In this document: one piece after another, positions 1 through 64,000 of the stretch
Numbering within the stretch: the stretch's first letter is position 1
Layout: every line of letters starts with the position of its first letter
Position numbers and translations under genes: made by a program
Assembly (NCBI GenBank): GCA_003483065.1
Contig: DMWY01000001.1
Location: 72,606 to 136,605, forward strand
DNA from: Candidatus Moraniibacteriota bacterium
GTDB taxonomy: Bacteria > Patescibacteriota > Minisyncoccia > Moranbacterales > UBA2206
Direction of reading: 5' to 3'
DNA length: 64,000 bases
The notes under the pieces: model-generated
Seen by the model: only the letters and a program-made list of their open reading frames with translations
The model's database searches: none
Told to the model about the DNA's origin: nothing

Positions 1-97
1 TCTGGGAACATTTTCACACGGATTAATTATATAAATAGTACAAACAAAATAGAGGATATATAATATGATAATCACTCCAAAAAATATTAAGATGTAG

Positions 98-840
98 TTA
101 GATATTTTTTTCATTAAAAAATACTTTAATTGGAAAAATTATTACCGCTTGAAAAATTCTTCGAAGTCTTTCTTTTTTAAATTTCCATTCTTGCGGTTGG
201 AATATTCTCCACAGCCATTCTAGACCGATAATTTGCATAAAGCGCGGAGCGCGACGGACTTTTCTGGTCAGAAAATCGAAACTTCCACCAACTCCCATAG
301 CTAAGCGTATCATATCACATTTTTGTGAATTTATGAAGAGTTCTTGATGCGGGGCACCAAAGTTGCAAAAAAGTATCTGTCCAAAAACAGAAGCTAAGCT
401 TCTGTTTTTGTGTCTATATTTCCCCCATTAATTTCTAAATCTGGATAAATTTTCAATATAGCTTCTTTTGTTTCTTCAAAAGTACTTAGGCCATCCTTAT
501 TTACCGCTAAAAAAACATTAAGGTTTTGTTTCTGGGCGATTTTCAAAATTTCTAGCATTAAATCTGCGCCGGCAAATCTCGCTTTCAATTTTTTTCCAAA
601 TCGCCAAAAAGCTAATCTTATTCCAAATCCATCCGCCACATTCAAATTACAATTGTTGAGAATTTTTTTAAACTCCGGATTTTTTTGCGATTCTAAAATA
701 AATTCTGGATTAATAGTGGCGATTTGATGAAATTTTGGTTCAGCTAAAAAAAATCTGACTTTTTCCAGAATTTCTTTTTTAGTGAGATTATCAACTTTTA
801 CTCCTAAAATATTCATTTTATTGTAATGGGCAAGAATCAA
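98..840 (-). pseudogene. WecB/TagA/CpsF-family glycosyltransferase, frame broken by a 5-bp tandem duplication (AAGCT x2 at 391-400)
   Basis: ORF 394-840 matches the TagA N-terminal half (NILGV...INPE...ADG..., ...YPDL). ORF 98-313 matches the TagA C-terminus (GVGGSFD...RAP...GLEWLWR). The frame between them (314-393) reads ...FGAPHQE..., matching the TagA LGAPKQE motif. Deleting one AAGCT copy fuses everything into one ~246-aa ORF of normal TagA length. Confidence 0.6.
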
Positions 841-1360
841 GAATGGAATAGCGATTTTCCTTGGAACTGAACTGGCTAGTCATAACATCGACGCTATTGG
901 CATCAACAGTCAAAGGAAATTTCTCCAAAATAAGTGGCTTATCTTCCAAAGTTTCCCACTTATGTTTTTTTACGCGCCCCAACGTTATGTGCGGACGAAA
1001 AGATTTTTTTGGTGAAGTGGAAATTCCTAATTCTTTTTCAATGGCATTAACTAAATTTTTCAATTCTTCGCTTGGCTCTCCCGTGAGGGCAATTACCTTT
1101 GGTTCTTCGGCAGAGGGAAAAAGCTCAATTTGATCAAATCTAATGTCAAAAATATCCACATCCTCGCAAGCCTTTTTGACTTTTTCGCAAATTTCTAGAA
1201 CAACTTCTTCATCGGTAAAGCCTAAATAGACCAATGTTATGTGCAAATCAGCTTCTTTTTCCCATTTTACTGGTAGTTCTTGCCATTTTTCAATTGCTAA
1301 AAATAGCCTTTTTTTGACTTTTGAAGGGATATTAATACTGATAAATATTTTATTTTTCAT
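818..1360 (-). CDS. thpR: RNA 2',3'-cyclic phosphodiesterase / 2'-5' RNA ligase (LigT/ThpR family)
   Basis: Two H-x-T-L motifs (LHITLVYLG, PHITLGR) at typical spacing. Start chosen at the internal MKNKIF (1360) rather than the ORF-track start at 1408. Confidence 0.75.
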   Translation of the reverse strand: MKNKIFISINIPSKVKKRLFLAIEKWQELPVKWEKEADLHITLVYLGFTDEEVVLEICEKVKKACEDVDIFDIRFDQIELFPSAEEPKVIALTGEPSEELKNLVNAIEKELGISTSPKKSFRPHITLGRVKKHKWETLEDKPLILEKFPLTVDANSVDVMTSQFSSKENRYSILDSCPLQ

Positions 1361-1415
1361 ATATAAAGTGTAGCTTCTTTTAGAAGTTTTAGCAATAAAG
1401 TGATACAATTAAGTT

Positions 1416-3440
1416 ATGATGAATAAAAAGCAGAAATTTATTATCGATATAGTTCCATTGACCAAAATTCCGATGTCCTCCCATCAGTCTTTTTCCTATT
1501 TGTCAGATGCCAAAATTTCAATCGGAACATTGGTGTCGATTCCCCTTTTCCATAGAAGCGTGGAAGGGATTGTTTTGGGGACGAGGCAGGATTTTGAAAG
1601 ATTAGGTAATATTGAACTAAAAAAAATTGAAAAAATAATCGTTGAAAATTTTCTCTCTGATAGTCAAATAGAATTAGCGAAATTTATTTCCGATTACTAC
1701 ATTTCTCCCTTGGGCGTAGTGATGAAAAATTTTGTCCCGAAAAGAGCTAAAATAAGGAACAAAAAACCTGCCTCATCGGCAGGCAAGCAAAAAGAAATAA
1801 TTTTAACGCCTGAACAGAAAAATGCGATTGCGAAAATTTCACTACAAACTAAAAGCTACAAACTAGAAGCTAACAGCTATCTCCTCTTTGGTCCGGCTGG
1901 ATCGGGGAAAACTGAGGTTTATATAAATTCAATTTTGGAACTGCGAAAACAAAATAAAAATTTCCAATTCCTGATTATCATCCCAGAAAAAACTTTGACT
2001 CCACAGGCTATGGAAAGATATGGTGCATATTTTGAACCGGAAGAAATTGTTGTTCTTTCAAGTAATATTTCCAAAGGACAATTTTATTCTAATTGGAAAA
2101 AAATTCAATCTGGCGAGGCAAAACTTATTCTTGGCACTCGAATGGCGGTTTTTGCACCTTTCAAAAAATTAGGACTAATCGTGATTGATGAAGAGCAAGA
2201 TATGTCTTTCAAACAATGGGACATGAATCCGCGTTATGATGCTCGAACGGTAGCAGAAAAATTAGCCGAGATTCATGAGTGTAAAATTGTTCGCGGTAGT
2301 GCTACGCCAAGTATCGAATCCTATTATCGCGCAATTAACAAAGATTTAAAATTAGTAGAATTGCCGAAATTGCTTTTAGCGGACAGTCCGCTAGAGGGCG
2401 GACTGTCCGCGTCTATAAAAACACCCACTACTTCTATTGTCGATATGAAAAAAGAACGCTGGACGAAGAACTATACTTGCATATCAAGAAAACTAAAAGG
2501 TGAAATTGAATATGCGCTAAAAAATAAACAGCAATCAATTTTGTTCATCAATCGCCAAGGAATGAGCAGTTTTTCAATTTGTGAAGCGTGTAAGGCAGTG
2601 CTCAAATGTCCCAAATGTGAGCGGGCGCTAGTATATGAAAAAGGCGGATTCTACAAATGCAATCATTGTAATTATAAGACGAGTATTTTTCCAAAATGCG
2701 AGAAATGTGGTGGGATAAGTTTCAAAAATGTTGGATTAGGAACGCAAAAAGTAGAAAAAGAAATTTCGAGTTTGTTTCCTTTGGCCAAAATAATTGTGGC
2801 TGACACAGCCTCTTCAAAAGAACTAAATTTTCATGAAAAAATTTATGGCGCTTTTTCCAAAGGTGAGGCGGATATTTTGATTGGAACGCAGATGATTTCC
2901 AAGGGTTGGGATTTGCCTCGTGTGTCATTGGTTGGTATAATAGATGCAGATAATCTTTTGTCATTTCCTGATTTTTCGGCTGAAGAAAAGGCCTTTCAAA
3001 TAATCTCTCAGCTTGCCGGCAGAGTGAATCGCCCTGGTGCACGTTTTCCTGGAGAAGTTGTTATCCAAACATATCAACCGGAAAACAAAATCATCCAACT
3101 GGCATCAGAAAATAATTTTCAAAGTTTTTTTCAAAAGATAATCGAAGAACGAAAAGCTTTGAATTTTCCGCCTTATGGGAAAATTGTGAAATTAGTTTTT
3201 CAGGATTATAATTTTGAAAAAGTGGAAAAAGAAAGTCAAGACACATTTGAGAGTTTTGAAAATATAAAAGGGTTAAAGATTTCCGAACCACATACTCCCC
3301 TGCTCTCAAAAATAAGAGGACGCTGGCGAAAGCAAATGATTGTCAAATTTCCAGATAAAATTCCAATTGAATTAGAAAAAGAAATCAGAAAGCTCAAATC
3401 AGGCTGGGTAATAGATCGAGATCCAATATCTATCATTTGA
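1416..3440 (+). CDS. priA: primosomal protein N' (PriA helicase)
   Basis: Walker A (FGPAGSGKTEVY), DEAD-like VIDEEQD, Cys-rich zinc-binding segment (CEACK...CPKCE...CNHC...CEKC), helicase C-terminal motifs (QLAGRVNR). Confidence 0.9.
   Translation: MMNKKQKFIIDIVPLTKIPMSSHQSFSYLSDAKISIGTLVSIPLFHRSVEGIVLGTRQDFERLGNIELKKIEKIIVENFLSDSQIELAKFISDYYISPLGVVMKNFVPKRAKIRNKKPASSAGKQKEIILTPEQKNAIAKISLQTKSYKLEANSYLLFGPAGSGKTEVYINSILELRKQNKNFQFLIIIPEKTLTPQAMERYGAYFEPEEIVVLSSNISKGQFYSNWKKIQSGEAKLILGTRMAVFAPFKKLGLIVIDEEQDMSFKQWDMNPRYDARTVAEKLAEIHECKIVRGSATPSIESYYRAINKDLKLVELPKLLLADSPLEGGLSASIKTPTTSIVDMKKERWTKNYTCISRKLKGEIEYALKNKQQSILFINRQGMSSFSICEACKAVLKCPKCERALVYEKGGFYKCNHCNYKTSIFPKCEKCGGISFKNVGLGTQKVEKEISSLFPLAKIIVADTASSKELNFHEKIYGAFSKGEADILIGTQMISKGWDLPRVSLVGIIDADNLLSFPDFSAEEKAFQIISQLAGRVNRPGARFPGEVVIQTYQPENKIIQLASENNFQSFFQKIIEERKALNFPPYGKIVKLVFQDYNFEKVEKESQDTFESFENIKGLKISEPHTPLLSKIRGRWRKQMIVKFPDKIPIELEKEIRKLKSGWVIDRDPISII
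2379..2410. repeat. GC-rich perfect palindrome (GCGGACAGTCCGC-tagagg-GCGGACTGTCCGC) embedded in-frame in priA
   Basis: 13-bp arms are exact reverse complements. ~70% GC in a ~34% GC genome. Encodes ...ADSPLEGGLSAS..., an extra loop relative to PriA homologues. Confidence 0.7.
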
Positions 3441-3442
3441 AC

Positions 3443-3474
3443 ATGTTAATATGTTAAAATGCTAAAATGATTTT
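3443..3474 (+). promoter_or_regulatory. tandem ATGYTAA heptamer array / extended -10-like (TGCTAAAAT) element abutting the def start codon
   Basis: atgttaatatgttaaaatgctaaaat-gatttt-ATG. TGnTAAAAT lies 6 nt before the ATG, which predicts a leaderless or near-leaderless transcript. The same motif family recurs at 56656-56747, 61428-61452 and 61813-61860. Confidence 0.4.
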
Positions 3475-3915
3475 ATGATTTTACCAATAATAACCTATCC
3501 AAATGAAATTCTTCGTCAAAAAGCGAAGAAGATAAAAGAACCAAAAAGTCGAGAAATAAAGGACTTGATTTTGGATATGCTTGAAACTATGGAAGATAGT
3601 GGTAATGCGTTGGGACTAGCTGCTCCGCAGGTGGGACAATCAGTGCAACTTTGTATTATAAAATTAGATGGAAAAACGCATATTCTAATCAACCCAAAAA
3701 TTGCTAGAAAATCTTGGGGAAAAGAAATTTGCGAAGAAGGTTGTTTGTCTTTTCCTGGGAAATTTATCCCAGTTAAGAGACACAAAAAAGTCACCGTGAA
3801 GGCTTTGGACAAAAAAGGAGAAAAAATTGAAATCAAAGCTGAGGGACTTCTCTCGCGAGCTTTGCAACACGAGATTGATCATTTAAATGGGATGCTTTTT
3901 ATAGACAAAAAATAA
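3475..3915 (+). CDS. def: peptide deformylase
   Basis: GLAAPQVG, EGCLSFPG and QHEIDHLNG metal-binding motifs. Confidence 0.9.
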   Translation: MILPIITYPNEILRQKAKKIKEPKSREIKDLILDMLETMEDSGNALGLAAPQVGQSVQLCIIKLDGKTHILINPKIARKSWGKEICEEGCLSFPGKFIPVKRHKKVTVKALDKKGEKIEIKAEGLLSRALQHEIDHLNGMLFIDKK

Positions 3916-4875
3916 ATGGATAATAAAATTAATCCAAGGATAATTTTCATGGGGACGCCGGATTTTGCGGCGAATATTTTGCGCGTGATGCTCAAAGAAA
4001 AACTTGATATCATTTCAGTTTATACTCAGGGTGACAAAAAAGTTGGAAGAAGTCAATCTTTGGAAAAATCGGCGGTTAAAAATGTTGCTGAAGAATATAA
4101 AATAAAAGTTTTCGAACCGAAAAAATTTGATGAAGGTGTTGTGCGTGAAATTGAAAATCAAAAACCAGATTTGATTATTGTTAGTGCTTATGGAAAAATT
4201 TTACCAAAAATTGTTTTGGAAATTCCGCGTTTTGGTGTGATCAATACTCATCCGTCGAGCTTACCAAAATATCGCGGAGCCTCACCAATTCAAAACGCCA
4301 TTCTGAATGGCGAAAAGAAAACGGCAGCAACTATTATGTGTCTAGTGGAAAAAGTTGATGCGGGTGATATTTTGAAACAAGAGGAAGTTGAGATCGGAGA
4401 GTATGAAACTTATCCGGAACTCTCCCAAAGACTTTCAGATATTTCAGCGAGACTTCTTATAGAAATAATCCCACTTTTGATAGCAGGAAAGATAGAGCCT
4501 AAAAAACAAAATGAGAGCGAGGCTACTTTTTGTCAATTAATCAAAAAGGAAGATGGAAAAATCAATTGGGAAGATAAGGCAAGAGACATTTATAATCGTT
4601 TCAGAGCGTTCTATGTTTGGCCTGGAATATTTACCTATTTCGAAAAGGATAATCGAAGTCTACGGTTAAAATTAAATAAGGTTAGTTTGGATGAGCATTC
4701 AAAAGAAAATGATTTTGAAAATGGAAAAGTTTTCGAAGAAAATGAAGTGGTAAAAGTCAAAACTAGCAAAGGTAATATTATTTTAGAAGAAGTTCAATTG
4801 GAAGGAAAAAACAAAATGCAAGCAACGGATTTTGTTCGCGGATATGCGAATTTTGTCGGAAGCGTGCTAAAATAA
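3916..4875 (+). CDS. fmt: methionyl-tRNA formyltransferase
   Basis: N-terminal formyltransferase fold (IIFMGTPDFA, INTHPSSLPKYRGASPIQ) with C-terminal domain. TAAATG overlap with def. Confidence 0.9.
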   Translation: MDNKINPRIIFMGTPDFAANILRVMLKEKLDIISVYTQGDKKVGRSQSLEKSAVKNVAEEYKIKVFEPKKFDEGVVREIENQKPDLIIVSAYGKILPKIVLEIPRFGVINTHPSSLPKYRGASPIQNAILNGEKKTAATIMCLVEKVDAGDILKQEEVEIGEYETYPELSQRLSDISARLLIEIIPLLIAGKIEPKKQNESEATFCQLIKKEDGKINWEDKARDIYNRFRAFYVWPGIFTYFEKDNRSLRLKLNKVSLDEHSKENDFENGKVFEENEVVKVKTSKGNIILEEVQLEGKNKMQATDFVRGYANFVGSVLK

Positions 4876-4879
4876 AAAT

Positions 4880-5719
4880 ATGTATCAAAATAACAATCAG
4901 CCAAAAAATAATTTATTGCCAATTACGATTGGTTTTTTCTTGATTGTTATAGTGACAGCTCTTTTCTTTGTGAAATCATCATGGATGAATAAGAAAAAAG
5001 AAGCTACTTTTGTGAAAAATCAAGAGCAGGAAAAAGCTGACGATTTGCAAAAATATTCGAGCATAAAATCATCGGAACTACTCAAAAAAATAAATAGTGA
5101 TGAAAAAATAGAAATTATTGACATTCGAGATGCGCAAAGTTTTTCGCAAAGTCATATTGTGGATGCGAAAAACATAACACTCGACGAGTTGATCGCAAAT
5201 TTTCCTTTTACTGAAAAAAACGGCACCTATTTTATAGTCGATGATTTAGGTCTCACTTCCAATGAAAAACAAGCGATGGATATTTTTGCTAAAAAGGGTT
5301 TTCAGAATATTTTCTATCTTGAGGGCGGGATATATGCTTGGACGAATGAAATAAATCCGATAATAGAGATTGGCAACCCCAATTCCTTTTCTAATCAGGC
5401 GAAAGTAAATTATATTAAAAATGATGAATTGAAAAATTTGATAGAGCAAGACAGTGAATCGCTATATATAGTTGATTTGCGAAACGCTTCTGAATTCACT
5501 AGTGATCATTTGAAAAATGCCATTAACATTCCGCTAGAAAACTTAGAAAGTCGACGCAAAGAAATTCCAACCTACAAAAGAATTATTCTTTATGATAACA
5601 CCGGCCTACTCGCTTTCCAAGGCGCCGTCCGACTTTTCGATATGGGCATTCTAAATGTCAGCGTCCTAACTGATGGCCTGAATACTTGGAGGCAAAAAGG
5701 TTTTGAAGTGGTGAAATAA
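4880..5719 (+). CDS. membrane-anchored tandem rhodanese-domain protein (both domains lack the catalytic Cys)
   Basis: N-terminal TM helix and two rhodanese-like repeats (IIDIRDAQSF..., IVDLRNASEF...). No C-x5-R active-site loop in either repeat. Confidence 0.65.
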   Translation: MYQNNNQPKNNLLPITIGFFLIVIVTALFFVKSSWMNKKKEATFVKNQEQEKADDLQKYSSIKSSELLKKINSDEKIEIIDIRDAQSFSQSHIVDAKNITLDELIANFPFTEKNGTYFIVDDLGLTSNEKQAMDIFAKKGFQNIFYLEGGIYAWTNEINPIIEIGNPNSFSNQAKVNYIKNDELKNLIEQDSESLYIVDLRNASEFTSDHLKNAINIPLENLESRRKEIPTYKRIILYDNTGLLAFQGAVRLFDMGILNVSVLTDGLNTWRQKGFEVVK

Positions 5720-5722
5720 GTT

Positions 5723-6283
5723 TTACTTTAAATATTTTCTAGCGAACGTGAGGGCGGCGATTGTTTGACAATCAGAAAATTTTCCATTGTCTAACATTTC
5801 ATATGTCTTGGCAATTGAAATTTCTTTTATTTTTAAACCTTTCTCAGTTTCTTCCAAATTTTGCTTGGTTTTAGTTAAGTTATTTGCAATAAATATTGTG
5901 CATTGTTCTGCACATGGTCCACTCCATGGATTATATATTCCGATTTTTTTCCATGATTTTGCCGTATAGCCAAGTTCTTCCTCGAGTTCCTTTTTCGCTG
6001 CCGTAAGGGCGGTATAACCTTTTTCTTGTCCCCCGCCAGGGAGTTCTAGTGACCATTTTTTGATTGTATAGCGATATTGGTAGGAAAAAATTATTTTATT
6101 GTTTTTGATTGGTACAATAAATACTGAGCGATCAGTGTTGTTGGTGTGGATAATATAATAATTACCTACGGAATGGTTGGGGGTGATGAATTTTTCATGT
6201 GTCACACAAAACCAAGGATTTTTATAATCTATTTTTTCTGATAATTTAGTCCATGGTTTTTTAGAGAGTATTTTATTTTTCAT
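5723..6283 (-). CDS. NUDIX hydrolase
   Basis: Nudix box GGGQEKGYTALTAAKKELEEELGY. Confidence 0.8.
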   Translation of the reverse strand: MKNKILSKKPWTKLSEKIDYKNPWFCVTHEKFITPNHSVGNYYIIHTNNTDRSVFIVPIKNNKIIFSYQYRYTIKKWSLELPGGGQEKGYTALTAAKKELEEELGYTAKSWKKIGIYNPWSGPCAEQCTIFIANNLTKTKQNLEETEKGLKIKEISIAKTYEMLDNGKFSDCQTIAALTFARKYLK

Positions 6284-6299
6284 AGTATAAATTTATTTT

Positions 6300-6626
6300 T
6301 TACTTTGATTTACTCCAAACTCTTTGCTTGTTCACTTCCTCTTTTTCACGAAATGCCTTCTCTAAATCAATATCATACCTATTAGCAATAGAACAGATAA
6401 ATATTAGCACGTCCGCGAGCTCCTCGTCGATCGAACTAAACTTTGAATTATGGTCAATTTTTATATTTTCACTTTTGCGAATAGCCTTAAAAAGCTCACC
6501 AACTTCTTCGCCTAACATTAAACATTTTTGCAAAACATTTTGATCCGCAAAGCCTCGTTCATTCTCAAGCTCACGGACATATTGCTGGAAATCACTTAAT
6601 ATTGGTTTTTGATTTAGAATAGGCAT
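6300..6626 (-). CDS. MazG-like nucleotide pyrophosphohydrolase
   Basis: EEVGEL...EELADVL...RY helical MazG signature. Confidence 0.7.
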   Translation of the reverse strand: MPILNQKPILSDFQQYVRELENERGFADQNVLQKCLMLGEEVGELFKAIRKSENIKIDHNSKFSSIDEELADVLIFICSIANRYDIDLEKAFREKEEVNKQRVWSKSK

Positions 6627-6648
6627 AGTTTTATTAGTTAAGTTTTAA

Positions 6649-7575
6649 TTATAAATGTTTCAATCTTCCTTTCGCCTCCTGAATTGAATTATAATTTTTT
6701 CTTTTTAGAATTTCTTCTAATTCTTGATTTATTCTAGTAAAGCACGATTCTCCTTCTTTTTCAAAGACAGTAGCAACTTGCACAGCATCTGCGCCAGCGA
6801 TGAGAAATTCGAAGGCATCTAGGCCCGATTTTATCCCGCCAACGCCAAAAATTGAAACTTTGTCGTCTAACAACTCATAAAAAGCCCTAACATTCGCCAA
6901 GGCGATTGGTTTGATATAATCTCCGCAAAGACCGCCGAAACCTTTTTTCGGTTTGATTACGGGCATCTCTTTTTCTGGATCTATAAATAGTGTATTGCCA
7001 ACAGAATTGATGCAGGTGATAAAAGAAATATTATATTTCAAAATTAACTGTGCCATTTGTTTCTGATGAATAAAATCAAAATAGGCTGGCAATTTTAGTC
7101 CCAATGGAATGTCACCTAAATTTGAAATGACGCGAAGAACTTTTTCAGTTTGTTCAAAGTCATAAGCAACTTGCGATTTTCCTTCCACATTTGGACAGCT
7201 CAAATTTACTTCAATCAAATTCACTTCGCTTTTTTGAAAAGCTTCAACCATCACCCTATAATCTTCAATGGAAAGTCCAGCAACACTGGCAATAATTGGT
7301 TTGTTATATTTTTTAAGCTGAGACGCAAAACGAATATATTTTTGGTAGCCTAAATTTGGCAAACCCATACTTTGAATTGAACCTAACGGCAAGTGAACAT
7401 ATCTTGGCTCAGGATTGCCAATTCTTGGCTTAATCGTACATGATTTCATCATAATCGCCGATGAATCTGATTTCGCAATTATTTCCAACTCTTCCAATAT
7501 CGAATCTGACGGTCCTGATGCATTGCAAATATACGACGCAAGTTCTATTTTGGAAATTTTTGTTTTAGATAACAT
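6649..7575 (-). CDS. pyrD: dihydroorotate dehydrogenase family 1-like flavoprotein (DHODH/DHPD-like)
   Basis: NASGP, NLSCPN (catalytic Cys loop) and GGI.SG TIM-barrel motifs. Start moved to the internal MLSKTK because the ORF-track N-terminus (to 7725) overlaps the upstream gene and is Lys/Arg-rich low complexity. Confidence 0.65.
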   Translation of the reverse strand: MLSKTKISKIELASYICNASGPSDSILEELEIIAKSDSSAIMMKSCTIKPRIGNPEPRYVHLPLGSIQSMGLPNLGYQKYIRFASQLKKYNKPIIASVAGLSIEDYRVMVEAFQKSEVNLIEVNLSCPNVEGKSQVAYDFEQTEKVLRVISNLGDIPLGLKLPAYFDFIHQKQMAQLILKYNISFITCINSVGNTLFIDPEKEMPVIKPKKGFGGLCGDYIKPIALANVRAFYELLDDKVSIFGVGGIKSGLDAFEFLIAGADAVQVATVFEKEGESCFTRINQELEEILKRKNYNSIQEAKGRLKHL

Positions 7576-7594
7576 TCTTAATATAAGAAATGAA

Positions 7595-8311
7595 TTATTT
7601 CTTCGTCTCGCACGGCGGACAATTTTTTGGTTCGTTGTGGGTGTAGGAATATAGGAAGAGAGCTTGAGAAGCGAAGACTTTGAGGATCTCGATGTTTTTT
7701 GGGTTGCTTTCTTCTTTTTCATCAAATCCGCAGATAATCAAATAACTTTTAATGTCGTTTATTTTTTGACCGGAAGAGATAATCAGACAATCATTATCTT
7801 TCTTCACATTCACATTATCTTTCATTTCAATCAAAACATCATTTTTAATCATTCCTTGGTTATTTTCAGAGCGGAATTCTTTTTTGGTTTTCAAATCATT
7901 TATATTAATAAAACGAAGAGAAACGGAATCAGCTTTTAAGAGAAAACTGGTGGCACTCACAATTGACTGATAGGTTTCTTTTTCATGAGCCTTACTAAGC
8001 ACGGACCGATCAGAAAGCCCAAGAGCTGTGTTCATCAAAAGATCCATTTTGCGATTTACTTCTCCGATATAACTATATGATTCAACCAAATCCTTGACGG
8101 TTTGTTCAATTTTTTTCTTGTCTTTCTCTTTCTCTTTTTTGTGAAAAATCAATTGTTGTTCATTTTTTATGAAAATTGCAAACGCCATTGCGCCCATAAA
8201 AAAAATCAAGATTTCTTCTAATCTTGATTCTGAAATAACACCAAAATTTGTGCGAACGATGTCGGGCACAAGAACCGTTATTATGAAGATGATAAGAAAA
8301 ATCCAATACAT
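7595..8311 (-). CDS. hypothetical membrane-anchored protein
   Basis: N-terminal TM helix and charged coiled segment. No recognisable domain. Confidence 0.4.
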   Translation of the reverse strand: MYWIFLIIFIITVLVPDIVRTNFGVISESRLEEILIFFMGAMAFAIFIKNEQQLIFHKKEKEKDKKKIEQTVKDLVESYSYIGEVNRKMDLLMNTALGLSDRSVLSKAHEKETYQSIVSATSFLLKADSVSLRFININDLKTKKEFRSENNQGMIKNDVLIEMKDNVNVKKDNDCLIISSGQKINDIKSYLIICGFDEKEESNPKNIEILKVFASQALFLYSYTHNEPKNCPPCETKK

Positions 8312-8314
8312 AAA

Positions 8315-8518
8315 TTATTTTGAGGGAATTCTGTTGGCAACTTTTCTTTCGGAAAAAATAAAAATATATAAAATTTCCAAAATAGCTAGGGTGTTTATGA
8401 GCAAAAGAAGAACAAACCAAATACTGTCCCCTCTTCGAGCTGATTTCCAGAGGGCAAAACCTTTCCAGGGCAATGTCCAAACAACGGCAATTATTATAAT
8501 TAGAATTTCTATTTTCAT
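8315..8518 (-). CDS. small two-TM membrane protein
   Basis: 67 aa with two hydrophobic helices. The antisense ORF 8169-8522 is less plausible. Confidence 0.35.
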   Translation of the reverse strand: MKIEILIIIIAVVWTLPWKGFALWKSARRGDSIWFVLLLLINTLAILEILYIFIFSERKVANRIPSK

Positions 8519-8562
8519 ATAATTAAGTCTTAGGTAATTTTAATATACCACAAACAAGAAAA

Positions 8563-9522
8563 TTAGCGCAACAGTGTCAAAAGTTTCTTTTTAAGCATTT
8601 CAATTTCTTCAAAATTATGAATAGAAACTGGAATAACTTCACATTTATTTTTTGCTTGGAATTTTTTCATTTGCTTGGCTAAATCTTTAGGGTCGATCAA
8701 ATCACTTTTGGTAAACAAAACTAGCTCTTTTTTTTCTAATAGTTCCGGATTATATTTTCCTAATTCTTTACGAATTACTTTGTAATCACGAAGGATATCG
8801 TCTGATTCCAGCGATAGACAATGAACCAATATTTTTGTTCTTTGAATGTGGCGCAAAAATTTTATCCCCAATCCTTTTCCAGCGGAAGCGCCTTCAATTA
8901 ATCCTGGAATATCAGCAATTATAAAGTCATCAAATACGCCCAGATTTGGTTCAAGGGTGGTGAAATGATAGGCGGCCACTTTTGCGTGAGCGGAAGTGAT
9001 TTCGTTGAGTAGGGATGATTTTCCGGCGCTTGGGAGGCCAATTAGCCCAATATCCGCGATAAGACGGAGTTCCAAAGAAAATTCAAATTTTTGACCGAGT
9101 TTACCCTCCTTGAATTCTTCCGGTGAAGTATTGGTCGAAGAGCGAAAAAAGAAATTGCCTTGTCCGCCAACTCCACCTCTAGTGGCAAGAATTTTCTCTC
9201 CAACCTTGGTAATTTCAATACTTTTGCCAGTTTCTAATTGTGTGATTACTGTACCAATTGGTACAGTCAAAAATAGGTCTTTTCCATTCGGCCCGTCAGA
9301 TCGATTAGATCTCCCTCTGGCTCCATCCTCCGCATAATGCTCTTTAAGGTGACGATATTTATTCAAAGCAAAAACATCGGATACGCCCTCAAAATAAACC
9401 GATCCTCCATTACCACCCTTTCCGCCAGTCGGTCCCAGAGACATCATTATTTTGTCAAAAGCCACGACCCCGTCGCCTCCTTTGCCAGCTTCAATTTTGA
9501 TTTTAGCTTCATCAGTGAGCAT
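8563..9522 (-). CDS. obg: GTPase Obg
   Basis: Gly-rich Obg fold (GGDGVVAF, GGKGGNGG) and G-domain GLPSAGKSSL...DIPGLIEGA. Confidence 0.9.
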   Translation of the reverse strand: MLTDEAKIKIEAGKGGDGVVAFDKIMMSLGPTGGKGGNGGSVYFEGVSDVFALNKYRHLKEHYAEDGARGRSNRSDGPNGKDLFLTVPIGTVITQLETGKSIEITKVGEKILATRGGVGGQGNFFFRSSTNTSPEEFKEGKLGQKFEFSLELRLIADIGLIGLPSAGKSSLLNEITSAHAKVAAYHFTTLEPNLGVFDDFIIADIPGLIEGASAGKGLGIKFLRHIQRTKILVHCLSLESDDILRDYKVIRKELGKYNPELLEKKELVLFTKSDLIDPKDLAKQMKKFQAKNKCEVIPVSIHNFEEIEMLKKKLLTLLR

Positions 9523-9531
9523 AATTTTCTT

Positions 9532-9564
9532 TACTAATTACTAATTTATTAAGAATATACTAAT
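9532..9564. repeat. TACTAAT heptamer array upstream of obg
   Basis: Three TACTAAT copies at 9532, 9539 and 9558. Related to the TACGAAT arrays at 11045, 54288 and 58173. Confidence 0.5.
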
Positions 9565-9614
9565 GCATTATTGTTTATATACTATACTGCAAATTTATTA
9601 ATTAGTAAAGGAAA

Positions 9615-9666
9615 TAAAAAAAACGCCCCGTGAGGAACGTTAGCAACGTTTTTTCTCCTCACGGGG
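9615..9666 (-). terminator. Rho-independent terminator downstream of yidD
   Basis: 11-bp GC-rich stem CCCCGTGAGGA / TCCTCACGGGG (9626-9636 / 9656-9666) followed on the minus strand by a U-run (A-run 9615-9623 on plus). Confidence 0.6.
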
Positions 9667-9737
9667 TAAAACTTCTTTGATCAGTAATCGCATAGGATCC
9701 CTCCTTTTTTTATGCGTAAAACAGAACTAATAAAATA

Positions 9738-10001
9738 TTATGATAATTTATTTTTATTGTCAAATTTTTTCGGCACCGGATCATATCCTCCATCATTCCA
9801 AGGATGGCAACGGATAATTCGTTTGATGCCAAGATACCCACCCTTGGCCACGCCAAAGCGGTCAATCGCTTCATAGGTGTATTGACTGCAGGAAGGATGA
9901 AAACGGCAATAGCGCTCGGAGGTGACGCGAGATAGCCAGCTATGATCAAGGGAAAGTGTTTTTTGATAAAGCCGGATTAGAAATAAAATTATCTTTTTCA
10001 T
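9738..10001 (-). CDS. yidD: membrane protein insertion efficiency factor YidD
   Basis: [14 protein letters not shown]...[11 protein letters not shown]... YidD/hemolytic-domain signature. Confidence 0.85.
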
Positions 10002-10020
10002 ATTTAATTTATTTAGCTCT

Positions 10021-10049
10021 TTGTCAATAATTATATTTACTGGTATAAT
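10021..10049 (+). promoter_or_regulatory. sigma70-like promoter for the corA-like gene (TTGTCA-17-TATAAT)
   Basis: -35 TTGTCA at 10021-10026, 17-nt spacer, -10 TATAAT at 10044-10049, about 80 nt upstream of the ATG. Confidence 0.4.
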
Positions 10050-10131
10050 TTACCTATAATAGTTTATTCTAATACTTCTACTGCAAATCTACAAATAGAA
10101 TTCTAATTTGTAAATTCGTAGGTTAAAATTT

Positions 10132-11040
10132 ATGGAAACAGTCAAATGTAATGATTTGGTTTGGCATTATTTCAAAGAACCTAATGCAGATGATGTGTTA
10201 AAAATTCAAAAAAAATATAATCTACATCCACTCATCATTGAAGAATTTTCCACGCCGACATTGCGTCCAAAAGCCACACAATATGACAACTGCCTCTTCC
10301 TCTCTATCCATATTCCCCTTTTTGACACTGAGGACAAAACTACTTATCCAGCAGAAATTGACATAGTTCTTTGCGAAAATGCTTTGATTACTTCTCATGA
10401 CCGAGATATTTTTCAACTGACTGATTTTTTCAATGAATTGAAAGACGACAAAGCCAAAAGAGAAATTTATATGAATCAGTCTCCGGGTGCACTATTGCGT
10501 TATGCAATCGAAATGCTTCTCGAAACTTGTTTTCCAAAACTCGATCACATTTCCAAAAAATTAGATTATGTAGAAAAAGAAATTTTTGCTGGTCACGAAA
10601 AGGAAATGGTTTTTGAAATATCGGTAGTCAAAAGAGATATTTTGAATTTTCGTCGTACAATGAAACCGCAACGCTCAGTTTTTGAATCTTTGGCGCAAAA
10701 AGATTTCAAGCTAATTGAACCCGCTCTAAAGCCATACTATCAAGATTTAATTGGAACCAATATTCGCATTTGGAATAATTTAGAAAGTGCTAAAGAAACT
10801 ATTGAATCCTTGGAAGAAACAAATAATTCTCTGCTTTCCAATAAGCTAGATATGACAATGAAAGTGCTCACGATTTTTTCCGCCGTGATGCTTCCAATGA
10901 CAGTTTATTCTAATATTCTTGCCATGAGCGCCGACATTCCTTTTGGCAAAGACCCGCATGCTTTTTGGATTCATCTTGCGATTATGTTTTTTCTCTCCGC
11001 AATGACTATTTCAATTTTTAAGATGAGAAAATGGTTGTAG
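10132..11040 (+). CDS. corA: CorA-family divalent cation transporter with non-canonical pore motif
   Basis: CorA architecture: cytoplasmic domain, two C-terminal TM helices, C-terminal KMRKWL. The canonical YGMNF loop is replaced by VYSNIL. Confidence 0.75.
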   Translation: METVKCNDLVWHYFKEPNADDVLKIQKKYNLHPLIIEEFSTPTLRPKATQYDNCLFLSIHIPLFDTEDKTTYPAEIDIVLCENALITSHDRDIFQLTDFFNELKDDKAKREIYMNQSPGALLRYAIEMLLETCFPKLDHISKKLDYVEKEIFAGHEKEMVFEISVVKRDILNFRRTMKPQRSVFESLAQKDFKLIEPALKPYYQDLIGTNIRIWNNLESAKETIESLEETNNSLLSNKLDMTMKVLTIFSAVMLPMTVYSNILAMSADIPFGKDPHAFWIHLAIMFFLSAMTISIFKMRKWL

Positions 11041-11044
11041 TCCT

Positions 11045-11093
11045 TACGAATTACGAATCTATACGAATCTATACGAATGTACGAATTTACGAA
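11045..11093. repeat. TACGAAT heptamer array upstream of cysS
   Basis: Five TACGAAT copies spaced 7-11 bp within 50 bp. Confidence 0.6.
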
Positions 11094-11116
11094 AAATAAG
11101 AAATTTTAAAAAATTT

Positions 11117-12553
11117 ATGTTATCACTCTATAACACTTTAACTAAGCAAAAAGAAGCATTCAAATCAATTAATCCCGGAAAGGTCGGGATGTATTCTTGT
11201 GGGCCGACCGTCTATGACTATATTCACATTGGCAATATTAGGGCCTATCTTAATGCGGATATTTTGAGAAGATATTTGGTGTATTTGGGTTACGAAGTAC
11301 GGCATATAAAAAACATCACAGACGTTGGACACTTGACCGAGGATGATATCGCTCAGGGTGATTCTGGCGATGACAAGATTGCCAAAAAAGCGCTTAGCGA
11401 GAGAAAAACCCCGGAAGAAATTGCGCGTTTCTATGAAGAAAAATTCAAAGAAGTAGAAAAAGAAATGAATATTTTGCCTGCACACTATTTTCCTCGCGCG
11501 ACCGCTCATGTCCCGCAGATGATAAAAATAATTTCAAGTCTTATTGAAAAGGAATATGCTTACGAAAAAAATGGCAACGTATTTTTTGATGTGACAAAAT
11601 TTGACGAATATGGAAAACTTTCCGGCAATACTCTCGATAATTTGAAAGTCGGAGCACGTCTCGAAGAACATCCAGACAAAAAAAATCCTTGGGATTTTGC
11701 ATTGTGGCTCAAAGCTTCCAAGGAACATTTGATGAAATGGGAAAGTCCTTGGGGAATCGGATATCCTGGATGGCACATTGAGTGCTCAGCAATGAGCACG
11801 GAATATTTGGGAGATACGCTTGACATTCACACCGGTGGAGAAGACAATATTTTTCCTCATCATGAAGCAGAAATTGCTCAAAGCGAATGTTCTAGCGAAA
11901 AAAAGTTTGTTAATTTTTGGGTGCATAATCGACATCTTTTGGTGGATGGGAAGAAGATGTCAAAATCGAAAGGTAATTTCTATCTCTTGAAAGATATCCT
12001 AGAAAAAGGCTATACTGCCAACGAAATGCGCCTCCTTCTTCTTTCTTCGCACTATCGCAGTCAAATGAATTTTACTTGGGAGGCCATGGAACAGGCCAAA
12101 AATAATTTGCAAAAAATTTCTGATTGGGTGAATAATTTGAAGAATGTTTCTGGTGTGTCGAAAGGTGAACTTTTGGAAAAAATAGATTTTTCTCATATTT
12201 ATCAAAAACGCTTTGAAAGCGCGATGAATGATGATATCAATACCCCACTGGCCTTAGCGGTTATATATGATTTGATTAGCGAGACTAACAAAATGATTTC
12301 TGAGGACAAATTGGACAAGGAAACAGCGGATAATATTTTGAAATTTTGGGAAAGAATAAATAAGGTTTTTGGATTGATAATCTCAGAAAACAAAATTGAA
12401 ATTCCAGCGGATATTTTGACGCTCGCCGAAGAGCGAAAACAAGCTCGTATCAGTGGAAATTTTGCAGTGTCAGATGAACTGCGAAAAAAAATTGAATTAG
12501 CAGGTTATGTGATTGAAGATTTAAAGGATAATAATTATTTAATTAAAAAATAA
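11117..12553 (+). CDS. cysS: cysteinyl-tRNA synthetase
   Basis: Class I HIGN-type motif (GPTVYDYIHIGNIRAY), KMSKSKGN and zinc-binding Cys. Confidence 0.9.
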   Translation: MLSLYNTLTKQKEAFKSINPGKVGMYSCGPTVYDYIHIGNIRAYLNADILRRYLVYLGYEVRHIKNITDVGHLTEDDIAQGDSGDDKIAKKALSERKTPEEIARFYEEKFKEVEKEMNILPAHYFPRATAHVPQMIKIISSLIEKEYAYEKNGNVFFDVTKFDEYGKLSGNTLDNLKVGARLEEHPDKKNPWDFALWLKASKEHLMKWESPWGIGYPGWHIECSAMSTEYLGDTLDIHTGGEDNIFPHHEAEIAQSECSSEKKFVNFWVHNRHLLVDGKKMSKSKGNFYLLKDILEKGYTANEMRLLLLSSHYRSQMNFTWEAMEQAKNNLQKISDWVNNLKNVSGVSKGELLEKIDFSHIYQKRFESAMNDDINTPLALAVIYDLISETNKMISEDKLDKETADNILKFWERINKVFGLIISENKIEIPADILTLAEERKQARISGNFAVSDELRKKIELAGYVIEDLKDNNYLIKK

Positions 12554-12557
12554 AATC

Positions 12558-12731
12558 ATGACTGATGAATGTATAAAAAAATGTAAGGTGACGGATGTGG
12601 AAAAAAATGCTTGTGCGTGTGATATCCATAGGTCAGCTGAAGACAAAGTGGAGGATTTGAAAGAAGCTATTGCAGCTTTAGGATATAAGGTGGAACAAAC
12701 TCCTGAGGGAGATATAAAAATAAGTGAATAA
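12558..12731 (+). CDS. small Cys-containing protein (57 aa), possible metal-binding (HMA-like C-terminal signature)
   Basis: ATG at 12558, TAA at 12729. MTDECIKKC...NACAC...EAIAALGYKVE. Fills the cysS-dus gap and overlaps the GTG start of dus by 8 nt. Not in the ORF track (<60 aa). Confidence 0.3.
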   Translation: MTDECIKKCKVTDVEKNACACDIHRSAEDKVEDLKEAIAALGYKVEQTPEGDIKISE

Positions 12732-13695
12732 AAATTTTTGGTTAAAATTGAAAAAACCAATCTTGGCTCTGGCGCCGATGGCAGGCATAACGGATAGTGC
12801 GTTCCGTCAGATTTGCCAAAGATATGGAGCGGATGTGGTGTATTCGGAAATGGCGAGCGTGAGCGCGCTTTTTTTCAAGCCACAAAAAACTTTGGAGTTG
12901 GTAAAATTTGATAAAACCGAGCGACCATACGTCGTACAACTTTTTGGCAAGGAGCCAGCACATTTTGCCAAAGCGACTAAAATTATTTCGCAAATAGTGA
13001 AACCGGATGGCATCGACATCAATTTTGGTTGTCCGGCTAAAAAAGTTTTTGGTCATGGTTCAGGTTGCGCGCTAATGATGCAAAAAGAATTGGCACGTGA
13101 AATTATTTCGGCCGTTTGCGAAAATACTAAATTGCCGGTATCGATAAAAATTCGTGCTGGCGTCAAGGATACGACCGCCTTAGAATTTGTCAAAAACACA
13201 GCTGATCTCCCCTACTCGGCTATTATGATTCACGGTCGAACATATGAGGGTGGGTTTTCCGGCCCGCTAAATTTCAAACTTGTTGAAAAAATAAAAAAAA
13301 TGTTTCCTGATAAAATTGTTTTGGCTAATGGTGGGATAAATTCAGCCGAGGATGGTGCGAAAATATTACAAAATTATCCCCTTCTTGATGGTCTTGGAAT
13401 TGCTCGGGGCGCTTGGGGAAGGCCGTGGATATTTGAGGAAATCAAAGATTTATTGAATTGTGTAGAGACGCCCCGACGGGGCGTCTCTACGGGGGCAAAT
13501 TATGATTTCCCACGCATCAAAAAAATCATGCTTCTTCATGCAAAATTAATCCACAAAGACAAGGGTCAACAAGGTCTTTTTGAAATTAGAAAGCATATGA
13601 GCTGGTACGTCAAAGGCTTCCCTGGGGCTTCAGAACTGCGTAGAAAACTAGTTATGGCGAATAGCTTAGAGGAAATAAAGGAAATTCTAAGCTAA
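12724..13695 (+). CDS. dusB: tRNA-dihydrouridine synthase
   Basis: LAPMAGITDSAFR, NFGCP and catalytic Cys region of the Dus TIM barrel. GTG start as listed; the true start may be slightly downstream. Confidence 0.85.
   Translation: MNKNFWLKLKKPILALAPMAGITDSAFRQICQRYGADVVYSEMASVSALFFKPQKTLELVKFDKTERPYVVQLFGKEPAHFAKATKIISQIVKPDGIDINFGCPAKKVFGHGSGCALMMQKELAREIISAVCENTKLPVSIKIRAGVKDTTALEFVKNTADLPYSAIMIHGRTYEGGFSGPLNFKLVEKIKKMFPDKIVLANGGINSAEDGAKILQNYPLLDGLGIARGAWGRPWIFEEIKDLLNCVETPRRGVSTGANYDFPRIKKIMLLHAKLIHKDKGQQGLFEIRKHMSWYVKGFPGASELRRKLVMANSLEEIKEILS
13464..13488. repeat. GC-rich perfect palindrome (AGAGACGCCCCG-a-CGGGGCGTCTCT) embedded in-frame in dus
   Basis: 12-bp arms are exact reverse complements. 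Encodes ...VETPRRGVSTG..., an extra segment relative to Dus homologues. Confidence 0.7.
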
Positions 13696-13792
13696 TCTTT
13701 TTATTTAATAACTTGCGCATAAACTGGGTAAAAGCGCAAGTTGATTTTTGTGGGTTAGTTGCTATAATGTATAAACGATAAAGAAAAAAATT

Positions 13793-15157
13793 ATGGCAAA
13801 ATCAACCTCAAACAACGACCTAAAAATTCCACCACAAAACATCGAGGCTGAAAGATCGGTTTTGGGGGCTTTGATGTTGGATAAGGATGCGGTTATTAAG
13901 ATTGCCAATCTGGTGCGATTAGGTGATTTTTATCGGGATGATCACAACATCATCTATGAAGCGATGATGGAGCTCTATGAACAGCGCGAACCGATTGATG
14001 TTTTGAGTTTGTCTAATCGTTTGGAAGAAAAAAAACTTTTGGATAAGGTTGGCGGTTCCAGTTATTTGACTGAACTGGTAAACAGCGTGCCTTCTAGTTC
14101 AAATATTGCTCATTATGCCAAAGTGGTGCAAAAAAAATCTACTTTGCGAAAACTGATTATCACAGCCAGTGAAATTGTGGAGCTGGGTTATCGCGAAGAG
14201 GAAGACGTGGAAAAAATTCTTGATAGCGCTGAACAAAAGCTTTTTGGAGTTTCACAAAAATATATCAAGCAGGATTTTGTGCCAATCAAATCAATTTTGG
14301 AATCAGCTTTCAATCGAATTGATGAACTTCACAAGGGCGATCATAAATTACGCGGTATTCCAACAGGCTATCCTGATATGGACAATATCTTGGCTGGCTT
14401 TCAAAAATCTGATTTGGTAATTTTAGCTGCGCGACCTTCGATTGGAAAAACAACTCTCGCACTTGACCTTGCTCGTCAAATTGCTGTTAAGGAAAAAGTG
14501 CCAGTAGGAATTTTTTCACTGGAAATGGGCGCCGACCAATTGATCGACAGAATGCTTTCGGCTCAATCAGGCGTGGATTTGTGGCGACTGCGTACCGGAA
14601 GACTCAAAACTGGCGAAGGTGATGATGACTTCCAAAGAATTGGCGAGGCAATGGGAACACTCTCTGAGGCTCCAATTTATATTGATGACGCTGGAAGTGC
14701 CAATGTAATGGAGATGCGTACCATGGCAAGACGATTGCAATCAGAACATAATGTGGGACTGATTATAATCGACTATTTGCAACTTATGGAAGGTAGAAAT
14801 GGTGGTGGTGACAACCGCGTAAATGAAATTTCAGAAATTTCCCGCGCATTAAAACAATTGGCGCGTGAACTCAATATTCCAGTCATCGCGCTTTCTCAGT
14901 TGTCGCGTGCGGTGGAATCTCGCAGTCCGCAAATTCCAAAACTTTCTGACCTTCGTGAATCAGGATCAATCGAGCAGGACGCCGATGTCGTCATGTTTTT
15001 GTATCGTGAAGATCGTGAAAAACCCGATACGCCAAACAAGAATATTGTTGAAGTGCATGTGGCAAAACACAGAAATGGTCCAGTTGGCAGATTTTCTCTA
15101 TATTTCCAAGAAAATTCCACTACCTTTAAGTCATTAGAACGGGTTCATACTGAATAA
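13793..15157 (+). CDS. dnaB: replicative DNA helicase DnaB
   Basis: N-terminal DnaB domain, Walker A ARPSIGKTTLALD and RecA-like motifs. 454 aa with no intein. Confidence 0.9.
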   Translation: MAKSTSNNDLKIPPQNIEAERSVLGALMLDKDAVIKIANLVRLGDFYRDDHNIIYEAMMELYEQREPIDVLSLSNRLEEKKLLDKVGGSSYLTELVNSVPSSSNIAHYAKVVQKKSTLRKLIITASEIVELGYREEEDVEKILDSAEQKLFGVSQKYIKQDFVPIKSILESAFNRIDELHKGDHKLRGIPTGYPDMDNILAGFQKSDLVILAARPSIGKTTLALDLARQIAVKEKVPVGIFSLEMGADQLIDRMLSAQSGVDLWRLRTGRLKTGEGDDDFQRIGEAMGTLSEAPIYIDDAGSANVMEMRTMARRLQSEHNVGLIIIDYLQLMEGRNGGGDNRVNEISEISRALKQLARELNIPVIALSQLSRAVESRSPQIPKLSDLRESGSIEQDADVVMFLYREDREKPDTPNKNIVEVHVAKHRNGPVGRFSLYFQENSTTFKSLERVHTE

Positions 15158-15158
15158 A

Positions 15159-15746
15159 ATGTATCCAAAATCTTTCAAAAAACTAATTGATTATTTTTCT
15201 TCCCTTCCCTCTGTAGGACCAAAAATGGCTGAAAGGCTGGTTTTGTATCTCTTTAAACAAGACAAAGAAATGCTAGTTGAATTTGGCAATTCTCTTTCAA
15301 ATTTGAAAATAAATCTGCGTCATTGTGAAAAATGTTTTAATATCAGCGAAGAAAATTTATGTGATATATGCAAAGATGGTTCTCGAAATATTAACAAAAT
15401 CTGCGTGGTTGAAGAACCGCTTGATATAATTGCCATTGAACGAACAAAAAAATATGACGGACTCTATCATGTTTTGGGTGGAACATTGGGTATTGCAAAA
15501 AATGATGATCCAAGTCAATTGAAATTAAACGAATTGCAAAAAAGAGTATCAAATGAAAAAATTGGAGAGATAATTTTGGCCATGAATCCAACTACTGAGG
15601 GTGACGCTACGGCGCTTTATATTGCCAGAATGCTAAAGGAAACTTCTGCCAATGTCACCAAGCTTGCTCGCGGACTTTCCACGGGCTCTGACATCGAGTA
15701 CGCTGATGAGCTAACACTAGGAAGTGCGATAATAAACAGGAAATAA
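15159..15746 (+). CDS. recR: recombination protein RecR
   Basis: HhH, C4 zinc finger (CEKC...CDIC) and Toprim domain. Confidence 0.9.
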   Translation: MYPKSFKKLIDYFSSLPSVGPKMAERLVLYLFKQDKEMLVEFGNSLSNLKINLRHCEKCFNISEENLCDICKDGSRNINKICVVEEPLDIIAIERTKKYDGLYHVLGGTLGIAKNDDPSQLKLNELQKRVSNEKIGEIILAMNPTTEGDATALYIARMLKETSANVTKLARGLSTGSDIEYADELTLGSAIINRK

Positions 15747-15872
15747 GTAAAGAAGAAAATTAGAAATTAGTTTAAGAAAATAGAAAGCAGAAAAAAGTTT
15801 TTTTATATTCAATTTTCCAATTTCAAATTGCCTGAGCTATTTTCTAATTTCTAACAACCAATTTCCAGACTT

Positions 15873-15902
15873 AAAAAAAACAGGCTTTCGCCTGTTTTTG
15901 CT
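15873..15902. terminator. bidirectional Rho-independent terminator (recR / rplU convergent)
   Basis: AAAACAGGC-tttc-GCCTGTTTT perfect hairpin (15877-15898) flanked by an A-run and a T-run. Confidence 0.6.
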
Positions 15903-16211
15903 TTATCCAATCTTAGTGATTTCCACCTCTGTCATCGTCTGTCTGTGTCCGAATTTCACCTTGTATCTTTTCTTTGGTTTGAATTTGATTCCTGTCACTT
16001 TTTTACCTTTAGCAGTTTTTAGAATTGTGCCTTCAACTGTGACGCCGGTAAGGATTGGGGTTCCAATTTTGACGTCTTTTTCATCGCCCAAGAAAAGGAC
16101 TTCAGAAAAAACAATCTTACTCCCCTCTTCGCCTTCCAGTTTTTCTACCTTGATTTTGTCGCCTTCATTAACTTTATACTGTTTTCCGCCAGTTTTTATA
16201 ATTGCCAACAT
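15903..16211 (-). CDS. rplU: 50S ribosomal protein L21
   Basis: MLAIIKTGGKQYKV...KFKPKKRYKVKFGHRQ typical bL21. Confidence 0.9.
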   Translation of the reverse strand: MLAIIKTGGKQYKVNEGDKIKVEKLEGEEGSKIVFSEVLFLGDEKDVKIGTPILTGVTVEGTILKTAKGKKVTGIKFKPKKRYKVKFGHRQTMTEVEITKIG

Positions 16212-16330
16212 AGCTGTTTTTATGAGTTTGTTATAATTAAGTAAAATACTACCTAAATACTATATCGCACGGACGCTAATTTGTCAACTGTTTCTGGACA
16301 AAATGCGCTTTCTATAGTAGCATATTAAAT

Positions 16331-17866
16331 ATGGAAAGTTGGAAAAGAAAAGTGTTTTTTTGGATTTTAGTGCTACTGTTTTTTTTAACAGTGCCGGTTA
16401 TAATCCTCAATGCTAAGGGTTATCGCTTCGATAAGGATCGAGGTGTTTTTGTGCATAGCGGAACCATTACTTTCAAATCTAATCCACAAACTGTTGATGT
16501 AAAACTAAATAATGAGCTTTTCGAATCGAAAAAATTAAATCGAATAAATAGTTCTTTTAATGTTTCAGGTATTGTTCCGGGAGAATATAATGTTCAGGTC
16601 TCAGCTCCAGATTTTCAAACTTGGAGCAAAAAAACTCAGGTGCATAGTGGATTGGCCAGTGAATTTTGGAACGTGCTTCTTGTTCGAAAGGATTATGAAA
16701 AAGCTGAGCTTAATACCCCAGAAATTCAAAAATTCTTCACTTCTCCCAGAAATGATCTTTTGGCCTATATCACAAACAAAGAGAATGATTTGACTGTAAA
16801 TATTTTCAATATAGCGACAGGCTTAGTTGATCAAGAAATTAATTTTTCCGATTGGCAATTTATTGAAGATGCTAAAAAAGAAAATATTGAATGGTCCCCT
16901 GACAATTCTTTTTTGTCAGTGCCGGTTAAAAAATTAACAGAAATTACCCCACAAAAAGAAAAAAATATTCTCGTGAAAAATCCAGCAAAAAAGTTAGCCA
17001 GTGAAACACCTGTGGAGTATGAGTATAACTATTTTATTTATGATTTTGCCAATAAAAACAGTCTTAATCTCACTGAAATTTTGAATAAAAAAGAAATTCA
17101 TAACGTCAGGTGGGATCCGAGAGAGATTGGTTTTTTGTTTTTTCTAGAAAACAATATTCTTTTTCGGGTGGATATAAAAAATCCTCAAAATGCGGTTGAA
17201 ATCGCTTTGGATGTTTCCAGTTTTGATCTTTCGGGTTCCTATGTCTATTATGCTCAAAATTCAGGACTGTTATACAAAAATAGTTTGGACGGAAAAAACG
17301 AGCCGACTCAAATTACAAATAATTTTCCTGGTTTCCAAAGTGTCAAAATTTCCTCTGTGGTAGTTTATGATGATTCGAGAATTGCTTTGATTTTGGAGAA
17401 TAAGGATTTTTATATTTTCAATAAAGGTGATTACGGAGATTATTTTAGAAAATTAGCCGACAATATTGAAGAAGCGCATTTTTCCGATGATGGCAAAAAA
17501 ATTCTTTTCTGGTCAAACAATGAAATTTCTGTCTATTTTTTACGTGAACAACTTTCTCAACCAATTCGCCAAGAAAATGAAATGCAAAATATCACTCGCT
17601 ATAGCGAGCCGATCAAAAATGTTCAATGGTTCAAAGATTACGAGCACGTTATTTTCAATTCTGGGAAATGGATAAAAATTATCGAAATTGACCCGCGAGA
17701 TCATGCGAATTGCATGGATCTCATTAATACGGAGACGCTAAATCCTTTCGTTATCTACAATGGCGCCTTGGAGAAAATGTATTTCATTGACACAAAAGAT
17801 GCTATTGCTAACCTATTTTCCATAACCTTTCCCGAAAAAACTACTTTCTTCGGAATCGGCGGATAA
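16331..17866 (+). CDS. membrane-anchored protein with PEGA-like domain and beta-propeller (PD40/TolB-like) repeats
   Basis: N-terminal TM, a PEGA-like segment (VDVKLNNELFESK...GEYNVQVSAPDFQ) and repeated WSPD/FSDDGK beta-propeller-like motifs. Confidence 0.4.
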   Translation: MESWKRKVFFWILVLLFFLTVPVIILNAKGYRFDKDRGVFVHSGTITFKSNPQTVDVKLNNELFESKKLNRINSSFNVSGIVPGEYNVQVSAPDFQTWSKKTQVHSGLASEFWNVLLVRKDYEKAELNTPEIQKFFTSPRNDLLAYITNKENDLTVNIFNIATGLVDQEINFSDWQFIEDAKKENIEWSPDNSFLSVPVKKLTEITPQKEKNILVKNPAKKLASETPVEYEYNYFIYDFANKNSLNLTEILNKKEIHNVRWDPREIGFLFFLENNILFRVDIKNPQNAVEIALDVSSFDLSGSYVYYAQNSGLLYKNSLDGKNEPTQITNNFPGFQSVKISSVVVYDDSRIALILENKDFYIFNKGDYGDYFRKLADNIEEAHFSDDGKKILFWSNNEISVYFLREQLSQPIRQENEMQNITRYSEPIKNVQWFKDYEHVIFNSGKWIKIIEIDPRDHANCMDLINTETLNPFVIYNGALEKMYFIDTKDAIANLFSITFPEKTTFFGIGG

Positions 17867-17868
17867 AA

Positions 17869-17950
17869 GTATGCAAATAGCGCGCTACCTGCCTCGCGTC
17901 GACAAGCGGTCTCTGCGAGTCGAGGCGGGCGAATGCCGGACATGCGAATC
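17869..17950. repeat. GC-rich intergenic repeat (GTATGCAAATAGCGCG...CATGCGAAT family) with internal hairpin
   Basis: Shares GTATGCRAATAGCGCG and GCGAATGC...ACATGCGAAT blocks with 36229-36267. It sits between convergent genes and likely also serves as a terminator. Confidence 0.5.
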
Positions 17951-17957
17951 ACTAGAT

Positions 17958-18971
17958 TTATCTGTCTTTATAATTTTTCTCGTAGTAATTCTGGTATTCG
18001 CCAGATTTTATTTTTTTCCACCAACTTTCATTTTCTTTGTACCACTGAATAGTTTTTTTCATTCCATCTTCAAAAGAAGTTTTTGGCGTCCAGCCAAGTT
18101 CGTGCTGAATCTTGGAAGAATCAATTGAATAGCGTAAATCATGCCCTTTTCGATCTGCTACAAATTCAATCATTTTTTCGTCCTTGCCCATAAATTCTAG
18201 AATTTTATAGGTAATTTCTTTGTTAGTTTTTTCGCAGTTTCCACCAATGCAATAAGTTTCGCCAATTTTGCCTTTTTGCAAAATAAGATCAACTGCGCCG
18301 GAGTGATCTTCAACGTAGAGCCAATCGCGAACATTCATTCCATCGCCATAGAGTGGAATTTTTTTGTCTTCAATTAAATTTGTCACAAATAGTGGGATTA
18401 GTTTTTCTGGAAATTGATAGAAGCCATAATTATTAGAACAATTAGAAATTGTAATTGGCAGACCGAAAGTGTGAAAATAGGCTCGTACCAAGTGGTCTGA
18501 AGACGCTTTAGAGGCGCTGTAGGGGCTCCTGGGGTCATAAGGTGTGGTTTCATTGAAAGGTGCGTCATTTGGGCCAAGGGATCCAAAAACCTCGTCCGTG
18601 GAAACGTGATGAAAACGAATATTGCCATTTTGACGGGCTGCTTCCAATAAATTGAATGTGCCTAGGACATTCGTTCGAACAAAAGCTTCTGGTCCTAAGA
18701 TTGAGCGATCTACATGTGATTCAGCGGCGTAGTGCACGATGGCATCTGGTTTTTCATCGGAAATTATTTCGTTGATTTTTTCTTTGTCGGAAATATCAGC
18801 TTTGACAAATTTATAATTCGGATTATTTTCAATAGATTTCAAATTTTCCAAATTGCCGGCATAAGTCAAGGCGTCTAAATTGACGATTTTGTCCTCGGGA
18901 TGTTTTTCGATCCAATAGTGAATAAAATTTGAACCGATGAACCCTGCACCTCCTGTGACTAATAGTTTCAT
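17958..18971 (-). CDS. rfbB: dTDP-glucose 4,6-dehydratase
   Basis: TGGAGFIGSNF Rossmann motif, YSASKASSD catalytic YxxxK, and RmlB-specific C-terminal region. Confidence 0.9.
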   Translation of the reverse strand: MKLLVTGGAGFIGSNFIHYWIEKHPEDKIVNLDALTYAGNLENLKSIENNPNYKFVKADISDKEKINEIISDEKPDAIVHYAAESHVDRSILGPEAFVRTNVLGTFNLLEAARQNGNIRFHHVSTDEVFGSLGPNDAPFNETTPYDPRSPYSASKASSDHLVRAYFHTFGLPITISNCSNNYGFYQFPEKLIPLFVTNLIEDKKIPLYGDGMNVRDWLYVEDHSGAVDLILQKGKIGETYCIGGNCEKTNKEITYKILEFMGKDEKMIEFVADRKGHDLRYSIDSSKIQHELGWTPKTSFEDGMKKTIQWYKENESWWKKIKSGEYQNYYEKNYKDR

Positions 18972-18981
18972 ATGGTTTTTT

Positions 18982-19527
18982 TTAAAATTTATTATCTAAA
19001 TTTTTCAAATTTGGCCATTTGCTGTCGCGCTCAGAAAGAATTGGATTTTCCAGAGGCCAGTTAATTTTCAAATCTGGATCATTCCAAGCGATTCCACCTT
19101 CAAAGTCAGGCTCATAAAAATTGTCCGCTTTATATAGAACCTCCGTATTATTTTCCAGCGTTATAAATCCATGTGCAAAACCACGCGGAACAAAAAGCAT
19201 TTGAAAATTTTCGGCTGATAGCTCGAAGGCTTCCCATTTTCCAAATGTTTCACTGTCACGGCGAAGATCAACGATTACATCTAAAATTTTGCCACTTATA
19301 ACTCTTATGAGTTTGGTTTGCACATATGGTGGAAGTTGAAAATGCAGTCCGCGAAGCGTTCCTTTTTTTTCTGATTTTGAATGATTGTCTTGCACAAATT
19401 CTGCTTCAATCCCCTCTTTCTCAAATTTTTTCTTAGAATAACTTTCCAAGAAAAATCCTCGGTTGTCGCCAAAAACTTGTGGCTTAATTATGCGTGCGTC
19501 TTTGAGGGTGGTTTTTATAAATTCCAT
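18982..19527 (-). CDS. rfbC: dTDP-4-dehydrorhamnose 3,5-epimerase
   Basis: RGLHFQ...GFAHGF cupin motifs of RmlC. Confidence 0.9.
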   Translation of the reverse strand: MEFIKTTLKDARIIKPQVFGDNRGFFLESYSKKKFEKEGIEAEFVQDNHSKSEKKGTLRGLHFQLPPYVQTKLIRVISGKILDVIVDLRRDSETFGKWEAFELSAENFQMLFVPRGFAHGFITLENNTEVLYKADNFYEPDFEGGIAWNDPDLKINWPLENPILSERDSKWPNLKNLDNKF

Positions 19528-19529
19528 AA

Positions 19530-19700
19530 ATTTTCATTTCCCCCTTCTCCCTTAGGGAGAAGGTGCCCAAAGGGCGGATGAGGGAGAAACTAAGATTGTT
19601 TTATTATTTTAAATTTAATTCTTCCCTCTCTGTCGCGAGTACGCGACATCTCTCCCAAAGGGAGAGAGGGAATCTTTTGTTTTTTCTATTCTATCACACC
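19530..19700 (-). promoter_or_regulatory. GC-rich multi-hairpin leader upstream of rfbC-rfbB
   Basis: Hairpins CCTTCTCCC-tta-GGGAGAAGG (19543-19563), GCCC-aaa-GGGC (19565-19577) and TTCCCTCTCT...AGAGAGGGAA (19622-19672, with nested GTCGCG-agta-CGCGAC). A GGGGG run 13 nt before the rfbC ATG lies inside the first hairpin. Confidence 0.35.
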
Positions 19701-19715
19701 CAAAAATTAAATAAA

Positions 19716-19745
19716 GCCCGACCAGAAAATTCTCTGGTCGGGCTT
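19716..19745 (-). terminator. Rho-independent terminator
   Basis: GCCCGACCAGA-aaattc-TCTGGTCGGGC (11-bp stem) followed on the minus strand by a T-rich tract. Confidence 0.5.
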
Positions 19746-19868
19746 CGGGCATTTTTTTATGTCATGCAATAGCTTACAGATGCTATGACAAGCATAAAGC
19801 CGGCAACCCAAGAAACAACGCCGGTGAGAAAATAATAATATTTCAACTTATATCTCCTCTTCTGTTGA

Positions 19869-20042
19869 TTATGGGATAAATTTGGAATGATGACATTTTT
19901 GACAAATAAGTCTAACGCCATCTTCGGGAATTTCGAAATCATATTCCGTATCCCAGCTACCGCATTTGCGACAGCGGTTGGAAAAACGGAAAATCAAATA
20001 AACAACAGCCAGAATTGCAAAGATTGCTCCAATTATTTTCAT
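19869..20042 (-). CDS. small membrane-anchored zinc-ribbon protein (57 aa)
   Basis: MKIIGAIFAILAVVYLIF (TM) followed by RCRKCGSWD-x17-ICQKCHH (CxxC...CxxC). Overlaps the ORF-track ORF 19757-19942 in another frame; which of the two is real is unresolved. Confidence 0.35.
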   Translation of the reverse strand: MKIIGAIFAILAVVYLIFRFSNRCRKCGSWDTEYDFEIPEDGVRLICQKCHHSKFIP

Positions 20043-20123
20043 TGCATTTTCCTTTTTTAATCTCCTCGGTTTATTGTTAAAAAAACTTCCTCCCTTGTTT
20101 ATATAAAAAATTTTATATCAAAA

Positions 20124-21509
20124 TTATTTCTCTTTTGATAATTTCCATTCGTTCTTAATGTTAACATCATAACTTTTCCTTTCTCCATTTTTATTAATAA
20201 CTGTTATTTTCCCTGGGAGCTGTGAGACACCAGATTGTTTTTGTATTAATAGATCATAATTATTTATATCCAAATCTTTGAGGGTATAGTTAAATTCTAC
20301 AGTTTTGGTTTGATTGAGTGGTACGGTAAAAAGCGTGCCAAAATATTGTTTGTTAAATTCTTTGTCAAATTTTATTTTTCCTGTGTCATTAGAATTTTCT
20401 AGCCAAGCGTCTTTTGGCGCATAAACTCGTAGATAGGTTTGATAATCTTTAGTCATCCAATCTTGGGCTTTCCCCCTATGAGTATAAGTTATTTTGAGAT
20501 TAGCGGTTGGTTTTTCGCCAGACAAATCGACAACATAATCAAAAGAGCGATCAATATAATAGTCGCTTTTATATGATGCTAGATTAGCATCAATCATCAT
20601 CAGATAATCCCCTTTCCACGTTGAATTTATTTCTCCGGCCCAAAAAGAGTTCTTGGCTTGATTTTCTAAATCTTGATCTTTGAAATATAGTTGAATATTT
20701 TTATTATTCAAATCTTCCAAAATAATTTTAGCCAAATCAAATTTTTGCGAATTATTCAAAGTAAAAACTTTTTCCATTAGTACGTTAGCTAGTTCATTCA
20801 TGATAGTTTTTCGCTCACCCCTTTCAATTCCTTGTTCAGTATAGCCCTTCTCTACTTGATATTCCAAATTTAACACAGCGTTCTCACTGTTAAATGTTGC
20901 TGGGTAATCTGGCAAAGTGACGGGTCCAGTGATTTTCAAAAAAGAATTTAGCACATTGGTGTTAACTGCCACGATGCCATCAAAAGTTTCTTGACCTTGT
21001 CCTAGGCGATAAAAATACTCAGCTTTCTTGGCATTTTCGGAAAAATCTGGCGACCAATTGGAATCTCGCAATTTCCATGAATCTATACGCAAAGTTTCTT
21101 TCATTGGATATGGAGGTTCAATGTTTGATGGAATTCTCCCGTCAAAATTAGACAGGTCGTGTGATTGAAATTCAATTACTTTTCCGTTTTTAATTTTCAA
21201 AATTCCAAAAGCTCCAATAAATCCTCCTCCTGGACGAATCTCCATATTATTTTGAAAAAGAATCAAAAAAGTTTTTTCCATATCATCTTGCGCCAAAAGA
21301 TAATTTGCAAAATAGGCAATAGATTTATATTCTGTTTTTTGTGAAAGCTCAATCGGAAGAAAATTAATAGCCCCAGAGATAATTTTTTCTGGTTGTTTTC
21401 TAACTTCTAGAAAAAAATAAAAACCTACCAAAAATACTATGGCCATTGACCAAAAAATGATCCAGAATTTCAAAGAGTATTGTTTTGACATAGTATTATA
21501 ACTTGCCAC
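20124..21509 (-). CDS. DUF4012-like extracytoplasmic protein (N-terminal TM anchor)
   Basis: RPGGGFIGAFG motif and overall similarity to the larger paralogue 50695-53169 (RATGGFVGSYA). This family is typically linked to cell-envelope polysaccharide loci. Confidence 0.55.
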   Translation of the reverse strand: MASYNTMSKQYSLKFWIIFWSMAIVFLVGFYFFLEVRKQPEKIISGAINFLPIELSQKTEYKSIAYFANYLLAQDDMEKTFLILFQNNMEIRPGGGFIGAFGILKIKNGKVIEFQSHDLSNFDGRIPSNIEPPYPMKETLRIDSWKLRDSNWSPDFSENAKKAEYFYRLGQGQETFDGIVAVNTNVLNSFLKITGPVTLPDYPATFNSENAVLNLEYQVEKGYTEQGIERGERKTIMNELANVLMEKVFTLNNSQKFDLAKIILEDLNNKNIQLYFKDQDLENQAKNSFWAGEINSTWKGDYLMMIDANLASYKSDYYIDRSFDYVVDLSGEKPTANLKITYTHRGKAQDWMTKDYQTYLRVYAPKDAWLENSNDTGKIKFDKEFNKQYFGTLFTVPLNQTKTVEFNYTLKDLDINNYDLLIQKQSGVSQLPGKITVINKNGERKSYDVNIKNEWKLSKEK

Positions 21510-22389
21510 TCAAAAGTCGATTTAGTCTTTCTTTGACTTCTTCTGCAGTAGCTTCATGAATTAGTGGAGTTTTTACTCCCTCTTTTTTAGGTTCTTCCTT
21601 TTGAGGTTGTTCAAATACGGGAATATCTTCGGCAATCGGCAAATTATCCGGTGCAACGGCTTTTTTGCCAAAAATAGGAATGTATCCTTCTGTTTCTGTG
21701 GTTGGTTTTTTTTCTTTTAATATTTTTGTCTCAGGTTGTTTAGGTTCTATGTTTCTTAGCGTCTCCTTATATGACCAAGCAAGGCTTGCTTTTGGTTTTT
21801 CTTTCAACTGGTCTTGTATAAATAAAAACAAAAAATAATTTAGTACAAAAGCCAAGACGAATCCTATTGGTAGACTTTTGAGAAGTGAATAAGAATACGA
21901 ACCAGAAAAAGAATCTTTAGTTATGGGACCGTCAATTATCCTAATATCAATATCATTTTTTATATCATAATAAGCACCAATAATACTCAGAAGAGTCTTG
22001 ACTGTTTGTGTACTCAAGACTTCTGCTGTGTATGAATCGTTGTCTTTTGCGATAAATTCCAAAACAGAACTATTGCCCACTCTCCTGATTTCAACTATTT
22101 CATTCCAATAATCTTTTCGTTTATAATCAGGCAATTCTGACATTACTTCATTTTGCGCATCTTCCTCATCTTGCACTACTCTGTCATAAAAGGAGAGTGA
22201 TTTTGGTAGCACAGTTATATTTTCTAAGATAATATTAGCATTTTGGGCTGATTTTTCACTTTTAAAGATAACCAAAATATCAGTTTGAGATTTATAGGTG
22301 CGGTTTAGATTGATAAGCACCAAAAAAACAAACGCAGTTGCGAAAATAAAAATAATATAGAATTTTTTTAATTTAAATATTTCTAACAT
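21496..22389 (-). CDS. Wzz/chain-length-determinant-like bitopic membrane protein
   Basis: TM-periplasmic domain-TM topology. N-terminal YKSQTDILVIF resembles the Wzz N-terminal motif; paralogue at 30805-31539. Confidence 0.35.
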   Translation of the reverse strand: MLEIFKLKKFYIIFIFATAFVFLVLINLNRTYKSQTDILVIFKSEKSAQNANIILENITVLPKSLSFYDRVVQDEEDAQNEVMSELPDYKRKDYWNEIVEIRRVGNSSVLEFIAKDNDSYTAEVLSTQTVKTLLSIIGAYYDIKNDIDIRIIDGPITKDSFSGSYSYSLLKSLPIGFVLAFVLNYFLFLFIQDQLKEKPKASLAWSYKETLRNIEPKQPETKILKEKKPTTETEGYIPIFGKKAVAPDNLPIAEDIPVFEQPQKEEPKKEGVKTPLIHEATAEEVKERLNRLLSGKL

Positions 22390-22398
22390 AAAAATTTT

Positions 22399-23535
22399 CT
22401 ATGAACGTTTTTTGTTCAAAACTTCCTCGTAAACAGCTTCTACTTGGTCTACTATTTTATCCCAGCTAAACTGCGACCAAGCCTTTTCCATAGCTTTTTC
22501 TCCCATATTTTTCACGAGCGCCGGATTATTGATAAGGAAAATTAATTTTTCTTCTAAATCACGCGCATCGCCCGAGCGAAAAGATATACTTACCTCAGCA
22601 TTAAGTGCCTGCATATTTTCTTTGATATCGCTAGAGAGAATTGCTTTGCCATATCCCATAGCTTCAAGTAGCGCAAGAGACAGCCCTTCTGATTCTGATG
22701 GCTGAACAAAACAATAACTATGTGAAAAAAGTTGATTGAGTGCTTCGTTAGTTTGGCTACCGGTAAAGATAATATTTTCTCGACCACGCGAAGCGTCCTT
22801 AATTTCTTTTACGTATTCATCGGTATAAAATCCATCACCAACAATTACTAATTTTTTTCCGCGTGTTAGATGCTTATCTTCTAAATTCTTGAAAGCCTCA
22901 ATAAGATAGTGAACGCCCTTATGTCTAATTAATCGGCCAACAGACAAGATATAACTGCCTTTTTGCAAATTCCATTTGGCCAGATATTGACTTTCCTCCG
23001 TCGGAAAAACATTCATGCCATTAGGAATGACCACGGCTTGTTTTTTGAATTTAGCTAAAATATAATCACCTAAAATTTTCGAAACCGCAATTGTTTTGTC
23101 GGGAAAAACCGAGGTGACTATTTCACCAAATTTAAGGCAGGTGCGCGCAAACCAATTCCATTTCTTGTGAAAATAATCTTGGCAATGATAAGTAGCGATA
23201 ATAGCAGTTTTTCTTTTGAAAATTTTTGGAATTATGGAAAGTGAACTTGGTCCAATTGCTTGATAGTGAAGTACGTCGTAGTTTTGAAATAGAGCGTGGA
23301 TCGTAGCAAGAAAAGTGTGGCTAATTGCGTCTAGGTGCTTGGTTGGAATACTTGGCAAATGAATGAGTTTTATACCCCGGTAAACATTCAGATTTTTTGG
23401 CGTATAGTTATTTCGCACATACACAAAAACCCCATGTCCTTTTTGGGCAAGTCTGGCAGCGATTTCCTCAACATGTTTCTCAACTCCACCGGATTTCGCT
23501 GGTATTCCTTTTTGACCTATAAACGCAATTTTCAT
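22399..23535 (-). CDS. glycosyltransferase family 4
   Basis: GT-B fold, E-x7-E region EGLSLALLEAMGYGKAIL. Confidence 0.85.
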   Translation of the reverse strand: MKIAFIGQKGIPAKSGGVEKHVEEIAARLAQKGHGVFVYVRNNYTPKNLNVYRGIKLIHLPSIPTKHLDAISHTFLATIHALFQNYDVLHYQAIGPSSLSIIPKIFKRKTAIIATYHCQDYFHKKWNWFARTCLKFGEIVTSVFPDKTIAVSKILGDYILAKFKKQAVVIPNGMNVFPTEESQYLAKWNLQKGSYILSVGRLIRHKGVHYLIEAFKNLEDKHLTRGKKLVIVGDGFYTDEYVKEIKDASRGRENIIFTGSQTNEALNQLFSHSYCFVQPSESEGLSLALLEAMGYGKAILSSDIKENMQALNAEVSISFRSGDARDLEEKLIFLINNPALVKNMGEKAMEKAWSQFSWDKIVDQVEAVYEEVLNKKRS

Positions 23536-23544
23536 TCTGTTATT

Positions 23545-24531
23545 TTATTTTATATAAAGCACGCTAGAAATGTCTCCGGAAATATTTCCCCAAATCTCTG
23601 GAGTAATTCCGTAGGTTAGATTTTTTGTCCAAGAAATATAGCCAGCTCTTTGAAGCCGAGCAATTCCATGGCGACCATTATCCACAATTTTTGTTTTGGA
23701 AATATCAATTCTTCCATCAGTGCCATAAGAAGAAATTTCGATTCCCTCTCGACTGTTTCTGCGAATGTCATTATTTTTAGTCCAAATGCTGGATTGATCA
23801 ATAACAAGTTTCATTCCACTACCCTTGTTGTCCTTTATGGAAGTCCCACCTATCCAAGCGCTTGTTCCCCGTGCCAAATCAATCCCATCTTTTTTGTTGC
23901 CAGAAATTTCACTTTCGGTTATCGAAATTCTTCTGGCCCCAGCTCCATAAATGCCCGACCAGTTATTATCCTTAATTTTAGTTTTAGAAATAGAAACCTG
24001 ATTAGATTTTTTTGTGTTTCCTCCTTCAATAGCAATACCAGTACCATTGTCTTTCACGATACAATTAATGATACTCGCCTCAGCATCTTTCTCCACCCAA
24101 ATTCCATTTTTGCCATTTCTAATAGTGACACCATCGATTGTGGAATTATTTTTCATTGATATCGTAGCTTGCTTTTCTTTCTTCGCTTTGATTATGGTTT
24201 TTTCTCTATCTTCTCCAAAAATTTTTATTCCATTTTTAAGAGAAATATTTTCCTTGTATTCTCCTTTTGCAACATGAATTTCTGCCTTATCTTTAGCATG
24301 ATCAATAGCCTCGCTGATTGACTTGTATGGATGCGAAGCGGAACCATCCCGATTATCCCCTGCCTTATGATCTACATAGAGATAACTTTTTCGACTAGAA
24401 GAAGCAAACATCGGCAAGGTTATGATTGTCAATGCAAGAAACGTAAAAATAGCTATTTTTAGCCCTTTATTCACTCGGACTACTTGTTTAAACTTAAACA
24501 TTTGTTTATAAATATGATTAATTATTAACAA
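23545..24531 (-). CDS. secreted right-handed parallel beta-helix repeat protein
   Basis: Signal/TM N-terminus and repeated NGxGI...GG beta-helix turns (NGTGIAIEGG, DGIDLARG, GSGMKL). Confidence 0.55.
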   Translation of the reverse strand: MLIINHIYKQMFKFKQVVRVNKGLKIAIFTFLALTIITLPMFASSSRKSYLYVDHKAGDNRDGSASHPYKSISEAIDHAKDKAEIHVAKGEYKENISLKNGIKIFGEDREKTIIKAKKEKQATISMKNNSTIDGVTIRNGKNGIWVEKDAEASIINCIVKDNGTGIAIEGGNTKKSNQVSISKTKIKDNNWSGIYGAGARRISITESEISGNKKDGIDLARGTSAWIGGTSIKDNKGSGMKLVIDQSSIWTKNNDIRRNSREGIEISSYGTDGRIDISKTKIVDNGRHGIARLQRAGYISWTKNLTYGITPEIWGNISGDISSVLYIK

Positions 24532-24697
24532 TGGACAATAGCACTTTAGCTTAATTTTGTCAAATTTTTTTAGTTCTGTTTTTTTCTATTATTTAATACA
24601 ACCAAATTTGAATTTTTTTGTGTATAAAAAGTCAAAAAAATAAGGCCGAGAAGTGCAGTGGCACGACTCGACCTTATCGATTTTTTCGCTGGGAGTT

Positions 24698-25171
24698 TTA
24701 TTCCCAAGAGCAATGGGGATTTCCGTCTCCGTAGGAAACCAATCCATTCTTTTTCGTACCGTTGGTTTTGACGAAATCAATATTAATGGAATATACTTCT
24801 CCGCTTTTTGATTCAATCGTAACCAATCCTTTGTCACCGGTGGTAAAAAGTTCAGTTATGCTTGTGGCATTGTTGATAAATATAGCTAGCTTATACGGCC
24901 AGCCACACATTCCGTTCCAGATAACCCGTTTGGTTTGATTAACTGGAAGGGTTGCCGCTTTACCATCCTTTACGATATTAACGACATTTCCTTCTTTGAT
25001 GGCCAGCTTAACTAAAAGCGAGCCGTCATTAGAAAATTGAAGGTTGTGGTAAACTTCTTCTTCTACTGGCGGATTTGAATTGTTTTTATCTGATGATCCT
25101 CCCCCACCGCTACAAGCGGTAAGAGAAATGATTGCCAATAATGCTACTGCCATTTTTTTAAGGTACTTCAT
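24698..25171 (-). CDS. lipoprotein
   Basis: MKYLKKMAVALLAIISLTAC lipobox followed by a Gly/Ser-rich linker. Start moved to the internal Met. Confidence 0.5.
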   Translation of the reverse strand: MKYLKKMAVALLAIISLTACSGGGGSSDKNNSNPPVEEEVYHNLQFSNDGSLLVKLAIKEGNVVNIVKDGKAATLPVNQTKRVIWNGMCGWPYKLAIFINNATSITELFTTGDKGLVTIESKSGEVYSINIDFVKTNGTKKNGLVSYGDGNPHCSWE

Positions 25172-25240
25172 CGTCGTTCTCCTTTTTTTTTGTGTTATTT
25201 TTGGTTGTTTGTTTTTTTTGACTCTATTAAAATCTTTCAA

Positions 25241-26419
25241 TTATCGTGTTAATGTTTCTATAATTTCCATAAATTTCTGATAATATTTTTCTTGTCCGAA
25301 TTTTTCTTGGGCAATTTGCGCGATTTCTATTTCATTAAAAATAATAGTCTTAGAAACTATTTGGGAAATTTTTTCCTCGACTTCTCTGATATTATTACAA
25401 ATAAAACCGGTTTTTCCTTGCTCGATTATTTCCCTGTAAGCGCCAGCATTGAGGCCAACAAAGGGTTTTCCTAGTGCAATTGATTCTAGAGCGACTAGGC
25501 CGAAAGTTTCCGGCAAGCGAGAAAAAGAAACGCAAAAGGCAGCTTTTTTTATGTAACTTTGAACTTCTTCTTTGGTTAATTTTCCCAAATATTTGATATT
25601 TTTATCCTGAATTATCTGCGTATCATCTTCGATTTCTCCGGCAATATACAATTTTATGCCGCTAATCTTTTGAAAAGTTTTCATTAATTCCGGCACGCCC
25701 TTATCCTTAGAAATTCTCCCAAAATAGAAGGCATAAGGAGAGTGTTTTTGATCCTCAAGTTTTTCGTCTAACTTTGAATCGGGGACAAAATGGCTTAAAT
25801 TAAGTATTTTTTTACTTTCTATCCCCCATTTTTTGAGTTTTTCGGCTACAAACAAACTTGGAGAAATAAATAAGTCTATTTTATCTTTCCAGCCCAAAAT
25901 ATCTTCAAAATAAGTTTTTAAGACTAAAAGTAATCTTTTTGGCAACGAATATTTTTGGCTTAGGAATAAAAACTTCCAATATTTTTTGCCAACACTTTCC
26001 AAGAACTCGTCTTTGTCAGGAGAAATCAAATGATAATCATGCACAGTCATGATGATTGGAATTTTTCTTCTTTTAATTTCGCTAATTATAGAAAAAGAAA
26101 TTTGATGATAGGTATTGTGAATATGGACAATGTCTGGTTGAAAATCATTCAAGAGCTTTTTGATTTTTCTCTTGGCTTCAAAAGAATAGAACATTCGGCA
26201 CACCCCAATTATTTTTTGTACAATAGTGGAATCATTTTTATTATACCCAACATAACTCACGAAATATTTTTCCCATTGAGAAGGTTCGTTTTTCTCATTT
26301 TCCATAGAAAAAATTGCCACTTCGTGACTTTTTGATTCGAGCAGTGAAACAACATCCAAGAAGTGTCGATCAGCGCCACCCTTGGGATAGTTATATTTAT
26401 TTATTTCTAAAATTTTCAT
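25241..26419 (-). CDS. glycosyltransferase family 4
   Basis: ETFGLVALESIALGKPFVG GT4 signature. Confidence 0.85.
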   Translation of the reverse strand: MKILEINKYNYPKGGADRHFLDVVSLLESKSHEVAIFSMENEKNEPSQWEKYFVSYVGYNKNDSTIVQKIIGVCRMFYSFEAKRKIKKLLNDFQPDIVHIHNTYHQISFSIISEIKRRKIPIIMTVHDYHLISPDKDEFLESVGKKYWKFLFLSQKYSLPKRLLLVLKTYFEDILGWKDKIDLFISPSLFVAEKLKKWGIESKKILNLSHFVPDSKLDEKLEDQKHSPYAFYFGRISKDKGVPELMKTFQKISGIKLYIAGEIEDDTQIIQDKNIKYLGKLTKEEVQSYIKKAAFCVSFSRLPETFGLVALESIALGKPFVGLNAGAYREIIEQGKTGFICNNIREVEEKISQIVSKTIIFNEIEIAQIAQEKFGQEKYYQKFMEIIETLTR

Positions 26420-27840
26420 ATAGTTATTTTTCGCGATATTCCCAAGGCTATCCAGAAAAAAATTGAAAGCAAATTAGTTTCAAGATATGGCTGAAAACAG
26501 AGTGCGATTACAAAAATTGAAAGCGCACCCAGAACGGAAAATTTATAAAAAATATTTTCCCTTATAGTAATACTTTGAATGAGCTCTTTTATATTATTAT
26601 ATAAAAATAGCAGAAATATCCCTATACCCAGAATTCCTAACTGAATAAAAATTGACAGATATGAATTATGGATATTGCGCACTTCAATGTAATCACGATA
26701 ACTTTCCGTTTCAGCATAAACTTTTTTTCCAGTTCCAATTCCCAAGATCGGATTTTTCTGGAATTCTTTATATGATGCATTCCAAACTAATTTTCTCCAC
26801 GCAAAACTTTCATCAGAATTTGCCTTTCCAATCGAGGCTCCTCTTTGGAATACCGCTTTGGTTGTGTTTTGAAAACTAGTGTATATTTTTGAACTCGGAT
26901 TCATCGACATCGCGTAAATTACAAAAATTCCAAGACAAAGAAAAATAAAAATATATCTATAGGAAATTTCTCTAATTTTTTTTCTATTTTCTTTTGAAAG
27001 TAGGATATAAATAAGAAACATAGTTGAAACAAGAGATATCCAAAGATGGCGCATCATTGTGCCAATAATTCCAATTCCCCAAATGGCTAAAAGCCAGTAG
27101 AAAAGATTCTCCCTTCCCTTTTGAAAGATTAAATAAGCTAAAGCAGAAATAAAGGCCAGGGAAAGATAAAGTCCGTGAGTAAATGCCAAAATTCTGACGC
27201 CTTCTGTTGAAAGCGGAGTAAATTGCGTCCATAAACCTTCCCCGTTTACGATGCCATAAATTATAAAACTAATAACAAAAATTGCTCCCGTAAGAAAAAA
27301 TTGAAAAAATCTTTTCAGGTCATCTACATTTCTAATTAAGATGAATGTAGTAAAGTAAATCAGTGGGTAGAAAGCATAATTTTTTAGCGTAGAAAAAGCT
27401 AGGATCGAATCAGCTTTAATTATGTAGGTGCTAAAAAAGAAATAGAAAATATTAAGAAATATAAATGCCCAAAGCAAATAATCAGATTTTTGCATATGCA
27501 CAGATTTGATTATCTTGAAAATTAGCTGGATCAAAACACTAATAAAAATTGCCAAAAGAATTATGTCTAATGGATAAATTTTGTATTCTACTTTTCCCAT
27601 CAAGATTGTGGAAAGGGTGAAAAATCTTTCAAAGATAATAGTGAGAAATGTGAGGGCAAAAAGTCCGGAGCGTGGGAGAAAAAGAGTCAGAACCAAACTT
27701 ATTCCCATTGCTAAGATGTAGAGTGGCAAAATAAATCCAACCAAGAAATTTGTCAAGATAAAAGTGCTCACGAAAATTATAATAAAAATCGCGCTGATTG
27801 TTTCGAGGTCGATATTCGATTTTTGGCTAATTTGAGGCAT
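26416..27840 (-). CDS. O-antigen ligase/polymerase-like polytopic membrane protein
   Basis: >=10 TM helices with a large loop containing ...WRKLVWN..., typical of the Wzy_C / O-antigen ligase domain. Confidence 0.55.
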   Translation of the reverse strand: MPQISQKSNIDLETISAIFIIIFVSTFILTNFLVGFILPLYILAMGISLVLTLFLPRSGLFALTFLTIIFERFFTLSTILMGKVEYKIYPLDIILLAIFISVLIQLIFKIIKSVHMQKSDYLLWAFIFLNIFYFFFSTYIIKADSILAFSTLKNYAFYPLIYFTTFILIRNVDDLKRFFQFFLTGAIFVISFIIYGIVNGEGLWTQFTPLSTEGVRILAFTHGLYLSLAFISALAYLIFQKGRENLFYWLLAIWGIGIIGTMMRHLWISLVSTMFLIYILLSKENRKKIREISYRYIFIFLCLGIFVIYAMSMNPSSKIYTSFQNTTKAVFQRGASIGKANSDESFAWRKLVWNASYKEFQKNPILGIGTGKKVYAETESYRDYIEVRNIHNSYLSIFIQLGILGIGIFLLFLYNNIKELIQSITIRENIFYKFSVLGALSIFVIALCFQPYLETNLLSIFFWIALGISRKITI

Positions 27841-27885
27841 ATTGTATGTTTCCTATATAACACAAAACAATAGCACAAATCCTAA

Positions 27886-27933
27886 AAAAAAGCAAGCCCT
27901 GAGTTCATATGAATTTATATGAACTACAGGGCT
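27886..27933 (-). terminator. Rho-independent terminator (nested perfect palindrome)
   Basis: AGCCCTGAGTTCATATGAATTTATATGAACTACAGGGCT (27895-27933) followed on the minus strand by T8. Confidence 0.55.
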
Positions 27934-27963
27934 TCTGGTTGTGGCCGAAATGTCGGCCAAGGG

Positions 27964-28437
27964 TTATTGGCAGAGGGTGGTTTTGAAAATCCACCCGGGA
28001 TCTCTTTGAATTTTTATTACTCCGCGAGAGTTGAGTTCTGCGGGGATAGGATGTGTCGTATCAATCGCCCAAAACTGCCATGTTGGGACATTGTTTTTCC
28101 AAACAAGCGCTTTGATTTGGAACTCTGTCCCAGGAGGGACACCGTCCAATTTTCCATAAAATAGCATTTGTTTAGAGACTGGCAACTGATAAGCCGCCAG
28201 TTTTGATTCGCCAACGCCGTAAGCGACTAAAAACATTTGTGGGAGCTTATTTTCCCCTAACACGAAACGATCCCACTCGACCACTTCTTCATCATTACAG
28301 CCCCAAGTGATGAATTTGGAGCCTTCCACCCAAAGGGTCTCAGTAGTTGGGTTATAATTAATATACAGTCCGGTTGCGGAAGATAAGCTGGCGAAAAAAA
28401 ACAAACAAAACACTGCAATAAAAGCATATTTTTTCAT
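27964..28437 (-). CDS. secreted hypothetical protein
   Basis: Cleavable-looking signal peptide MKKYAFIAVFCLFFFASLSSATG. Confidence 0.5.
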   Translation of the reverse strand: MKKYAFIAVFCLFFFASLSSATGLYINYNPTTETLWVEGSKFITWGCNDEEVVEWDRFVLGENKLPQMFLVAYGVGESKLAAYQLPVSKQMLFYGKLDGVPPGTEFQIKALVWKNNVPTWQFWAIDTTHPIPAELNSRGVIKIQRDPGWIFKTTLCQ

Positions 28438-28638
28438 GGTACATCCTCCTTAGAAAAATAATATGTTTTGGCGTTATGCCATTTTTCTAAAAAAACTAAA
28501 AAGTACTATCCCCTCCTTTCAATATTTGATTGTTAAAGAAAATTAAGTTCCTCCTTACTTAATACTACAGCTGAAGCAATAAAACCACAACATAGCATTT
28601 GTGGTGTAATAAAAAATTATAAATTAAATGAAAATAAA

Positions 28639-28674
28639 TAACCCCCGGAAACTCAATAGTGAGTCCGGGGGTTA
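28639..28674 (-). terminator. Rho-independent terminator
   Basis: TAACCCCCGGA-loop-TCCGGGGGTTA followed by a T-rich run on the minus strand. Confidence 0.5.
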
Positions 28675-28724
28675 TCGTTAAAATTATCGCAATCCGACGA
28701 GCCTTTGGCTGGCGGGGTTGAAAG

Positions 28725-29657
28725 TTATGGTTGTCGTCGTCGCCTTGAGCCAAGATGATATAACATTACGCCTAAGAAAATAAGGAGGAGCCACGCCCAC
28801 CATATGTCAAGCGTTTTTTGCCAAAGATTTTTTGACGGCGGAGGCGTGTATTTTGGCAAAGGTGGTGGTGTTACCAGCGATTCGATTTTTTCGAGTTTCG
28901 TAAAAATCGTTTCGCCTTCTTTTTTTGGCTCGCCGATGACCTTTAATTGTTTGGTCTGCTTCTTATGGAGGTCGCCGAGACCTGACGCCTTTTCTTCTAG
29001 TGTCGCTTCTCCGACTCTATCCTGTACCTTTACAATTTCCATGCAGGGGTCGCATTTTTTTGTCTTCGGCCTTTTTACGGTCGGAGTTTTTGCGACTGCT
29101 ACTGAAGTAGCAACTACAGGTGCCGGAGTCGGTGCTACTTGTTGAGCGACTGGAGCGGGAACGACTTTGACAACATTATCACATGGTACATTACCACATG
29201 GCTTTGAGTTGTCCTTAAGTGTTCCGTCATAAACATTCGGGGAATTTCCAGTATACAATACGGCAGTAACCGATTTCGGTTGCATGTCGCCTTGAAATGT
29301 ATACTTGCATCCCCGCGAATCTGAACAATCCGTCAGCAGTCCAGATGCTTTTGAGAAGGGTGTGATCATTTGGTACCACACGCAATCCTCCGAATCCTTC
29401 CAGAGAAAATTAAACGATTCGCCGGGTTGAAGCCGGAATGCTGATGCCGGTCCGATCATACGCGGTTTAATACCGCGAATGTCGTCGTAGATCTCAACAT
29501 TCAAAAATATGGCGCCGGATGGTAATGGCGGAATTGTGACATTGCCATTGCCATCACATGCTGGAATAACATCCACGAGTTTGGGTGTGGCGTCGACCGG
29601 GACAGAGAAAATAAAAATACAAAAAATAATTAATGCGGTAAAGCTGAGTTTTTTCAT
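28725..29657 (-). CDS. secreted surface protein with Pro-rich stalk and C-terminal TM anchor plus RRRRQP tail
   Basis: Signal peptide, Cys-containing domain, PAPVAQQVAPTPAPV linker, then C-terminal ...TPPPLPKYTPPP-TM-RRRRQP. Confidence 0.5.
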   Translation of the reverse strand: MKKLSFTALIIFCIFIFSVPVDATPKLVDVIPACDGNGNVTIPPLPSGAIFLNVEIYDDIRGIKPRMIGPASAFRLQPGESFNFLWKDSEDCVWYQMITPFSKASGLLTDCSDSRGCKYTFQGDMQPKSVTAVLYTGNSPNVYDGTLKDNSKPCGNVPCDNVVKVVPAPVAQQVAPTPAPVVATSVAVAKTPTVKRPKTKKCDPCMEIVKVQDRVGEATLEEKASGLGDLHKKQTKQLKVIGEPKKEGETIFTKLEKIESLVTPPPLPKYTPPPSKNLWQKTLDIWWAWLLLIFLGVMLYHLGSRRRRQP

Positions 29658-29684
29658 GGCGTCCTCCTGCAGGTATTTTTTTGG

Positions 29685-30620
29685 TTAATTTATTAATTCA
29701 AGCCGAACAAACAGTCCAGCCGACCAACTGTTTTTTTCCAGCTGATCATCGGAGTTAAGGTTATAGTCAAAAAGCGGTCCAAATATCAACCACTCACGAT
29801 AACGCGCCTCGGCGTTTAATCCGAGATTTTTCCGGTTGTTTTCCGGCGTCATCCCGTATTGTACACCGAGTCGGCCCGCCCAGTCAGGAGAAAAATCTTT
29901 GTGGATTTTCCCACCAAAAGTGAGCGAAGTTCGATCAGAAATTTTATCCCCAGCCCAAGTGGACTGAAAGTTGCCATTTCCATCAAACCAACCTTCAGAA
30001 TAAATTATCCATAACCATTCCGGCTGAAATTGCCGAAGATACTCAAGATAATATCCAGGAATAAGATGATCTTCAGTCTTTTTATATCCCGAAGTTTTAT
30101 TTTCTCCTTCATTATTTTCCCAAATCAACCGACCATTCAGTTGAATTTGGTGCGGATATCCCGTATCTGTTTTTCCGGTCCAAATAAAACCGGCTTGAGG
30201 GCCAATCCCCCAATTATTCCACTCATAGTCTTGGTCGGTTTCGCCAAAGTCGCCTCGGGCAAAAATTCCGATCCTAGGAGTGAGATATCCATTGCCAATT
30301 TGGGTGCTGAGGTTTCGAAAGGAAAGTTTATATTCCCCATACCACCAGTCTCCCTTGGATCCGGCGTTTGAATTATTCCAAATACCAGTTCCAACGTCCA
30401 GTTCGTGTTCAAAATTTTGACTGGGCTTCTGTTCCGGAGTTGAATAAGGGTAAGAATTTAACCCTCCAGTAAGAATGTAGTTTTCCGAGCTCATCTGGCT
30501 CGGGTTGGATGTTTGATTGTCGTCGGCCATGGCCATGGCTGTAATAAAACAAGCCTGGCCACTCACGGAACTAACTGTGAGCAACATAATTGCCAATGTA
30601 AGTAATAATGATTTTTTCAC
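29685..30620 (-). CDS. secreted beta-rich protein with outer-membrane-barrel-like alternating pattern
   Basis: Signal peptide MKKSLLLTLAIMLLTVSSVSGQA (GTG start with AGGAGA 8 nt upstream), Gly/aromatic-rich alternating strands and a C-terminal hydrophobic strand. Confidence 0.5.
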   Translation of the reverse strand: MKKSLLLTLAIMLLTVSSVSGQACFITAMAMADDNQTSNPSQMSSENYILTGGLNSYPYSTPEQKPSQNFEHELDVGTGIWNNSNAGSKGDWWYGEYKLSFRNLSTQIGNGYLTPRIGIFARGDFGETDQDYEWNNWGIGPQAGFIWTGKTDTGYPHQIQLNGRLIWENNEGENKTSGYKKTEDHLIPGYYLEYLRQFQPEWLWIIYSEGWFDGNGNFQSTWAGDKISDRTSLTFGGKIHKDFSPDWAGRLGVQYGMTPENNRKNLGLNAEARYREWLIFGPLFDYNLNSDDQLEKNSWSAGLFVRLELIN

Positions 30621-30695
30621 TGCCTGTTCTCCTGTTTTTTGGTTGTAGTTTTATATTATAGACGCTTTTTAATTGCGATAATTTTTAACGAACTT

Positions 30696-30778
30696 AAACC
30701 ACAAAATTTTTCGTGGTTTGGGAATTCCGGAATCTCCGCCCAAGGCGGATCAGCCTATTTAAGCTGAAATTCCGGAAT
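30696..30778. promoter_or_regulatory. palindrome cluster upstream of the 29685-30620 gene
   Basis: AAACCAC...GTGGTTT hairpin, two copies of the self-complementary AATTCCGGAAT (30723-30733 and 30768-30778) and TCCGCC-caa-GGCGGA. A -10-like TATAAT (minus strand, 30655-30660) sits between this cluster and the GTG start. Confidence 0.35.
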
Positions 30779-30804
30779 AATCAAACTACAAAAATATGAC
30801 ACAA

Positions 30805-31539
30805 TTATTTTTGATTCAATCTTTCTTTCCAATAATCACTATCGGCTGACAGATAACTTTCATCTTTTGCATTTCCAATTTGACTACGATAAATTCCAAA
30901 CATAAAAATCAAGATCATTCCCACGATAAATCCTCCAAGACTTGCCAAGATAATTTGAAAAAAAGACGGATTTTTTTCGATAATCGGTCCAGAAAGAACT
31001 TGAATTTTCAGATTTTGGTTAGTACCGAGAAACATTGAATTTTTGTTGATGAGCACATCCAATACCCCATTGGAAATATCGTTTGTTTGTCGTTCGGTGT
31101 TGCCGAAAATTTCCAAACTCAAAATGCCAACAGTGGAATTTTTCTTGATATTGATGGTTTTTTGCCAAGCCTTTAGTTTGTCGGCCTGACTGCCGGAAAA
31201 TAAATTAGTCGAAATTTTTCCTGTGGCAATTGTTTCGTCAAGGAATTTTTCGCTATACACTGATTCAGAAAGAATGCTTGACAAATAATCTGCTGAGCGA
31301 GACATAGCATAATAATCCACCGCTCCTTCTTGATTTTGTACAATCAAAATATCCGTATTTGAGCGAAAACTCTTTTGTGTGACAATGAGAACCAAAAAAG
31401 AAATGGCTCCTAAAAATAACCCAGCCAGAATGGCGGTTGTAAGGTATTTTTTGGCTAATTTAAGCATATTTTCGAACTCCATAAATTTATTTAATTTCTT
31501 AAAAGATTTAACGGTGAATATTAGCAGAAAACCAAACAT
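30805..31539 (-). CDS. Wzz/chain-length-determinant-like bitopic membrane protein
   Basis: Same topology as 21496-22389, with SNTDILIVQNQ near the N-terminal TM. Confidence 0.35.
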   Translation of the reverse strand: MFGFLLIFTVKSFKKLNKFMEFENMLKLAKKYLTTAILAGLFLGAISFLVLIVTQKSFRSNTDILIVQNQEGAVDYYAMSRSADYLSSILSESVYSEKFLDETIATGKISTNLFSGSQADKLKAWQKTINIKKNSTVGILSLEIFGNTERQTNDISNGVLDVLINKNSMFLGTNQNLKIQVLSGPIIEKNPSFFQIILASLGGFIVGMILIFMFGIYRSQIGNAKDESYLSADSDYWKERLNQK

Positions 31540-31607
31540 TTGTCAAATATCAAAAAACATAGTATAATTTCATCATAAATTAATCTCTAACAAACTTTAA
31601 AACAAAA

Positions 31608-32972
31608 ATGGAACTAAAAGAAAAACTGGTTGAGATGGAGCATATAAATCTCACCTATAATCGTGGAAAAGACAATGCTTTTCAGTCATTATTTGATGTT
31701 AATCTCACAATTAAGAAAGGAGAATTTGTGGTGATTCTTGGACCATCCGGTTGCGGAAAATCATCACTTTTGAATATTATCGCCGGGCTAGAAGATCCGG
31801 ATGAAGGCAATGTCAGGATAAATGATATTGATATTTTGAAAATGAAAGCCACTGAGCGAATTCAATTTCATCGCAGTAAAATCGGAATGGTTTTTCAGTC
31901 ATATAATTTGATTTCAACGCTTTCAGTTTTGGATAATGTGGCTTTGCCACAGATTTTTGTCAATGTTAGAAAGGGCGAAAGAGAAAGAAAAGTGATGATG
32001 CTCTTGGAAAGATTTGGGATAAAGGAACAATGGAAAAAAGTGCCTAGTCAGTTGTCTGGTGGACAGCAACAACGAATTGGTATCGCCAGATCAATTGTAA
32101 ATGATCCATTTTTGGTGTTGGCCGACGAACCGGTAGGAAATTTGGACAGCGCTTCGGCTAATAATGTGATGCAAATTTTGGGAGAATTGAACAAGCAAGA
32201 AGGCAAAACAATCATTCTTGTCACGCATAATCCGGAAAACGCTGATTGGGGAACGCATATCATCTATATGAAAGACGGAAAAATCACTAAGGAAGAATGG
32301 AAAGATGCAGCTGGCACTTCTCATGAAGTGGAGTCCAAGGTTGAGGAAGGAAAATCTGTTTTTGACAAAATTATGGAGAAATTCCGTGGACTATCCGAAA
32401 AACAAATTGGTTTTCTTATGGAGCCATTAAAAGCCAAACTAATTGCAGAGTCATTCTTCATCCCATATGAGGAAAATCAAATGAAAGTCATTGAAGAATC
32501 AATTCGATTGAAAATGTCGGGTGTCTATAGTGAGCAAAATCTTTTTGAACAATTAGACAAACCAATGGAAAAGGGTGGTGCGGGACTCGATCAACGTATC
32601 GCTAAGGGCTTCACCTTGGAATTGGAAGAATTGGCGCGAGCAGCAACCGAAGTTTTTGGTAAACATACTTCTGAAGAAAAAGCCAAGTTTGTTATAAATT
32701 ATTTCATTCAAAAAAGGAATATACATATCCCTGAAGATTCTAAGGCGAAAGTGGCTGATCTGATTAGAAGAAGAATTGATGATGAAATACCATTTATTGA
32801 TTTCAGAAAACTATTAGACGTTCCACAAAATGCAGGTGGAGCAGGACTCAACAAGCAAACAGTGCATAAAATACTGCGCGAATTAGATTTGATTTTAATT
32901 GTTGGTTTTGGGCTAAAAATTGAGCCAGAAAAAAACAACACGAATATAAATAATCCAATAAAAAAAATATAA
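31608..32972 (+). CDS. ABC transporter ATP-binding protein (MacB/LolD/FtsE-like) with ~220-aa C-terminal extension
   Basis: Walker A GPSGCGKSS, signature LSGGQQQR, Walker B LVLADEP. Residues ~235-454 have no ABC homology and contain an internal repeat (KGGAGLDQRIAKG / NAGGAGLNKQTVHK). Confidence 0.85.
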   Translation: MELKEKLVEMEHINLTYNRGKDNAFQSLFDVNLTIKKGEFVVILGPSGCGKSSLLNIIAGLEDPDEGNVRINDIDILKMKATERIQFHRSKIGMVFQSYNLISTLSVLDNVALPQIFVNVRKGERERKVMMLLERFGIKEQWKKVPSQLSGGQQQRIGIARSIVNDPFLVLADEPVGNLDSASANNVMQILGELNKQEGKTIILVTHNPENADWGTHIIYMKDGKITKEEWKDAAGTSHEVESKVEEGKSVFDKIMEKFRGLSEKQIGFLMEPLKAKLIAESFFIPYEENQMKVIEESIRLKMSGVYSEQNLFEQLDKPMEKGGAGLDQRIAKGFTLELEELARAATEVFGKHTSEEKAKFVINYFIQKRNIHIPEDSKAKVADLIRRRIDDEIPFIDFRKLLDVPQNAGGAGLNKQTVHKILRELDLILIVGFGLKIEPEKNNTNINNPIKKI

Positions 32973-32973
32973 T

Positions 32974-34215
32974 ATGTTATCCATAGATGTATTTCGAATT
33001 TCAACTCGCTCATTCAAAAACAATCGTTTGCGAACATTGCTCACTGTGCTTGGAATCAGCATTGGTATCGGAACCATTTTCTTTTTAGTTTCTTTGGGTT
33101 ATGGTCTACAGAAACTTATTTTGGAAAATATCGCCACCCAAGATTCTCTTCTTGCGCTGGACGTCACACAAAATAGCGAAGCGATAGACCTAAATAAAGA
33201 AAGTATCACTTCCATAAAGGAAATTTCGGAAATAACTGATATCTATCCTTTGGTCTCTCAAGATTCCCAAATATCTGGCAATGGACTTACTTCAGCGGCC
33301 AAGATAAATATTGTCAATCCTAGATTTCTTAGTCTTGAAGGCATAGCTGTGGACAAGGGAAAGATTTTCAAGGATAGTGAGAATGACAAAATGATAATTT
33401 CTTTAGCTGCTTTGCAATTACTAGATATTAGCAAGGATGACTTTGCTGATAATGAAATAACTATTCGACTCGCTAAAAACCCACCCAAACAAAACAATCA
33501 GACAGTTTCCGCTGAAGAAACTCCTGCAGGGGAAAATGTTGTCGCGGAGTCAACTCCTATTGAATATGTGAATAAAACCTATAAAATTTCTGGAGTAGTG
33601 GATGATATTTCCAATGCTTATATCTATGTCCCTGATTCTTCGGTTTCTGAAATAACTTTTAATACTTATGACAAACTAAAAGTACGGGTAAATTCAACTA
33701 CCAATCTTGAGCCGGCTCGAGCTCGCATTATTGAAAAGGGATTTTTCGTTAGTTCCGTTTCGGAAACAGTTGATCAAGCCAAACAAATCTTCTCAATTGC
33801 TCAAATAGTGCTGGCACTGTTTGGAGTAGTTGCACTTGTAGTCAGCGCCATCGGAATGTTCAACACTATGACTATTGCTCTTTTGGAAAGAACTCAAGAA
33901 ATTGGTATTATGAAAACCATTGGAGCTTCTTCCTATGACATTTGGCGAATGTTCCTCACAGAATCAATGATTATTGGATTTTTTGGAGGATTCTTCGGGG
34001 TGGTGATGGGATTTCTCTTGAGTAGTTTGGTCAACTATGGAATGAACTTCTTAGCTGGAATGTTTGGAGGAATTCAAGCTAATCTATTTGCCAGACCAGT
34101 TTGGTTTATCGCTTTCATAATGATATTTTCTACAGTTGTAGGTGTGATTACTGGAATTTATCCAGCTAGACGAGCTGCTCGATTGAATGCTTTGGAAGCA
34201 TTAAGATATAAATAA
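32974..34215 (+). CDS. FtsX/MacB-type ABC permease with large extracytoplasmic domain
   Basis: TM1, ~250-aa extracytoplasmic domain, then three TM helices with the FtsX signature (MTIALLERTQEIGIMKTIGAS). Confidence 0.8.
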   Translation: MLSIDVFRISTRSFKNNRLRTLLTVLGISIGIGTIFFLVSLGYGLQKLILENIATQDSLLALDVTQNSEAIDLNKESITSIKEISEITDIYPLVSQDSQISGNGLTSAAKINIVNPRFLSLEGIAVDKGKIFKDSENDKMIISLAALQLLDISKDDFADNEITIRLAKNPPKQNNQTVSAEETPAGENVVAESTPIEYVNKTYKISGVVDDISNAYIYVPDSSVSEITFNTYDKLKVRVNSTTNLEPARARIIEKGFFVSSVSETVDQAKQIFSIAQIVLALFGVVALVVSAIGMFNTMTIALLERTQEIGIMKTIGASSYDIWRMFLTESMIIGFFGGFFGVVMGFLLSSLVNYGMNFLAGMFGGIQANLFARPVWFIAFIMIFSTVVGVITGIYPARRAARLNALEALRYK

Positions 34216-34242
34216 TTTTCGAATTCTTTCTTGTGGTATATT

Positions 34243-34274
34243 AAAAAAAGCTTCCTTAGAAAGAAGCTTTTTTT
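34243..34274. terminator. bidirectional Rho-independent terminator
   Basis: AAAAAAAGCTTC-loop-GAAGCTTTTTTT between the convergent FtsX-like and HtrA-like genes. Confidence 0.6.
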
Positions 34275-34300
34275 GTTGGATATTTTTTTATATAACAAGT

Positions 34301-35479
34301 TTATAATTGTACCATTGCTTTCATTTCTTGCCCTGCTCGCAAAACTGTAAATTCAACCCTGTCCCCTTTCTTGTATTGATATAGAATGTCTGACAAGTTA
34401 TTCTTGGCGCTTATTTCCACATTTTCAACTTTAGTTATAATATCATTTATCTTAAGTCCCGCCTTATCAGCAACTGAACCAGAAATAATTGCCAAACCTT
34501 GCTGACCAGAAGCGCTATAAATCAGTGCTCCTTGATCGGTTGATAAATTATTAGCCAGTGCTAGAGATTTATTTATCGGCAAATAATAAATTCCCAGATT
34601 TATATTGGAATCTAGTTCGCCACTAATAACCTTTTCCAAAACTAGCTTTATTTTATTAGCAGGAATTTGAAAATATTCCATTTGTCCGTTTTTCATCGCT
34701 CCGCCAGTAATGCCCATTATTTGGCCGGAATAATCCATCACTGGACTACCTGTAGCTAATATTTTTTCGTTAAAATCACTAAGGAATACTCCTTCAATTG
34801 TTTCTGATTTTGAAAGCGCTTCTCCAGAAATATTGTATGAAGCATCAAAGCTACTGAGAAGTCCTGCTGTGAATTTATTTTGATAATCTGAGGTATTGTT
34901 GCTAATAGCAATTAATTTTTCACCAGGATTATACTCATCGGAATTTCCAAAAGAGATTACTGGTAGATTACTAGCGGTAATTTTCAAAAAAGCTAAATTA
35001 CTCCAAGAATCAATGCCTAGAATTTTTGCATCATAAACATTGCCATTGTTGGTTATGACCTTATATCGCCTAGCTGAATCCAGGGCTAATGATTTTTTAG
35101 AAGTCGAATAGTCAGGAATGATTGCACTGGCAGTTGTCATGATTATTCCATCACTAGTCAAAATCTCTCCGGTTCCATTTACGCTCATAACCAAATTTTT
35201 TTGCGAAGAATTTTTGTTGATATTTTCTGAATAAGTTGCAATATTCACAATGGCCGGAACAACTTGATTGGTTATTTTGGTTATAGAAGAATCTTCTTTG
35301 ACATAAACCTGCTCTGTTTTGTTGATAACCGTCACGTTCTCTGTGGCTTTTTTTAGAAATTCATTTTTTGCGAAAAATCGACTCGTGGCTAGATAGGGGA
35401 AAAAATAGCGATCAGCGATTATCCCACTTAGTCCTGCGATTAAAATTATTCCCACGATAAAAATTATTTTTTTAAACAT
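34301..35479 (-). CDS. catalytically inactive HtrA/DegP-like protein with PDZ domain (pseudoprotease), N-terminal TM anchor
   Basis: Trypsin-like fold alignable to the true HtrA at 38985-40349, but with His->Ser/Ala (TNRHVV vs TTASAI), Asp->Asn (DIAIIKI vs NLAFLKI) and GNSGGP->ATGSPV. The C-terminal PDZ is retained. Confidence 0.6.
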   Translation of the reverse strand: MFKKIIFIVGIILIAGLSGIIADRYFFPYLATSRFFAKNEFLKKATENVTVINKTEQVYVKEDSSITKITNQVVPAIVNIATYSENINKNSSQKNLVMSVNGTGEILTSDGIIMTTASAIIPDYSTSKKSLALDSARRYKVITNNGNVYDAKILGIDSWSNLAFLKITASNLPVISFGNSDEYNPGEKLIAISNNTSDYQNKFTAGLLSSFDASYNISGEALSKSETIEGVFLSDFNEKILATGSPVMDYSGQIMGITGGAMKNGQMEYFQIPANKIKLVLEKVISGELDSNINLGIYYLPINKSLALANNLSTDQGALIYSASGQQGLAIISGSVADKAGLKINDIITKVENVEISAKNNLSDILYQYKKGDRVEFTVLRAGQEMKAMVQL

Positions 35480-35489
35480 AATGGTTTAT

Positions 35490-36227
35490 TTAAATTACTG
35501 GTATCCACTTAGAACTAATGAGCACAAGACCAATTAGAATAGAGAAAAAAATTAGATTAGCGACTACTCTTTTTTTGCTTAAAATACTCAGGAAATAGCT
35601 TTGAATGATGTCCCAAAGCACAAAATACATTATAAGCGCAATCACACCACTCGTCAAATAGCCGAAAGGCCAAAAGTTTATCGTCCAAGCTATTTCTGCC
35701 ATAGTCAAAGACAAAAGCAAGCTATAAGACCAAACCAGTTTTTTATCAATATGCAGGATTGAAAAGTATTGATAGCTCACAAAAAGCGTGGCGAGAAGAT
35801 AGACTATCATTAAATAGTATAGTGGTACCAAAAAATTCAGATACAGTCCATAGGCGCTGGCATAAGTGAAAAAAATCGTGGAAATAGTGGCCGCCGCCGT
35901 CATACCTCTGGCAGTTTGATCTCTTTCATAAAGACTTAGGCGATATGCGCCCAAAAGAGAAAGATAATACATACTCGAAGCCAAGATTATGAAGGCTTGT
36001 TGTTCATAGCGAATTGTCACGAGATAAAGAAGCGCTACACTGGAGAGCACAAAAGAAATCGGCAAAACGGAAAATTTCCATTTCCTCCCAATTTTCCAGC
36101 CTTGGAACATTGCCATCAAGAGCAAAAAAAGGATAATTAAAGGAACATGTTCATGAAAAAAAACAATGAGTTCCAAGCCAGCTAGAAAAATTAGGCTATA
36201 TAAGAGTGGTTGCAGTTTCAAAAACAT
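35490..36227 (-). CDS. polytopic membrane protein (6-7 TM), unknown function
   Basis: Hydrophobicity pattern only. Confidence 0.45.
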   Translation of the reverse strand: MFLKLQPLLYSLIFLAGLELIVFFHEHVPLIILFLLLMAMFQGWKIGRKWKFSVLPISFVLSSVALLYLVTIRYEQQAFIILASSMYYLSLLGAYRLSLYERDQTARGMTAAATISTIFFTYASAYGLYLNFLVPLYYLMIVYLLATLFVSYQYFSILHIDKKLVWSYSLLLSLTMAEIAWTINFWPFGYLTSGVIALIMYFVLWDIIQSYFLSILSKKRVVANLIFFSILIGLVLISSKWIPVI

Positions 36228-36228
36228 A

Positions 36229-36267
36229 GTATGCGAATAGCGCGTCTGCGAATGCGCACATGCGAAT
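36229..36267. repeat. GC-rich intergenic repeat (GTATGCGAATAGCGCG...CATGCGAAT)
   Basis: Shares blocks with 17869-17950 and with the in-gene segment 59292-59330. Confidence 0.5.
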
Positions 36268-36357
36268 TATTTACCAAGTATAACACAGCTTTACTGTGCA
36301 TACAAAATCATCTATTTTTCAGAATTTTCACAATCCCCCTATTTGCATTAACTTCGA

Positions 36358-38976
36358 CTATTTCTCAAAAACCAATTTTTCTTTTTCGAGATCAATCTTG
36401 ACCTTCTCCCCTTCTTTGATTTTTCCTTCAATTATTTGAAGTGCCAACTCGTCTAAGATTTCGTTTTGGATAATTCGCTTGAGTGGGCGAGCGCCGTAGG
36501 CGGGGTCGAAACCTTTTTTGGCGAGATATTTTTTAGCTTCTTTAGAGAGAGTTATTTTGATGTTTTTGTCACTTAGGCGGGATTGAATTTTTTGCAGTTC
36601 CAGTTCAGTGATGAGACTGAGCATTTTAGGATTGATTGGATGAAAGATAATTATCTCGTCCAGACGATTCAAAAATTCCGGTTTGAAATTTTCTCGCAAG
36701 GACGACAAAACTTTTTCCTTCATTTCCTCTTCGCCTAAAACTTCTTGTTCTTGGTCATCTTTGAAACCTAATCCGCTTTTGTAAATTATATCGGAACCGA
36801 TATTGGAAGTCATAATCACCACGGTATTTTTGAAATTAACTTTCCGACCCTTAGCGTCAGTCAGATGCCCTTCGTCCAAGAGCTGAAGCATAATATTGAA
36901 AACTTGCGAATTGGCTTTTTCAATTTCATCAAACAGAATTACGCTGTAGGGTTTTTTGCGGATGATTTCCGTGAGTTGTCCTCCTTCTTCATATCCCACG
37001 TACCCAGGAGGCGAACCGATGAGTTTAGAAACGCTGTGCGATTCCATATATTCGCTCATATCCACGCGAATCATCGCGGATTCATCATCAAAAAGAAATT
37101 CAGCCAAAGCTTTCGCGAGTTCTGTTTTCCCTACTCCAGTTGGACCCAAAAAAATAAATGAACCAATTGGTCGATTAGGTTGTGAAATGCCGGAGCGTGA
37201 TCGCCTAATGGCATTAGAAACAGCCTTAATCGCCTCTTCTTGACCCACCACCCTGTGCGATAATTCCTGCTCCATAGCGACTAATTTTTCTGATTCATCT
37301 TGAATCATTTTCGACACAGGAATGCCAGTCCAACGCGAAACAACCTTGGCAATATCCTCCGGCGTCACTTCTTCCTTGAGAATGGCATTTTTACTTTGAA
37401 TGTTATCTAGCTTATTTTTCTCCAGTTTAATTTTTTTCTCCAGTTCCGGAATTTTTCCATAACGAATTTCAGCTACCTTGTCCAACTCCATTTTTCGCTC
37501 GGAAATTTCCGCTTCAGATTTCAGCTGTTCAATTTCAGCTGAATGCTTTCTGATATTGGTTATCAAATCCTTTTCCATTTTCCATTGCAACATTATCTTT
37601 TGCGACTGCTCTTTCGTTTCCGCTAATTTTTTGTTTAGTTCCCGAGTTCTTTTTTTTGATTCTGGATTTTTTTCTTTTTCCAAAGCTTTCTTTTCAATTT
37701 CCATTCGGCGCATCAGTCTTTGAGTTGAATCAATTTCGGCTGGCATTGAATCAATTTCCATGCGCATTGCGCTAGTGGCTTCATCAATTAAATCTACTGC
37801 TTTATCTGGCAAAAATCGGTCGGTAATGTAGCGATCAGAAAGCTTCACCGCTTCCCAAATAGCACTATCCGTTATTTTTACCCCATGATGCACCTCATAT
37901 TTTTCCTTGAGACCGCGTAAAATTGCAATCGTATCTTCCAGAGATGGCTCAGCCACAATAATGGGCTGAAAACGTCGCTCCAGCGCCGTATCCTTCTCAA
38001 TATATTTTTGATATTCGCGCGTAGTTGTCGCACCAATCATTTTTATTCTTCCACGCGCAAGCGCAGGTTTCAACATATTTGAAGCATCCATGGCGCCTTC
38101 AATCGCTCCTGCGCCCACGAGAGTGTGGAGTTCATCAATAAAAAGAATATACTTGCCAGCGCCTCGATCAATTTCATTGATAATCGCTTTTAGTCTTTCT
38201 TCAAATTCACCACGAAACTTTGTGCCAGCCAAAAGAGAACCGAGATCCAGCGAAACTAAGATTTTATCCTTGAGTGTTTCCGGTACATCACCATCGGCAA
38301 TCCTTTGCGCCAAACCTTCTGCTATGGCTGTTTTGCCAGTGCCTGCTTCTCCAATGAGCACGGGATTATTCTTGGTTCTTCGGCTCAAAACTTGCATCAC
38401 GCGACGAATCTCGCTGTCCCTGCCAATGACCGGATCAAGCTTTTTGTTTCTAGCGAGTTCCGTGAGATTCACGGCATATTTTTCCATTACCTGAAGTTTT
38501 GATTCTGGCTCAGGTGAGTCAACTCTTTGTCCTCCTCGAATTTGAGAAAGTGTTTTTAGAACTTCTTCATAATTTATGCCTCTTTTTTCCAGAAATTCTT
38601 TATAGGGAGTTTTGATTGATAGGAAAGATAATAGAATATGTTCCGTGGAAATATATTCATCTCCGATTTTCTTGGCTTCTTGCTGAGCGCCATTTAGAAT
38701 CACAATTACTTCGGGCGTGATGAAAATTTGAGCAATATTACCACCATTTTTTGGATTTTTTGGATAACTGTCAATAATATCCATTATTTCCGCTCCGATT
38801 TTTTCCGGATTTATTTCTAGTTTTTTGATAACGAGTGGCACAGAAGAATTTTCTTGATTTATTAGTGCGTAGAGCAAATGAAAAGCATCCACCTGGGGTT
38901 GGTTTTTTATTATGGCTAATTCCTGCGAATCTCGCAGGGCCTCTTGAGACTTGGTAGTGAGCTTATTTAGATCCAT
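36358..38976 (-). CDS. clpB: ATP-dependent chaperone ClpB
   Basis: Clp N-domain, two AAA+ modules ([26 protein letters not shown]) and a long coiled-coil M-domain. 872 aa. Confidence 0.9.
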
Positions 38977-38984
38977 GTTATTAT

Positions 38985-40349
38985 TTATGATTTATTTTTC
39001 TCCACTAATTTTACTTCTATATTTTTTTCTACACCCGTATGCCAAATTTTAAGTGTAATTATATCATTCACGCTATATTGAGAAATTAGGGATGAAAGAT
39101 CATTTTCACTATCTTCTGCGCTAATTTTTTTGCCATCTATCTCTAGCACTATATCATTCTCAACTAAGTCCGCCTTATCAGCTGGCGAACCAGGCATCAC
39201 AGCAAAATCAGTAATCTTATCACCTCGTGCCACCAAAGCACCATAATTATACGGCAAATCGTTTTCTTTTTGCAAGGCCTTATCAATCAAAACATAGCGA
39301 ACCCCCAGATAGGGCGTCGAAATTTTGCCAGTTTTTTTCACTTGTTCAGTGATTTTCTTGACTTGATTTACTGGAATAGCAAATCCAATATTTTGCGCGC
39401 CTTGAGCGATTGCTACACTCACTCCGATTACTTGACCATCGATATTCAAAAGTGGTCCGCCAGAATTTCCAGGGTTAATTGCGGCGTCAGTTTGAATTAT
39501 GTTATTTAGTTTTTCTGCTTGTCCCCTTCCATCTCCAGCAGTCAGACTTCTCTTGAGACCAGAAATAATGCCTCGACTCACAGTGTTGGAAAATTCACCC
39601 AAGGAATTTCCAATCGCGACGACTGTTTGTCCGATTTGGATTGAATCGGAATCGCCTAGTTCCAAAGTTGTAAAATTATCTCCTTCAATTTTTATAATCG
39701 CAATATCATTATTCGGATCAACGGCCAAAACTTTGGCTGGATATTCCTTGTCGTCATTTGTGACTACAGTATAATCCGCTGAAGAATCATCCACTACATG
39801 ACGATTAGTGACAATCATTCCATCTTTTGTTATGAAAAATCCAGTTCCGCCTCCAATGGTTTGCTTCCTCGTCCCTTCCAAATCATCATTTGTTCCTCCG
39901 CTTTGTGGACCAAAATAAAATTCAAAAGGTGTTCCAAAAAAATTAGGCAAATTACCAAAATTTTGAATTTTTGGCACATCCCGAGAAATCACAATGCTTA
40001 CCACTGCTGGTGCAGAATTTTTCACCACATCAATCACGGCTGAATCTTCTTGGACTATCTTTTGTTTAATTATGTTATTCTCTGACGCATCCTTTCGAGA
40101 GAATAACTCGCTAATACCTTTGTTTTTGAAAATAGAAAAAATCTTGGCACTATCTTTTGAAGCTAAAAAGCCAAAAATAGCCCCTGTACCAGCCGAGATA
40201 AAAATAATTGCAATAATCAACGCCAAAATAGGCAGTGTTTTACCGTGGCCGGTTTTTTTTGTAGTTATTTCTACTTCTTCTGTGTTTTTTATGTTGTCTG
40301 TATTTTCCATATTTTTATTTTTTTCACTCCAAAGATTCCACTGGAACAT
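38985..40349 (-). CDS. htrA: serine protease HtrA/DegP with PDZ domain
   Basis: Intact catalytic triad context (TNRHVV, DIAIIKI, GNSGGPL), N-terminal TM and C-terminal PDZ. Confidence 0.85.
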
Positions 40350-40417
40350 TGGGAGCGGTTTTAATAGTTAGCTATTTTATTAAGAACACAAAAAATAATA
40401 CAGTTTTAGGGAAAAAT

Positions 40418-40609
40418 TTATTCCATTGAAATTGCGCTCACTGGACAACTATCAATCACTTCTTGGCAATCACAATCACCACAATCATCAGCTATTACTT
40501 TTGATTTCATACCCTTACCTTCATCTTCTAATTTAAATACATTCGGACAAAGAGTCTCGCAGGTTCCACAACCGATGCAGAGATCTTCGTTTACTTTTGC
40601 TTTTGGCAT
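40418..40609 (-). CDS. ferredoxin (single 4Fe-4S type)
   Basis: CIGCGTCETLCP plus a distal Cys (CPVSA). 63 aa. Confidence 0.8.
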   Translation of the reverse strand: MPKAKVNEDLCIGCGTCETLCPNVFKLEDEGKGMKSKVIADDCGDCDCQEVIDSCPVSAISME

Positions 40610-40635
40610 AATTTTATTTATAATTAATTATTAAC

Positions 40636-41691
40636 TTAAAATATTATCGATGGATCATTAATGGGATTTTCTAGTAAATCATTCTCATACTCTCGCAAGG
40701 ATTTATCACGGAATTCCACTTGCTTAGTTTCGTTGTTCCAACTAAATTTCCCAATTGGAATGAAAATCCGATAATCTTTCTTGGCGTCCAATAGCCACTG
40801 AGCGAAGGTTTTGGTCGGAACAAATATCTGACTTATTTTCAATAAATCCTGCTCATCTTGATTTTTTTTGTCTTCAACTAAAACTATATGGAATCCAATT
40901 GAACTTTCAATGATCTCGCTTTGTTCGCCTTTTTCCAGATTGAAAATGGCGCTGGCTACTTCCGGGAGCATTTGATTGGCGCTAAACCAGCCTAGCGCCC
41001 CACCATTTTTGGCGCTTTCGCCCTGGGAATATTTCTTGGCGGTATCAGAAAAACTCAGATCTTTTTCAAGATCATTTTTAGCCTGGTTGATTTTTTTGCG
41101 CGCTTCTTCAAAAGACGTGTCATTTTTTTGAATATCTGCAAATACTTTTTCTTGATACAGATCTGGCTTTACTATATTTTTCTTGAAATCATCCACACTC
41201 CAGCCGTATAATTTTTCTAAATTATTTTTGAGATAATCTTGGGTACCATATTCTTTCATTTTTCTGTCCACTTCTTGATCAAGCAATTCTTTTGAAATCA
41301 CGATGCCTTTCCTCCTCGCTTCTTTTTCAATGATGGCATCGTCAATTAGTTTATTGAGAATATTTTTTTCTTTTATGAATAATCTTTTCTGGCCATCGGT
41401 AGTTCCAAAATCAACTCGTAAGCCCATCTTCGAAAAATCCTGGCTCTCATAAAACTTTTTAGCTCCAGCAAGTTGATCTTGTAATCTTTCAGTAGTGATA
41501 AAAATAGAACTAGAAAAAGCAGATGGATAAGGAATGATTTCGGCAGTTGCTCGTACAACGCGGTTTTCGTTTTCTGGAAAGAAACAAAGAAATGCGCCAA
41601 TAGCGGTGATATAAGCCAAAATCAAAATGACAAAAGTTTTGATGATAGTTTGAATTTTTATTCTTCTTTCTTCTTTTTTCTGTTTGTTCAT
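40636..41691 (-). CDS. membrane-anchored parvulin-type peptidyl-prolyl isomerase (PrsA/SurA-like foldase)
   Basis: N-terminal TM, SurA-N-like helical region, PpiC domain (ESAKNGGALGWF...GFHIV). Confidence 0.75.
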   Translation of the reverse strand: MNKQKKEERRIKIQTIIKTFVILILAYITAIGAFLCFFPENENRVVRATAEIIPYPSAFSSSIFITTERLQDQLAGAKKFYESQDFSKMGLRVDFGTTDGQKRLFIKEKNILNKLIDDAIIEKEARRKGIVISKELLDQEVDRKMKEYGTQDYLKNNLEKLYGWSVDDFKKNIVKPDLYQEKVFADIQKNDTSFEEARKKINQAKNDLEKDLSFSDTAKKYSQGESAKNGGALGWFSANQMLPEVASAIFNLEKGEQSEIIESSIGFHIVLVEDKKNQDEQDLLKISQIFVPTKTFAQWLLDAKKDYRIFIPIGKFSWNNETKQVEFRDKSLREYENDLLENPINDPSIIF

Positions 41692-41694
41692 TTT

Positions 41695-42150
41695 TTATTT
41701 ATTAAAAAAATAATTCCACCATTTCAAAAGATTGGAAGTTTTTTCTGTAGGATAGGTGTTTTGATTGTCATTTTTTGTTTCCAGCTCTTGTGTTTTTTGG
41801 GTTGGGATATCTAGGTCTTGCGTAATGACCACAACATTCTCATTGGGATCTTGAAGATCAAGTTTGTCTTTAGCTTGAATTTTTTGGTAATCCTGACTGC
41901 TAAGGTATGCTATCCGTTCTTCCAAGCTCATATTTTCTTGCTTTATTTTTTCTGCTTGCTCCTTCAATGCTTCTATTTCACTTTCTACTACCTTTTTCTT
42001 GGAAAATTCTTTATACAATGAAAAACTCAAGAAACCAAAAGCAATGATAGCGAGAAAAATAATGGGTCCAATTTTCCAAGAACCACTTGAATCTTTATTT
42101 TTCATTAAATTATTTTTTTTATTTAATTTAATATTGGAGTGCTGGCGCAA
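41695..42150 (-). CDS. ftsB: septum formation initiator (FtsB/DivIC-like)
   Basis: Single TM followed by coiled coil and RIAYLSSQDY...DKLDL motif typical of FtsB/DivIC. The true start may be the internal MKNKD. Confidence 0.55.
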   Translation of the reverse strand: MRQHSNIKLNKKNNLMKNKDSSGSWKIGPIIFLAIIAFGFLSFSLYKEFSKKKVVESEIEALKEQAEKIKQENMSLEERIAYLSSQDYQKIQAKDKLDLQDPNENVVVITQDLDIPTQKTQELETKNDNQNTYPTEKTSNLLKWWNYFFNK

Positions 42151-42238
42151 TAGTAAAGGCCACCATTGCTAAAACTGCAACGATTGAAATCACCAACCAA
42201 ATTCTTTGTATCCATTTTCGACTTCGTTTTGTTCTCAT
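42128..42238 (-). CDS. possible small membrane protein (36 aa)
   Basis: MRTKRSRKWIQRIWLVISIVAVLAMVAFTIAPALQY: basic N-terminus plus one TM, between lepA and ftsB on the same strand. Not in the ORF track. Confidence 0.2.
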   Translation of the reverse strand: MRTKRSRKWIQRIWLVISIVAVLAMVAFTIAPALQY

Positions 42239-42275
42239 ATTTTTATTATATCAGAAAAGTTAAAATTCGACAAAA

Positions 42276-44129
42276 CTATTTTTTCAATACTGACAAAAAA
42301 GCTTCTGGCGGGATAGAAACTCGCCCAATATTCTTCATTTTCTTTTTGCCTTTTTTCTGTTTTTCTAAAAGTTTTCTTTTTCTAGTGATATCCCCACCAT
42401 AAAGTCCACTAATCACATCTTTTCGAAAAGCCTTAATAGTTTCTCTGGCAATTATTTTTCCACCAATAGAAGCCTGGATAGCCACTTGAAAATTTTGTCG
42501 AGGGATAACATCTTTGAGTTTTGTCACTACTCTTTTTCCTTCTGAATTAGCCTTTTCTCTTGGCACAATCCGCGAAAAAGCTTCAATTTTTTCTTCCGCT
42601 ACTAAAATGTCCATTTTTACCAAATCATATGAGCGATAATCTTTGACTTCATAATTCATCGAAGCATAGCCCGAAGAAGCACTTTTCAAATCATCATGCA
42701 AATTTGTCACCACATCTGTGAGTGGACAATCAAATTTAATCACCATTCTTTCGCTGTCCAGATATTCAGTGTCTTGATACTGTGCTCGAGTATTGTTCAT
42801 TACTTCCATAATCGGACCTAGATAATTAGAAGGAGAAACAATTTCCAAGCTCACATATGGCTCAAAAACCTCTTCTATTTCAGAAGGATCAGGAAATTCT
42901 GTCGGTGAATAAACTTTGATTCGCCCCTTATCATTTCGCAGTTTTATTTCATAAACAACACTGGGAGTAGTGACGGTTGGATTGATTTGGAATTCTCTTT
43001 GCAAGCGAGATTGAATAATTTCTAAATGCAAAAGTCCCAAAAATCCGCAACGAAAACCACGTCCCAAGGCTAAATTAGATTCTGGTTCAAAAACAAATGA
43101 GGCATCATTGAGCTTGAGTTTGTCGAGTGAATCACGCATCAAATTATAGTCATCACCTTCGACTGGATAGAAACTGGCATAAACCATCGGCACCACCTCC
43201 TTGTACCCAGGTAGTGGAACTACCTGGGTCGCAGACTCACGCAGACTTGACGCTGACCTTCGCTGAATTTTTTCCGCGTTTTTCCGCGTTCCGTCCGCGT
43301 TAGTCCGCGACGTAATCGTATCGCCTACCTTGCATTCCCCGACGCTTTTGAGTCCTGTGGCAATATAGCCAATTTCACCTACGGAAAGTTTTTCTGCTTT
43401 CACAAGTTCTGGCTTGAAATAACCTACTTCAATCACATCACTTTTTTTGTCATTTATCATCATAATAATTTCTTCTTCGGCCCGAATTTCGCCGTCAAAA
43501 ACCCGCACATGCGCCAACACACCCTTATAGGTATCATATTTTGAATCAAAAATAAGTGCCCGCAAAGTTTTTTGAGAATCTCCAATAGGCGCCGGAATTT
43601 TTTCCACAATTATTTCCAAAAGTTTGGCAACGCCCTGTCCGGTCTTACCAGAAACTTCCAAAATTTCTTCTTCTTTGCACCCCAAGATATGCACTATTTC
43701 TTTTTTGACTTTTTCTACGTTTGCATTTGGCAAATCAATTTTGTTGACCACAGGAATAATTTCCAAATTATGCTCAATGGCTTGATAGAGATTAGCCAAG
43801 GTTTGCGCCTGCACACCCTTGGTCGCATCCACCAAAAGCACTGCCCCTTCTACCGCTGCGAGTGACCGCGAAACTTCATACCCAAAATCCACATGTCCTG
43901 GGGTGTCAATTAAGTTGAAAATATACTCCTTATAATTCATGCGCACGGGTTGCATCTTAATGGTAATCCCTCGTTCCCGTTCCAAATCCATCTGATCCAA
44001 AAGTTGCTCTTTCATTTTGCGTTTTTCAATCGTCCCTGTCATTTCCAACATCCGATCAGACAAAGTCGATTTCCCATGGTCAATGTGAGCGATTATGCAA
44101 AAATTTCGAATATTGTTTTTTTCTGACAT
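42276..44129 (-). CDS. lepA: translation elongation factor 4 (LepA)
   Basis: G-domain (AHIDHGKST, DTPGHVDF) and the LepA-specific C-terminal domain. Confidence 0.9.
   Translation of the reverse strand: MSEKNNIRNFCIIAHIDHGKSTLSDRMLEMTGTIEKRKMKEQLLDQMDLERERGITIKMQPVRMNYKEYIFNLIDTPGHVDFGYEVSRSLAAVEGAVLLVDATKGVQAQTLANLYQAIEHNLEIIPVVNKIDLPNANVEKVKKEIVHILGCKEEEILEVSGKTGQGVAKLLEIIVEKIPAPIGDSQKTLRALIFDSKYDTYKGVLAHVRVFDGEIRAEEEIIMMINDKKSDVIEVGYFKPELVKAEKLSVGEIGYIATGLKSVGECKVGDTITSRTNADGTRKNAEKIQRRSASSLRESATQVVPLPGYKEVVPMVYASFYPVEGDDYNLMRDSLDKLKLNDASFVFEPESNLALGRGFRCGFLGLLHLEIIQSRLQREFQINPTVTTPSVVYEIKLRNDKGRIKVYSPTEFPDPSEIEEVFEPYVSLEIVSPSNYLGPIMEVMNNTRAQYQDTEYLDSERMVIKFDCPLTDVVTNLHDDLKSASSGYASMNYEVKDYRSYDLVKMDILVAEEKIEAFSRIVPREKANSEGKRVVTKLKDVIPRQNFQVAIQASIGGKIIARETIKAFRKDVISGLYGGDITRKRKLLEKQKKGKKKMKNIGRVSIPPEAFLSVLKK
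43205..43312. repeat. GC-rich hairpin plus TCCGCGT direct repeats embedded in-frame in lepA
   Basis: ACCCAGGTAG-tggaa-CTACCTGGGT (43205-43229) then four TCCGCG(T) copies (43268-43312). Encodes ~20 extra residues (DGTRKNAEKIQRRSASSLRESATQV) between conserved GDTIT and PLPGYKEV. Confidence 0.65.
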
Positions 44130-44192
44130 ATTTTTTTACTTTCTTATTTTTAAATTACTACCATATATAGGCGAATGGTAGTGATGTATATT

Positions 44193-45029
44193 TTAATCTA
44201 GCGGACTTTTAATTTTTCTCAAGGCTGGATTAGTCACTTTGGTATAAATTTGTGTTGTTCTAATGTTAGCATGCCCCAAGAGCTCTTGTACATAGCGCAC
44301 GTCTGTTCCATTTTCGAGTAAGTGTGTCGCAAAACTATGTCGAAGTGAATGAAATGTGGCTTCTTTTTTTATCCCCGCTTTTTTCATGGCATTTTCAAAA
44401 ACTTTTTGCGCTGTCCTCTCGGTTAATTTCCCCTGCCTCATCGGCAGACAAGCTCCGCGTTCACTGGCAAAAAAATAATCATTAGAATTTTTATTGGCAA
44501 TTAATTTTTCTACATCCGCCACGAGCTTTTCCGGAAAAACCGTAATGCGATCTTTGTTGCCTTTAGCTCCTTTGATATGAATGATAAGTTCCGCCAAATT
44601 TATATCCTTGATTTTCAAATTAATAATCTCACTCACGCGTAGCCCTCCAGAATATGCCAACGCCACCATTAATTTGTGTTTTTCATTGGAAATTTCCGCC
44701 AATATTTTTCCAATTTCATCTCGAGACAAAACGATCGGTAATTTACTTGGCGTTTTGGCGAAATGAATGTCAATTTTTCCTCTATATTTCAAAACATTCC
44801 AACAGAAAAAGTTTATCGCTTGCAAATTTTGATTAGTAGTTTGTGACGACTTCCCATCATCAATTTTGGACAATATATATCGCTTGATAAAATCAATGTC
44901 TACTTTTCCAAAATTATCTTTTTTGGCTTTTAGATAATTTTCAACACAAGCCGAATATGCTTTCACAGTTTTTGGACTATATTTTCTCAATCTCAACTCA
45001 TCTTCTAATTTTTTCAAATAGACGTCCAT
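44193..45029 (-). CDS. tyrosine recombinase (XerC/XerD-like integrase)
   Basis: Full catalytic set R...K...HxxR...H...Y (GGLRVSE, GAKGNKDR, HSLRHSFATH, LGHANI, TQIYTKV). 278 aa. Confidence 0.8.
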   Translation of the reverse strand: MDVYLKKLEDELRLRKYSPKTVKAYSACVENYLKAKKDNFGKVDIDFIKRYILSKIDDGKSSQTTNQNLQAINFFCWNVLKYRGKIDIHFAKTPSKLPIVLSRDEIGKILAEISNEKHKLMVALAYSGGLRVSEIINLKIKDINLAELIIHIKGAKGNKDRITVFPEKLVADVEKLIANKNSNDYFFASERGACLPMRQGKLTERTAQKVFENAMKKAGIKKEATFHSLRHSFATHLLENGTDVRYVQELLGHANIRTTQIYTKVTNPALRKIKSPLD

Positions 45030-45237
45030 TGATTTTTTTGCTATAATAAAATTGTAATAAAATTATACACAATATTCGCAAACTTAGCAATATTATGTAC
45101 ACTATACGAAAACACTTCGCATATAAAAGAGTTAGCTGAAATATTTTTTTGTCTTTGGTGGTGATTTAAAATTTTAGTGCATTGAACAAAGACGAAAATT
45201 TGATTTTTTATTTATTTTAAGAGGGGTAAAAAGGAAT

Positions 45238-45822
45238 ATGTTTCAATATATAGTTTTAATCGGAGCGGTCGTGCAGTTGGTTGGTATATATGTTTATATT
45301 AGAGCAACTGTCCGTGGCGAAACAAAACCAAATAGAGTCACTTGGCTGATGTGGTCTGTGGCGCCATTGATTGGATCCGTCGCAGCTTTTTCTGACGGTG
45401 TTCGTTGGGCAGCGCTTCCAGTCTTCATGTCTGGTTTTGCGCCACTTCTTGTTTTCATTGCTTCTTTTGTAAATCCCAAATCATTTTGGAAGCTGGAAAA
45501 ATTTGATTATATTTGTGGAGCTTGTTCAATTTTGGCATTAGTTCTTTGGGGGATTACAAAAGAACCATTGATTGCGATTATTTTTTCAATCGCCAGTGAT
45601 GGATTTGCGGCAGTGCCAACTATTATTAAATCTTGGAAGCACCCAGATTCTGAATCTGTTGAAGCTTACACCACTGGATTGTTCAACTCATTGACGAGTT
45701 TTTTTGCACTGAGAACATTTGGTATTTCAGAACTGGCTTTTCCAATATATTTAGTTTTGGTAAATTCATCGTTGATTGCCGCCGTCTACAAAGGACGATT
45801 GAAAAAAATAATCGCAAAATAA
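45238..45822 (+). CDS. polytopic membrane protein, unknown function
   Basis: ~6 hydrophobic helices. Confidence 0.45.
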   Translation: MFQYIVLIGAVVQLVGIYVYIRATVRGETKPNRVTWLMWSVAPLIGSVAAFSDGVRWAALPVFMSGFAPLLVFIASFVNPKSFWKLEKFDYICGACSILALVLWGITKEPLIAIIFSIASDGFAAVPTIIKSWKHPDSESVEAYTTGLFNSLTSFFALRTFGISELAFPIYLVLVNSSLIAAVYKGRLKKIIAK

Positions 45823-45940
45823 GGAGTTTTGAATTTTGGGCATTCACCCCTGACCCCTCTGCCCAAAATCCAAAACAAAAATCAAATTTTCTATTAGAAT
45901 AAGCAAAGTTTGTGCTAATAAAATAGAAGACAAAAAAATA

Positions 45941-46030
45941 CATCAGCTAACACGGCATATCTGGTTCAGAAATTTTGCACATATAATAAAATAAGGAAGG
46001 CAAAACTTCTTCTCCCAAATTGCGCTGTGG
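45941..46030. repeat. ~95-bp structured intergenic repeat, copy 1
   Basis: CATCAGCTAACACGGCATATCTGGTTCAGAAATTTTGC-loop(AAGGAAGG)-GCAAAACTTCTTCTCCCAAAT. Copies at 46920-47010 and 47780-47922 show compensatory changes in the hairpin arms. Confidence 0.6.
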
Positions 46031-46099
46031 CAAGACAAAGTTTAGTGATATAATTAAGTCAGGTGGAAATTTGAAGTTTTAGCCAATAAATATGGGCGC

Positions 46100-46310
46100 A
46101 ACTTCAGATGATGCCGAAACGATATGCAAAATGTCTCTCCCTACGGTCGTTCCATTTTGCATATCGTGCGCGCCTGACGGACGCTGACATGCTCTGTGCC
46201 GTCCCTTCGGGAGCGACACATCGCATATCAGCGCCTATCCAAAATTTCCCTTCGAAAACCCTTCGGGATTTTCTCGGAAAACTTCGGATCAGGCGCGCAC
46301 GTTAAACGAA
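46100..46310. ncRNA. candidate structured RNA of unknown class (GC-rich)
   Basis: Perfect 14-bp hairpin CGATATGCAAAATG/CATTTTGCATATCG (46120-46166). An 11-bp long-range helix TGCGCGCCTGA (46167-46177) / TCAGGCGCGCA (46289-46299) encloses several CCC-TTCG-GGA tetraloop hairpins. ~55% GC in a ~34% GC background. Strand undetermined. Confidence 0.35.
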
Positions 46311-46440
46311 ATTTTGTTCAAAAATATTTTTTCATTTTATATTTGAGCCCTTTTGAAATTTTTTGGGAAAGAAAAAACCGCCTTGGAAAACCTTGGCGGA
46401 AGCAGTTGGTCTGCTCAGTCCATGTACGAAATTAGTTGGG

Positions 46441-46773
46441 TTAAAGATTGACACGCCAGCACCTACCTAAGTAATCAGAAAATTCTTGGGAAGTCATATC
46501 TCCGTCATGAATGTCAACATTGATACATAAAGTATCACTATAATTAAAGTACTGGTATCCAACAACCTCAAAACGCATAAACACATTGGCATGCCCGCCA
46601 GTAGCTTTATCTTTTTCTCCATCAATAACTTCAATAATAGTGCCAATTGGCAATATTACCGATGAGGAGGGTAAGTCGAGAAAGTACTCAAAAGAGTCGT
46701 CGACATCTTTCCAAAAGGCATGATTTTTTTCTTCGTTAACTGAATTATTGTTGATACAAAGAACAAATTTCAT
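46441..46773 (-). CDS. hypothetical acidic cytoplasmic protein (110 aa)
   Basis: Start reassigned to the ATG at 46773, preceded by AGGAGG. No recognisable domain. Confidence 0.45.
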   Translation of the reverse strand: MKFVLCINNNSVNEEKNHAFWKDVDDSFEYFLDLPSSSVILPIGTIIEVIDGEKDKATGGHANVFMRFEVVGYQYFNYSDTLCINVDIHDGDMTSQEFSDYLGRCWRVNL

Positions 46774-46919
46774 CTTCCTTCCTCCTGTTGTTGGATTTAA
46801 TGTGCTATTTGACGGGAAATTAGCGTTCAAAGTAGTATAGCAGAAAACGCTTATCCTGTCAAGACCACGAAAAAAAATTCAAAAGGGCTTTTTAATAAGG
46901 AGTATATTTTTGAACAAGA

Positions 46920-47010
46920 CATCGTTTAACAAAGAATATCTGGTTCAAAAAATTTGCCGCAGTTAAAACTAAAAGGAGGGCAAATTTTTCTCTCCCAAAT
47001 CCCGCACTTT
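46920..47010. repeat. ~95-bp structured intergenic repeat, copy 2
   Basis: CATCGTTTAACAAAGAATATCTGGTTCAAAAAATTTGCC-loop(AAGGAGGG)-GGCAAATTTTTCTCTCCCAAAT. Confidence 0.6.
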
Positions 47011-47232
47011 TCCGTTTCGCTGTAATTTAGAGTATAATGAGATTAATAAATCAATAGGAATGTTAAGGTTTTGTGCTTAAAAACCAAAGTGCAGGACTTC
47101 AGATATTCTTAAGCGTTATGCGAAAAAACTAAAAATTTACTCTCTATTTTGAAAAGAATTTTTGGCAATTTTGCTGGTCGATAACTTGGTGTATAATATA
47201 AATAAGTTTTAATAAATTAATTTAAAGTAATT

Positions 47233-47733
47233 ATGAATCAAAAAAACATTATTGCAATTTTAGGAGTTGCTGTAGTAATTTTGCTCGGCACAACTATATA
47301 TTTTGCAACAATAAGCAATGTTAGTCAGCCAGCGCCAGTACCTGTGGTAAAACAGCCAGCAACTCCAGCTCCTATAGCGCAAACGCCAGCTACACCAGCA
47401 AATCAACAACCAGTTGCAACACAACCAACAACGACTAGTCAAAAAGTAGAAAGTAATGAAGAAATTGCAAAAAGAGTTTTGGGTTTTATTGAAGGAAAAA
47501 ATACTATCAAAATTGAAAAAACAGACGCGGATCATATTGTTGGAACAAAATGTGAAGAACCGAGCGCAGCAGACAAAGCCGCTGGCAGAGATATACCTTC
47601 CTGTGGTTATTTTTATTTAGCCAAAACAAATGGGAACTGGCAAAAAGTGCTTGAGGGAAATGGTGTAATAAAATGTAATTTATTGAAACAGTATAATTTT
47701 ACTGGTAGCATGTTAAATGGTTGTATAAATTAA
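47233..47733 (+). CDS. secreted/anchored protein with Pro/Ala/Thr/Gln-rich linker and 4-Cys C-terminal domain
   Basis: N-terminal TM/signal, PAPVPVVKQPATPAPIAQTPATPANQQP linker, C-terminal domain with four Cys. Confidence 0.5.
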   Translation: MNQKNIIAILGVAVVILLGTTIYFATISNVSQPAPVPVVKQPATPAPIAQTPATPANQQPVATQPTTTSQKVESNEEIAKRVLGFIEGKNTIKIEKTDADHIVGTKCEEPSAADKAAGRDIPSCGYFYLAKTNGNWQKVLEGNGVIKCNLLKQYNFTGSMLNGCIN

Positions 47734-47779
47734 GATTGCCAAAAATTCTTTATTTTCTAGGAAAGGAAATTTTTAGTTT

Positions 47780-47922
47780 CATCGCCTAACAAGTTGTATC
47801 AGGTTCCAGAAATTTGCCTCAATTATATTATTAAGGAGTGCAAATTTCTTCCACCCAAATTTTTGCCTTCCTTTTCTTTTTATATTACAATAAGGAAAGA
47901 AGGCAAAAACTTCTGATACAAC
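47780..47922. repeat. ~95-bp structured intergenic repeat, copy 3 (composite, bounded by a 10-bp terminal inverted repeat)
   Basis: GTTGTATCAG (47793-47802) ... CTGATACAAC (47913-47922). The interior carries one forward copy of the element plus an inverted partial copy (TTTTGCCTTCCTT / AAGGAAAGAAGGCAAAA). Confidence 0.55.
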
Positions 47923-48043
47923 TAACGTTATGTGAAATAGCCAGAAATTTCTTTTTTATTTTTTAAAATTTTTTTGGCAACTTATTTTCACGGTCGGCAT
48001 AATTTATAATACACAGGAATAATTATATTTAACTAAAATTTCT

Positions 48044-48274
48044 ATGAAAAAAATCTTGTGGATTATTGTATTGTTAATTACTATTATAATCATTGGCGTA
48101 GCTACATATTCAAAAATGCCACATTATAAAAAAATATGTTCCGATTACACCAAAAGAGAAGAATGCGTAAAAAATAGCCGTTGCGATTGGCCCGGCTCTT
48201 CTTGTGCGGTACCAGGAAAAAATTGTGGATTCACTTATGACCCTGAGAAGGATAGGTGCCTGCCAAAAAAATAA
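48044..48274 (+). CDS. small secreted Cys-rich protein (76 aa, 6 Cys)
   Basis: N-terminal TM/signal, then CSDYTKREECVKNSRCDWPGSSCAVPGKNCGFTYDPEKDRC. Confidence 0.45.
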   Translation: MKKILWIIVLLITIIIIGVATYSKMPHYKKICSDYTKREECVKNSRCDWPGSSCAVPGKNCGFTYDPEKDRCLPKK

Positions 48275-48520
48275 TAAGGGCTTTAGGTGACGGGTAAACA
48301 TCATGGTCCTCTTTCAGATAGTATTAATAAAAAGGCTCCGGTGTTCAAAGATGGACAGATACCTTGAGGTAGTGTTATATTTATTATCGGTGCTTTTTAT
48401 TTTTGGATAAGCTTATAAATTCATATCTAGTATGTTATGTTGAGATGTCGTGCAATGACGCCTTGATTTTTAGGACATCTGTAGTATACTTGAATCATAA
48501 ACAATTAGGCACTAAGCATT

Positions 48521-48841
48521 ATGATTCCAATTGCATTCTTGCGACAATTTCGCTTAGGTGATTATGCCATTTTTGATTTCGCCGTGTCACTCTTAGGATT
48601 CTATCTGCTCTCCCCTCTTTTATCAAAAATATTTTTGAAACTTCGAATTGATATCCCGCGTCAAAATTGGCTTTATTTAACTTTACCAATTGGCGTTGCC
48701 ACCCATTTGATTTTTGGAAAGATTACCCCTCTAACGCGAGATTTTATCGATATCCAAGGTCACTACATTGTGAAAATAGTGATTATAGCCTTACTACTAA
48801 TTGGACTAAATGATATTAAGATAGTTAAGAAAAAAATATGA
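48521..48841 (+). CDS. membrane protein (3 TM), unknown function
   Basis: Hydrophobic helices only. Confidence 0.4.
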   Translation: MIPIAFLRQFRLGDYAIFDFAVSLLGFYLLSPLLSKIFLKLRIDIPRQNWLYLTLPIGVATHLIFGKITPLTRDFIDIQGHYIVKIVIIALLLIGLNDIKIVKKKI

Positions 48842-49050
48842 ACAAAACAAAAGTGCAAGGAATCGCTATGATTGCTTTGGCGGTTATTCTAATTGCTATT
48901 ATAATCGCCTACACTACTATTTTTTCTGTCTTTGGTGTTAAATCTGGCGGATCAATATTGATGCTTCTTCCACTGATAATAATCGCCATCCTTTTGATTG
49001 TTGGCTTGTCTTTTCTTTTTCGCGCTGGAATTAGAAAAATGAAAAACTAA
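48838..49050 (+). CDS. small two-TM membrane protein
   Basis: 70 aa with two hydrophobic helices. Overlaps the previous gene by 4 nt (ATGA). Confidence 0.4.
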   Translation: MNKTKVQGIAMIALAVILIAIIIAYTTIFSVFGVKSGGSILMLLPLIIIAILLIVGLSFLFRAGIRKMKN

Positions 49051-50693
49051 ATTCCACCTACTCCATTCACATTATCCCCTAAGACAATATTTTCTTTTCG
49101 AAAAATCCTCTTTATGAGGGATTTTTTGAAATTAACAAATTCTTCCAGTTTCACCAAATGACAAACTAAAAGAAAAACTAAAGCGCCCAGCATTGAAGCG
49201 ATGAAAAGTTGCGAAAAAACTCCGACGAAAGTATCTAGATTAACAAAATTTACAACTAAATATTTTGAACCTTGAATTGTTGCTCCACTAAAAAAAGTAG
49301 CCAGTGCTATTTTTCCAATAGATGTGATAATTTTTTTGTCGTCCAAATTATCATATTTCGCTCGCAAAAAAAACAACAGCAGAAACATCTGCACAATGGC
49401 AGAAAGTGAAAAAGCTATCGCCAAGCTAAGAATTTTATATTTTTCAATTAAAAGTACCACCGCTAAAATATTAACTGTCTCTGTAGCAATTGCCACATAA
49501 AACGGTGTCTTAGTATTATGCATCGCATAAAAAGCACGCGCGAGGAGTGGAACAAGACATTGCGCAAACAAACTTAGAGAAAAAATTCCAAGACACTGAA
49601 AAGTAAGCACGGTATCCTCCCAATCAAATTTTCCAGCGCCCAAAACAACTCGCACGATTTGCGCACGAAGAAGCAAGATAAAAACACTCATTGGGATTAT
49701 AAAAAAAAGAATTTGACGAAAAGTTTCTGAAAAAGTTTTCACAAAATTTTCTTTGTCATTTTTAGAATGCAACATTGAGAGGTTAGGAAAAACTGCAAGC
49801 GCAAAAGACACCCCGATTATCCCAAGCGGGACAGCTTGTAGATTTTGCGCAAAACTAAAAATTGCAAGCGACCCAGACGCTAAAAGTGAAGCAAAAATTG
49901 TAATTATGAAAAGATTAATTTGATTTATAGCAATGCCTAGCGTACGAGGGATCATTAGGCGAAAAACTTTTCGCACCTCCTTATTGGAAAGGTGAATCAT
50001 AAATGACCAACTGTGTTTGAAGCCTAATTGGCGAGCGGCTGGATATTGGGTGAGTATATGCAAAAATGCCCCCAGCACTACTCCCCAGGCCAAACCAATT
50101 GGACCCCAAAATCTCACAAAAACCAAAATTCCAAAAATTATTCCTAAGTTATAAAATATCGGCGCCAATGAATAAATGAAAAATCTTTTGAAAGAAGTGA
50201 GGATGCCACCAAAAATTCCACTAATTCCTAAAAACAATGGACTAAGAAACATAATCCGCGTGAAAAGCACTACTGTATCCATTTTTTCCGCAGAAAATCC
50301 CGGAGTAATTATTTCCATTAATTCTTTTGAAAAAATACAAAGCAAAATTGAAAGTAGGATAATAAAACCCATTGCCAAATTCATTATCCCACTAGCTAAT
50401 TCCCAGGCCTCTTTTTCTTTTTCATTGCTAATTAGTCCCGTGAAAACTGGAATGAAAGCCGCACTGAGCGCCCCTAAAATCAATAGGTTATAAATCAGAT
50501 CTGGAATACGAAAAGCGGCATAATAGATATCGAGCGTATCACCCGCACCAAAAGTTGAAGCCAAAAGACGATCACGAAAAAGACCCATAATGCGACTGGC
50601 GAGTCCTGCAATCGTAATCAAAAAAGCCGCGCTAACGACGGACGAAGAGACATGAGAATTTAAAAAAGTCTTATTTATAATTTTTTTGATCAT
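49047..50693 (-). CDS. murJ: lipid II flippase MurJ/MviN-family (MOP superfamily) membrane protein
   Basis: 14 TM helices. N-terminal LASRIMGLFRDRLLASTFGAGDTLDIYYAAFRIPDLIYNLL matches the MurJ signature. Confidence 0.75.
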   Translation of the reverse strand: MIKKIINKTFLNSHVSSSVVSAAFLITIAGLASRIMGLFRDRLLASTFGAGDTLDIYYAAFRIPDLIYNLLILGALSAAFIPVFTGLISNEKEKEAWELASGIMNLAMGFIILLSILLCIFSKELMEIITPGFSAEKMDTVVLFTRIMFLSPLFLGISGIFGGILTSFKRFFIYSLAPIFYNLGIIFGILVFVRFWGPIGLAWGVVLGAFLHILTQYPAARQLGFKHSWSFMIHLSNKEVRKVFRLMIPRTLGIAINQINLFIITIFASLLASGSLAIFSFAQNLQAVPLGIIGVSFALAVFPNLSMLHSKNDKENFVKTFSETFRQILFFIIPMSVFILLLRAQIVRVVLGAGKFDWEDTVLTFQCLGIFSLSLFAQCLVPLLARAFYAMHNTKTPFYVAIATETVNILAVVLLIEKYKILSLAIAFSLSAIVQMFLLLFFLRAKYDNLDDKKIITSIGKIALATFFSGATIQGSKYLVVNFVNLDTFVGVFSQLFIASMLGALVFLLVCHLVKLEEFVNFKKSLIKRIFRKENIVLGDNVNGVGGI

Positions 50694-50694
50694 G

Positions 50695-53169
50695 CTAATT
50701 TTTGCTAAAAGCTACACCTAAAAATTTATCAGTAATTAGTTCTGTTTCCATCTTAATCCCCTCTTGACCACTTGGCAAATTGCCAATTTTTGAAATTTCA
50801 TTTTCTGGGTATTGCCAAGAAATTCCATAGTATTTTGGATAAATAACACTTGAACTAAGTTTGCTTCCAATACTACCAGATTGTTTTTGCGCTAAGAGCG
50901 AATAGGTGCTAGTTGGGTGAGTTAGATCAAAATCAATCTTAAACGGTAATGCATAAGTATATTTAATTGTCACGGTTTCTTTAGGGCTAACATACACCCA
51001 GTTAGCAAAAACTGTTTTTCCGCTGTCAACATAGATTCTCGTCCCACTTTTTTCATCAATCATCATACTATTTTCTTCCATTTGCACTTGCGGGTCTCGC
51101 TTAAAATTCAAAGCGCTATAATCAAGGGGTGGCGAATTAAATTCTCTCGTTTGTCCCTCGGCGCTTATGAGTTTTGCGCCCTCTGGCACATAGACGCGCA
51201 TATAATCAGCATTGACCTTATTCCACCAATCATAGGCAGTGTCCCCTCCATTATGTTTTCTTGTAATTGTCACGGTGTCGATGATTGTTCCGTCTGGCTC
51301 GATATTTGCTTGGTGAATAATGTTTTCTGAAATTACTCCATCGGTTTTGAAGCCATTGATGTTGGAATTTATCACGCTCAAATAATCTTTGGGTGTATCC
51401 AAAATTTCTCCCGACCAACCATTTTCTGATAATACTTTTTCAATTTCAAAATTTTTAGAATAAATTAGAATTTGTTTTTCGTTTAAACTTTCTAGGAGTA
51501 CATTGGCTGTTTTGGAAAAATCAGAAAAATTTTTGGAGTTAAATATTTTGTCTAAAATTTTTGGCGCGAGATCAGCCAAAATTTTCTTTGGTTGATTCAA
51601 TTCTTTGTCATAATCAACTTCTACTTCATATTGAATTTTTTCCACAAAATTATCCTTATCTACCGTAACGTCATATTCGGGCATTTCAATTGGTCCCGTA
51701 ATTTCCAATAATTTCTGCATCACTGTTGGCGTCATAGTGATCACTCCATCCACTGTTGGTCCGCCCGTTTTTTCATAAAAAGAAGAAGCCTTCTCGGCTG
51801 ACACAGGGAAATCTGGAAACCAATTACTGTCATGCAAACTCCAAGCAGCGCTAATTTTTTGAATTGGAATTGGCGGAACAATTTTTTCCTTGAGTTGTCC
51901 ATCTGGATTGAAAATTCCATCGATGAAAAAATTTCGAACGCGTCCATTGAAAATATCGAGTAGTGCATAACTTCCCACAAAACCGCCTGTCGCGCGCATT
52001 TCTTGATTGTTTTGAAAGAGAAACAGATATTTTCTTGGTCCATTTCCGCCTAGAATATCCGAGAAAATTCTTTCTCCGCCTAAAAATTTGGCCAAAATAT
52101 TGTTTATGACTGGCAATTGTTTTTTGGCGCGAGTAAATTCTTCTCTATTTTCCTTAGGAATGTCATCCAAACTTACACTGTCTAATGATTCTTGCGCCGA
52201 AGAAAGCAACACGGAAATTTGTTTCAACTTAGCTTCATTATCTTTGAATAATTCCAAATAGGATATATTTTCGCCTTGATCTTTTTCATTTTTTATATCA
52301 TCCGCCGTTTTCAAAACCTGTGAAATAATTTTTCCGGCCTCGGAAATATCTTCTCCTGCTTTAATTATGTTGCTACCTGAAGAAACTTTTGAAAGAAAAG
52401 GAATGTATTTGGTAAAATCAGCTAGCGTTCCACCGATAATTCCCAAATCTCCAGAAACCTGAGTTAATTTTTCATTAGCGTCGCTAAATTTGATATAGGA
52501 TTTTTCAAAATTTCCATTCTTTATTTCATCTTTAGCCGAGGCAAGTTCCGCCATTGCTAATTGTCCCTTAGCTAAACCGCCGTTTTTCATCTTAAGTGCG
52601 CTATTTGCTACCACAAAAAGAAATACTGCTATTGCGCCAACCAAAGAAATTTTTGTGAAAAAAATTAAATTGCTCTTAAGCGCTTCATTGACAGAAATTC
52701 CTAAATTATCAAAAATCTTTTTTCTCTTCTTTTTCTTTTTAATATGTCTTGGAGCGGTTTGCGATACTGGCTCACTTGTATACTCTTCTTTTGTTTCTGA
52801 TTCTTTTACAAACAAATCATCTGTTTGTCGATCATGCTTAAATTCTACCGAAATATTTTTCACATTATCAATATCCGCTCCATTTATCGCAATTGTTCTT
52901 TTCTTTTTTCTTTCCATTTCCTTCTCCTCTTGAATCATTGCGTGAAATCTTTTGAGTTCATCTTCAAAAACATTTGGCTTTCTCAAATCTTCCATCGGAA
53001 TTATTTTCTTTGAAGTTAAATGTTCCCAAGCGGCCAGGTCTTGCTCTTTCTCATAAATTTGCACAATTTTTTCCAGCTTTTCAATTTTTTCCAAATCCAA
53101 ATTGCCCGCCTTGTCAGTCGGTCTAACATCAAACATTTGTGATAGTATTTGTTTTTTATTTTGCGCCAT
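50695..53169 (-). CDS. large DUF4012-like protein (cytoplasmic N-terminal region, TM, extracytoplasmic DUF4012-like domain)
   Basis: RATGGFVGSYA motif and collinearity with 20124-21509. Lys-rich cytoplasmic N-terminus (KKKKKRKK), single TM. Confidence 0.55.
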   Translation of the reverse strand: MAQNKKQILSQMFDVRPTDKAGNLDLEKIEKLEKIVQIYEKEQDLAAWEHLTSKKIIPMEDLRKPNVFEDELKRFHAMIQEEKEMERKKKRTIAINGADIDNVKNISVEFKHDRQTDDLFVKESETKEEYTSEPVSQTAPRHIKKKKKRKKIFDNLGISVNEALKSNLIFFTKISLVGAIAVFLFVVANSALKMKNGGLAKGQLAMAELASAKDEIKNGNFEKSYIKFSDANEKLTQVSGDLGIIGGTLADFTKYIPFLSKVSSGSNIIKAGEDISEAGKIISQVLKTADDIKNEKDQGENISYLELFKDNEAKLKQISVLLSSAQESLDSVSLDDIPKENREEFTRAKKQLPVINNILAKFLGGERIFSDILGGNGPRKYLFLFQNNQEMRATGGFVGSYALLDIFNGRVRNFFIDGIFNPDGQLKEKIVPPIPIQKISAAWSLHDSNWFPDFPVSAEKASSFYEKTGGPTVDGVITMTPTVMQKLLEITGPIEMPEYDVTVDKDNFVEKIQYEVEVDYDKELNQPKKILADLAPKILDKIFNSKNFSDFSKTANVLLESLNEKQILIYSKNFEIEKVLSENGWSGEILDTPKDYLSVINSNINGFKTDGVISENIIHQANIEPDGTIIDTVTITRKHNGGDTAYDWWNKVNADYMRVYVPEGAKLISAEGQTREFNSPPLDYSALNFKRDPQVQMEENSMMIDEKSGTRIYVDSGKTVFANWVYVSPKETVTIKYTYALPFKIDFDLTHPTSTYSLLAQKQSGSIGSKLSSSVIYPKYYGISWQYPENEISKIGNLPSGQEGIKMETELITDKFLGVAFSKN

Positions 53170-54283
53170 TTTGATATATCTCTAAAGTTTTTTGCGCCAT
53201 TTTTTTCCAGCTATATTTTTTTGCTTGCTCATACCCCTTTCTTATGAGTTCCTTTTTGATATTTTCATCTTTTAAAACAATTCGTATAGCTTTTGATATA
53301 TCGGAAATATCTTCTCCGTTAAAATAATAAGCACTGTCTTCTAGTATTTCCCTGGAACATTCATAATCAGCTGTGATGACTGGAACGCCTCTTGTCATCG
53401 CTTCTAAGGCTGGAAGTTCAAAGCCTTCATGCAAGGATGGTCGAATATAGGCCAGAGAATTTCTAAAAACCGCGTCTAAATCATAGTCAGGAACAAAACC
53501 AGCAAAAATAACATTTTCAATTTTTTCCCTAGATACAAGCTCTTGTAGTCTTCGATAAAAATAATCTTCCCCGCCCACAAAAACTAATTTTAATTGTGGA
53601 AATTCTTCTTCTAAATTCTTCATTGCTAAGATAAGTCGCTCTGGATTTTTATGCGGATAAACATTTCCAACATACAAAACGTATGGTTTTATTATACCAT
53701 ACAATTTTGTTAAGTCATCACATTTTTTAGGATTAAAAAAACAAAAGTCATCACAAGCCTCATAGGTTACTGATATTTTTTCATTTGGAATTTTTGGATA
53801 TTTTTTTAATATATCGTTTTTGGTAAAATTTGATACTCCAATAATTTTCAAGGAACGAAAAATAGCCGAGCTAATAACCATTTTGTAGGCTAAAAATTTA
53901 AACCAATAAAGTATCGGGGAAAGGGTTGAGCTTCTAATGGTTGGAAAATGAAGAATAATAAGATCATGAATAGTGACAATGAATTTTCCAAAATATAATA
54001 ACGGCACATTAAAATGAGGGAAATGAACTAGGTCGAGTTTGTATTTATAAAGAATAAACGGCATTCTTATTTGTTCGGCAAATGTATACCAACGAAAATT
54101 TGCCAACACTTTTTGAAAATTTGTATTTTTTGGTTGGTATTCATCAAAATTCTCTTTTTTAAGAAAAATAAAATACTGGTTGACATTATCAACCTTTTCT
54201 AAATTTTCTATTAATTTTTGAGTGTATCGCCCTAATCCTTTGCCAATCGGTCCAAAAAATCGAGCGTCGATGCCAATTCTCAT
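53156..54283 (-). CDS. glycosyltransferase family 4
   Basis: EGFELPALEAMTRGVPVI GT4 signature. Confidence 0.85.
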   Translation of the reverse strand: MRIGIDARFFGPIGKGLGRYTQKLIENLEKVDNVNQYFIFLKKENFDEYQPKNTNFQKVLANFRWYTFAEQIRMPFILYKYKLDLVHFPHFNVPLLYFGKFIVTIHDLIILHFPTIRSSTLSPILYWFKFLAYKMVISSAIFRSLKIIGVSNFTKNDILKKYPKIPNEKISVTYEACDDFCFFNPKKCDDLTKLYGIIKPYVLYVGNVYPHKNPERLILAMKNLEEEFPQLKLVFVGGEDYFYRRLQELVSREKIENVIFAGFVPDYDLDAVFRNSLAYIRPSLHEGFELPALEAMTRGVPVITADYECSREILEDSAYYFNGEDISDISKAIRIVLKDENIKKELIRKGYEQAKKYSWKKMAQKTLEIYQNGAK

Positions 54284-54287
54284 AAAT

Positions 54288-54330
54288 TACGAATTACTAA
54301 TCTTGTACGAATGTACGAATAATTACTTAC
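54288..54330. repeat. TACGAAT heptamer array
   Basis: TACGAAT at 54288, 54306 and 54314 plus TACTAAT, immediately upstream of the GT4 start at 54283. Confidence 0.55.
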
Positions 54331-54409
54331 GTTTAAAAAATCAGGCGACTTGTGTAATTCTTAATAAAATTATACCACAAAAACACTCACAAAGATACTT
54401 AAGATAAAG

Positions 54410-55546
54410 CTATTCCTGAAATATTTTCAAAGTTTTTTGGGCGGTTTTTTTCCAGTCAAATTCTTTCGATTTTTCCAAACCTTTCTTGACCAATTCACTT
54501 CTTAATTTGGAATTTTCTAAAATTTCTTTCATGGCCAGAAGAATTTCCTCTGGTTTATCTGGATCAATCAAAAATCCAGCGTCTCCCACTATTTCCGGCA
54601 ATGAAGAATTATTCGAAACAATCACTGGTACCCCACATTTCATGGCTTCTAGTGGTGGAAAGCCAAAGCCTTCAAAAAATGACGGGTAAATAAAAAGTGA
54701 AGCCAAGTTATATAGATAAACCTTGTCTTCATCTGGCACACAATTTATTATTTGAATTTTTTCCCGAAAGGGTGAATTGGCAATTTCCCGATCTATTTCT
54801 TCATTCATCCAGCCTTTTTCTCCAGCGATAACTAAATTGTATTCACTGCCATTTTTTTGCAATAAATTAAAAGCACGAACAATCCCTATGATATTTTTTC
54901 TAGGTTCAATGGTGCCAAAAAATAGAATGAATTTATATGGTAAATTATATTTCTCTTTAATCTTAACTAATTTTTCATTATTTCGATCAATGATGCAAAA
55001 ATTGTCCGCCACGGCACTCAAAATAACCACTATTTTTTCCGGTTTAATTTTATACACCCTAACCAAATCATCCTTAGTTGACTGCGAAACTGCAATTATC
55101 TTATCTGCGGTTTGGCAAATTTTTTTCGGATTAATGAAAATATGCCACCATTTTCTTTTCCAAGAAAAATATTCACTATGACGCACAAAAGAAAGATCGT
55201 GAATTGTGATAACAGATTTTGTTTTTGCGCTCACGTTGCCGAAAATAATATTGGGCGAAAAAACCAAATCTGCGCCTCCGACCAAATGATCGATTTTTGG
55301 CCAGCTAAAATACCAAAACATTAGATTTAGAATTTTATTAGGAAAGCGAAATTTTTTCACACTTACATTAGGATATTTTTCTAGCCAAGAAAAATCGAGC
55401 TTGGTTTTTTTCCAAGAATTCAAAAAAAGAACATATTTGTTCTTTTTATCAATAGAAAAAAGATTATCGAGAAGATAGCGCGTATATTCTTCGACTCCCG
55501 TTCTCCTTCCTTCAGCTAAGCATCTAATGTCAATACAAATTTTCAT
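54410..55546 (-). CDS. glycosyltransferase family 4
   Basis: EGFGFPPLEAMKCGVPVI GT4 signature. Confidence 0.85.
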   Translation of the reverse strand: MKICIDIRCLAEGRRTGVEEYTRYLLDNLFSIDKKNKYVLFLNSWKKTKLDFSWLEKYPNVSVKKFRFPNKILNLMFWYFSWPKIDHLVGGADLVFSPNIIFGNVSAKTKSVITIHDLSFVRHSEYFSWKRKWWHIFINPKKICQTADKIIAVSQSTKDDLVRVYKIKPEKIVVILSAVADNFCIIDRNNEKLVKIKEKYNLPYKFILFFGTIEPRKNIIGIVRAFNLLQKNGSEYNLVIAGEKGWMNEEIDREIANSPFREKIQIINCVPDEDKVYLYNLASLFIYPSFFEGFGFPPLEAMKCGVPVIVSNNSSLPEIVGDAGFLIDPDKPEEILLAMKEILENSKLRSELVKKGLEKSKEFDWKKTAQKTLKIFQE

Positions 55547-55551
55547 GTTTT

Positions 55552-56655
55552 TTATTTAACAAGGCGAAATTCCTTCCATTCCTTATCAATATATTCCTTT
55601 ATTCTAGCCTTAAATATCTCTTTGTCAAATTTAAAAACTCTTTGCCTGATATAATCCGGGTCATAATCAGAATTTTTGAATTTTCTAACTGCTTCAATTA
55701 AATCCTCAGCTGTTTGATGCGCAAAAAACACTCCTGTTTTCCCTTCTTCCATATGTTCAAGAATGTCGCCACCATCATAGGCAATAAGCGGTGTGCCTGA
55801 AGCCATAGCCTCAATAGCAGTAAGTCCAAAATCTTCTTCTTGTGGAAAGATAAACGCTTGGCAACGAGAAAAATATTTTTGCAATTCTTCGTCGCTAACT
55901 CGTCCAAGAATTTTAATATTTGGCCCAGCCATTTTTTTAAGTCTTTCCATTTCTGGTCCACGCCCAAGAATTCTAAGTGGTAATCCTAATTTATTGAAAG
56001 CTTCGATAGCAATATCAAAACGTTTATACGCCATCAAACGCCCGGCAATCAAAAAATAATCATCTTTTTCGCGACTAATTTTGAAATTATTAACATTCAC
56101 CGGCGGATTTATCACAACACTTCCTCGTCTGAAATATTTTTTTATCCGGCGCGAAACAAAAAAAGAATTAGCAATTATTTTATCCGGTCGTTCGGCGCTT
56201 ACTCGATCCCAAATCCGAATATAATTCATAAAAAATGGCACGAGCTTTTTGATAAAATTAGGAAAATAAAAATCGCGATTGTATTTTTGGCAATCATCCC
56301 AAGCAAAACGCATTGGCGTGTGCATATAACAAATATGCAAAGTTTTTGGCCCCGTAATTATGCCTTTGGCAAAACTAGAAGAATCAGATAATACAATATC
56401 ATAATCAGAAAAATCAAATTGTTCAATGGCAAAAGGCATAAATTGCGGAAAAATTCGATGCCTTCCCACCGCAAAAGGGATTTTTTGCAAAAAAGAAGTC
56501 TTGATTTTTTTGTCCGCAAAACTGCCATGCATCAGTTTTTTGCTATAAACAAGGGTGTATATTGGCGCATAGGGAAAAAGCTCACAAAAAGCTTCTAGCA
56601 CTTTTTCCGCTCCCCCATTTTGAACAAGATAATCGTGGACTAAAGCAATCTTCAT
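55552..56655 (-). CDS. glycosyltransferase family 4
   Basis: EDFGLTAIEAMASGTPLIA GT4 signature. Confidence 0.85.
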   Translation of the reverse strand: MKIALVHDYLVQNGGAEKVLEAFCELFPYAPIYTLVYSKKLMHGSFADKKIKTSFLQKIPFAVGRHRIFPQFMPFAIEQFDFSDYDIVLSDSSSFAKGIITGPKTLHICYMHTPMRFAWDDCQKYNRDFYFPNFIKKLVPFFMNYIRIWDRVSAERPDKIIANSFFVSRRIKKYFRRGSVVINPPVNVNNFKISREKDDYFLIAGRLMAYKRFDIAIEAFNKLGLPLRILGRGPEMERLKKMAGPNIKILGRVSDEELQKYFSRCQAFIFPQEEDFGLTAIEAMASGTPLIAYDGGDILEHMEEGKTGVFFAHQTAEDLIEAVRKFKNSDYDPDYIRQRVFKFDKEIFKARIKEYIDKEWKEFRLVK

Positions 56656-56747
56656 TTTAGCATATTAGCATTTTAGCATATTAGCATCAGTATTATACGC
56701 ATTTTATTTTTGTTAAAATGTTAATAAGCTAATATGTTAAAATGATC
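56656..56747 (-). promoter_or_regulatory. ATGCTAA heptamer array / tandem extended -10-like elements abutting the GT4 start codon
   Basis: The minus strand reads ...TATAATACTG ATGCTAATATGCTAAAATGCTAATATGCTAAAATG|AAG. A 14-mer unit (TGCTAATATGCTAAAA) is repeated twice, and the opposite-orientation motif TTTTTGTTAAAATGTTAA is also present. Confidence 0.45.
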
Positions 56748-58163
56748 CTAAAGATTCTTTCTCTTTCTAAATAAAACTCCTACTGTTTTCAAACAAATTT
56801 GAATATCCAACCACAATGACCAATTTTCAATGTAGAATAAATCTAATTTATATTCATCTTCAAAATCCAAGTCTGATCGACCAGACACCTGAGCCATTCC
56901 AGTGACACCAGGCTTAATCGTGAGTAATCGGCGGTGATATTCCATATATTTTTCCACTTCTCTTTTTTGATGCGGGCGTGGACCGACTAAACTCATTGTG
57001 CCAAAAAGAACATTAAAAAATTGTGGCAATTCATCAAGAGAATATTTTTCAATAAATTTTCCTACTCGCGTTTTTCTTGGATCATCTTTTATCTTGTAGA
57101 GCGGACCTTTGCGTATACTTTGTTTTTCAATTAAATTTTGTTCTAATTTCAAAGCCTCCTCTAATTTAGGATTCTCCTTTGAAATACAAAATTCATTTTT
57201 AAAGTAGCGAAATTTATACATAAAAAATTTCTCAGTATCACTACCAATTCTTTCGTTTTTATAAATTATCGGACCCTCACTATCCAGCTTCACTGCGATA
57301 GCAGTGATAATCAAAATCGGTGAAGTGAGAATTATTCCAAAAAGTGAAGCTATGATGTCAAAAACGCGCTTCAAAATTCTACCCCAACCATCCAATGGAG
57401 TACTTTGCACTTCAATCAAGGGCTCTCCGTTTAGAACGCTGATTTCAAACTTGGATGTCTGCAGACTATTAGGAATATATTTAAATTTAATATTATGAAT
57501 GGAAGAATAGTCAATTAATTTTTCTTGTTCCGCATCGGTAATTGACGGCTCACAAAGAATTATTTCGTCGATACCTCGTTGTTCCTTGATTTCCTTGATC
57601 ACGTGCAGGCTGGCGGTTTCGATTTGATCGATTATCTTGTAACCTAAATTTTTATTGCGTCTGATTATTTTGCAAATAGCATTTATTTTTCCATTTTTTC
57701 CAATTAGAAGTACTCGATGCACACCAATTTCTCTTGAGCGAAGCAACCATTTTTGAAAAAGCTGAATGAGGTAGCGCGCAGCGATAACATAAAAAACCCC
57801 CAATCCCCAAGCGGCCAAAATCACAAAACGCGAAGAGAACCATTCGCGCTTCAAAAATATTGTCACGATAATAATCACCAGTCCAATGGAAGTCGCGGAA
57901 AAAACCTTGATTGTTTCTTTCCAAAATTTTCGCGTAGCACGAATATTATATAATCCCTCTAGGGCATAAATCAAAATAAAAAAGGGAGCTACGATAAAAA
58001 TAATTTTTATATAACTTTCAAAAGAAAAACTATACAATTTTGGTTTGAGCGCCAAAAGTTCTGGCACATTTCGAATAGCAAAAGCCGAGATAGCGGCAAG
58101 CACTATCATCAAAAAATCCACCGGAACCTGCATAGCACTAAAAAAAAGTTCTGATCTCTTCAT
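56748..58163 (-). CDS. polyprenyl-phosphate sugar phosphotransferase (WbaP/WcaJ-type priming glycosyltransferase)
   Basis: N-terminal TM helices plus C-terminal Bac_transf domain (KFRYF...DELPQFFNVLFGTMSLVGPRP). Confidence 0.85.
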   Translation of the reverse strand: MKRSELFFSAMQVPVDFLMIVLAAISAFAIRNVPELLALKPKLYSFSFESYIKIIFIVAPFFILIYALEGLYNIRATRKFWKETIKVFSATSIGLVIIIVTIFLKREWFSSRFVILAAWGLGVFYVIAARYLIQLFQKWLLRSREIGVHRVLLIGKNGKINAICKIIRRNKNLGYKIIDQIETASLHVIKEIKEQRGIDEIILCEPSITDAEQEKLIDYSSIHNIKFKYIPNSLQTSKFEISVLNGEPLIEVQSTPLDGWGRILKRVFDIIASLFGIILTSPILIITAIAVKLDSEGPIIYKNERIGSDTEKFFMYKFRYFKNEFCISKENPKLEEALKLEQNLIEKQSIRKGPLYKIKDDPRKTRVGKFIEKYSLDELPQFFNVLFGTMSLVGPRPHQKREVEKYMEYHRRLLTIKPGVTGMAQVSGRSDLDFEDEYKLDLFYIENWSLWLDIQICLKTVGVLFRKRKNL

Positions 58164-58172
58164 GTTATTCTT

Positions 58173-58205
58173 TACGAATTACTAATCTCTTACTAATATA
58201 CTAAT
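58173..58205. repeat. TACGAAT/TACTAAT heptamer array upstream of the priming transferase
   Basis: TACGAAT at 58173; TACTAAT at 58180, 58191 and 58199. Confidence 0.5.
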
Positions 58206-58296
58206 TTTAATCAAATTTAATCAGTGGTGGAAAAATAATAAACTCACATTAGTATATTCGTATAAAATTCGTAATTGGTAAAGATTTTGAGCATAT

Positions 58297-58647
58297 ATCA
58301 AGGCAAATCTATAAGCCGGATTTTGTCGAGAATGATCATTTATCTAGTCCCGATATTACTATCGGGATCAAGCGGTACTTCTTATTCTTACTAGTGTAGA
58401 ACAAGACACGACCTTGCATCCAGGTAAGGATTTAGCCGTTTCACCCCAATATTACTATTGGATTCGCCCCGCCCTTTATAAATAAAAAGCTGGGTGCTCA
58501 ACCTTTCGGTTTCGCACGTCTCTGCTCGCACCTCTTAGATTGCTCTAGATGGGTGTTACCCACTACCCTTTCCGCCTCTTCGGCGGATAAATGTCCGGAC
58601 TTTCCTCTCTGACTTTACGTCAGGGCGATCATTCAATTTGCCTTGAT
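58297..58647 (-). ncRNA. rnpB: RNase P RNA (bacterial type A)
   Basis: The minus strand reads GAGGAAAGTCCGGAC (P4 5' strand), GGGTAACACCC, AGAGCAA and the 3' P4 strand ACAAAATCCGGCTTATAG. P1 pairs 5' CAAGGCAAAT with 3' ATTTGCCTTG. ~351 nt, ORF-free and GC-enriched. Confidence 0.8.
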
Positions 58648-58787
58648 ATATGCCTAAAATTTTATGCAAAAAAATCAAAACACATTTTTTTGCCTTTTTT
58701 AAGCCATTTTTTAAATATTCCTACCTGTTTATACTAGCACAATATGTATGATTTGTAAACCCTAAAGCCAAACACCAAAATCAAGCG

Positions 58788-61427
58788 TTAAGAAAGCTTT
58801 TTTAGATTATCAAGCAAATCTTTTTGCGATTTTAATTTCTCCCTGTATTCAGCAAGTTTAATCTTATTATTTTCCACAATTTCTTTCGGCGCGCTGGCGA
58901 GGAAATTTTTGTTGGCGAGAAGGGCGCTGTTTTTGGCAATCAAATTTTCCAGATTGGTAATTTCTTTGTAAAAATTTTTCTTTTCTTTTTCCACATCAAT
59001 CAATTCCGCAATATCTAAAACTATTTTCAAATCTTTTCCGGAAATTTCAATCCCCTGTTTTTTTGCATCAGAAAATTTAACTCGTCCTAATTTTTCAATT
59101 ATCTCTTGATTTTTGAGTTTTTTTGCATACGCCTCAATGATTTCACTTGGCGCAATACGATAACTAGACCGAATATTTCGAATTTTACCGATTATTTCCT
59201 GCAAGTTTTGAAATTCTTTTTCCGCTTTTTTATTAATTAGTTTTTTGTCCGATACCGGCCACTTTTCAACCATTAATATTTTGACTTTTTTATTCGTAGC
59301 ATTCGCATGTATTCGCAGATTCGCATCGCCATATATTTTTTCCGTCACAAACGGCATAAACGGATGCCAAAGTTTTAATATTTTCTCCAAAACATATCCC
59401 AAAACCTTGTCATTTTTTTCAAGTTTGTGAATTTCAAGGTACCATGAAGCCAGATCATCCCAAGTAAATTTAATGAGAATATTTTCTGCCATGGCAATAT
59501 TTTTATTCTCCAGCATTTTTGATGCTTCCAAAATCGCCTGATTAACTCGGGAAACAATCCAACTATCCGCCAAACTTTTCAAATCATGTCTAGAAATTTT
59601 TTCTTCTAGTTTAAAATTTTCATTTGAGCTGAAACTATAGCGATAGATATTCCAAAGCTTGGTCACGAAATTTCGATATTTTTCTATTTTTTCTTCATAG
59701 AGTCGCGTATCAAGTCCGGGGGTTGTATCAGTAATAAGACTCATACGAAGCGCATCCGCTCCATACTTCTCAATCATTTGCAAGGGATCAACTCCATTGC
59801 CTTTAGATTTTGACATCTTAAGACCGTCTTTATCTCTAATCAGTCCAGTGAAAAATAAATTCTTAAACGGCACCTTACCGGTTCGATATAGTCCCATCAT
59901 AATCATCTTAGAAGCCCAGAAAAAAAGTAGGTCGCGTCCTGTAACCATCATTTCGGTTGAATAAAAATCTTTATAGTCTTTGCCTTTTGGATAACCCAGA
60001 GTTGTATATGGCCATTGACCAGAAGAAAACCAAGTGTCAAAAGTATCCTGATCTTGAATCAATTCTGCTCCCTTGCATTTCGGACATTTTTTTGGCTTTT
60101 CAATTGAAACAATGTAATTCTCCTCTCCACATTTTTCACAATACCATACTGGAATTTGCGGTCCCCACCAAATTTGGCGCGAAATACACCAATCATGCAA
60201 ACCCGAAAACCATTGCGTCATTATTTTTCCAAAACTTTTCGGATAAACTTCAATCTTCCCTGTTTTGATTGCTTTCAAAGATTCTTTTTTTAGCGAATAC
60301 TTTTTTGCATCCACATTCACAAACCATTGCTTGGAAATTAGAGGCTCAATCGTTTCCTTGCAACGCTCACAAATTGATTTATTGATTTCATTCTCTTCTA
60401 TTTTTTCAATAAGGCCAAACTCAGTCAAATCGCGTACAATATTTTCCCGTGCCTCTTCAACTTTTTGCCCAACATATTTCCCGCCTAATTTTGTAATCTC
60501 GGCTTTTTCATTAATCACTTGAATTTCTTGGAGTTTATGATCCTTGCCAATTTGCCAGTCCAGCGGATCATGCGCCGGAGTAATTTTCACCGCGCCTGTA
60601 CCAAATTCCATTTCCATTCTTCTGTCCGAAATAATTGGAATTTCTCGATTTTGCAAAGGCAAGATAACGATTTTTCCCACTAATTTTTCAAAGCGCTTGT
60701 CTTTTGGATTAACTGCCACGGCCGTATCACCCAGCATCGTTTCTGGACGCGTCGTTGCAACCGTGATAAATTGCTTGGAATCTTTCAAGGGATATTTTAT
60801 ATAGTATAATTTTCCGGCTGTTTTCTTGTGAAGCACTTCCACATCTGAAAGTGCAGTGGAACATCTAGGGCACCAGTTGATTATTCTTTCTCCGCGATAA
60901 ATCATTCCGTCCTTTTCCATCTTGACAAAAGTTTCCAGTGCCCGAGAAAGAACATCTGGATCGAGTGTGAATTTTTCTCGCGACCAATCAGCGCTAATAC
61001 CAATTTTCTTTTCTTGCGCGCGCATATAGTTCGATCGATCAATACAAAAGTCATAAATCTCCTTGTAGAATTTTTCTCGCCCTAAATCATATCGGGAAAT
61101 CCCCCGTTCTGCTTTGATTTTTTTTTCATAAACTACTTGCGACTGAATTCCGGCGTGATCTTTTCCTGGAAAAAGCAAAACTTTCTCCCCTTTCATGCGA
61201 TGATAGCGACCAAAAATATCCATCACGGTGTAACCTGAAGCATGCCCAAGATGAAGCTCTCCATTAGCATTCGGTGGTGGCAAAATATTGCAATATTTTT
61301 TTCGATTTTTATCTTCAGCCCAAGGCTGACAGGTATCCGGGTTGAAAAACCCACTCTCCTCCCAGAGCTTATATATCTCGTCCTCATATTTATTCGCTTC
61401 GTATGTTTTTGAAATTTCCCTAATCAT
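58788..61427 (-). CDS. valS: valyl-tRNA synthetase
   Basis: PPPNANGELHLGHA (HIGH), KMSKSKGN, editing and anticodon-binding domains, C-terminal coiled coil. Confidence 0.9.
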   Translation of the reverse strand: MIREISKTYEANKYEDEIYKLWEESGFFNPDTCQPWAEDKNRKKYCNILPPPNANGELHLGHASGYTVMDIFGRYHRMKGEKVLLFPGKDHAGIQSQVVYEKKIKAERGISRYDLGREKFYKEIYDFCIDRSNYMRAQEKKIGISADWSREKFTLDPDVLSRALETFVKMEKDGMIYRGERIINWCPRCSTALSDVEVLHKKTAGKLYYIKYPLKDSKQFITVATTRPETMLGDTAVAVNPKDKRFEKLVGKIVILPLQNREIPIISDRRMEMEFGTGAVKITPAHDPLDWQIGKDHKLQEIQVINEKAEITKLGGKYVGQKVEEARENIVRDLTEFGLIEKIEENEINKSICERCKETIEPLISKQWFVNVDAKKYSLKKESLKAIKTGKIEVYPKSFGKIMTQWFSGLHDWCISRQIWWGPQIPVWYCEKCGEENYIVSIEKPKKCPKCKGAELIQDQDTFDTWFSSGQWPYTTLGYPKGKDYKDFYSTEMMVTGRDLLFFWASKMIMMGLYRTGKVPFKNLFFTGLIRDKDGLKMSKSKGNGVDPLQMIEKYGADALRMSLITDTTPGLDTRLYEEKIEKYRNFVTKLWNIYRYSFSSNENFKLEEKISRHDLKSLADSWIVSRVNQAILEASKMLENKNIAMAENILIKFTWDDLASWYLEIHKLEKNDKVLGYVLEKILKLWHPFMPFVTEKIYGDANLRIHANATNKKVKILMVEKWPVSDKKLINKKAEKEFQNLQEIIGKIRNIRSSYRIAPSEIIEAYAKKLKNQEIIEKLGRVKFSDAKKQGIEISGKDLKIVLDIAELIDVEKEKKNFYKEITNLENLIAKNSALLANKNFLASAPKEIVENNKIKLAEYREKLKSQKDLLDNLKKLS
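59292..59330. repeat. ATTCGCA/TGCGAAT triple repeat inside valS (in-frame)
   Basis: ATTCGTAGC ATTCGCATGT ATTCGCAGATTCGCATCGCC. Encodes GDANLRIHANATN. Resembles the intergenic repeats at 17869-17950 and 36229-36267 (CTGCGAAT..ACATGCGAAT). Confidence 0.45.
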
Positions 61428-61452
61428 CTTAACATTTTAGCATATTAACATT
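61428..61452 (-). promoter_or_regulatory. ATGYTAA heptamer array / extended -10-like element abutting the valS start codon
   Basis: The minus strand reads GGAAATGTTAAAATGTTAATATGCTAAAATGTTAAG|ATG. Confidence 0.4.
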
Positions 61453-61812
61453 TTAACATTTCCTTATTGATTCCATTGATTTCCATAGCATGGCACCAAT
61501 TTCGTCTGCCAACTTGATTGATTTTTTATAGTCATTGTCAGTATAATATTTTTCAACTAAAGCAAAATGCAGGAGATACATCGATTCTTTTAAAGATCCG
61601 TATGATATTTCCCAGAAATTTAGTTTAACCATTTGCTTTTTTCTAGCAAAACCTTCTAAGTAATTCAGAATTACAGACAAAGACGACCGCCTTAATTGAG
61701 AAGTTACTCCATACAATTCTTCTTTCGGAAAATTCTTAGTAATCCTATAGCACAAATGTGCATATTCATCCATTTTAATTTTTAATTGATGCGGAAAATC
61801 ATTATTGGTCAT
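61453..61812 (-). CDS. four-helix-bundle protein (TIGR02436 / 23S rRNA intervening-sequence protein family; DGR Avd-like fold)
   Basis: YRITKNFPKEELYGVTSQLRRSSLSVILNYLEGFARK...ISYGSLKESMYLL signature of this family. Confidence 0.75.
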   Translation of the reverse strand: MTNNDFPHQLKIKMDEYAHLCYRITKNFPKEELYGVTSQLRRSSLSVILNYLEGFARKKQMVKLNFWEISYGSLKESMYLLHFALVEKYYTDNDYKKSIKLADEIGAMLWKSMESIRKC

Positions 61813-61860
61813 GTTTATTTTTGTTAAAATGCTAAAATGTTAGCATGCTAAAATGTTTTT
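61813..61860. promoter_or_regulatory. ATGCTAA/TTAGCAT heptamer array between the four-helix-bundle gene and pheT
   Basis: TTTATTTTTGTTAAAATGCTAAAATGTTAGCATGCTAAAATG; shares TTTATTTTTGTTAAAATG with 56706-56730. Confidence 0.4.
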
Positions 61861-64000
61861 TTATTTTCTAATCTCCAACCCTAATTCTTTTTCCAATCCT
61901 GCGACAATTTTTCCCATCACTTCATCCACTTCTTTGTTTTCTAGTGTTCGCTCTGGCGCGCCAAATTCAATGTGATAAGCGAAGCTCGTTACTCCGTCCT
62001 TAAAAAAGACATCAAACATAGAAACATTCAAGACTAAATCTCCGCCGATTTTCTTGATTAGTTTTTGAATTTCAATGGCTTTGGTTTCGCCTTTGGCAAG
62101 CATGGAAATGTCCCGGGTGATGGTTGGAAATTTTTGCAAAGCTTTATAAACAAGTTCTTTTTGAGAAATTTTCAAAAGTTTTTCCGTGTCCAATTCACAA
62201 ACTGCCACTCTTTTTCCAATTTTATATTTTCCCAAAACCAAAGGATTAATCTCCCCTATCATTCCGATTTTTTCGCCATCAACCAAAATCTCTGCACTTC
62301 TTCCTGCGTGAGCAAGATGATTTTTTGAAAGCTTAACTTCGTTGAATGAAATCGAATTTTCATCAACGCTAATTTTCTCCAACAAATTTTCTGTTGCGCC
62401 TTTTATACTATAAAAAGTTTCCGCATTTTTGCTTGCCCCGTGTTTCGCTTCAGCGAAATTTACGGGGTCCTTTTCTAAAACTTGCGCCATAACGAACATT
62501 CTTTTTTCTTCTGTTCCTGTCATTCTGAACTCGTTTCGGAATCCAGATCCTGAAACAAGTTCAGGATGACAAAGGTAAACTTTTCCAATTTCAAAAATAT
62601 TCAAACTTTCAAAATTCTTGAGGTTAGTTTTAATGTTTTTCAAAATATTTGGAATAAGACTCACTCGAACATATTTTTGATCCGGATTCATTGGACTAGA
62701 AAGTTCAAAATGTTTCACGTTATCCAAGGCGCAATTCTTAGCATCAATTTCAGAATAGAAAGAATAATTATACATTTCATCAAATCCAAAACCAACCGAA
62801 ATTTCTCCTAATCTTCGCTCAAAAGACAAAACTTCATTTATCTTAGCGGGAATAATAGGTTCAACAAGCGGACGCGGTTCAATTTTTTCATATCCCCAAA
62901 TCCGTCCAATCTCTTCAATCAAATCTTCTTGAGTTTTAAGATCAACTCTAAACGTAGGAACAATACACACTACCTTATATGGTTGAATGGTAGTGCCGAT
63001 TCCTAATAAATTTAATATTCTTATGATTTCTTTTTTTGGAATTATTTCTCCTAAAAGAGAGTTTACATATTCCAAATCTAATTTTATTTTACAAGGCTTA
63101 ATTTTATTTGGATAAACATCAATCACTCCTTCGAGCTTTGCGTCAGCGGTATGCTCCAAAACTTCTATGATTCTAACAATAGCTTTTTCGGCTAAATTTG
63201 GATCAATCTCTTTTTCAAAACGATCAGATGATTCAGTTTTCACGCCCAGTCTTGTTCTTGAGCGTCTAATATTAACGGCATCAAAATTAGCCGCTTCCAA
63301 AATTATTGTCTTAGTATTTTCGTTTATACCTGAATCTTTCCCACCCATAATTCCAGCTAACGCCAACGGCGTTTCACCATTAGTAATAAGTAAATCCTGA
63401 TCTGATAATTTTAATTTAGTTTCATCCAATAATTCCATCTCTTCATTCTCCTTAGCTTTTCTTACTACTATTTGGATTTTATTTGTTTCTTGTTTCTTGT
63501 TTCTTGTTTCTTGGCCTGAGATTTTGGAAAAATCGAAGGCATGCATTGGTTGCCCAAGTTCCAGCATCACATAATTAGTTGCGTCAACAACATTGTTAAT
63601 CGGACGAATTCCAGAAGCTTCCAATCTTTGCTTCATCCAACTTGGCGAATCTTTAATTTCTACATTTTCCATTACTGCGCCGATATAGCGAGAACAAAGC
63701 TTTCTATCTTCAATTTTTACAATTAATTTTTTGGATTTTTTATTAGGCAATTTCAGTCCATCAAAATCATATTCAAAATTCTTATTTTCCAGCACTGAAA
63801 TTTCTCGCGCCACTCCAACATGACTGGTTGCATCGTGCGCTCGATCTGGCAAAACTTTTATTTCAAAAATCGTGTCATCTTCCACGCCCAAATATTTTTT
63901 AGCCGGCTCGCCAATTTTAGCTTTAGAATCTAGAATAAAAATTCCACTATGATCAGCTCCAAGTCCTAACTCGTCTAACGCACAAAGCATACCAAAAGAT
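61861..64000 (-). CDS. pheT: phenylalanyl-tRNA synthetase beta subunit (5' end beyond the window)
   Basis: B3/B4, B5, catalytic-like and C-terminal anticodon-binding (FDV) domains. The N-terminal tRNA-binding domain lies beyond position 64000. Confidence 0.9.
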   Translation of the reverse strand, partial: SFGMLCALDELGLGADHSGIFILDSKAKIGEPAKKYLGVEDDTIFEIKVLPDRAHDATSHVGVAREISVLENKNFEYDFDGLKLPNKKSKKLIVKIEDRKLCSRYIGAVMENVEIKDSPSWMKQRLEASGIRPINNVVDATNYVMLELGQPMHAFDFSKISGQETRNKKQETNKIQIVVRKAKENEEMELLDETKLKLSDQDLLITNGETPLALAGIMGGKDSGINENTKTIILEAANFDAVNIRRSRTRLGVKTESSDRFEKEIDPNLAEKAIVRIIEVLEHTADAKLEGVIDVYPNKIKPCKIKLDLEYVNSLLGEIIPKKEIIRILNLLGIGTTIQPYKVVCIVPTFRVDLKTQEDLIEEIGRIWGYEKIEPRPLVEPIIPAKINEVLSFERRLGEISVGFGFDEMYNYSFYSEIDAKNCALDNVKHFELSSPMNPDQKYVRVSLIPNILKNIKTNLKNFESLNIFEIGKVYLCHPELVSGSGFRNEFRMTGTEEKRMFVMAQVLEKDPVNFAEAKHGASKNAETFYSIKGATENLLEKISVDENSISFNEVKLSKNHLAHAGRSAEILVDGEKIGMIGEINPLVLGKYKIGKRVAVCELDTEKLLKISQKELVYKALQKFPTITRDISMLAKGETKAIEIQKLIKKIGGDLVLNVSMFDVFFKDGVTSFAYHIEFGAPERTLENKEVDEVMGKIVAGLEKELGLEIRK
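63485..63512. repeat. (GTTTCTT)x4 heptanucleotide tandem repeat inside pheT
   Basis: Four exact tandem copies; encodes QETRNKKQETN on the minus strand. Confidence 0.7.

What the first reader, a model, noticed from the sequence alone, without database searches (positions are those of the whole stretch)
43205..43312. In-frame GC-rich hairpin plus TCCGCGT direct repeats inside lepA
Between the conserved GDTIT and PLPGYKEV segments, LepA here carries about 20 extra residues. They are encoded by a 10-bp-stem perfect hairpin (ACCCAGGTAG/CTACCTGGGT) followed by four TCCGCG(T) direct repeats, ~65% GC. The combination of hairpin and short direct repeats looks like a miniature inserted element or an excision scar. 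The frame is preserved and the gene is otherwise intact.
Basis: partly seen in the sequence, partly recalled or inferred. Interest (0 to 1): 0.6.

Follow-up and report, generated by a model that had tools for sequence, protein, structure and literature searches.

The report
In-frame palindromic repeat element in lepA
The extra ~20-26 residues in this Moranbacteria LepA come from an 82-base selfish palindromic DNA element, built of 10-base repeats, that also sits in frame in many other housekeeping genes of similar bacteria and resembles the palindromic elements of Rickettsia.

Summary
lepA (42276-44129, minus strand) has a 32-codon loop between GDTIT and LPGYK, against 8-13 codons in most relatives. 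The loop is 56% GC in a 36% GC window.

The anatomy was only half seen. The four TCCGCG repeats are one arm of an 82-nt palindrome (43229-43310). It has four CGCGGA units spaced 10-11-10, a 6-nt loop, then four inverted TCAGCG/TCTGCG units. The "perfect hairpin" is a separate junction hairpin, and its 3' arm is the host's own LPGY codons.

Low-GC contigs carry the same 82-nt architecture in frame in IleRS, enolase, a pseudouridine synthase and a P-type ATPase. Reversed copies lie in RecG, LigA and Def.

Longer copies enclose a GxxExxY (PD-(D/E)XK) nuclease gene between the same arrays, including in-frame copies in relatives' LepA G domain.

Best reading: an ORF-less, translated copy of a mobile palindromic element family, analogous to Rickettsia palindromic elements. 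Mobilisation by the nuclease is inferred, not shown. No Rfam family and no paper in the searched library matches it.

The parts
42276..44129 (-). lepA (elongation factor 4), 617 aa, otherwise intact host gene
   Evidence: ORF list. Pfam GTP_EFTU, GTP_EFTU_D2, EFG_C and LepA_C. 100% match to Moranbacteria GW2011_GWF2_36_839 EF4.
43215..43310 (-). 32-codon loop between GDTIT (end of domain II) and LPGYK: SRTNADGTRKNAEKIQRRSASSLRESATQVVP
   Evidence: Baseline loop is 8-13 aa in relatives. GC is 56%. AlphaFold2 gives pLDDT below 50 and coil for residues 277-301.
43229..43310 (-). Element core, 82 nt: four CGCGGA units, a 6-nt loop, four inverted units. Folds into one long imperfect hairpin (-41 kcal/mol).
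   Evidence: The same 82-nt length and 10-11-10 spacing occur in L081, L084 and L100, and on one strand reading of L195. Consensus structure is kept in 12 copies from at least 4 named host genes.
43273..43309 (-). 5' arm (sense strand): four direct CGCGGA units spaced 10, 11 and 10 nt. This gives a 21-nt (7-codon) period, read as RTNADGTRKNAE.
   Evidence: TCCGCG at 43273, 43283, 43294 and 43304 on the + strand. TRF period 10, 4 copies. Spacing.
43267..43272 (-). Apical loop AAAAAT (sense) of the long hairpin
   Evidence: The stretch ACGCGGAAAAAATTCAGCG is identical in the IleRS-borne copy in L100.
43230..43266 (-). 3' arm (sense strand): four inverted units TCAGCG, TCAGCG, TCTGCG, TCTGCG. The TCTGCG units pair with CGCGGA through a G.U/G.T wobble on this strand only.
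   Evidence: CGCAGA at 43230 and 43240, CGCTGA at 43251 and 43261 on the + strand. Fold. Strand asymmetry across the family.
43205..43229 (-). Junction hairpin, 11-bp perfect stem and 3-nt loop. The 5' arm is loop codons (A)CC CAG GTA GT (T-Q-V-V). The 3' arm is A CTA CCT GGG T, that is the last base of the Pro codon plus the host L-P-G-Y codons.
   Evidence: Two compensatory pair changes against L086: GTT..CCA CTA becomes ACT..CCG TTA. Absent in L087, L088 and L209.

Best explanation
The insert is an ORF-less copy of a mobile palindromic element. The core is 82 nt, of which 78 nt (26 codons) are new coding sequence. It sits in the surface linker between LepA domains II and III and is translated as part of the protein.

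Architecture. The element is built from decamer units. Four CGCGGA units form the 5' arm, a short A-rich loop follows, and four inverted TC(C/T/A)GCG units form the 3' arm.

The coding subfamily. In the version found inside genes of low-GC, CPR-like genomes, the units are spaced 10-11-10 nt. Two units therefore equal 7 codons, and one forward frame (..RT[NHY]AD.TR..AEK..) and one reverse frame (..SPR.SALSPR.SA..) stay open. Copies that land in tolerant loops of essential genes can survive for that reason.

Longer relatives. Longer members of the family carry a GxxExxY (PF13366/TIGR04256, PD-(D/E)XK fold) gene between the same inverted arrays. I infer that this nuclease, supplied in trans, binds the helically phased arrays and drives spread of the short copies.

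Shown:
- the anatomy of the element;
- lineage-specific presence in LepA;
- recurrence in frame in many unrelated genes;
- the physical association with GxxExxY genes;
- a conserved, strand-specific hairpin.

Inferred:
- mobility itself, from the patchy distribution and the many insertion sites;
- translation, from frame and stop-codon statistics;
- the nuclease as mobiliser;
- the origin of the junction hairpin, either templated snap-back synthesis at insertion or later selection for a rod-like fold.
For: 1. Lineage specificity. The loop is 32 aa here and 8-13 aa in most relatives. With the loop excluded, P0001 and P0002 (insert present) and P0003-P0006 (insert absent) are all ~98% identical. 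P0007, at 89%, again carries the insert.

2. Recurrence elsewhere. 52 matches had a recognisable inverted arm.

3. Same element in other genes. In low-GC contigs it is in frame in an IleRS-like synthetase (2 copies), enolase, a PseudoU_synth_2 protein, a P-type ATPase (2 copies) and UvrA (half copy). It is reversed in RecG, LigA and Def. Host identities were confirmed by Pfam. Where the reading frame could be followed across the element (9 genes), the ORF continues into conserved host sequence.

4. Spacing. 10/11 alternation occurs in 15 of 20 low-GC matches but only 3 of 114 high-GC matches.

5. Nuclease association. GxxExxY ORFs lie between inverted arrays in L084/L085 and L117 (in frame in the LepA G domain), L135, L191 and L116, and next to an array in L206, L124 and L174. 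Of three CPR GxxExxY genes fetched independently of the DNA pattern, L212 has clear 4+4 arrays, L210 has a clear 3' array, and L211 has degenerate ones. Many free-standing GxxExxY proteins begin or end with array-encoded peptides such as MNTDKK.. and ..PRKSA.

6. Constraint on the DNA. Window versus L084: the loop segment that carries the element is 92.7% identical, the flanks 82-84%, and third codon positions 60-64%. Window versus L088: 84% against 67-72% and 41-47%.

7. Conserved hairpin. 28 consensus pairs are kept across 12 copies, 6 of them with double changes. Second-arm variants are C->T 39 times and G->A 4 times, so wobble pairs fall on one strand.

8. Structural tolerance. The insert is predicted as low-confidence coil between two domains.
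Against: - Only one copy occurs in the 64-kb window, and none occurs in 1.49 Mb of LepA-flanking DNA from 88 loci other than in lepA itself. Multi-copy status in this genome is therefore not shown.
- No GxxExxY gene lies in the window.
- No target-site duplication or defined transposon end was found.
- The nearest insert-free alleles have a different 13-aa loop rather than a clean empty site, so the insertion event itself is not reconstructed.
- The junction and its hairpin are shared by LepA genes only 80-89% identical. That fits one old insertion plus loss or recombination as well as it fits recent mobility.
- No transcript or peptide data exist.
- The pattern search also picks up plain tandem repeats and phage-borne direct arrays without an inverted arm. 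Not every hit belongs to one family.
Confidence: 0.75

Rival explanations
1. Local origin. The linker is a tolerant, hypervariable loop. The repeats arose in place by replication slippage of a 10/21-nt unit, and the palindrome arose by template switching. No mobile element is involved.
For: - The loop is hypervariable in Moranbacteria, from 8 to 40 aa, with several unrelated insert types.
- Possibly decayed heptad-like versions exist (RTNEKRIRTNEK, SRINANLARMDAN).
- L088 has only the direct-repeat half.
- The junction hairpin clearly formed from host codons in place.
Against: - The same 82-nt 4+4 architecture, with the same 10-11-10 spacing, frame and loop sequence, occurs in IleRS, enolase, RluD-type, ATPase, RecG and LigA genes of other contigs.
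- The same arrays flank GxxExxY genes.
- A 56% GC tract is unlikely to be generated from 39% GC local sequence.
Confidence: 0.06
2. Host-selected function. The structured RNA in the lepA message (for example a ribosome pause between domains II and III, or an RNase site), or the extra peptide itself, is kept because it benefits the cell.
For: - The element is more conserved than synonymous sites in the flanks.
- The fold is very stable (z = -5.8) on the sense strand.
- The junction hairpin is maintained by compensatory changes.
- Other CPR lineages carry different GC-rich hairpins in the same loop, for example L023 and L025.
Against: - Sister strains ~98% identical outside the loop do without it.
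- The G.U polarity follows the element and not the host gene. Reversed copies in RecG, LigA and Def have the wobble-competent strand antisense to the mRNA.
- The same element sits in functionally unrelated genes and, in other genomes, between genes.
- The peptide is predicted to be disordered.
Confidence: 0.12
3. The element is not translated. It is removed from the RNA, like the RNase III-excised intervening sequences of 23S rRNA, or bypassed by the ribosome, like T4 gene 60 or mitochondrial byp elements. Mature LepA would then lack the insert.
For: - It forms a long stable hairpin.
- Both the short and the ORF-bearing copies are bounded by pairing arms, as rRNA intervening sequences are. The comparison with rRNA intervening sequences rests on general knowledge.
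Against: - Every in-gene copy whose frame could be followed keeps the frame and is free of stops. That covers 9 host genes, and reversed copies use the one open reverse frame.
- The in-gene subfamily has the 21-nt period that keeps a frame open. Neither property is needed if the segment is excised or bypassed.
- By my rough estimate, about 0.09 of random 82-nt inserts would satisfy both conditions, so nine in a row is about 4e-10.
- No rejoining mechanism for bacterial mRNA is known that would act here.
Confidence: 0.05
4. Assembly or binning artefact, that is a chimeric join inside lepA.
For: None specific. MAG contigs can contain misjoins at repeats.
Against: - The identical protein is on 5 contigs in NCBI, JGI, ENA and Logan.
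- Near-identical inserts are in independent assemblies L081, L082, L084 and L085.
- The frame and flanking synteny are intact.
Confidence: 0.01

Closest known systems
Rickettsia palindromic elements (RPE)
   Same: - Short palindromic selfish DNA inserted in frame into unrelated housekeeping genes of a reduced-genome bacterium.
- Read through as extra peptide and apparently tolerated by the protein fold.
- No transposase inside the short copies.
(RPE properties as summarised in PMC10969869; this element.)
   Different: - The host phylum is Patescibacteria/CPR.
- It is shorter: 82 nt against ~100-150 bp.
- It is built from tandem 10-nt units with a 21-nt coding period.
- Related arrays are found in contigs from 31 to 71% GC.
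- Longer relatives carry a GxxExxY nuclease gene, whereas no enzyme is linked to RPEs.
- Sequence similarity to RPE consensus sequences was not tested.
REP / REPIN elements with their RAYT transposase
   Same: Short hairpin repeats whose presumed mobilising enzyme gene is itself flanked by inverted copies of the repeat. The hairpin is strand-specific. (REP/RAYT properties from general knowledge; here.)
   Different: - The associated enzyme is a PD-(D/E)XK-fold GxxExxY protein, not an HUH/Y1 IS200/IS605-type transposase.
- REPs are extragenic by definition, while these copies are intragenic and translated.
- The arms are arrays of 3-8 decamers rather than a single ~20-35-nt palindrome.
Prokaryotic MITEs that make in-frame fusions (intragenic ERIC, Correia, and others)
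   Same: Small, lacking a transposase, with inverted-repeat ends, occasionally inserted in ORFs as in-frame fusions (PMC10969869).
   Different: - No target-site duplication was found here.
- The whole element is a hairpin rather than two short terminal repeats around unique sequence.
- The candidate autonomous partner is not an IS transposase.
Intervening sequences (IVS) of 23S rRNA
   Same: Extended stem-loop insertions in a conserved gene. Some enclose a small ORF between pairing arms. (General knowledge; the architecture here is.)
   Different: - The host gene encodes a protein.
- The frame is preserved and stop-free, which argues for translation rather than RNase III excision.
- No test of processing was possible.
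Coding palindromes and GC-rich palindromic clusters of mitochondrial genes (Nematomorpha; yeast GC clusters and byp elements)
   Same: Inverted repeats embedded in protein-coding sequence. GC-rich hairpins in an AT-rich genome. (PMC6649704 is listed; the rest is general knowledge.)
   Different: - Those are organellar and have different sequences.
- Byp elements are bypassed and need not be in frame.
- There is no link to a nuclease gene with matching arms.

Membership tests
   Window 43229-43310 has 4+4 units and a 6-nt loop. The same layout was seen in 52 of the pattern matches.
   Spacing is [10, 11, 10] and the peptide is SRTNADGTRKNAEK. This is shared with the copies in L100, L185, L166 and L200. 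One search shows the enrichment in low-GC contigs.
   The window has TCTGCG twice in the 3' arm. Family-wide the count is 39 C->T against 4 G->A. G.U is the commonest pair at two consensus positions.
   The window copy has a 6-nt loop and no ORF, and there is no GxxExxY ORF anywhere in the 64 kb. It would be the ORF-less form.
Rickettsia palindromic elements | Palindromic element inserted in frame in protein-coding genes and compatible with the protein fold | tested here: met
Rickettsia palindromic elements | Sequence similarity to an RPE family consensus, and occurrence in Rickettsia | not tested
The host is Moranbacteria, so homology is not expected.
MITE | Terminal inverted repeats, small size, no transposase | tested here: met
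   82 nt, inverted arms, no ORF.
MITE | Target-site duplication flanking the element | tested here: inconclusive
   No direct duplication was seen at the lepA, IleRS or RluD-type junctions. Short inverted duplications of host sequence were seen instead. No clean empty site was available.
MITE | Multiple copies per genome | tested here: inconclusive
   There is one copy in this 64-kb window. There are two copies in one gene in L100 and in L200, and at least 7 in 10 kb in L113. The whole genome was not available.
REP/REPIN-RAYT system | Associated HUH/Y1 (IS200/IS605-like) RAYT gene flanked by the repeats, with an extragenic location | tested here: not met
   The flanked gene is PF13366/TIGR04256, a PD-(D/E)XK fold. 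The copy here is intragenic.
Intein, or group I/II intron | Hint/splicing domain, or a catalytic intron RNA | tested here: not met
   Pfam finds only LepA domains. Rfam finds nothing at 43100-43420 at E <= 1. 82 nt is far too short.
Any Rfam 15 family | Covariance-model match at or near the gathering score | tested here: not met
   Window at gathering threshold: only RNase P. The local region at E <= 1: none. Across 14 element-bearing loci: only tRNAs and sub-threshold miRNA-like hairpin matches.

The most novel reading that the evidence does not exclude
The decamer arrays are the recognition ends of a previously unrecognised class of mobile elements driven by GxxExxY PD-(D/E)XK nucleases.

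The full-length forms, and their ORF-less 82-nt derivatives, colonise surface loops of essential genes in CPR bacteria in frame. LepA is colonised at two separate sites. They also populate intergenic DNA across many phyla.

If true, this would give a first function to the large PF13366/TIGR04256 family. It would also mean that a measurable part of the 'extra' sequence in CPR housekeeping proteins is selfish DNA.
Probability: 0.35. Interest if true: 0.8.

Novelty: new variant of a known kind. Interest (0 to 1): 0.62.

Why it matters
- **A second case of a rare phenomenon.** In-frame palindromic selfish DNA in housekeeping genes has mainly been known from Rickettsia. An independent, architecturally different case in another reduced-genome lineage suggests the phenomenon is general. 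It would be a source of loop insertions, and possibly of new peptide segments, in essential proteins.
- **A functional lead for an uncharacterised family.** The element is physically tied to GxxExxY proteins, a very large family listed with unknown function (PMC3424549). That makes a concrete and testable proposal: a nuclease that recognises helically phased decamer arrays.
- **A practical caution.** Length variation and 'CPR-specific insertions' in marker proteins such as LepA, IleRS or enolase can be mobile DNA. Such segments should be masked in alignments, phylogenies and structure predictions.

Tried and rejected
**Searches that gave nothing**
- A protein word search with the insert peptide. 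A 55-aa concatenate found 23 candidates and no hit at E <= 10.
- An exhaustive phmmer search of the 32-aa loop against 1.84 billion representatives gave 0 hits at E <= 0.001. The query is too short and compositionally biased, so protein-level census was not possible.
- Rfam gave no family match.
- Literature searches for GxxExxY, PDDEXK_3, the repeat sequences themselves, CPR with palindromic and in-frame, and Patescibacteria MITEs gave nothing relevant.

**Searches of limited use**
- The genome-contig scan with LepA returned mostly distant CPR LepA loci. The best was 89% and most were 52-79%, and it did not return this genome. It served to establish the baseline loop length, not to census the genome.
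- Looking for further copies in the window and in 1.49 Mb of LepA-flanking DNA found only the lepA copies.

**Ideas considered and rejected**
- An excision scar: there is no footprint logic, and a complete element is present.
- An intein or intron: no such domains or RNA, and too short.
- A link to the tyrosine recombinase gene just upstream of lepA (44193-45029). That gene is syntenic in both insert-bearing and insert-free relatives, so no link is indicated.
- The viral-contig scan found 18 stretches. Most were direct arrays upstream of phage genes or plain tandem repeats without an inverted arm, so they are not informative for this insert.
Full report
**1. What is at the coordinates**

lepA is a 617-aa ORF on the minus strand (42276-44129). 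It has all LepA domains and is 100% identical to elongation factor 4 of Candidatus Moranbacteria GW2011_GWF2_36_839. The sense strand across the finding reads:

GGC GAT ACG ATT ACG | TCG CGG ACT AAC GCG GAC GGA ACG CGG AAA AAC GCG GAA AAA ATT CAG CGA AGG TCA GCG TCA AGT CTG CGT GAG TCT GCG ACC CAG GTA GTT CCA | CTA CCT GGG TAC

which translates as GDTIT | SRTNADGTRKNAEKIQRRSASSLRESATQVVP | LPGY.

- The inverted repeat is perfect, with 11-nt arms and a 3-nt loop (43205-43215 and 43219-43229).
- TCCGCG occurs at 43273, 43283, 43294 and 43304.
- GC of the flagged interval is 57%, not 65%. The rest of lepA is 39% and the window 36%.
- This is the longest GC-rich island in the window.

**2.

Downstream of the four CGCGGA units, on the sense strand, lie four inverted units: TCAGCG, TCAGCG, TCTGCG and TCTGCG. 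On the + strand these read CGCTGA at 43261 and 43251, and CGCAGA at 43240 and 43230. The eight units form one 82-nt imperfect hairpin of -41 kcal/mol.

With the adjacent perfect hairpin, the sense strand of 43190-43325 folds at -62 kcal/mol, against -40.3 +/- 3.8 for shuffles (z = -5.8). The unit spacing is 10, 11 and 10 nt. Two units therefore equal 21 nt, or 7 codons, which keeps the reading frame open.

The 3' arm of the 'perfect hairpin' is not foreign DNA: apart from its first base it is the L-P-G-Y codons of the conserved LPGYK motif. The 5' arm (T-Q-V-V) occupies the place where relatives have the ordinary loop end, such as ..KVEP or ..VTEP.

**3. Is the insert lineage-specific?**

Yes.
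- Among the 120 closest LepA proteins, the GDTIT-LPGYK loop is 8-10 aa in most. That matches the 7-10 aa seen in most other CPR LepA loci.
- With the loop excluded, P0001 and P0002 (insert present) and P0003-P0006 (a 13-aa loop MLKVKGQ.SN.EP, no insert) are all ~98% identical.
- P0007, at 89%, has the insert with the same junctions.
- More distant LepAs (P0016, P0017 and P0024, at about 80% outside the loop) have diverged copies. P0096 has only the direct-repeat half.
- The insert is present in independent assemblies, so it is not an artefact.
- Flank identities switch rank on the two sides of the loop. Upstream, L081 is 95% and L083 88% identical to the window. Downstream, they are 89% and 91%. 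This suggests recombination within lepA and may explain part of the patchiness.

**4. Is it found elsewhere?**

The pattern ACGCGGA-N3/4-ACGCGGA-N3/4-ACGCGGA has 21 specified bases. 52 matches have a recognisable inverted arm of TCCGCG-type units after a short loop.

The typical high-GC form is ..GG ACGCGGATGA ACGCGGATGA ACGCGGAT .. ATCCGCGTTCATCCGCGTCC.. with strict 10-nt spacing. Low-GC contigs instead show the 10/11 alternation seen in the window: 15 of 20 matches, against 3 of 114 in high-GC contigs.

In those low-GC contigs the element lies inside long ORFs that continue into conserved host sequence. Host identities were confirmed by Pfam.

| Orientation | Host gene | Locus |
|---|---|---|
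| Forward | IleRS-like class I synthetase, two copies | L100 |
| Forward | Enolase | L155 |
| Forward | PseudoU_synth_2 protein | L185 |
| Forward | P-type ATPase, two copies | L200 |
| Forward, half copy | UvrA | L147 |
| Reverse | RecG | L112 |
| Reverse | NAD-dependent DNA ligase | L179 |
| Reverse | Peptide deformylase | L190 |

- Forward copies all use the frame ..RT[NHY]AD.TR..AEK.. The other forward frames are not used in any copy, and some units close them with TAA/TGA. Reverse copies read ..SPR.SALSPR.SA..
- The first IleRS copy is also 82 nt long. It shares the 19-nt stretch ACGCGGAAAAAATTCAGCG with the window copy.
- A consensus hairpin of 28 pairs is kept across 12 copies from LepA, IleRS, the RluD-type gene, the ATPase and three further contigs whose host gene was not identified. 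Six pairs show double changes, and G.U is the commonest pair at two positions.

**5. Link to a nuclease gene**

LepA of P0007 (L084/L085) and LepA in L117 carry a whole GxxExxY domain in frame in the G domain, between VRMxY and NLIDTPGH. The domain matches PF13366 PDDEXK_3 and TIGR04256 (E = 6e-36). It is bounded upstream by ACGCGGAT-type units and downstream by inverted ATCCGC/ATCAGCG units.

- In the pattern-ascertained loci, GxxExxY ORFs lie between inverted arrays in L135, L191 and L116, with 414-791 nt between the arms. They abut an array in L206, L124 and L174.
- Three CPR GxxExxY genes were fetched by protein identity, so they are not biased by the DNA pattern. L212 has clear 4+4 inverted arrays, L210 has a clear 3' array, and L211 has degenerate ones.
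- Many free-standing GxxExxY proteins begin or end with array-encoded peptides, such as MNTDKK.., MSADKK.. and ..PRKSA.
- The ORF is on the strand that begins with ACGCGGA.
- The window has no GxxExxY ORF.

**6. Strand polarity**

Conditioned on a perfect first arm, second-arm variants are C->T in 39 cases and G->A in 4. The hairpin therefore tolerates G.U/G.T wobble on one strand only, the strand that is the sense strand of the nuclease ORF in long copies.

In reversed in-gene copies (RecG, LigA) that strand is antisense to the host mRNA. The polarity therefore belongs to the element and not to host gene expression. This argues against a host-mRNA regulatory role as the primary reason the element exists. 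It argues for a single-stranded form of the element itself, either its own transcript or single-stranded DNA.

**7. Constraint**

The loop segment that carries the element is more conserved than its strongly constrained coding flanks.

| Comparison | Loop segment with element | Flanks | Third codon positions |
|---|---|---|---|
| Window vs L084 | 92.7% | 82-84% | 60-64% |
| Window vs L088 | 84% | 67-72% | 41-47% |

Either nucleotide-level selection (for structure or for a protein-binding site) or repeated homogenisation is acting. I cannot separate the two.

**8. The junction hairpin**

It is present in the window, L081/L082, L084/L085 and L086, and absent in L087, L088 and L209.
- Between the window and L086, two synonymous changes in host codons (CCA to CCG, CTA to TTA) are matched by GTT to ACT in the loop codon. 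Both pairs are preserved.
- Similar hairpins made partly of host codons flank the element at three other places. At the 5' lepA junction of L081 and L086 the sequence is ATAAC-ttc-GTTAT. At the 5' junction of the first IleRS copy, the arm GCCCAGGTTCA is the A-Q-V-H codons. At the 3' junction in the RluD-type gene the sequence is GTGCC-ggaa-GGCAC.
- I have no tested explanation. Snap-back templated synthesis during end-joining of the element, or later selection for a continuous rod-like fold, are both possible. No target-site duplication was seen.

**9. The protein**

An AlphaFold2 model built from 66 homologues has mean pLDDT 67.8. It gives pLDDT below 50 and coil for residues 277-301, between well-modelled domain II and domain III. 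This is consistent with a tolerated surface loop. The model is only moderate, so it is weak evidence.

**10. Comparison with known systems**

- Functionally the closest is the Rickettsia palindromic element: in-frame, palindromic, in unrelated essential genes, and compatible with protein folds (PMC10969869).
- In organisation it also recalls REP/REPIN elements, whose RAYT gene is flanked by the repeats. The enzyme family here is different, however, and these copies are intragenic.
- It is not in Rfam 15.
- I found no description in the searchable literature. PF13366 is listed there with unknown function. Absence from that library is not proof that it is undescribed.

**11. Verdict**

The 'miniature inserted element' reading is supported.

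- **High confidence:** the insert is a copy of a recurrent palindromic decamer-array element that is read through in frame.
- **Medium confidence:** it is, or was, mobile.
- **Lower confidence (about one in three):** GxxExxY nucleases mobilise it.

I rate it a new variant of a known kind (RPE-like in-frame selfish palindromes), of moderate to high interest.

Noticed in passing
L084 1010-3325 (P0007); L117 230-2578 (-); protein fragments P0156, P0167, P0209, P0210, P0222: Relatives' LepA carries an entire GxxExxY/PDDEXK_3 nuclease domain in frame in the G domain, between VRMxY and NLIDTPGH, bounded by inverted decamer arrays. The window's LepA is uninterrupted at that site (..RMNYKEYIFNLIDTPGH..).
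   Followed up: yes
L209 8752-10644 (P0017): This LepA has a diverged copy of the 4+4 element in the II-III loop. It also has a different low-complexity insert (PKISNEIQNDNFQNSDSEF) at the same G-domain site used by the GxxExxY insertions. LepA therefore has two recurrent insertion hot spots.
   Followed up: partly
L023 10805-10903, L025 10497-10607; proteins P0046, P0015, P0043, P0084, P0013, P0023, P0025: The same GDTIT-LPGYK loop holds unrelated inserts in other CPR lineages. Falkowbacteria have a 74-78% GC hairpin (TLTPCPLSRGAGEGK..). Other types include 'PFGKGGLKGDL..PLLKGEG', 'IQNPNSK' and 'ANLAYRQAG'. Several look like other palindromic repeat families.
   Followed up: partly
window 58169-58284, 56652-56745, 9524-9615: AT-rich intergenic palindromes built from short tandem units (TTACTAAT/ACGAAT, TTAGCAT) followed by inverted copies. 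Each lies just outside an ORF end, and one lies next to the RNase P RNA gene (58296-58644). They may be AT-rich analogues of the decamer-array hairpins, or terminators.
   Followed up: partly
window 46119-46312: A GC-rich intergenic stretch with nested inverted repeats: a perfect 15-bp pair at 46119-46133 and 46153-46167, and GCGCGCCTGA/TCAGGCGCGC about 110 nt apart. No ORF of 90 aa or more overlaps it, and there is no Rfam match at the gathering threshold. It may be an unannotated structured RNA.
   Followed up: no
window 17843-17971: The GC-richest 80-nt window outside lepA (0.64). It lies between converging ORFs and contains a GC-rich hairpin (GCCTCGCGTCGAC..GAGTCGAGGCGGGC). Its nature was not determined.
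   Followed up: no
L100 3338-7084: The IleRS-like ORF that carries two copies of the 82-nt element also has a histidine-phosphatase (His_Phos_1) domain embedded in the synthetase (residues 520-701).
   Followed up: no
L026 6995-9313: RecJ (DHH, DHHA1, RecJ_OB) with a C-terminal GxxExxY/PDDEXK_3 domain in the same ORF, about 2.2 kb downstream of that contig's lepA.
   Followed up: no
L106, L134, L169, L176, L178, L194, L201, L207: A conserved high-GC subfamily in which the three-unit array sits inside a ~130-nt element with its own terminal inverted repeats: TAGACTTCATCGGAAATAGG ... CTCTAATTTCCGATGAACTCTA.
   Followed up: no
L215, L216, L218, L227, L230 (IMG/VR contigs): In high-GC viral contigs, direct ACGCGGAT arrays without an inverted arm recur immediately upstream of a GGAAGGA-type ribosome-binding site and a start codon. 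Up to 5 copies occur on one contig. This suggests the array alone may serve as a protein-binding or regulatory site.
   Followed up: no
L211 1-1511: An FtsH gene with an intein (Intein_splicing, LAGLIDADG), directly followed by a free-standing GxxExxY gene with degenerate flanking arrays.
   Followed up: no
window 44193-45029 (-): A tyrosine recombinase (XerC/D-like) gene lies immediately upstream of lepA. It is syntenic in relatives both with and without the insert, so it is probably unrelated to the insert.
   Followed up: partly

Follow-up and report, generated by a model that had tools for sequence, protein, structure and literature searches.

Sedentary chromosomal integrons, exemplified by the Vibrio cholerae superintegron (integrase IntIA, insertion site attIA and VCR-type attC sites), combine a divergently transcribed integrase gene, an attI site and a promoter directed into an array of mostly single, co-oriented ORFs of largely unknown function, forming a fixed platform with changing content. 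Each of their cassettes is closed by an imperfect palindrome in which R″, L″, L′ and R′ boxes can be recognised and AAC/GTT does not vary. The nucleotides that follow GTT are already part of the next cassette, repeats are homogeneous within and between arrays, and of the two strands the bottom one folds better. The archaeal XerA/dif, XerS/difSL and XerH/difH systems instead use one ~28–31 bp duplex site for chromosome dimer resolution, which in xerS/difSL is conserved beside the gene. In the integration of CTX phage and other IMEX, a Xer-type enzyme without an IntI domain recombines a folded single-stranded DNA hairpin with a duplex chromosomal site, exchanging one strand and leaving replication to complete the reaction. 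On Acinetobacter plasmids, recombinase-related sites in inverse orientation enclose the discrete gene modules known as pdif modules, in which a Xer-type enzyme is implicated. A further class, the CALIN, is an attC cluster without an integron integrase as called by IntegronFinder (PMC9668308, PMC9024848).

Here we analyse a locus within a 64,000-nt stretch (the window) of a Candidatus Moranbacteria (Patescibacteria/CPR) genome that shares each of these integron features and that, judged from sequence, is probably a sedentary chromosomal integron-like gene-capture platform. It differs from sedentary integrons in its host phylum, Patescibacteria, and in an integrase without the IntI-specific domain (typical family length ~271 aa against ~320 aa). 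Its sites are longer (median 152 nt) with a conserved three-way terminal structure, their unpaired spacer (1 nt against 3–4 nt) and an occasional bulged base lie on the L′–R′ arm and not near L″, complementarity of the cassette ends extends to ~25 nt, interrupted by a fixed 2x2 mismatch, instead of just 6–7 nt, and there is evidence of exchange at R″ besides R′. The recombinase matches the Xer enzymes of the dif-type systems in size and domain make-up, but its site is the entry to a variable multi-cassette array, and the partners of that site are structured palindromes that vary in sequence. An IMEX is an entire phage or island with dif-like sequences and no dedicated attI beside the recombinase gene, whereas single-gene cassettes here carry their own structured sites. 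The layout resembles that of pdif modules, yet pdif uses constant 28-bp XerC/XerD duplex sites, whereas the arms here vary from module to module and only complementarity is kept. A dedicated conserved recombinase and attI also set the locus apart from CALINs, although a standard pipeline could report it as a CALIN at most, since its integrase would not pass the IntI-domain profile (PMC9668308, PMC9024848). We found no earlier description of such a system in Patescibacteria in the searchable literature.

The recombinase, its adjoining site and the array

A first-pass annotation, made from the letters of the window, had described a gene-poor, cassette-like region adjoining a complete 278-aa XerC/D-like tyrosine recombinase, and this description holds. 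The segment is 49% coding (1,707 of 3,491 nt at 45030–48520), the recombinase gene is divergent from it, and five cassettes with attC-like sites (1, 1b, 2, 3 and 4) lie beside the recombinase gene and an attI-like site (Table 1). The few small genes that had been noticed correspond to the four cassette ORFs. The acidic protein is indeed acidic, with a length of 129 aa, or the 110 aa originally given if translation starts at the second ATG. Small membrane proteins are likewise present, but two of them are conserved core genes kept in relatives L008, L016, L029 and L049 together with murJ and DUF4012; the variable segment has its distal limit at the final core of cassette 4.

Table 1. Features of the locus, in window coordinates
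Feature	Position	Strand	Details
IntI/XerA-like tyrosine recombinase	44193–45029	−	278 aa; Pfam Phage_integrase and Phage_int_SAM_4
Pc-like promoter-like site	45019–45047	+	Into array; TAGACG-17-TATAAT with upstream TG; consensus match only
Recombinase promoter-like site	45062–45090	−	TTGCTA-17-TATAAT; consensus match
attI-like insertion site	45103–45133	+	TATACGAA-AACAC-TTCGCATA-TAAAAGA-GTT
Cassette 1	45132–46121	+	ORF 45238–45822 (+), 194-aa membrane protein; terminal inverted repeats 45131–45155 / 45927–45951
attC1	45941–46127		CATC; R″ AGCTAAC 45945–45951; L″ 45953–45964; L′ 46105–46116; variant R′ GATATGC 46121–46127
Cassette 1b	46122–46301	+	No ORF; GC-rich, the earlier 'structured RNA candidate'; mini hairpin 46121–46165
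attC of cassette 1b	46219–46307		R″ GCATATC 46223–46229; L″ 46231–46240; L′ 46286–46296; R′ GTTAAAC 46301–46307
Cassette 2	46302–47115	+	Reversed ORF 46441–46830 (−), acidic product; terminal inverted repeats 46301–46327 / 46904–46930
Promoter-like site of cassette 2 ORF	46834–46862	−	
attC2	46920–47121		R″ GTTTAAC 46924–46930; L″ 46932–46943; L′ 47100–47110; R′ GTTATGC 47115–47121
Cassette 3	47116–47927	+	ORF 47233–47733 (+), 166 aa, signal peptide, Pro-rich, secreted; terminal inverted repeats 47115–47144 / 47761–47790
attC3	47780–47933		R″ GCCTAAC 47784–47790; L″ 47792–47803; L′ 47913–47923; R′ GTTATGT 47927–47933
Cassette 4 (terminal)	47928–48439	+	ORF 48044–48274 (+), 76 aa, Cys-rich; final core GTTATGT 48433–48439, distal array end
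Two small membrane-protein genes	48521–49050	+	106 and 70 aa; fixed distal flank outside array

The recombinase has a complete set of catalytic residues (R131, K156, H227, R230, H253 and Y262) and ends in ..IKSPLD. It scores 221 bits against the XerA model NF040815, barely above the cutoff of 220, and 219 bits against TIGR02249 in two stretches that skip model positions 180–248; its alignment to VchIntIA likewise skips residues 183–236, bearing out the annotated absence of the IntI-specific insertion. Integron recombination is reported to need the IntI-specific domain (Messier and Roy 2001, as cited in PMC9668308). Among solved structures, VchIntIA is the best relative by the recombinase family profile (187 bits), followed by XerA (180 and 173 bits) and XerD (109 bits).

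Between recombinase gene and array, the recombinase promoter-like site and the Pc-like site overlap back to back; the TAAATTATACA motif of the former is conserved in relatives, and a TGCTATAAT-type motif occupies the corresponding position of the latter in related loci. The right arm of the attI-like site and its GTT are kept in 82 distinct variants, in which TTCG(C/T)ATAT-AAACGA-GTT is conserved ~100 nt from the recombinase start codon. Comparison of loci locates an exact break at this GTT: L091 and L109 are 100% identical over 1,501 nt, stopping at GTT, and one attI is common to six contigs with four different first cassettes. The attI crossover would lie between G45131 and T45132.

attC-like sites and the cassette boundary

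Three copies of a structured repeat had been recognised in the segment (45941–46021, 46920–47000 and 47780–47860), and an integron had been set aside on the view that they lacked attC cores. The copies are real, but each is the 5′ half of a 120–200 nt attC-like hairpin site, and both the AAC/GTT cores and a covarying L box are present. All repeats open with CATC-NNNN-AAC followed by an 11–12 nt L″, and a complementary L′ lies 60–300 nt downstream, followed by A(A/T)AC-GTT-NNNN. Across 44 distinct sites, neither AAC nor GTT varies. The 11 pairs of the L box are 99.6% paired in these sites, a value that is partly by construction because sites were chosen for complementarity; the weight of the L-box evidence therefore falls on compensatory changes, with two-sided changes at nine pairs and one-sided changes at none, and on the chance of an 11/11 match (~3e-4 per site by our estimate). 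Covariation extends to hairpin A inside the site, where a 9-bp stem shows compensatory changes in seven pairs.

Of 47 sites, 38 fold more stably on the bottom strand, with a difference of 1.9 kcal/mol; canonical attC has the same bias (PMC5027507). Extra unpaired bases lie on the arm with the cleaved AAC of the bottom strand, whereas those of canonical attC sit on the opposite arm (PMC5027507). Folded as DNA, attC3 gives z = −7.5 (top strand) and −6.8 (bottom strand), and the attC part of cassette 1b at 46226–46307 gives z = −3.1 and −3.8. The GC-rich structured piece flagged in the first-pass annotation (46150–46315) does fold, at −41 to −48 kcal/mol as DNA, and had no match in Rfam; mini-cassettes like 1b adjoin attI in many relatives. 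The attC of cassette 4 is decayed, with no fold over 48290–48439 (z = −0.2 and −0.5), and its final core and the sequence beyond can be aligned to the end of the L029 array, in which an intact attC precedes them.

Cassette boundaries obey a simple rule: the four bases after GTT are the reverse complement of the R″ of the next site in 13 of 24 neighbouring pairs and match the site's own R″ in 1 of 24, a hallmark of integron cassettes. Matches to a repeat profile all fall on the array side and on one strand, both in 39 genome loci (75/75) and in 37 independent metagenome loci (38/38), so that repeat and recombinase are linked in fixed geometry in 113 of 113 matches in related loci. Applied to the 64-kb window, a profile built mostly from other genomes finds three matches only, all in the array (E = 4e-17 to 4e-19).

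Cassette turnover and rival explanations

The first-pass annotation had proposed a search for the same content in place across relatives. The position from lepA and the recombinase gene to murJ is conserved, with LepA, p106, MurJ and DUF4012 syntenic, but the content between is entirely different, and the four cassette genes of the window occur in no other species; a fixed frame with replaced content is the pattern of a sedentary chromosomal integron. Turnover also separates strains: L099 and L123 are identical over 4.4 kb, differ by one replaced cassette and are then 99.6% identical again, and cassette 1 is found only in same-strain contigs. Another cassette stands first in L091 and L102 and 2.7 kb into the array in L110, and one gene unit is shared at 93% identity by arrays in which identity of the recombinase genes is only 72%. 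In two pairs (window/L002 and L092/L118) a shared gene unit is followed by a different attC with the break at AAC|A, which is not expected of strict cassettes made of an ORF and its own attC. Strictly defined cassettes (n = 48) are mostly 420–1500 bp. Cassette ORFs run with the array in 38 cases and against it in 4, and 30 of 40 cassette proteins have no Pfam match, the remaining matches all being different. Of 80 loci, 30 have a contig end within 500 nt on the array side and 1 has one on the other side.

We considered whether the recombinase is a housekeeping Xer for dimer resolution, the adjoining site its dif, as in xerS/difSL, and the cassettes IMEX stacked at dif. Source annotation pipelines name the family XerD, its conservation is about that of LepA and it adjoins lepA in 28 loci, which leaves room for a housekeeping role; it is also the sole tyrosine recombinase of the window, the attI region includes an 8-5-8 palindrome resembling a Xer core site, and, as CTX phage illustrates, folded single-stranded DNA is a substrate that Xer enzymes can integrate. 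However, shared and variable sequence part at GTT, 8 nt past the palindrome (TTCGCATA ends at 45123, GTT starts at 45131) and not at its centre, and each inserted unit is a single gene whose structured site varies in sequence, with no dif-like duplex site. Two such loci occur together in some MAGs (L029 and L036; L014 and L067), the family profile is nearest to an integron integrase structure with XerD far behind, and, as a weak argument, GC skew does not change sign across the array. We regard this explanation as unlikely, and it is not exclusive, as the enzyme could serve both roles. Homologous recombination between REP-like or terminator-like repeats, shuffling a hypervariable island beside an incidental recombinase, could draw on the terminal-structure modules, which are of few types and 93–98% identical between unrelated cassettes, and hairpin A could be an RNA element. 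The exact position of the breaks is nonetheless GTT or AAC, even when the flanking modules are not similar at all, and the next-cassette rule, the invariable repeat–recombinase linkage and the conserved attI all argue against shuffling, making it very improbable.

Two further readings appear far-fetched. The 25-nt inverted repeats bounding each gene unit, and the one window ORF in four that is reversed, might suggest a shufflon or phase-variation switch flipping genes relative to promoters; yet the repeat arms vary between units, none of the units was observed both ways round, most ORFs are co-oriented, the reversed window ORF comes with a promoter-like site of its own, and strains vary by replacement and insertion with no inversion. 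We give equally little credence to the initial proposal of an integrated mobile element or prophage remnant with a toxin/bacteriocin-immunity or host-interaction module, which drew on small secreted Cys-rich proteins beside an acidic cytoplasmic one and on the recombinase at one end. The region is not flanked by direct attachment-site duplications, species share the recombinase and its position but not the genes, and GC content equals that of the surroundings. The toxin-module proposal fares no better: the window's cassette proteins had no matches in Pfam, NCBIfam, PADLOC or PHROGs, and the recombinase family was not found in viral contigs above 42% identity.

Proposed mechanism of gene capture

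Comparing sequences shows the anatomy of the locus, the covariation, the cassette boundary rule, the exact break at GTT and cassette turnover between strains and species. For an integron-like platform, we infer recombination at the attI- and attC-like sites, and reason by analogy about folding as single strands, which strand is used, the chemistry and expression. A tyrosine recombinase akin to integron integrases and archaeal XerA, transcribed divergently from the attI-like site, would recognise the fold of the attC-like site and not its sequence. Promoter-poor, mostly single-gene cassettes would enter at attI, at G|TT, each ending in a 120–200 nt imperfect palindrome that, as folded single-stranded DNA, may display an R box (..NNNNAAC / GTTNNNN..), a short asymmetric unpaired spacer, an 11–12 bp L box and a branched terminal structure. 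One strand would be swapped at the AAC/GTT core, as in integrons and CTX phage; integration of CTX phage and other IMEX by Xer shows that such chemistry needs no IntI domain. Excision would release cassettes as circles, which would go back in mostly at attI, and new ones may be expressed from the attI-side promoter or from their own promoters. By comparison of sequences across loci, an integron-like system of this kind is widespread in Patescibacteria.

The recombinase and its attI-like site

The first-pass annotation had noted a recombinase beside a gene-poor, repeat-rich segment, and these features are indeed found at 44193-48520. To the right of the recombinase, the interval 45030-48520 is 49% coding and carries four small ORFs of 194, 129, 166 and 76 aa. 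Its GC content equals that of its surroundings, and GC skew flattens within it because its genes mostly face the other way. The minus-strand recombinase gene encodes a complete tyrosine recombinase of 278 aa with the full catalytic set R131, K156, H227, R230, H253 and Y262 and a C-terminal ..IKSPL that is invariant in the alignment of the family, whose other members are mostly shorter (271 aa). The protein narrowly passes the NCBIfam XerA model 'tyrosine recombinase/integron integrase' (221 bits against a cutoff of 220) and stays under the cutoff of the integron integrase model TIGR02249 (219 against 265 bits), which it matches in two pieces, residues 5-180 on model positions 2-180 and residues 198-278 on 248-328, with positions 180-248 skipped. 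A single-sequence alignment to VchIntIA leaves out VchIntIA residues 183-236, the extra domain, which together with the split match bears out the first-pass statement that the IntI-specific insertion is missing. Against solved structures, the family profile matches VchIntIA best (187 bits, two stretches), ahead of XerA (180 and 173) and XerD (109). From these scores and the skipped VchIntIA segment, the recombinase is IntI-like minus the domain regarded as defining IntI, the additional domain around patch III, which is reported as required for activity (Messier and Roy 2001, as cited in PMC9668308). A 7-aa insert in the window recombinase, ACLPMRQ at residues 194-200, lies exactly at the site of the extra domain in integron integrases; it is absent from most relatives, and a similar one occurs in the related locus L011. 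At least 7505 proteins match the family at E <= 1e-20. The best 120 of these matches are 266-298 aa long, all but one 266-280 aa, and are annotated as XerD, tyrosine recombinase or phage integrase, never as integron integrase.

The recombinase start codon is separated by ~100 nt from an attI-like site, ..TATACGAA-AACAC-TTCG(C/T)ATAT-AAACGA-GTT. Its right arm and GTT (..TTCGCATAT-AAACGA-GTT) are conserved in 82 distinct variants, its left arm covaries with the right arm in one subgroup, and the segment looks like an attC 3' half (..ACTTC-L'-spacer-GTT) with a minimal partner arm. The site contains an 8-5-8 palindrome, and variable sequence begins 8 nt beyond it, at GTT. We took the crossover position from natural variation between contigs. 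Two loci, L091 and L109, are 100% identical across 1501 nt spanning the recombinase and attI, and identity stops at GTT; L096/L120 and L090/L105 show the same pattern, diverging directly after GTT with identical attI and recombinase, and one identical attI occurs in six contigs with four different first cassettes. Read from these comparisons, an integron-type attI appears to adjoin the recombinase, with cassettes entering at G|TT. Among the 80 genome loci (L007-L086), a contig end lies within 500 nt of the recombinase on the array side in 30 and on the lepA side in one; systematic assembly breaks at attI are the effect that strain heterogeneity right after attI would be expected to have on an assembler. 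By consensus match, a Pc-like promoter motif points towards the array and a second motif towards the recombinase gene, and several cassettes carry promoter-like motifs of their own, likewise consensus matches.

Features of the recombinase locus and array, with one further RNA gene
Feature	Position	Strand	Remark
Tyrosine recombinase	44193-45029	-	278 aa
ACLPMRQ insert	44430-44450	-	residues 194-200
Pc-like promoter motif	45019-45047	+	towards array
Promoter-like motif	45090-45062	-	towards recombinase gene
Terminal arms, cassette 1	45131-45155 / 45927-45951
Terminal arms, cassette 2	46301-46327 / 46904-46930
Terminal arms, cassette 3	47115-47144 / 47761-47790
Repeat copies	45941, 46920, 47780		~81-95 nt
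attC1	45941-46127		intact
attC1b	46219-46307		intact, GC-rich
attC2	46920-47121		intact
attC3	47780-47933		intact
Hairpin A and following motif	45965-46015, 46944-46995, 47804-47855
GC-rich stretch	46079-46307		strong DNA fold
Reversed ORF	46441-46830	-
Its promoter-like site	46834-46862	-	TTGACA-17-TATACT with TG
58-nt leader	47114-47171, 47926-47983		cassettes 3 and 4
Final core GTTATGT	48433-48439		preceded by a decayed site
RNase P RNA, class A	58296-58644	-	128 bits

Structured sites and cassette boundaries

Sequence reading and folding reveal that each of the three repeat copies belongs to a longer imperfect palindrome, of which it forms the left half. Read on the plus strand, a site opens with CATC, four variable bases and AAC (the R'' box), followed by one A and an L'' box of 11-12 nt, most commonly CGGCATATCTGG; its middle comprises a conserved hairpin A, the motif CTC.CCCAAAT and a variable hairpin B; and it ends with L' (the complement of L'', at times with one bulged G), A(A/T)AC, GTT plus four variable bases (the R' box) and GAAAT. 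The first-pass annotation held that the repeats lack attC cores, which is wrong because these R''-L''...L'-R' boxes are those of an integron attC site. Four sites in the array are intact and a decayed one precedes the final core; 3' of the 76-aa ORF we found no intact terminal attC, neither as a repeat-profile match nor as a stable fold. The GC-rich piece that had been proposed as a structured RNA is an ORF-less mini-cassette (cassette 1b) with its own site, and mini-cassettes like it directly adjoin the recombinase in many relatives. We rejected an established RNA family as the identity of the repeats or the GC-rich piece: Rfam holds no family for either, with only chance-level miRNA and snoRNA matches at gathering threshold or E <= 1. 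Elsewhere in the window lies a bacterial class A RNase P RNA above the gathering score, unrelated to the array.

A naive scan for AAC, stem and GTT gave as many matches outside the array and on the other strand as within it, being too noisy in AT-rich DNA, and was replaced by the repeat profile plus an explicit search for the L' arm. Statistics were drawn from 44 distinct sites with the terminal structure excised. AAC and GTT are invariant in all 44, and the 11 pairs of the L box are 99.6% paired, a value that is partly by construction because sites were chosen for a complementary arm; nine of the 11 pairs have changed on both sides and none on one side. An 11/11 arm match within 370 nt has a chance of ~3e-4 per site, estimated by hand, and most sites have one. 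Folds reach z-scores as low as -7.5, and site length has a median of 152 nt, with a variable terminal structure of ~35 to 300 nt. By their sequence and predicted folds, the sites would thus be of attC type: imperfect palindromes of R''-L''...L'-R' architecture with invariant AAC and GTT, recognized by structure.

The bottom strand is more stable than the top strand by 1.9 kcal/mol in 38 of 47 sites and is enriched in G, and both better bottom-strand folding and bottom-strand G enrichment are likewise reported for canonical attC sites (PMC5027507). In canonical sites, the extrahelical bases that guide strand choice lie on the arm opposite the bottom-strand AAC (PMC5027507), whereas the surplus unpaired bases here lie on the L'-R' arm, which itself bears that AAC: the spacer is 3-4 nt on this arm versus 1 nt on the other in all sites, and a bulged G is present in 11 of 47. 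Judged against the description in PMC5027507, the sites therefore lack the canonical placement near L''. They are also long compared with those of canonical integrons and contain the conserved accessory hairpin A, a 9-bp stem in which seven pairs covary. Its loop always carries TATA and AAGGAG-like motifs, with CTC.CCCAAAT following; the hairpin may bind an accessory protein, serve as a ribosomal or transcriptional signal, or belong to the synapse. In locus L099, ~4.5-4.8 kb past attI in array orientation, an 89-codon ORF lies within the hairpin A loop (stem ACGAGCTAAA/TTTAGCTCGT) with an empty mini gene unit upstream, placing a gene inside the recombination site and not ahead of it.

In integrons, the bases after G|TT are part of the next cassette and complementary to that cassette's inverse core. 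In 13 of 24 neighbouring pairs here, all four bases after GTT are reverse-complementary to R'' of the following site, against 1 of 24 for R'' of their own site; own R''/R' pairs are only 60% paired. The integron boundary rule, by which post-GTT bases complement the R'' of the following cassette, thus appears to hold in these sequences. Complementarity runs well past 7 nt, with the first ~25 nt of a cassette mirroring its last ~25 nt (mean match 15.6 of 25, against 8.9 +/- 3.3 for mismatched partners; 15 or more in 18 of 24 cassettes). The arms always contain a fixed 2x2 mismatch, GAAAT versus ACATC, and the variant core of the mini-cassette covaries too (GATATGC with GCATATC). Cassettes 3 and 4 have a 58-nt 5' leader in common (..AATTTTTTTGGCAA.., with a -35-like TTGGCA) that also opens unrelated cassettes in L035, L044, L058, L061 and L082; cassette-end families are therefore independent of the ORF.

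Distribution, content and turnover of the arrays

We surveyed one genome per species and obtained 80 loci with recombinases 58-95% identical. Those that are taxonomically informative belong to Patescibacteria (Moran-, Wolfe-, Lipton-, Portnoy-, Falkow- and Shapirobacteria, among others); some others are labelled just 'bacterium', and a batch of automated names points to other phyla. The repeat profile gave 75 matches in 39 of the 80 loci, all upstream of the recombinase on the opposite strand, as in the window, where the only matches across 64 kb are the three in the array. In an independent set of 37 metagenome loci retrieved by the attI motif alone, 38 of 38 repeat matches fell on the array side and strand. 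The gene lepA adjoins the recombinase in 28 loci, across LepA identities of 53% to 100%, and the distal flank of two small membrane genes, murJ and DUF4012 is kept in L008, L016, L029 and L049. Two MAGs each hold two recombinase-plus-array loci (L029 and L036 in UBA4824; L014 and L067 in CAYTIK01), and recombinase and LepA identities are discordant in a few loci (93% versus 62% in L009, 75% versus 93% in L038); these double loci and discordant identities hint that the platform may at times have been transferred or duplicated.

A strict definition yielded 48 cassettes. Seven are minis with no ORF, and most of the set measures 420-1500 bp, in line with the sizes of integron cassettes. Judged by its longest ORF, a cassette reads away from the recombinase in 38 cases and back towards it in four. 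A reversed ORF in the window has its own near-consensus promoter-like site; known integrons also have reversed, self-expressed cassettes. Thirty of 40 cassette proteins have no Pfam family, and the remaining ten are all different: Na/Ca exchanger, Dam methylase, VTT/DedA, DUF218, DUF4116, metallo-beta-lactamase fold, GT2, HEPN, PsbP-like and SRPBCC. The four cassette proteins of the window have no credible match in Pfam, NCBIfam, PADLOC or PHROGs, leaving the first-pass proposal of a toxin or bacteriocin-immunity module unsupported, and their genes were found in no other species among the related loci.

Comparison of closely related loci reveals turnover of cassettes. L002, from another sample and with an identical recombinase, has cassette 1 in common with the window and then different cassettes. 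L099 and L123 are identical over 4.4 kb, differ by one replaced cassette, from just past GTTATATGAAATA up to AAC-GTTGTAC, and are then 99.6% identical. The first cassette of L091 and L102 recurs 2.7 kb into the L110 array, and L092 and L118, whose recombinase genes are 72% identical, carry a gene unit 93% identical at different array positions. In the window/L002 and L092/L118 pairs the gene unit is in common and the downstream site is not, with the break at AAC|A, while L099/L123 and L011/L013 keep unit and downstream module together; the sequences suggest that exchange occurs not only at R' but at R'' too, a further difference from canonical integrons. It is a matter of speculation that an enzyme without the strand-selecting domain might permit exchange at R''. 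We rejected crossover at R'' only, with the attC module moving with the downstream gene, as the sole mode, because conserved attI stops and variable sequence starts at GTT and because the latter two pairs keep the unit with its downstream module.

A probable integron-like platform and its alternatives

The locus is probably a sedentary chromosomal integron-like platform. Sequence comparison shows how the sites are built and that they covary, that the boundary rule applies, that divergence starts at GTT, and that cassettes are replaced, change position and are shared between lineages. By analogy with integrons and CTX phage integration, one strand, probably the bottom strand, would fold, the recombinase would bind the R and L boxes, a single-strand exchange would take place at AA|C and replication would resolve the product; cassettes would be excised as circles and expressed from the platform promoter. 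In such a circle, unlike in canonical integrons, the cassette's own ends would lengthen the hairpin by ~18 bp past the R box.

The most serious rival, itself compatible with an integron-like reading, is a housekeeping Xer recombinase acting at a neighbouring dif where IMEX elements have accumulated. A dif is a single duplex exchange site at the replication terminus with two inverted ~11-bp arms around a 6-8 bp centre, and the 8-5-8 palindrome within attI resembles a Xer core site; however, the crossover lies at GTT, 8 nt past that palindrome, each inserted unit is a single gene with its structured site, two loci occur in some MAGs, the family profile is nearest to IntI and, as a weak point, no GC-skew switch occurs at the locus, making this rival improbable as a full account. 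Homologous recombination shuffling sequence between repeats is more doubtful still, as it leaves unexplained the breaks exactly at the cores with dissimilar flanks. We give very little credence to inversion switches, since no unit was seen in both orientations, and equally little to an integrated element or prophage: the cassette proteins have no PHROGs match, the flanking direct repeat sought as an attachment-site duplication was not found, and a scan of viral contigs, on which a phage link for the recombinase was dropped, yielded only distant recombinases of 30-42% identity and none of the family above 42%.

Integrons are defined by an integrase bearing a special extra domain. The integron-like platform described here would work like an integron yet departs from that class in two defining features, the integrase domain and the placement of extrahelical bases, and because of these two departures we do not class it as an integron proper. 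IntegronFinder-based surveys demand the IntI domain (PMC9668308), and surveys with this requirement place integrons overwhelmingly in Proteobacteria, with 93% of complete integrons in Gammaproteobacteria (PMC9024848); Patescibacteria go unmentioned in the IntegronFinder 2.0 survey (PMC9024848). In the open-access literature and bioRxiv we came across no account of integrons, or of arrays resembling them, in CPR/Patescibacteria.

A broader reading, to which we give slightly less than even weight, is that Patescibacteria have a large integron lineage of their own, in which the IntI domain was never present or was lost, and which integron finders, with their requirement for that domain, have missed; the scope of this proposal is at least 7,500 recombinase sequences at E <= 1e-20, with arrays checked in only ~120 loci. 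Sites in this lineage would be read differently, through unpaired bases on the other arm, a hairpin extended by the cassette ends and a conserved accessory hairpin, and both R' and R'' would be possible crossovers, with gene units and attC modules reassorting independently. The system would rank among the main ways in which these reduced genomes gain genes and would serve as a living model of integron origin from Xer-type systems. The system is compact (enzyme of 271-278 aa, attI of ~40 nt, sites of ~150 nt), and if the integron-like reading is true, structure-guided cassette capture would be possible without the extra domain, with consequences for how integrases recognize folded DNA and select a strand. 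The system would offer a sister or ancestral form for testing integron evolution from Xer-like recombinases, and its long terminal inverted repeats and ORF-less mini-cassettes would be new clues to cassette origin. It would also explain a recurrent assembly break in Patescibacteria genomes and provide a concrete and widespread means by which ultra-small, host-dependent bacteria gain genes and vary from strain to strain.

Follow-up and report, generated by a model that had tools for sequence, protein, structure and literature searches.

The 64-kb window analysed here, a stretch of 64,000 nt from a Candidatus Moraniibacteriota genome, holds three similar repeats beside the gene for a tyrosine recombinase, and the question is what these repeats do. 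A sequence-only reading had described three copies of a hairpin-bearing repeat and suggested mobile promoter or leader modules, sRNA genes or a MITE. Three direct copies are indeed present (45941-46021, 46920-47000 and 47780-47860; 63-73% identity across 81 nt), each with the hairpin that had been noted (hairpin 1; 45968-46013, 46947-46993 and 47807-47853). The 27-nt motif CATCNNNTAACANNNNNTATCWGGTTC matches at exactly these three copies in the window, for an expectation of 0.00 from shuffles, and an HMM made from the three copies recovered no further copy there. These stretches are the left parts only of larger elements. CCCAAAT, which had been taken as the end of the repeat, is an internal junction, after which come a second hairpin, a right arm and a GTTA-NNN-GAAAT box. 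The complete elements are as follows.

45941-46132, plus strand: E1 (copy 1), a complete attC-like site; R'' CATC-AGC-TAAC 45941-45951, arm 45953-45963, hairpin 1 45968-46013, CCCAAAT 46014-46020, hairpin 2 about 46021-46099, arm' 46105-46116, spacer AAAC, R' GATATGC 46121-46127.
46920-47126, plus strand: E2 (copy 2); R'' CATC-GTT-TAAC 46920-46930, arm 46932-46942, hairpin 1 46947-46993, CCCAAAT 46994-47000, hairpin 2 about 47001-47094, arm' 47100-47110, spacer AAGC, R' GTTATGC 47115-47121.
47780-47938, plus strand: E3 (copy 3); R'' CATC-GCC-TAAC 47780-47790, arm 47792-47802, hairpin 1 47807-47853, CCCAAAT 47854-47860, hairpin 2 47861-47909, arm' 47913-47923, spacer AAC, R' GTTATGT 47927-47933.

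Each element is an imperfect palindrome of 150-200 nt with the layout CATC-NNN-TAAC-A-(11-nt arm)-GTTC-(hairpin 1)-CCCAAAT-(hairpin 2)-AACTTC-(arm')-xAAC-GTTA-NNN-GAAAT. The R box is formed by CATC-NNN-TAAC paired with GTTA-NNN-GAAAT and is followed by an asymmetric spacer of 1 nt (A) against 4 nt (xAAC) and by an 11-bp covarying arm that terminates in ATCTG/CAGAT. At the tip lies a three-way junction, in which GTTC, CCCAAAT and AACTTC are conserved and single-stranded and the two hairpins are variable. Two further features are conserved and mark the structure of the sites, a 3-nt AAC bulge and a CA/AA mismatch. This architecture accounts for two features that had been thought peculiar to copy 3: its 10-bp terminal inverted repeat, GTTGTATCAG/CTGATACAAC, is an arm pair with equivalents in copy 1 (CGGCATATCTG/CAGATgATGCCG) and copy 2 (AAGAATATCTG/CAGATATTCTT), and its second part is not an inverted partial copy but hairpin 2. 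Folded as DNA, E3 forms the three-way junction at -28.3 kcal/mol (z=-6.1), a stability equalled by 0 of 200 shuffles. The fold of E1 pairs 45953-45963 with 46105-46116 (z=-5.4), and the element is matched by both the L and the R half-site HMMs; in E2, also folded as DNA, the 11-nt arms are perfectly complementary.

The left-end motif occurs in at least 119 species-level genomes, mostly CPR, with site lengths across the family of 105 to >200 nt. A complementary 11-nt arm at most 420 nt away, followed by xAAC-GTT(A/G)NNN-GAAAT, was found for 75 of 123 left sites. Sites with only a left part, considered as truncated sites or as attI, were rejected as either; they proved to be complete, with an ORF lying within hairpin 1. 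Watson-Crick pairing reaches 83-85% at the variable positions of the arms, compared with 30-35% when shuffled, with up to four pair types at a position. AAC and GTT are paired in 94-100% of 149 elements, and NNN-TAAC ... GTT(A/G)-NNN is conserved, so inverse core and core boxes are present. Hairpin 1 covaries as well: among 45 distinct family members 86% of cells are paired against 69% in shuffled alignments, both sides change in 10 of 12 pairs, and the covariation score was reached by 0 of 500 shuffles. The compensatory changes first seen in three copies are thus, as had been argued, the mark of a selected nucleic-acid structure.

The sites begin just upstream of the recombinase gene, which is transcribed divergently from the array and is accompanied by a short candidate primary site.

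44193-45029, minus strand: tyrosine recombinase, 278 aa, XerA-like, with Pfam domains Phage_integrase and Phage_int_SAM_4; the presumed cassette integrase.
45114-45142, plus strand: attI-like primary site, ACTTCGCATATAAAAGA followed by GTTAGCT-GAAAT, resembling the right half of a cassette site only.

No second recombinase was found in the 64-kb window. The protein is a Xer-family enzyme without accessory domains. It scores 221 bits on the NCBIfam model XerA_Arch (NF040815; cutoff 220) and 219 bits, in two stretches, on the integron integrase model TIGR02249 (cutoff 265). Among the related proteins scored, XerA_Arch gave 207-231 bits, and all 11 proteins tested score 194-219 bits on TIGR02249, below the cutoff. 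Its best solved relatives are the XerA structures 5hxy and 4a8e, and 11 homologues show no variation in the catalytic residues. What defines integrons is the IntI-specific domain, the reader of extrahelical bases in folded attC sites. Aligned with IntI4 (2a3v), the window recombinase lacks about 36 aa at this domain, chain residues 183-236 standing opposite 18 query residues, and most homologues have no insertion whatever at that position.

The attI-like half-site recurs: of 42 related loci, at least 24 have ACTTCGYATATAAACGA plus GTT(A/G)NNN at a distance of about 101 nt from the start codon of the integrase, with a constant left part and a variable NNN. In the window its TTAGCT complements AGCTAA of the first cassette site exactly, and we infer that crossover falls after G45131. 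A search for an empty attI with the same distal flank returned L163 and L164, which were rejected as unoccupied sites; there the attI is joined to a different gene.

The boundaries of the units between sites can be read from a rule that links neighbouring elements. The four variable bases after GTT of one element are perfectly complementary to those before AAC of the next in 35% of 103 adjacent pairs, compared with 7% within one element and 6% in random pairs. Position by position, complementarity across the cassette is 60-75% against 35-45%, a level reached by 0 of 300 shuffles, and it continues into the flanks at 82-89% against 36-46%. The two flanks of one element are mutually unrelated, and each finds its match across the neighbouring gene, on the far side. 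These data place the crossover between G and TT (G^TT), between arm' and NNN, so that a cassette runs from TTA-NNN... to ...arm'-xAAC-G; the bases after G are thus the first of the next cassette and are complementary to the inverse core of that same cassette. Every clear junction of the window follows the rule, and the related locus L026 follows it perfectly. That just 35% of adjacent pairs obey it perfectly counts against an integron-like reading of the array, although missed elements and decay might account for the remaining pairs.

With these boundaries the window array comprises five cassettes in 45132-48434, in which co-oriented sites separate single-gene cassettes.

45132-46121, plus strand: cassette 1; 5' inverted-repeat module, 194-aa membrane-protein ORF at 45238-45822, 3' module with hairpin 45826-45876, and site E1.
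46122-46301, plus strand: cassette 2, ORF-less and GC-rich, with a perfect 15-bp hairpin (46119-46133 / 46153-46167).
46219-46312: the divergent site of cassette 2 itself, CATC-GCA-TATC-A-GCGCCTATCC ... GGATCAGGCGC-GCAC-GTTAAAC.
46302-47115, plus strand: cassette 3; 110-aa ORF on the minus strand at 46441-46773, terminal inverted repeats of 27-60 nt, then site E2.
47116-47927, plus strand: cassette 4; 166-aa ORF at 47233-47733 with an N-terminal hydrophobic segment, terminal inverted repeats, and site E3.
47928-48434, plus strand: probable cassette 5; 76-aa ORF at 48044-48274 and a decayed site, a right-arm remnant ending in TTCATATCTAGTAT followed by GTTATGT.
48434-49050, plus strand: conserved distal flank outside the variable region; 106-aa and 70-aa genes, syntenic in L026, L069 and L146.

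Cassettes carry terminal inverted repeats of 60-100 nt, and their ends are complementary: GTTAGCTGAAAT with CATCAGCTAAC in cassette 1, GTTAAACGAAAT (46301) with CATCGTTTAAC (46920) in cassette 3, and, at five of six positions, GTTATGCGAAAA (47115) with CATCGCCTAAC (47780) in cassette 4. Inverted repeats were found in cassette 2 (I5 and I23), for which a DNA fold was also computed, in cassette 3 (I2, 89%; I10, 95%) and in cassette 4 (I1, 83% over 30 nt; I9, 95% over 20 nt). The left end of the GC-rich site was set at 46219, rather than 46153, by comparison with homologous cassettes; ORF-less homologues of cassette 2 occur in seven other loci, among them L097. The membrane-protein ORF of cassette 1 matches no Pfam family and has homologues in L028 (94%) and L073 (53%). 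The ORF of cassette 3 has promoter-like and terminator-like signals of its own, with TTGACA-17-TATACT at 46862-46834. At the distal end, a site for cassette 5 was sought in 48275-48434 and only the decayed right arm, with a weak fold, was found. In L026 the distal flank (GTTGTGTCGAAATGTCG...) directly follows the last site, and in the window the same flank begins at 48434 (GTTATGTTGAGATGTCG). A scan of the 64-kb window found no tRNA or tmRNA gene.

Related loci show the same arrangement with different contents. In 16-18 genome loci a homologous recombinase gene is found upstream of the array and reads away from it. In metagenome loci centred on the integrase, sites lie upstream in 33 of 35 and downstream in 0 of 50, and 107 of 109 upstream sites share one strand (107 divergent, 2 not); the association with the recombinase clade is oriented and essentially obligate. 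Contigs end within 600 nt upstream of the integrase in 36 of 80 cases, and such frequent breaks beside the recombinase are consistent with a locus that is hard to assemble. Between conserved flanks the cassette content differs. L026 has both the LepA-integrase flank and the distal flank of the window with three different cassettes between them, and content likewise varies between the window and L146. Copies of E2 that are 83-93% identical sit in different flanks in seven other loci; in one of these, L097, the ORF-less cassette and the E2-type cassette stand in the order opposite to that in the window. The median cassette is 584 nt long, ORFs are mostly co-oriented with the array (36 versus 9), and the cargo consists of unrelated accessory functions (HAD, NUDIX, glyoxalase, racemase, methyltransferases, deaminase, peptidase, exchanger). 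Exact matches to the integrase protein gave the same array everywhere, or contigs stopping inside it, with no presence/absence polymorphism. Recombination products, either a circle or an empty site with identical flanks, were likewise not seen, and contigs of the same strain carry the same array.

Given that hairpin-forming sites separate single-gene cassettes beside an Xer-like integrase, we consider it likely that the repeats serve as attC-like sites for recombination in an integron-like platform of gene cassettes, one that would be common in ultra-small CPR bacteria. The earlier suggestion that the elements are tied to mobility stands. The likeness is closest to the sedentary integrons of chromosomes, of which the Vibrio array and its VCR repeats are an example: a divergent integrase adjoining a primary site, a co-oriented array of mostly single-gene, co-directional cassettes, palindromic cassette-end sites with AAC...GTT core boxes and a G^TT boundary, resemblance of sites within a lineage, variable content between conserved flanks, and ORF-less cassettes. 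By analogy with integrons and CTX-phage attP, the site probably folds in single-stranded DNA, where it would mimic an Xer-type 11-6-11 core site. Exchange by the recombinase would then be confined to one strand, at AA^C (G^TT when read on the top strand), leaving a product for replication to resolve, and cassettes would be released as circles and re-insert at attI. Against the integron-like reading stand a recombinase without the IntI-specific domain that scores below the integron-integrase cutoff, and single-stranded junction motifs and long cassette-end inverted repeats that are foreign to known attC sites and have no role in the model.

The explanation that comes nearest to competing, although we judge it unlikely, is that the array is an IMEX-like stack of integrative elements exploiting the housekeeping Xer of the host, which would serve to resolve chromosome dimers. 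In this reading the attI-like site would be a dif beside its gene, as in XerS/difSL, and the folded hairpin would hijack the enzyme as CTX phage does. The recombinase could be the host's ordinary Xer: it is XerA-like, scoring about at the NF040815 cutoff, and archaeal XerA is its closest relative among proteins. The R' box with GAAAT (TTATGTGAAAT) resembles a dif arm as known from XerCD systems, and the left 28 bp fit the 11-6-11 geometry. Half-sites of the form TTA-NNN-GAAAT are shared with XerA/dif, XerS/difSL and XerH/difH, and in XerS/difSL the site adjoins the recombinase gene. With CTX-phage attP(+), which forms a forked hairpin, and with IMEX integrated at dif by XerCD, the sites share inverted Xer-type half-sites about 100 nt apart that are foldable when single-stranded and have a bulged centre; an Xer-family enzyme without accessory domains would suffice, and tandem arrays can accumulate at one site. 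In addition, Smyshlyaev 2021 (PMC8138268) grouped Xer-related recombinases of candidate phyla (the 'Cand' subgroup) with Xer-like enzymes thought to have essential cell functions, and not with those of mobile elements. The locus itself is, however, unlike a terminus, because GC skew in the 64-kb window is negative on both sides without a change of sign and the genes on both sides lie on the same strand. The dif systems have one terminus site per chromosome and serve dimer resolution, whereas here there are several sites per locus, in arrays that bound variable genes. The inserts are single accessory genes rather than phage or plasmid genomes, with no replication, phage or plasmid genes in the cassettes; the left-end motif had no match in 2.9 million viral contigs; and the sites form a conserved three-way-junction family. 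The pdif modules of Acinetobacter plasmids also carry small gene modules between Xer-type sites, with inverted repeats flanking each gene, but their sites are simple 28-bp duplexes in alternating orientation, in contrast to the large structured palindromes here, which are co-oriented. In mechanism the IMEX-like and integron-like readings overlap, and the sole difference is whether the enzyme is dedicated.

That the repeats are structured non-coding RNAs, or mobile promoter or leader modules acting on the genes downstream, as first proposed, now appears very improbable. The helices do covary, and an AAGGA, AGGAG or GGAGG motif occurs in hairpin 1 of all three window copies, as the Shine-Dalgarno-like loop had been described; of 91 family members 38 have it where about 5 would be expected, roughly eight-fold over shuffles. 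The loop is not family-wide, however: AAGGAG-like motifs are confined to an AT-rich long-hairpin subfamily and absent from the GC-rich short-hairpin half, and no start codon follows them. If the structure were that of a transcribed RNA, G.T should be in excess, yet the arm mismatches comprise 33 G.T and 37 A.C in 1609 arm cells. At the gathering threshold Rfam matched RNase P only, elsewhere in the window, and nothing credible appeared in 45000-48600 even at E<=10, so an sRNA or leader module finds no support. Such modules would also leave the AAC/GTT boxes, the cassette rule, the fixed orientation and the linkage to a recombinase unexplained. Hairpin 2 carries promoter-like hexamers facing downstream in E1 (46027-46054, with an extended -10) and E3 (47863-47891); because of these, the sites may have a secondary role in expressing the downstream cassette, although a mobile promoter is unsupported as the main reading.

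An ordinary canonical integron, already recognised by standard tools, is less probable still. Boxes resembling RYYYAAC...GTTRRRY, a G^TT boundary and a divergently transcribed integrase would fit it, but the 11 integrases tested all miss the TIGR02249 cutoff and are without the IntI insertion, which is about 35 aa long and close to patch III. In canonical attC the R and L boxes are 5-6 nt apart in sites of 57-141 nt, whereas the sites here have, by eye, 1-nt and 4-nt spacers and are longer, and a three-way junction, a 3-nt bulge and extended boxes (CATC..., ...GAAAT) have not been described for attC. Where attC has its known extrahelical bases, these sites have the AAC bulge and CA/AA mismatch; some sites have an ORF inside hairpin 1, the cassettes have their long terminal inverted repeats, and the hosts are CPR bacteria. 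In the literature, with subscription journals thinly covered, we found no account that reports integrons, attC sites or arrays of cassettes from CPR bacteria. Least probable of all are MITE-like non-autonomous transposons: an inverted 11-nt arm pair does bound the core of each element, but the window has no dispersed copy, every copy belongs to a co-oriented array next to one recombinase, and target-site duplications are absent, an element's flanks being unrelated to each other and a gene's complementary.

The XerA-like recombinase without an IntI-specific domain and the three-way-junction sites make the integron-like platform non-canonical. We lean slightly towards a wider proposal, that these arrays represent an undescribed integron-like lineage, widespread in CPR/Patescibacteria and possibly present in DPANN archaea, in which a XerA-type recombinase without the IntI domain acts on large three-way-junction attC sites, as an ancestral stage between Xer/dif and integrons or as an independent invention of the cassette principle, and which is a main route by which such reduced genomes exchange accessory genes. 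Where the origin of integrons from Xer-type recombinases is concerned, a XerA-like enzyme at the head of arrays that follow the cassette rule would be a living intermediate or a convergent solution, its sites using other structural marks than attC, namely the 3-nt bulge, the conserved mismatch and the three-way junction. Current annotation pipelines call the genes XerC/XerD-like and leave the arrays unannotated. For CPR bacteria, with their small genomes and little-known gene flow, the platform would provide a concrete mechanism by which accessory genes are swapped.

We consider it probable that the repeats serve an integron-like cassette platform with an XerA-type integrase as its recombination sites, a reading that replaces the interpretation offered by the sequence-only reading while confirming its observation. 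The three copies that it had claimed were recovered by a repeat search (45941-46021, 46920-47000 and 47780-47860; identity 63-73%), and the 27-nt left-end motif CATCNNNTAACANNNNNTATCWGGTTC matched exactly these three in the 64-kb window, with 0.00 matches expected by chance. An HMM built from the copies found no fourth in the 64 kb. The window is AT-rich (36% GC) and its nearest relatives among the loci compared (L001-L205) are labelled Candidatus Moranbacteria/Moraniibacteriota. A tRNA scan of the window found none, and its sole Rfam match is a class A bacterial RNase P RNA (58296-58644, minus strand; 127.9 bits).

The repeat as first described is real, yet it is only half of an element. When whole intergenic stretches were folded as DNA, the 11 nt past CATC-NNN-TAAC-A paired with a stretch 130-180 nt downstream in all three copies, and xAAC-GTTA-NNN-GAAA(T) directly follows every downstream arm in the three window elements.

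Full elements and their outer arms (arm / arm') in the DNA fold
45941-46132, element E1: CGGCATATCTG / CAGATgATGCCG
46920-47126, element E2: AAGAATATCTG / CAGATATTCTT
47780-47938, element E3: AGTTGTATCAG / CTGATACAACT

Because the downstream arm pairs in every copy, each element is an imperfect palindrome, 150-200 nt long and organised around a three-way junction; its parts are, in order, the outer arm, hairpin 1 (the hairpin first seen), the CCCAAAT motif and a variable hairpin 2. The 10-bp terminal inverted repeat taken as peculiar to copy 3 is this outer arm, present in all copies.

Exact matches to the left-end motif number at least 119 in a collection of species-representative genomes, where ~10 would be expected by chance on uniform base composition. 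Hosts of the matches listed are nearly all CPR/Patescibacteria; a few are MAGs labelled DPANN, other archaea or Proteobacteria, for which mis-binning is possible. Of 123 left sites, 75 have a complementary arm (no more than 2 mismatches in 11) no farther than 420 nt away, in the context AAC(T/A)TC-arm'-xAAC-GTT(A/G)NNN-GAAAT, and half-site HMMs found 220 left and 222 right sites. Co-oriented arrays of 2-7 elements are present at many loci, and the shortest elements of the family measure ~105 nt. At the variable arm positions, 83-85% of cases are Watson-Crick pairs versus 30-35% with partners shuffled (149 elements), with up to four pair types. The proposed covariation of hairpin 1 held in a larger alignment (86% paired versus 69%; double changes at 10 of 12 pairs; 0 of 500 shuffles). 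Complete elements also occur on contigs binned as archaeal (Woesearchaeota, Methanophagales, Thermoplasmatales) or non-CPR bacterial (L002, L018, L031, L032 and several 'Gammaproteobacteria', 'Bdellovibrionales' or 'Ignavibacteria' MAG contigs), reflecting either cross-domain cassette spread or mis-binned CPR contigs. In four loci (L067, L095, L101, L074; for example L067, around the site at minus-strand offset 433) a whole small ORF of ~80-100 aa sits inside the hairpin 1 loop, on stems GCGAGC/GCTCGC or GCAAGC/GCTTGC, so a gene can reside inside the recombination site itself.

Within an element, the left box (CATC-NNN-TAAC, the inverse core) and right box (GTTA-NNN-GAAAT) show no excess complementarity at their three variable bases (33-43% versus 34-44% by chance). 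Complementarity is found instead across the gene in between, from the right box of element n to the left box of element n+1: of 103 adjacent pairs, 35% match at all four variable positions, versus 7% within elements and 6% of random pairs, and per-position complementarity is 60-75% versus 35-45% (gaps up to 1.2 kb). It extends outward (82-89% versus 36-46%), broken by a conserved CA/AA mismatch. Integron cassettes carry the same across-gene signature. The crossover lies between arm' and NNN, at G|TT; bases past the G are therefore part of the following cassette and match its own inverse core.

Cassette junctions in the window (right box / next left box)
GTTAGCT-GAAAT (45131) / CATC-AGCTAAC (45941): match
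GATATGC-AAAAT (46121) / CATC-GCATATC (46219): match
GTTAAAC-GAAAT (46301) / CATC-GTTTAAC (46920): match
GTTATGC (47115) / GCCTAAC (47784): 5 of 6 positions match

The array in the window lies beside a recombinase gene.

Features of the recombinase end
44193-45029, minus strand: tyrosine recombinase gene
45030-45113: integrase-attI spacer, conserved across loci
45090-45062: promoter-like site toward the integrase
45019-45047: promoter-like site toward the cassettes
45114-45142: attI-like half-site

In 16-18 genome loci a recombinase homologue adjoins the array, invariably on its upstream side and in divergent orientation. A protein-based search gave 80 metagenome loci (L126-L205) with relatives 61-94% identical; sites lay upstream in 33 of the 35 with at least 1.5 kb of upstream sequence, on the divergent strand by 107 to 2, and downstream of the recombinase in 0 of 50. 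Thirty-six of the 80 contigs, some exceeding 200 kb, stop less than 600 nt upstream of the recombinase start, as expected where the array is repetitive or variable within the population; the array appears to break assemblies systematically. The half-site ACTTCGYATATAAACGA|GTT(A/G)NNN stands ~101 nt from the recombinase start codon in at least 24 of 42 loci. Of a full cassette site it resembles the right half only; its left part is constant and its NNN varies, and in the window its TTAGCT matches the inverse core of the first cassette, as would be expected of an attI. The spacer also holds an imperfect palindrome, TATACGAAAACACTTCGCATATA, which, like the promoter-like sites, may serve accessory binding or regulation.

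Cassette content is variable. L026 (Moranbacteria UBA4824) has both flanks in common with the window, on the LepA-integrase side and on the distal side, where homology restarts exactly at GTTGTGTCGAAATGTCG (window 48434), and its array holds three different cassettes that keep the cassette rule perfectly. Three of the four window cassette ORFs had no homologue in ~200 related loci; distal flank genes are kept among related loci. In the window an ORF-less GC-rich cassette comes before the E2-type cassette, whereas L097 has the two in reverse order. Among bona fide cassettes the median length is 584 nt; their ORFs run mostly in array direction (36 versus 9) and have unrelated accessory products (HAD, NUDIX, glyoxalase, racemase, methyltransferases, deaminase, peptidase S51, exchanger).

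The ORF-less cassette (46119-46312; ~55% GC in a 36% GC genome) contains a perfect 15-bp hairpin (46119-46133/46153-46167) and further strong structure, with homologues in at least seven other loci (L097, L021 three times, L057, L116, L142, L182, L193). An extended -10 promoter-like site within E1 (46027-46054) is directed into it, suggesting that it may be a small-RNA cassette. The ends of cassette 1 (5', 45131-45237; 3', 45818-45940, with a 17-bp hairpin at 45826-45876) are mutual inverted repeats of ~100 nt, and both modules recur multiply beside different ORFs in many loci (such as L117, L026, L033, L090 and L105). L053 holds at ~3625-3690 an 'empty' version of window cassette 3, reduced to ends and site: GTTAAACGAA directly abuts CATCGTTTAAC, and an E2-type site comes next.

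The main rival makes the enzyme the host's sole Xer, 'attI' its dif site and the cassettes IMEX-like hitch-hikers. An 11-6-11 layout like that of dif-type sites can be read in the left 28 bp (xCATCNNNTAA|CANNNN|NTATCTGGTTC), and TTATGTGAAAT comes close to a dif arm; both are leads only. Smyshlyaev et al. assign Candidate-phyla recombinases to a Xer-related 'Cand' group, with Xer-like rather than mobile-element-linked enzymes (PMC8138268). Across the 64 kb examined, however, no switch of GC skew marks the locus, and the genes flanking it on either side share one strand, which argues against a terminus; we consider this rival improbable. The proposed sRNA or promoter/leader module fares worse: an Rfam scan gave the elements no family, and arm mismatches are as often G.T (33) as A.C (37), arguing against a structure selected solely in one-strand RNA. 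Promoter-like hexamers within hairpin 2 of E1 and E3, and an AAGGAG-like loop eight-fold enriched in the AT-rich subfamily, could have a secondary role in expression. A MITE fails, with no further copy in the 64-kb window and sites in co-oriented arrays beside a recombinase.

The cassette platform differs from described integrons in both enzyme and site. All 11 recombinases tested (273-298 aa) had XerA_Arch as best NCBIfam model (207-231 bits; cutoff 220) and fell below the integron-integrase cutoff (194-219 versus 265 bits). Alignment to IntI4 (PDB 2a3v) breaks at the IntI-specific domain, where 18 query residues face 54; most homologues have no insertion there, and catalytic residues are invariant. 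The IntIs reported from archaeal integrons carry this IntI-specific domain (PMC9668308). Compared with described attC, the elements add conserved single-stranded GTTC, CCCAAAT and AACTTC at the three-way junction, have a conserved asymmetric spacer, with 1 nt on one side facing 4 nt on the other and thus an AAC bulge, and have longer boxes (ACATC..., ...GAAAT). Cassette ends here are, in addition, inverted repeats over ~80 nt (identity 0.6-0.75 versus 0.24-0.48 in controls, n = 22; I1, I2, I9 and I10 in the window). The IntegronFinder 2 paper does not mention CPR (PMC9024848), and in literature on integrons or attC in CPR, Patescibacteria, Parcubacteria or Saccharibacteria, or with XerA, covering few subscription journals, we found no such arrays described. 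The comparisons establish the architecture, the position of the crossover, the recombinase linkage and the variability of content; from these we infer that the elements would fold as single strands, with a choice of strand, and actually recombine. Although its integrase fails the defining integron test, the platform would act like an integron.
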